Shown here: positions 1 through 10,676 of the stretch, one piece after another | Position numbering within the stretch: the stretch's first letter is position 1 | Layout: each line of letters opens with the position of its first letter | Assembly: GCA_048882385.1 (NCBI GenBank) | Contig: JBHLRQ010000105.1 | Location: 1 to 10,676, forward strand | Reading direction: 5' to 3' | From: Candidatus Thorarchaeota archaeon | Lineage (GTDB): Archaea > Asgardarchaeota > Thorarchaeia > Thorarchaeales > Thorarchaeaceae | DNA length: 10,676 nt | Program-made: the position numbers and the translations under genes | Notes under the pieces: generated by a model | What the model was told of the DNA's origin: nothing | The model's database searches: none | Seen by the model: the letters and a program-made list of their open reading frames with translations, nothing else

Positions 1-461
1 CCCCATGATGGAATTAATCCAATTCCAACCTCTACTGCTCCAAGCTTTGCCTCAGTATCACAGATTCGGATATCAGAAGCGAGAGCAAGTTCGAAACCAC
101 CGCCAAGACAAAGTCCATTAACGGCGGCTATTACTGGCTTGGAGAGCTTTGCAACAGCATCGATAGCTTCGATACCTTGTTCTAAGAGAGGTCGGACTTC
201 ATCAGGTGTACTCAGGAGTGCCTGAGCTTCCTTAAGGTCTGCACCAACACCAAACACCTTTTCATGGGTCGATGCAATAACAACTGACCTGACTTCTGGA
301 TCATTCTCGGCCTCTTGTAGAGCTGCAACAAGCTCCTCTAAAATAGTGGCATTGAAAGCATTCATTGCATCAATGCGATTCATCTTGATTACTGCAACAT
401 TCTTTGCAGGAGAAAGAAACGAACCTTCTTTTGAGTAAAGTATTGTCTCGTATTCTGGCAT
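1..461 (-). CDS. Enoyl-CoA hydratase/isomerase (crotonase family), 3' end truncated by the window edge
   Basis: Not in the ORF track. Manual translation from ATG at 461: [78 protein letters not shown]...[47 protein letters not shown]. Crotonase motifs GADLKE and GGGxELAL plus the second catalytic Glu (AVE) are present. SD-like AAGGTG upstream. Confidence 0.95.
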   Translation of the reverse strand, partial: [153 protein letters not shown]

Positions 462-510
462 TTGTATACACCTTATCAGAGGTTATGCAATTTTCGTGGG
501 GTTGACTGGC

Positions 511-517
511 TTATAAA
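511..517 (-). promoter_or_regulatory. Putative TATA box (TTTATAA) for the enoyl-CoA hydratase gene
   Basis: TTTATAA on the minus strand about 50 nt upstream of the ATG at 461 and downstream of the terminator-like hairpin. Confidence 0.45.
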
Positions 518-550
518 TCCCATTTATCACAGAATTCAAACTTCAATATT

Positions 551-585
551 AAAACAAGAAAATGGCAGGGATTGAAACCCTGCCA
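551..585 (-). terminator. Stem-loop plus T-tract, intrinsic terminator-like
   Basis: Minus strand reads TGGCAGGG-TTTCAAT-CCCTGCCA-TTTTCTTGTTTT: a perfect 8-bp stem (563-570/578-585) starting 7 nt after the dehydrogenase stop codon. Confidence 0.7.
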
Positions 586-592
586 GATTATA

Positions 593-1720
593 TTATTTCA
601 GATACTTTGGTACTGAATAACAATCCCCTAATTCATCATTGAGTTTCTTGATGAAATCGCGAACTTTGTCGACACCAAACTGATTGAGCATCTCAAATGG
701 ACCCATAGGCCAACTTGCACCCAGCTTCATTGCCATGTTGATGTCTTCTTCGCTGGCGATGCCTTCATCCACGAGAATCATTGCTTCACGTATACCTGGT
801 ATATTAAGTCGTTCGACAATCCATTCATGATCTGCACCTTTAGGAGGTTCGGGCTTATCTTCCTCACCGCCATAGGAATAGAATCCCTTCTTGGATTTCA
901 TACCGATATGTCCAGCATCAACCAGATTCTTGAGGACCTCAGGTGGTTTGAAGCAGTCTCCAATCTCTCTGTAGAGCGTAGACATTGCATTAAATGTAAT
1001 GTCAAGACCAACAAAATCACCTAATGTGAAAGGACCTGCTGGAGCTTTACCAACACTGGTCATTGCTAAATCGATCTCTTCTTTCGTAGCTTCTTTGCGT
1101 TCAAGCATTAGAAGTGCTTCACGCATAACTGGCATAAGAAGACGATTGACAATAAAACCAGGACTATTCTTTGCTCTCACAGTTGTCTTGCCTTGAGTTT
1201 TACCCACAGATTCAGCTGTCGCAATTGTTTCATCACTTGTTTTTTCACCAATGACCAGCTCTAGCAGTTTCATAGCTGGCACAGGTGAGAAATAGTGCAT
1301 ACCAATGAATTTGTCAGGTCGTTTTGTAGTGCTAGCCAGTTCATCGATACTTAGTGATGAAGTGTTTGTCGCTAGAATAGTATGTGCGGGTGCGGCAGCA
1401 TCTATCATAGCAAAGACCTCTTTTTTGACTTCCATATTCTCAAAGATAGCTTCAATGACTAAATCAGCGTCTTTGACAGCCTCCTCGGTATTAACGGTGG
1501 CATTTAGCCTGCCCATTAATCCCTCAGCCTCAGACATGGAGATTTTTCCCTTGTCTATGCCAGTCATGACATCTGAACGAATGCGTTCCATGCCTGCGTC
1601 AACAAACTCCTGTTTGATGTCCACCATAGACACATCAAACCCGTTCCATGCTGAAACATAGGCAATACCTGCGCCCATAAGCCCAGCGCCTATGACTGCA
1701 ATCTTTTTGACCATTAGCAT
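593..1720 (-). CDS. 3-hydroxyacyl-CoA (3-hydroxybutyryl-CoA) dehydrogenase with duplicated C-terminal dimerisation domain
   Basis: Rossmann motif IAVIGAGLMGAGIA; ADLVIEAIFE; ATNTSSL; catalytic His/Glu segment GMHYFSPVPAMKLLE; PGFIVNR. A second 3HCDH-like repeat reads WIVERL...EAMILVDEGIASEEDINMAMKLGASWPMGPF. SD GGAGGT before the ATG. Confidence 0.95.
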   Translation of the reverse strand: MLMVKKIAVIGAGLMGAGIAYVSAWNGFDVSMVDIKQEFVDAGMERIRSDVMTGIDKGKISMSEAEGLMGRLNATVNTEEAVKDADLVIEAIFENMEVKKEVFAMIDAAAPAHTILATNTSSLSIDELASTTKRPDKFIGMHYFSPVPAMKLLELVIGEKTSDETIATAESVGKTQGKTTVRAKNSPGFIVNRLLMPVMREALLMLERKEATKEEIDLAMTSVGKAPAGPFTLGDFVGLDITFNAMSTLYREIGDCFKPPEVLKNLVDAGHIGMKSKKGFYSYGGEEDKPEPPKGADHEWIVERLNIPGIREAMILVDEGIASEEDINMAMKLGASWPMGPFEMLNQFGVDKVRDFIKKLNDELGDCYSVPKYLK

Positions 1721-1726
1721 GACCTC

Positions 1727-2086
1727 CTACATTGCACCCATCATTACAGCAAGGATTAGGTTGGCAAGAGGATCACTCTCATGAGCATTACCAATCACCT
1801 GGAGACTACCATCATTCATTGTGTCCTTGAATGGCACCTCACCAGTGAAAATACCCAGCAATGTTTCTGCATTTGATTTGTAGATAACATCAGGACTCGG
1901 ATATACACCTTCGAGCAAATCGATTCCGTCCTTTGTAACAACCATGTACTGTGAACCTTCCTCAGTATGAACCTGAAGGATCTTGCCATGATATGGACCG
2001 ACCCAATCTGCTAGTTGCTTCTTGAGATCATCCTTTGAGTTACATTGCGCTTGAAGGAATTTGAAAAATTCTTGTAGTTGTGACAT
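1727..2086 (-). CDS. SCP2 (sterol carrier protein 2)-like lipid/acyl-CoA-binding protein
   Basis: YMVVTKDGIDLLEGVYPSPDVIYKSNAETLLGIFTGEVPFKDTMNDGSLQVIGN fits the SCP2 pattern (PDxxI...xxxxxG...GxLxVxG). Start moved from 2116 to ATG 2086 (MSQLQEFF), 4 nt after the upstream stop codon, which removes the overlap. Confidence 0.8.
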   Translation of the reverse strand: MSQLQEFFKFLQAQCNSKDDLKKQLADWVGPYHGKILQVHTEEGSQYMVVTKDGIDLLEGVYPSPDVIYKSNAETLLGIFTGEVPFKDTMNDGSLQVIGNAHESDPLANLILAVMMGAM

Positions 2087-2090
2087 CCTT

Positions 2091-2618
2091 TTAGTCCTCC
2101 TTTGCCATCCACTCATCTACAGCCTCATGCATTGCTGCATCAATTGTAGTTGCCCAGAAATTGCCCTTCCTGCTCTTCACCTTGTCCAGAAACGCATCAT
2201 ACTTGTCGCCTTCCATCAAGACAACAATTCTGCCTTTTCTATCATTGATGAAGGATTGGTGAATCATTTTCTTTGTATTCCAGTACTCGTGTTCAATATC
2301 ACCTTCCTTCAAACGCGGATAGAAAGGCCATGCACCTGTTGGATGAGGGCGATAAGACTTTCCTCCAGATTTCCACTTCTTCACCTTGTCTCCTGGAGCT
2401 TCCTTGAAACCAGGTCGGAAAGGCCACTGCGGAACATAGCGGAATCCTTTCTCACCATCAACAACTCCACCAGACCAGCGCCCAGTGTAGACACGTCCAC
2501 CTTTATTGTCACAGAATTGCTCCATTACAACTTCGATGAATCCTTCAGGAGTGAGACCAGCTTCTTCAGCCAACTTCTTCATGTTCTCAAAGGTTTCTCC
2601 TTCAAAATTGACTTCCAT
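2091..2618 (-). CDS. Hypothetical protein with N- and C-terminal RHH-like segments and two WPFxP repeats
   Basis: 175-aa ORF coupled to the nitroreductase (TGA-A-ATG, with SD GGAGGG inside the upstream gene end). Domain interpretation is by eye. Confidence 0.8.
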   Translation of the reverse strand: MEVNFEGETFENMKKLAEEAGLTPEGFIEVVMEQFCDNKGGRVYTGRWSGGVVDGEKGFRYVPQWPFRPGFKEAPGDKVKKWKSGGKSYRPHPTGAWPFYPRLKEGDIEHEYWNTKKMIHQSFINDRKGRIVVLMEGDKYDAFLDKVKSRKGNFWATTIDAAMHEAVDEWMAKED

Positions 2619-2619
2619 T

Positions 2620-3381
2620 TCACTTACCCTCCTTCCTAAATGCTAGTCTTTTGTATGGTTTGCCCCAACGCTCTTCGTACATGAGTCCTTCAAGAGGAGC
2701 CCTACTAGGACCAAGTGCTCTAGGAGATACTCGTTGGCCAATACAAAAAGCCGTTAGTGGTTCCCAGATTGGCGGGATTCCGAGTCTATCTCTGATGAGT
2801 TCTGCGTGTCGAGGATCTGAACAGACAAGAGCTTCGTATCCACATCCATATCCAAGTTCAGTAGCAGTGAGCCACATATTTTGCACTGCCATTCCGCACA
2901 CAACAGAACCGAATAGGGAGTTTGGATATAGGTATCCTGCGTCATGCCATGCTTCACTCGCACAGACAATAATCACAGTGTCACTCTTTTCTGGGTATCT
3001 GAACAATTCACCATCTCTAAGTCTAGCGTAGACAGCAGCTCTGTAAGGATCACTGATAAACCAGTTTCGTCCACTTGTTAATTCAAAGGGAGCTCCTCCA
3101 AAGGCTGTTTGAGCCATTTCCTGCGCAATATCTGCAAGGAAAACTTTGGTGTCTTTGTCATCTCGAATAACAACAAATCGCATCATCAACATATTCTCAG
3201 GACTCGGTGCATGTCGCGCCGCTTCCAATATCAGCTCGATGTCTTCATCGGGGATTTTCTCGCCAGTAAATTCTCGGATAGAGCGTCGCTCTCGAATCCA
3301 TTTGAGTGATTCAAGTTCTTTAGCAACTTTTACTTCATCCTCAGCTTTACCAGCAGCTTTACTCTCTGCATCTGCAGCCAT
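2620..3381 (-). CDS. Nitroreductase-family FMN-binding oxidoreductase
   Basis: IRERRSIREF, ILEAARHAPSPEN, RFVVI, GMAVQNMWLTATELGYG and IRDRLGIP are standard nitroreductase-fold motifs. SD GAGGTG upstream. Confidence 0.93.
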   Translation of the reverse strand: MAADAESKAAGKAEDEVKVAKELESLKWIRERRSIREFTGEKIPDEDIELILEAARHAPSPENMLMMRFVVIRDDKDTKVFLADIAQEMAQTAFGGAPFELTSGRNWFISDPYRAAVYARLRDGELFRYPEKSDTVIIVCASEAWHDAGYLYPNSLFGSVVCGMAVQNMWLTATELGYGCGYEALVCSDPRHAELIRDRLGIPPIWEPLTAFCIGQRVSPRALGPSRAPLEGLMYEERWGKPYKRLAFRKEGK

Positions 3382-3390
3382 TTATACACC

Positions 3391-3405
3391 TCAACATATT
3401 GTTGA
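3391..3405. promoter_or_regulatory. Inverted repeat TCAACA-TAT-TGTTGA, candidate operator of the nitroreductase operon
   Basis: Perfect 6-bp arms abutting the SD, between a TATA-like TTTATG (minus strand, 3431-3436) and the ATG at 3381. Confidence 0.35.
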
Positions 3406-3600
3406 ACGGCAACCGATAACTTACAGCCAGCATAAATGTATTGCGAGAAGTCGTCTATTGCCGAAGAATGATTCATAATTGTTCGATTTTGGAATTCAAT
3501 ACAGACCCATAACATACCCGGACCAGTTCTCTATCATACTCTAGGTAATGACCTAGTATTGGCTACACTATACAAGCTGACTTATGATACTCATTATATT

Positions 3601-3780
3601 GTTCTACAGACACACAAAGCTCCTCCCGGCGTTTGTGTGTCCATCTCTTTTATTACTAGGGAGCTCTCATGCTCCCCACCCAAATAGAATCTACAGACCT
3701 GGACTTCTCAAATCCAAGGACTCACACACAATCTTCTCAAGCGTTCGGTTTTGAATATCGACCGAGTATTACACACAATC
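3601..3780 (+). other. Structured, repeat-rich non-coding region (candidate 5' leader RNA or sRNA)
   Basis: 10-bp stem GACACACAAA/TTTGTGTGTC (3609-3618/3632-3641); stem GGGAGC/GCTCCC (3659-3664/3671-3676); stem TCGGT/ACCGA (3745-3749/3761-3765); ACACACAA three times; CTACAGAC twice. Confidence 0.4.
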
Positions 3781-3821
3781 ATATTGACGTATGACACCGA
3801 GAATACTATGGTGATTTCCAG

Positions 3822-3962
3822 ATGAAGCTTGTAACCCTACATATTCCGGAAACGTATGTTGATGGACTTGAGAAGCTTGTTGAGAGCAATCTTTACCCCA
3901 ACAGATCAGAAGCAATCCGGATTGCAATTAGAGACCTTTTGAAGAGAGAACTGTGGGGCTAG
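3822..3962 (+). CDS. Ribbon-helix-helix (CopG/Arc/MetJ) transcription regulator, CdrS-like, 46 aa
   Basis: Below the ORF-track length cutoff. MKLVTLHIPETYVDGLEKLVESNLYPNRSEAIRIAIRDLLKRELWG*, with the xPNRSEAIR motif seen in archaeal CdrS-type RHH proteins. SD GGTGAT at 3811-3816. Confidence 0.92.
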   Translation: MKLVTLHIPETYVDGLEKLVESNLYPNRSEAIRIAIRDLLKRELWG

Positions 3963-4107
3963 TAAAAGCTACGAGTCCCACAGACTCGATTTATCCCTAC
4001 CATCCGAGATTCATTCAAATGTGAACATCAATTGTGAGGCGATACCATCTTGGCCCCAAATAGGGGAAGTTGGCCACGAAAGAAATATTGATATCTACTC
4101 TTATTGA

Positions 4108-4117
4108 TTAATATATA
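4108..4117 (+). promoter_or_regulatory. Putative TATA box (TTAATATATA) for the tandem paralog pair
   Basis: AT-rich TATA-like element about 30 nt upstream of GTG 4149. Confidence 0.5.
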
Positions 4118-4148
4118 ATAAGAGGTGTAATCTCAAGAGGCCTCATCT

Positions 4149-5120
4149 GTGAATCTCGACTCAGCTAGACTCATTGAATCCAAAGATGAAGAAACCCATA
4201 TTGTAAGAGGGTGTCCATGTTACAAAGAGTTTGGATCAACAGAAAAAGTCTGTCTCAATTGCGATGATGTTCTGCCAATTCGAGCTATATCTGTAGACCC
4301 TAGTTTTTTCAGTTCACTAGATTCAAGGTCCAATCTGAAAGAGTTTGCAAGTGATAATGAAACAATGTGCTATCTCGTGATTTTCCTTGACAGAGTGGAA
4401 GGATTTTGTTATTGTGTGAGTCAGAATCAGAGAATTCGTATCAACAACCAAGATGTCAAGGTTTCTGAAATAGATAGTGCACTTCAGTTTGTAACGTCAA
4501 CGGAAAAGGACAGAGATGGAGTACTGTGTTCTGAATGCCTCTATAGATATCTAAGAACCTTGGGCGAGAGTTCAGAAGGATTTCTTTCTAATGAAGAGAG
4601 AAACGACATTATCGTTTCATATGTAAGAGATATTGCTGATAAAATCGCGAAACAGCTGAGCAGTTTTGAGGAAGGAGAAAATGATAATGCGCTTGAATTT
4701 AGAGAGCATCTAAAAGATTACATAAGAGAGTTGAATAGAAACCGTTCTCACTGGACATCAATGATTCGTGGTTTGAAAAAGGAAAATGCGGATGAAGATC
4801 TGATACAGTTAGTCGAGTTGTATCGAACACTTTCTCGTCTGGAATCAATCTTTATGTTTCAAGTTCAATCACTAGATAATGAATCAGAAGAGTCAGATCC
4901 TCTGAGCGTTCTCCAGTTTATGGTCAGCATCTCTGAAAAGGTCATGAGAATTAACGATGAAATTCGAGATTTAACAAACTACATGGTAGAGAGGGATAGT
5001 CTTCCCGAGAACATTCAGGAAATGCTCATGCAACATACTGAGAAAAGAAAGAAGACTGAGTATAGATTTAGCAATTTGGTTTCAGTGTTGCAAGAAATTG
5101 ATTCACATACATCAAAATAA
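4149..5120 (+). CDS. Hypothetical Cys-rich protein (paralog A): putative metal-binding N-domain plus helical C-domain
   Basis: 323-aa ORF with GTG start; RGCPCYK...C...CY...YC...CSECLY; aligns by eye over its full length with 5168..6172. Confidence 0.88.
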   Translation: MNLDSARLIESKDEETHIVRGCPCYKEFGSTEKVCLNCDDVLPIRAISVDPSFFSSLDSRSNLKEFASDNETMCYLVIFLDRVEGFCYCVSQNQRIRINNQDVKVSEIDSALQFVTSTEKDRDGVLCSECLYRYLRTLGESSEGFLSNEERNDIIVSYVRDIADKIAKQLSSFEEGENDNALEFREHLKDYIRELNRNRSHWTSMIRGLKKENADEDLIQLVELYRTLSRLESIFMFQVQSLDNESEESDPLSVLQFMVSISEKVMRINDEIRDLTNYMVERDSLPENIQEMLMQHTEKRKKTEYRFSNLVSVLQEIDSHTSK

Positions 5121-5167
5121 CTTCTAAATGGTCACCAGTTCTAGGCAGTGAGTGACAGAAAGACAGT

Positions 5168-6172
5168 ATGATTGCAAATAGGTCTGAGTTGGAGAAAAAA
5201 AACGTGTTTGGAAGTCACAAACAGGAGCAAGAAGGGACAATCAAGTTGATTCGAGGTTGTCCATGCTACAAGGTATTTGGTGACGAAAAACTATGTGTGA
5301 ATAATGATAGTGTCCTAGAGATAGATGCTATCGAAATTGATCCCTCAATATTTTCATTTCATTACGATAAGGAGAGTATGGGAGAAGAAAGAGCTACGGA
5401 TGGAAATGTATGCTATGCTTCTATTTTCATCAATTATCCAGATAACAAGGTCTATTGTATTTCACAAGGTTGGGTATTGAGAATACATGGAAAAGACGTT
5501 CCTGGAAACGACCTTGAAGATGCAATGCAATTCCTATCAACAAAAGAAATCTCTAGTAGTGCAGAAATTTGTTCAGAGTGTTTATACAAATTTATTCTGA
5601 CATTAGGTGATACTTTTGCTGACCTCTTGACTGAAAAAGAGAAGACAGAGGAGGTCAAGAGATACGTGGATAAATTCTCACTTATGATTGCAGTCAAACA
5701 CAGCCAAACCGACCAGATGATGAAACCAATTGGCACAGAGGATGATATTGAGGAGGGTATTGACCATTTCCAATTTCTTCGTAACTACTTGGTTCAATTA
5801 TTGGAGCAGCAAAATTACTGGGCTCGACTTGGTGAAGAACTAGAGGAGGAAGAAGCAGATCCTTGGATTCAAGATCTAGTCCATATGAGAGAACGACTTG
5901 ATAGGCTAGAGTTTCAATTCTATAGTCAGACTTTGCAGCTTAGGGATATTAACGAATTTAACCTATTGATCAAAATGCTTCAATATGTCTTAAGATCGTC
6001 AGATGATATCCTTGTTCTAAACAATGAAATCCACTCCAAAATAAGATCAGACAAATTCAAAGAATTTGCTGGTACTGATGAGCGATTCAAGATTCTTGGA
6101 GAGTATGCAGAAAAGAGCAGAACTGTTGAACATAATTTTGGAAATATCCTTCAGATTCTGACAAAGCTCTAG
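5168..6172 (+). CDS. Hypothetical Cys-rich protein (paralog B): putative metal-binding N-domain plus helical C-domain
   Basis: 334-aa ORF 47 nt after paralog A with the same RGCPCYK and CSECLY motifs. Exact start uncertain. Confidence 0.9.
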   Translation: MIANRSELEKKNVFGSHKQEQEGTIKLIRGCPCYKVFGDEKLCVNNDSVLEIDAIEIDPSIFSFHYDKESMGEERATDGNVCYASIFINYPDNKVYCISQGWVLRIHGKDVPGNDLEDAMQFLSTKEISSSAEICSECLYKFILTLGDTFADLLTEKEKTEEVKRYVDKFSLMIAVKHSQTDQMMKPIGTEDDIEEGIDHFQFLRNYLVQLLEQQNYWARLGEELEEEEADPWIQDLVHMRERLDRLEFQFYSQTLQLRDINEFNLLIKMLQYVLRSSDDILVLNNEIHSKIRSDKFKEFAGTDERFKILGEYAEKSRTVEHNFGNILQILTKL

Positions 6173-6753
6173 ACTGAAAATCTTGAATCTGAGAGAATTG
6201 TATCTATTAATTTCTCAGCTGATACTTCATCTTTCTTGTTCCATTCCTCTGCAAATTCTCTAAACACGAATAACGCCTCTAAGACTGTATCAGCGAGTTT
6301 GATGAGCTCAGATTCAAGCACTTTGGGTCCGCTTCCAAGACCAGGACAGATATGCTTCATCGCGCTTAGGCCCCATTTTCTCTGGTCTTCTTCATCTTGA
6401 AAGACAAAAGGAAAAGACATACAGACAACTGGTCTAATTGCATGAATCATGCACAGATTTTCTTTCAGGAATATGCAATCACCGTTCTCCATTTTCTTAA
6501 GAGCAATATATGCGGGACCTTTTTCTGTACTCAAAGCAGGAAAGTCACGTAGTCCATCTAGTGAGTTGATACCATCGGATATATAGAAATCCAAGGCTCG
6601 AATTAGTTCATTTGTATTCAATCCAAGAGCCATAGATATACGGGTTAGGTCTCGACCTGTCAATGTCACTAAAATAGATTCTTCTCTACAACATGCCCCA
6701 CATTTAGTGCATTCGAAATTTACTTGTGCATCGAGAGAATTCAACAAGTTCAC
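6169..6753 (-). CDS. YkgJ-family CxxCxxCC cysteine-cluster (Zn/Fe-chelating) protein
   Basis: FECTKCGACC...GDCIFLKENLCMIHAIRPVVCMSFPF...CPGLG is the complete family pattern. Start is probably GTG 6753 or TTG 6747/6744 (after GGTGA) rather than 6792, just behind the aminotransferase stop. Confidence 0.9.
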   Translation of the reverse strand: MNLLNSLDAQVNFECTKCGACCREESILVTLTGRDLTRISMALGLNTNELIRALDFYISDGINSLDGLRDFPALSTEKGPAYIALKKMENGDCIFLKENLCMIHAIRPVVCMSFPFVFQDEEDQRKWGLSAMKHICPGLGSGPKVLESELIKLADTVLEALFVFREFAEEWNKKDEVSAEKLIDTILSDSRFSV

Positions 6754-6754
6754 C

Positions 6755-7921
6755 TTAGTATAAGGTCTGTATGAATTCGGACAAAGCTGCAATACCTTCC
6801 TGAATATCAGTCAAACTTGCGGCATATGAAAATCGAAGATGATTGTCGTAGTATTTCCCAAAAACTATACCAGGAGTGGAACATACTCCAATCTTCTGGA
6901 GGATTAATTCCGCGAGGGTATTACTGCTCAACCCTACCGCTGAGAAATCAGGAAATACGTAGAATGCACCTTTAGGATTTACACAGTTCACACCGGGTAT
7001 CTTGTTTAATAATTCTGATATCACGTTGCGTCTTTCTTGGTAATCCGTAATCATTCTATCTATTGAACTCTGGTCACCAGAAAGAGCTTCGACCCCTGCG
7101 TATTGAACAAACGATGTCGCGCAAGAAGTTGTATTTTGCTGAATAAGCACCATGTTGTTAATTGTCTCTTTATTACCAACCGCAAACCCGAGACGCCAAC
7201 CTGTCATCGCGTAAGTTTTTGACAGCCCATTGATAACCAATGTTCGTTCTAGACTTTTGTCTACGTCAAGCATAGAGGCATGTTGAAAACCATCATAGAC
7301 AAGAGCTTCATAGATTTCATCTGAAAATATCACAAAGTCACGATCCTCGGCCAAATCAAAGATGAATTTCAGTTGGTCTCGAGACAGAATTCCACCGGTG
7401 GGATTGTTTGGTGTATTGATAATCAATGCTGTAACAGACCTTGAAGCTGCGTTCTTGAGCGCTTCTTCATCAAGTACGTAATCATCTGATGTGTTAACAT
7501 CAACTGGTTTAGCTCCCGCAGTTCTAACCATAACTCGATATGTTGGCCATCCTGGAGCAAGTAAGAGAACATCATCTCCAGCATCAAGAGTACTAAGAAA
7601 TCCTTGAAACAAAGCCATCTTCGCCCCAGGAGTAACAACCACATTCTTTCCGCCATCAATCTCAATACCACGTCGACTATAGAATTCCTCAATCGCTTCC
7701 AATAGAGAGGGTATTCCTCGAGAAGAAGTATATCTAGTATATCCTTTCTTCAGAGCTTCAATTCCAGCATTAACAATGTTGTCAGGAGTTGGGAAATCTG
7801 GCTGACCCACTTCAAAATGAAAAATACGTCTACCTTCAGCTTCCAATCTATTAGCTAACTCAAACATCTTGAGCGTACCAGAGGGCGGAATTCGTTCCAT
7901 GGTATGAGAAGTCCAATCCAT
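6755..7921 (-). CDS. aspC: PLP-dependent class I/II aminotransferase (aspartate aminotransferase-like)
   Basis: GQPDFPTP, YTSSRGIPSL, VVVTPGAK, INTPNNPTG, SDEIYE, PLP-Lys motif NGLSKTYAMTGWRLG, PKGAFYVF, LRFSYA. Start placed at ATG 7921 behind SD AGGTG (the track uses GTG 7930). Substrate specificity is assumed from the family. Confidence 0.93.
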   Translation of the reverse strand: MDWTSHTMERIPPSGTLKMFELANRLEAEGRRIFHFEVGQPDFPTPDNIVNAGIEALKKGYTRYTSSRGIPSLLEAIEEFYSRRGIEIDGGKNVVVTPGAKMALFQGFLSTLDAGDDVLLLAPGWPTYRVMVRTAGAKPVDVNTSDDYVLDEEALKNAASRSVTALIINTPNNPTGGILSRDQLKFIFDLAEDRDFVIFSDEIYEALVYDGFQHASMLDVDKSLERTLVINGLSKTYAMTGWRLGFAVGNKETINNMVLIQQNTTSCATSFVQYAGVEALSGDQSSIDRMITDYQERRNVISELLNKIPGVNCVNPKGAFYVFPDFSAVGLSSNTLAELILQKIGVCSTPGIVFGKYYDNHLRFSYAASLTDIQEGIAALSEFIQTLY

Positions 7922-8024
7922 GTGAAACACCTTGATATGACCAATGCGTGCAATCTATGACTGCAGTAGGATTCAAAGCAGATTCAAAAGGTATGATAAA
8001 GTCTTTCGTGACGCATATTTTACA

Positions 8025-8849
8025 TTAGAATCGGCAGAGCCGTTCAAGCTCGTCTATCTGATGTTGGGTGCCATTGACTCGAATAAGATCAGGCAGAATC
8101 TCCCCATAGCCTAGTTTGTGTGCAGCTTTGAGATAAGAGATTTTCAGAGGGTCGTAGCCTAACAGGCTAGCACAATAGGCATCCACTGCAACTGGATCAG
8201 TTCCAACAACAACTCCACCAACATGTCTTACTCGATTCTCCATCCTAGCACCAATGACCAGTTGAGTAATGTCAATTATAGATAGATGAGGTCTGTAGAT
8301 TGAAAGAATATCAATAAGGACGTCATCAATTGATTTGTGATAGACACTTTTGTCAACTTCAGGAAGAAGCCCAAGCAAATTCTTGATCCCAGCTCCGACT
8401 GTACATATCTCAGGCTCCTCTTTCAATGTTGCTGCATTAATCAGAAATCCTCCAAGACTAAGAATAGCAGGCATTCTGCGAGCCTTGAAGAAATTTCCAG
8501 GGAATGAAATATCAACCATATCCACGACGGAGAGATTGACTAACTCAACATTCTGTCCTTTCAGTTTGTCATAACCGCTATGAGAAAAAGCATCAACAGC
8601 TGTTCGTATTGGAGTATCGCTCTCAACTATTTGTACTAGACCAAGCGACCCAAACATTCGTGCAATGGATTGAACAATATTCACATTAGTGTTTCCGGGT
8701 AATGATGGATCATAGATGGATGGTTTGATGATAAATCGCTCAGTGTTTTTTGGAGGGATTAATGGGGCAGATAGTTTAGAGAAAGCTGTTTTCAGAGCTT
8801 CTCCTGGGCTCCTTTTTACACCTACAGCAATCTCAGATGTGAAATCCAT
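8025..8849 (-). CDS. DUF362-domain protein (divergent)
   Basis: FIIKPS, IVESD, ELVNLS, INAATLK, GIKNLLG, LSIID and GTDPVAVDAYCASLLGYDP...YLKAAHKLGYG match the DUF362 layout. No ferredoxin domain is attached. Confidence 0.85.
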   Translation of the reverse strand: MDFTSEIAVGVKRSPGEALKTAFSKLSAPLIPPKNTERFIIKPSIYDPSLPGNTNVNIVQSIARMFGSLGLVQIVESDTPIRTAVDAFSHSGYDKLKGQNVELVNLSVVDMVDISFPGNFFKARRMPAILSLGGFLINAATLKEEPEICTVGAGIKNLLGLLPEVDKSVYHKSIDDVLIDILSIYRPHLSIIDITQLVIGARMENRVRHVGGVVVGTDPVAVDAYCASLLGYDPLKISYLKAAHKLGYGEILPDLIRVNGTQHQIDELERLCRF

Positions 8850-8874
8850 GATGACTTAGTACAAAGGTCCAAGG

Positions 8875-8881
8875 CTTTAAG
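8875..8881. promoter_or_regulatory. Candidate shared bidirectional TATA element (CTTTAAG/CTTAAAG)
   Basis: Near-palindromic element about 26 nt from the DUF362 ATG (8849) and about 28 nt from the ThiF ATG (8909). Confidence 0.45.
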
Positions 8882-8908
8882 TGAGCCCCTGTGTTCATGT
8901 ATAGCGAG

Positions 8909-9931
8909 ATGAAACTAACAGACGAACAACGTGATCGATATTCGAGAATGCTTGCTCTCCGAGATTTTTCAGAAGAAGAAATGGAAATAGTCATGAATAC
9001 AACAATTGCACAGATCGGTGCTGGAGGCCTAGGAAGTCCTTCACTTCGTCTTCTTACCGCTTTAGGTTTCGGTAGAATCAGAATCATTGATCGCGACATC
9101 GTAGAACTCTCAAATATCCAAAGGCAGACCGTATTCAATACCGAAGATATAGGTATGCCAAAAGCTGAAGCGGCAGCGGCAAATCTAGGTTTGATGAATC
9201 CAGAGGTCAACTTCGATCCCATCTGTGTTTCAATCTCAAATGAGAATGCGATTGATGTGTTGAAAGGTGCAGACATCATTGTCGATGGATTAGATTCGTT
9301 TGCGGCTCGAAGAGCAGTTAATAGAGCTAGTCAAGCATTAGAAATCCCATACGTATTTGCAGGAGCCGTAGAATATTATGCAAATCTGACAACGTTTATT
9401 CCAGGTAAGACAGGTTGTTTGCAGTGTGTTATGGGAAATGCTCAAGATAATCCCGAGAATACATGTGCACGTGTCGGAGTGTCACCAACTCTACTCTCTC
9501 TTGCAGCCTCTGCACAAGTAAATGAGGTTCTACAACTTGCGCTTGATAGGGAAGCTGCATTAGCTAACCGGTTAATGACCATTGATACTAGTTCTCTTAG
9601 CTTTGATTTCTTTGACATTGGAAAGGCTACTGATTGCAAAGTTTGTTCAGAACCTGTCAAGTATTCTCCGAGTGGAGCTAATGAATTAAGAGTCACTCAG
9701 CTTTGTTCTCAAAGCTTCAACATTGCACCAGAGAAATTGATGAGTCTCAACTTGGAAACCCTTGCAGACAAACTTGAATCAAGTTATACTGTAAAAAGAA
9801 TGAAACGATTCCTAGTCATAGAGACACCAACTGAGATAAAGATCACAATCATGCCAGCTGGCAACCTCGTAGTAAAGGGAGTATCCACTGCTGAAGAGGC
9901 CACTAAGCTCTTCCATGACATTATTGACTAG
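8909..9931 (+). CDS. moeB: MoeB/ThiF/HesA-family E1-like adenylyltransferase with C-terminal TBP-like extension
   Basis: RYSR, IGAGGLG, DRDIVELSNIQRQ, GMPKAEAA, DIIVDGLD, Zn-binding pairs CLQC and CKVC, catalytic-position Cys in NTCARVGV. Start could be 8891, 8897 or 8909. The symbol denotes the family; the pathway is not established. Confidence 0.92.
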   Translation: MKLTDEQRDRYSRMLALRDFSEEEMEIVMNTTIAQIGAGGLGSPSLRLLTALGFGRIRIIDRDIVELSNIQRQTVFNTEDIGMPKAEAAAANLGLMNPEVNFDPICVSISNENAIDVLKGADIIVDGLDSFAARRAVNRASQALEIPYVFAGAVEYYANLTTFIPGKTGCLQCVMGNAQDNPENTCARVGVSPTLLSLAASAQVNEVLQLALDREAALANRLMTIDTSSLSFDFFDIGKATDCKVCSEPVKYSPSGANELRVTQLCSQSFNIAPEKLMSLNLETLADKLESSYTVKRMKRFLVIETPTEIKITIMPAGNLVVKGVSTAEEATKLFHDIID

Positions 9932-9935
9932 CTTG

Positions 9936-10676
9936 CTAGTCACCAAAGAATAGTCGACGTGCACGTCTTCGCCTCTCCTCTTCGTCTTCGTCACTCTCAG
10001 GTGGTGGGGGCGGTGGAGGAGGTTCAGTTATAGGTTCAGGTGAATCAGTTTCTCCCAATTCATCTAAATCTGCAGGCGGTGGTACATCATCATAATATGA
10101 ATCGTCTAACTCATCAGTTGGTAGTGCTGGTTCTTCTGAAGGAGTGAGAACAGTAGGAGACCCAAGAGAAATAGGTTCATCAAACGGCACTCTTTCTTCT
10201 TCAGTTAGTTTTGATATGGTTTCAGATTCATCTTCTTCTTCAGCTTCAATTTCGCCCTCAAATTCATCGGTGACAGGTATATCTTTTACAGGAGTAACAG
10301 CTTTCTCGTAATCTGCCCATGTGAATGAAGGTTTTGTCTCCGATTCTTCTTCAGTCGGAGGAACTTCCTCAACATCAGCAGACGAAGGTTCTACAACGAG
10401 CGGAGAAGGCTCAACGAGCTCAAAGTCAGATGTGAACTCCCGAGGTGGACTGTCAAGTGAGAGGTCATCCATCTCTTGTTCATCTGAGCGACCAACTGAT
10501 TCTATTGTAAGATCATCTTCAGATTCTTCTAGGACAACCTCTTCAATAGGAGGTGGAGCTGCTTCATATCCGGATGGAACAGGTTTGTCTGCAGCAGCAT
10601 CTTCATCCTCAACGAAGGTCAATCCAAGATCGTCTTTCAGACAAGATTCACAACGTTTTGCTGCAGCAATGAGGCC
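9936..10676 (-). CDS. Hypothetical protein (5' partial) with a long acidic Pro-rich disordered tail, Pro8 tract and basic/hydrophobic C-terminus
   Basis: The frame is open beyond the track start at 10622 to the window edge (GLIAAAKRCESCLKDDLGLTFVEDED...). It ends EPPPPPPPPESDEDEEERRRRARRLFFGD*. Confidence 0.85.
   Translation of the reverse strand, partial: GLIAAAKRCESCLKDDLGLTFVEDEDAAADKPVPSGYEAAPPPIEEVVLEESEDDLTIESVGRSDEQEMDDLSLDSPPREFTSDFELVEPSPLVVEPSSADVEEVPPTEEESETKPSFTWADYEKAVTPVKDIPVTDEFEGEIEAEEEDESETISKLTEEERVPFDEPISLGSPTVLTPSEEPALPTDELDDSYYDDVPPPADLDELGETDSPEPITEPPPPPPPPESDEDEEERRRRARRLFFGD

What the first reader, a model, noticed from the sequence alone, without database searches (positions are those of the whole stretch)
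4149..6172. Tandem pair of uncharacterised seven-cysteine paralogs (RGCPCYK...CSEC plus helical bundle)
Seen: two adjacent co-oriented ORFs of about 330 aa are homologous end to end. All 7 Cys of B (C31, C33, C43, C82, C97, C135, C138) align with Cys in A (C22, C24, C35, C74, C89, C127, C130). They sit in shared blocks RGCPCYKxFG, EKxCxNxDxVLxIxAIxxDPSxFS, CYxxIF, YCxSQ, AxQF and CSECLY. The Cys-free C-halves share LxxYxxxL...W...LxxExAD...LV...LxRLExxFxxQ and a terminal ExxFxNxxxxL. I do not recognise the Cys spacing as a standard zinc finger, RING, ferredoxin or radical-SAM motif. Inference: a lineage-specific Zn- or Fe-S-binding domain fused to a coiled-coil or helical bundle. It looks like an old duplication with both copies retained, so the two may form a heterodimer or co-polymer.
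Basis: partly seen in the sequence, partly recalled or inferred. Interest (0 to 1): 0.8.

Follow-up and report, generated by a model that had tools for sequence, protein, structure and literature searches.

The report
Asgard-only six-cysteine domain protein pair
Two neighbouring genes of a Thorarchaeota (Asgard archaeon) genome are old duplicates built on a cysteine-rich domain that matches no known protein family or solved fold, and other Asgard archaea fuse the same domain to Arf-type GTPase switches, which makes the pair a good but still uncharacterised lead.

Summary
ORF A (4149..5120, 323 aa) and ORF B (5168..6172, 334 aa) are end-to-end paralogs (30% identity, E 6e-47). All seven Cys of B align with Cys of A.

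The family is confined to Asgard archaea. A profile found only 62 representatives among 1.84 billion proteins and matched 139 of 400 Asgard genomes.

The A-B tandem is kept in 58 of 68 related loci. It sits behind a 46-aa RHH gene whose paralog in this genome abuts ftsZ, a CdrS-like arrangement.

The Cys domain also occurs alone, or fused to Arf GTPases (49 of 49 clusters), to a membrane domain, or to a thioredoxin-like domain.

Metal binding and A-B association remain inferences. The complex prediction gave no verdict.

This scan found the same family before, on two other genomes (e1-5424264, e1-5452993). My independent results agree with those notes.

The parts
3822..3962 (+). 46-aa ribbon-helix-helix (CopG-type) gene upstream of A. 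It is a paralog of the ftsZ-linked, CdrS-like RHH of the same genome.
   Evidence: The ORF is. Pfam RHH_1 PF01402 scores E 1.3e-8. The gene is co-oriented within 42-434 bp upstream (1135 bp in one locus) in 59 of 68 related loci. The RHH family occurs in 384 of 400 Asgard genomes. Its own-genome paralog on C52 abuts an FtsZ gene.
4079..4094 (+). Purine-rich element followed by a TATA-like element (AAAGAAATATTGATAT). It is a candidate archaeal BRE/TATA promoter for A-B.
   Evidence: The sequence is. A strict regular expression of my own found a like motif 62-107 nt before the A coding start in 36 of 64 loci that had an RHH-A spacer. The reading as a promoter is inference.
4098..4124 (+). Inverted repeat CTCTTATT / AATAAGAG with 11 nt between the arms, directly after the TATA-like element. 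It could be an operator, but the support is weak.
   Evidence: repeat I3, 100% complementary. Only 4 of 36 loci had an inverted repeat rarer than 5% of shuffles at this place, so it is not shown to be conserved.
4149..5120 (+). Gene A, 323 aa. It is the faster-evolving paralog.
   Evidence: It is 65% identical to its ortholog in L008, against 82% for B. Its end branch is 0.34, against 0.12 for B.
4191..4583 (+). Six-Cys domain of A (residues 15-145). Conserved Cys: C22, (C24), C35, C74, C89, C127, C130.
4584..5117 (+). Cys-free, acidic helical C-domain of A, with five predicted long helices.
5168..6172 (+). Gene B, 334 aa. It is the more conserved paralog and starts 47 bp after A.
   Evidence: Mean column identity is 75% among 30 B orthologs against 56% among 34 A orthologs.
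5237..5626 (+). Six-Cys domain of B (residues 24-153). Cys: C31, C33, C43, C82, C97, C135, C138.
   Evidence: Alignments. Positions.
5627..6169 (+). Cys-free, acidic helical C-domain of B.
   Evidence: It aligns with the C-domain of A. pI 4.92.

Best explanation
A and B are soluble, very acidic, non-enzymatic proteins. Each consists of an Asgard-specific six-cysteine module joined to a five-helix bundle. I read the module as metal-stabilised, most likely by zinc. My preferred mechanism has two parts. The Cys module is a docking or regulatory domain for Arf-type small GTPases, and it is covalently fused to such a GTPase in Heimdall-type Asgard archaea. In Thorarchaeota the helical bundles join A and B into a hetero-oligomeric adaptor that works with a GTPase in trans. 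The pair is expressed from its own promoter next to, and possibly controlled by, a CdrS-type RHH regulator of the kind that governs cell division genes in other archaea. What is shown: the paralogy, the Asgard restriction, the six-Cys conservation, the lack of any known fold or family, the tandem retention, the RHH synteny and the domain fusions. What is inferred: metal binding, the GTPase partnership, A-B association and control by the RHH.
Against: No experiment or metal-aware model supports zinc. I could not inspect model coordinates, so the grouping of the six Cys into sites is unknown. The fusion evidence comes from distant family members (20-21% identity to the N-domain of A). No Arf-fused member exists in the window's own genome, which has 4 members, none fused. 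No small GTPase gene lies in the window. The whole neighbourhood is syntenic across Thorarchaeota: aminotransferase in 56 of 68 loci and the CxxCxxCC gene in 58 of 68. RHH adjacency may therefore reflect inherited gene order rather than function. The RHH family is multi-copy and nearly universal in Asgard archaea (384 of 400), while the Cys family is patchy (139 of 400). The inverted repeat after the TATA-like element is not conserved (4 of 36 loci). Two loci (L020, L034) have A followed directly by the downstream gene, with no B, so A can persist without an adjacent B.
Confidence: 0.35

Rival explanations
1. Redox or iron-sulfur sensor. The conserved cysteines hold an Fe-S cluster or act as a thiol switch, and the helical bundle passes the signal on.
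For: Six to seven invariant Cys with no conserved His. In one lineage, represented by G117, the domain is fused to a thioredoxin-like domain (P0313). All 6 genomes of that family (f16) have a family match, but I inspected only G117. In G115 the stand-alone domain follows a gene for a thioredoxin (CAFC motif) plus two V4R domains. The hosts are anaerobic sediment archaea (recalled). The downstream neighbour is a CxxCxxCC putative Zn/Fe-chelating protein (PF03692, E 2.5e-12).
Against: The Cys spacing (C-P-C, about 10, C, about 38, C, 14, C, about 37, C-x-x-C) matches none of the radical-SAM, ferredoxin or Rieske motifs that I recall. The thioredoxin match in the fusion is weak (E 3e-4, below the curated cut-off) and has a single Cys where the active site would be. 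Only two of the architectures seen point this way, against 49 Arf-fusion clusters. The CxxCxxCC neighbour is on the opposite strand and is part of general synteny.
Confidence: 0.2
2. Cell-division or cell-shape accessory proteins. A and B are structural or scaffolding proteins of the division or cytoskeletal apparatus, expressed under a dedicated CdrS-type RHH regulator. This need not exclude a GTPase partner.
For: The RHH gene is directly upstream in 59 of 68 loci. Of its three other own-genome copies, one sits before ftsZ, one before an FtsX-like permease with an ABC ATPase, and one before an unknown 193-aa gene followed by triose-phosphate isomerase. CdrS regulates ftsZ2 and other division genes in haloarchaea (PMC7439475, passages). 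Long helical bundles are common in scaffolds.
Against: This rests on association only. A appears to have its own promoter 55-70 nt upstream, so co-transcription with the RHH gene is not indicated. Family members outside Thorarchaeota have no RHH gene within the loci I held (no match in 12 loci). The helical half matches no specific cytoskeletal fold.
Confidence: 0.2
3. Independent paralogs. A and B do not associate with each other. After duplication they took on separate partners or conditions, and they stay adjacent only because they share a promoter.
For: A evolves about twice as fast as B: 65% against 82% identity to the L008 orthologs, and end branches of 0.34 against 0.12. Some loci have one type only (L020 and L034 have A only; L060 and L063 have B only). 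A third, unlinked B-derived paralog exists in this genome (C45).
Against: The A-B order and short spacers are kept in 58 of 68 loci across many genera. Two of the single-gene loci lie near contig ends or in fragmentary bins. Unequal rates are also usual for obligate heteromers.
Confidence: 0.2
4. Divergent TFIIB/Brf1-like or other zinc-finger nucleic-acid-binding factor, as one source's name for a B ortholog suggests.
For: JGI names P0106 'transcription initiation factor TFIIIB Brf1 subunit/TFIIB'. The length (about 330 aa) and the layout, N-terminal Cys region then helices, superficially recall TFB.
Against: None of the 20 members scanned, P0106 included, matches TFIIB, TF_Zn_Ribbon or any cyclin family at E<=0.01. 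Both proteins and both of their domains are strongly acidic (pI 4.6-4.9). The N-domain has about 130 residues with mixed strands and helices, unlike a zinc ribbon of about 40 residues. No TFIIB chain appears among the fold matches listed.
Confidence: 0.03

Closest known systems
cdrS-ftsZ2 locus of Halobacteria and other archaea (CdrS, a small RHH cell-division regulator; PMC7439475, PMC8406309)
   Same: A very small RHH gene sits directly upstream of, and co-oriented with, structural genes. In this genome a 64%-identical paralog of the RHH abuts ftsZ in just that way. The RHH family is near-universal in Asgard archaea (384 of 400).
   Different: Here the genes behind the RHH are not tubulin homologs but two six-Cys/helical proteins. 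A 187-bp spacer with its own promoter-like element separates them from the RHH gene. Regulation by the RHH is untested. For PMC8406309 I saw only the search listing and the start of its abstract.
Asgard Arf-family GTPases with extra domains (AArfs; PMC11914678)
   Same: The Cys domain is the C-terminal half of a conserved, about 336-aa Arf-family protein group in Heimdall-type Asgard archaea (49 of 49 clusters with PF00025). That paper notes that Asgard Arfs carry additional domains (passages).
   Different: The passages I read mention N-terminal additions such as longin. They contain no occurrence of 'zinc' or 'cysteine', and no C-terminal Cys-rich domain is described. I did not open its Supplementary Dataset D8, which may list the architecture. 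A and B themselves have no GTPase domain.
Eukaryotic ArfGAP zinc-finger domain (Pfam PF01412; CX2CX16CX2C plus an arginine finger, recalled)
   Same: It is a Cys-containing domain of about 130 residues that is functionally tied to Arf GTPases. This is a 'works like' analogy only.
Thor-TRAPPC3 / V4R domain, a zinc-binding (4 Cys) Asgard protein (PMC10933270)
   Same: It is an Asgard protein of about 150 residues with mixed alpha and beta structure and a structural Cys4 zinc site. A V4R protein is encoded next to a stand-alone six-Cys domain in one genome (L077).
   Different: A and B have no V4R (PF02830) match. No TRAPPC3 or PoxR chain appears among the listed fold matches. I read only passages of the paper.

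Membership tests
TFIIB / Brf1 (name given by JGI to B ortholog P0106) | N-terminal zinc ribbon (Pfam TF_Zn_Ribbon) followed by two cyclin-like TFIIB repeats (PF00382) | tested here: not met
   None of the 20 family members, P0106 included, matches these families at E<=0.01. A and B have no such hit at E<=0.1.
TFIIB / Brf1 | Cyclin fold of the helical half | tested here: inconclusive
   No TFIIB chain is among the listed matches to the full-length model. That list is filled with generic helical bundles, and the model has only pLDDT 72.5.
ArfGAP zinc finger (PF01412) | CX2CX16CX2C motif and Pfam profile match | tested here: not met
   The sequence has a single CxxC and different spacing. There is no Pfam hit. 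The motif itself is recalled.
Radical-SAM / ferredoxin-type Fe-S proteins | CX3CX2C or CX2CX2CX3C(P) cluster motifs (recalled) | tested here: not met
   No such spacing occurs in A or B (Cys positions). No Fer4 or Radical_SAM Pfam hit.
Structural zinc-binding domain (generic) | At least four invariant Cys or His ligands brought together in the fold | tested here: inconclusive
   Six Cys are invariant or nearly so in 52/53 to 58/58 sequences. One pair (CxxC) lies at the N-terminus of the last helix.
Structural zinc-binding domain (generic) | Bound metal | not testable with these tools
   This needs ICP-MS, a PAR assay or anomalous scattering on purified protein.
CdrS-type RHH regulator (upstream gene 3822..3962) | Small RHH_1 protein | tested here: met
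   PF01402 at E 1.3e-8, 34.9 bits against a cut-off of 20.5.
CdrS-type RHH regulator (upstream gene 3822..3962) | Gene directly upstream of ftsZ2 | tested here: not met
   This copy precedes A-B, not ftsZ. The paralog on contig C52, 64% identical, is the one that abuts ftsZ. The window's copy is therefore a paralog of the CdrS-like gene, not the ftsZ-linked one.
Known anti-phage defence systems (PADLOC) | Match to a PADLOC model | tested here: not met
   No families at E<=0.01 for A, B, the RHH, the third paralog or the stand-alone domain.

The most novel reading that the evidence does not exclude
The six-Cys domain is a previously unseen fold that acts as an Asgard-specific regulator or effector module for Arf-type GTPases. 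It is fused in cis in Heimdall-type lineages. In Thorarchaeota it is supplied in trans by the A-B hetero-oligomer, whose expression is tied to the CdrS-type cell-division circuit. On this reading, Arf-like switches in the closest archaeal relatives of eukaryotes are controlled by machinery unrelated to eukaryotic ArfGAPs and ArfGEFs.
Probability: 0.15. Interest if true: 0.85.

Novelty: categorically new. Interest (0 to 1): 0.62.

Why it matters
Asgard archaea are the closest known relatives of eukaryotes, and how their many small GTPases are regulated is an open question. This domain has no recognisable relative in sequence or structure. It is limited to that phylum, strongly constrained, and repeatedly joined to Arf-family GTPases. 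That gives a concrete, clonable candidate for an archaeal GTPase partner, and a target likely to yield a new fold when solved. In Thorarchaeota it comes as a conserved two-gene pair beside a cell-division-type regulator, which suggests an ordinary set of experiments: co-expression, metal analysis, GTPase binding and RHH-DNA binding. If the proteins prove to be merely structural or redox proteins, the result is still a new domain family, but of narrower interest.

Tried and rejected
- **Complex prediction of A with B** (alignments A4 and A5). The result was no verdict (ipSAE 0.01 and 0.00 against a mark of 0.32, controls not run). It counts neither for nor against binding.
- **RNA evidence.** No RNA holder was listed for window:3800-6200.
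- **ESM Atlas.** The top feature scores were 0.82 for the N-domain of A (small zinc-ribbon-like clusters) and 0.82 for P0282 (TIMP family). Both are at noise level, and no structure search was possible.
- **The search for related loci with the N-domain alignment A2.** The tool answered that the alignment had no conserved stretch to search with. I then used alignment A1.
- **Arf remnant upstream of the stand-alone domain on C113.** The genome search extended the match into the Arf part with two stops. The tblastn alignment shows no real similarity there, so I rejected the idea.
- **Conserved operator after the TATA-like element.** The window has a perfect 8-bp inverted repeat. Only 4 of 36 loci beat 95% of shuffles, so it is not established.
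- **Defence-system reading.** No PADLOC hits for A, B or the RHH.
- **TFIIB reading.** Rejected.
- **Literature.** Searches ('thorarchaeota / cysteine-rich / small GTPase'; 'asgard / arf family / c-terminal extension / cysteine'; 'asgard archaeal origins of / arf family gtpases') turned up no paper describing this domain. The paper whose title I used is not in the library, and I only recall it. asCOG tables and bioRxiv supplements could not be consulted.
- **Tree.** The careful tree did not finish in 300 s. The tree I cite is the quick one, with SH-aLRT support only.
Full report
**What is in the window**

The window comes from a Thorarchaeota (Asgard) metagenome-assembled genome. Nearly all named homologs come from Thorarchaeota or 'Promethearchaeota' bins. 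At the given coordinates there are two co-oriented ORFs. A is 4149..5120 (323 aa). B is 5168..6172 (334 aa) and starts 47 bp after A.

BLASTP of A against B gives 30% identity over 313 columns, E 6e-47, running from the RGCPCYK motif to the last helix. All seven Cys of B align with Cys of A. A has two further, unconserved Cys (C38, C87).

**No known family**

- Pfam and NCBIfam give nothing above cut-off for either protein.
- None of the 20 family members scanned individually matches any Pfam family convincingly. This includes P0106, the one B ortholog that JGI labels TFIIB/Brf1.
- A profile of the family finds no PDB sequence below E 0.13.
- PADLOC finds nothing.

**Range of the family**

A profile search of 1.84 billion representative proteins found only 62 at E<=0.001. 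The named ones are Thorarchaeota, Heimdallarchaeota or 'Asgard group'. Two labels name other phyla; I take these to be mis-binned contigs.

Of 400 genomes of the phylum, 139 have a match, and the distribution is strongly patchy. The families with matches are f1 79/85, f8 27/31, f13 12/12, f15 5/5, f16 6/6 and f30 5/5. The families without are f22 0/135, f11 0/22, f14 0/19, f21 0/14 and f10 0/12.

The window's own genome has four members:
- A and B;
- a third full-length copy on contig C45;
- a 152-aa stand-alone domain on C113.

**The domain**

I aligned 58 sequences: the two N-domains of the window, stand-alone proteins, full-length proteins and Arf fusions. Mean column identity is 19%. Conservation at the key positions:

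| Residue (A numbering) | Conserved in |
|---|---|
| C74, C89, C127, C130 | 58/58 each |
| C35 | 55/55 |
| C22 | 52/53 |
| C24 (second Cys of CPC) | 46/53 |
| N37 | 57/58 |
| Y132 | 57/58 |

The core is therefore six Cys.

AlphaFold2 on this alignment gives a confident model of A residues 15-145 (pLDDT 89.4, pTM 0.83). It has three short strands, two short helices, a beta-hairpin and two long helices. The CxxC pair lies at the start of the last helix.

The model has no structural neighbour:
- Foldseek against PDB: best E 0.35.
- BFVD: best E 0.37.

**The helical half**

Both proteins and both of their halves are strongly acidic (pI 4.6-4.9, net charge -21 and -23). There is no hydrophobic segment of membrane-spanning type. 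This argues against direct nucleic-acid binding and against membrane insertion.

**The pair**

I examined 68 loci from species-representative genomes.

- 58 have A followed by B on the same strand, with spacers mostly of 10-140 bp (two ORF calls overlap).
- Three are 'B then B-like': L048 and L054 have B followed by a divergent copy, and L072 is a split gene.
- Two have A only, with the downstream gene directly behind it (L020, L034).
- Two have B only (L060, L063).
- Two are cut by contig ends (L067, L073).
- One is a stand-alone domain (L074).

In a quick maximum-likelihood tree (the careful search did not finish), B orthologs form one clade (SH-aLRT 95). The third paralog of this genome falls in a wider B-type clade (98). 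A orthologs group separately (85), apart from a fast-evolving A-position clade. The duplication therefore predates the sampled Thorarchaeota.

B is the slower copy. It is 82% identical to its L008 ortholog, against 65% for A. Its end branch is 0.12, against 0.34 for A. Mean column identity is 75% among B orthologs against 56% among A orthologs, although those two sets were not sampled identically.

**Neighbourhood**

A 46-aa RHH gene (3822..3962; PF01402, E 1.3e-8) lies 187 bp upstream. It is co-oriented and upstream in 59 of 68 loci.

This RHH family occurs in 384 of 400 Asgard genomes and four times in this genome. The contexts of the other three copies are as follows:
- One abuts an FtsZ gene (Tubulin PF00091 E 2.6e-46, FtsZ_C E 4.2e-35).
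- One precedes an FtsX-like permease and an ABC ATPase, and faces a Ras-family GTPase gene.
- One precedes an unknown 193-aa gene.

RHH-then-ftsZ is the cdrS-ftsZ2 arrangement described as widely conserved in archaea (PMC7439475; I read the abstract and passages). The copy before A-B is thus a paralog of a CdrS-like regulator.

Between the RHH gene and A there is a purine-rich plus TATA-like element (4079-4094). A like element was found by my regular expression in 36 of 64 spacers. A therefore probably has its own promoter. The perfect inverted repeat just after it (4098-4124) is not conserved (4 of 36 loci).

The rest of the neighbourhood is also syntenic across the family, which weakens any argument from adjacency alone. 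It comprises nitroreductase, SCP2, a CxxCxxCC protein, aminotransferase, DUF362 and ThiF.

**Other architectures, the main functional lead**

- Arf fusion. The Cys domain forms the C-terminal half of a conserved Arf-family protein of about 336 aa. All 49 of 49 clusters matching the domain of P0297 carry Pfam Arf. P0297 matches Arf at E 1.2e-43. One genome (G082) has two such fusions.
- Membrane fusion. The same genome has a copy behind a multi-pass hydrophobic region of about 225 aa (P0312).
- Short helical version. G082 also has a copy with a shorter helical tail (L075).
- Thioredoxin fusion. In G117 the domain precedes a weak thioredoxin-like domain that has a single Cys at the active-site position.
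- Neighbour of a thioredoxin-V4R protein. In G115 the stand-alone domain follows a gene for a thioredoxin (CAFC motif) plus two V4R domains.
- Neighbour of a helical protein. In G015 it follows a gene for a long apolipoprotein-like helical protein.

The domain is thus a portable module, and its commonest covalent partner is an Arf-type switch. The passages I read of two papers on Asgard GTPases (PMC11914678, PMC10933270) do not mention it. Their supplements were not examined.

**Reading**

The best-supported account is that A and B are non-enzymatic adaptor or regulator proteins. In this account a metal-stabilised six-Cys module docks on a partner, most plausibly an Arf-like GTPase. The helical bundles mediate A-B association. 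Expression is linked to a CdrS-type circuit. I put this at about 0.35.

The rivals are:
- a redox or Fe-S sensor (0.2);
- a division or cell-shape scaffold, which is not exclusive of the GTPase reading (0.2);
- paralogs that act separately (0.2);
- a TFIIB-like factor (0.03).

Whether A and B bind each other was not resolved, and expression could not be checked (see Tried and rejected).

**Relation to earlier notes of this scan**

After completing the analysis I found that the scan had met the same family on two other genomes (e1-5424264, e1-5452993). The conclusions there were the same: an Asgard-only six-Cys domain, a CdrS-type neighbour and Arf fusions. My results reproduce these independently.

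They also add the following:
- the tandem count of 58 of 68 loci;
- the unequal evolutionary rates of A and B;
- the B-derived third paralog;
- the membrane and thioredoxin fusions;
- the 49 of 49 count of Arf fusions;
- the negative result on the candidate operator.

**Verdict**

This is a real, strongly conserved and uncharacterised domain family, with no known relative and a credible link to Arf GTPases. The function is unproven.

Noticed in passing
window 3822..3962 (+); own-genome loci L092, L093, L094: The 46-aa RHH gene belongs to a four-copy family in this genome. One paralog directly abuts ftsZ (L094 1429..1683, then 1683..2942). One precedes an FtsX-like permease and ABC ATPase and faces a Ras-family GTPase gene (L093). 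One precedes an unknown 193-aa gene (L092). All share the core YPNRSEAIR.AIRDLL..ELW.
   Followed up: partly
window 6169..6792 (-): A 207-aa CxxCxxCC protein (PF03692, putative Zn/Fe-chelating, E 2.5e-12) converges on B, and its end overlaps B's stop codon by 4 nt. It is present after the pair in 58 of 68 loci. In 23 loci (22 of them in the 68-locus set, plus L072's counterpart counted there) an NAD-dependent epimerase/dehydratase gene of about 318 aa is inserted between them.
   Followed up: partly
window 9936..10676 (-): An extremely acidic, low-complexity ORF (runs of E, D and P, then PPPPPPPP and a basic RRRRARRLFFGD tail) runs off the window end. It has no Pfam match. Weak homologs occupy the same position in 44 related loci.
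   Followed up: no
window 2091..2618 (-): A 175-aa ORF with no Pfam or NCBIfam family, conserved in 45 related loci between the nitroreductase and SCP2-like genes.
   Followed up: no
L006 (G000:C113) 6994..7452, 7516..8592, 8592..9878: The stand-alone six-Cys domain gene of this genome is followed by a calcineurin-like phosphoesterase and a 428-aa SMC/Rad50-like ATPase, whose best PADLOC matches are mad3 (E 4e-33) and LmuB. Another genome's stand-alone copy (L074) also neighbours a metallophosphoesterase, but the two phosphoesterases did not cluster by BLAST.
   Followed up: partly
L020, L034 (related loci): In two Thorarchaeota bins A is followed directly (2 bp) by the CxxCxxCC gene, with no B in between. 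B has apparently been lost or moved.
   Followed up: no
L078 (G015:C1) 2..1417 and 1486..1887: In family f8 the single stand-alone six-Cys gene follows, at 68 bp on the same strand, a 471-aa helical protein with weak apolipoprotein-like repeats. This may be a split counterpart of the domain-plus-helical-bundle layout, in reversed order.
   Followed up: no
window 4098..4124: A perfect 8-bp inverted repeat (CTCTTATT/AATAAGAG, 11-nt spacer) lies right after the TATA-like element before A. Similar repeats occur in close relatives but not consistently across the family.
   Followed up: yes
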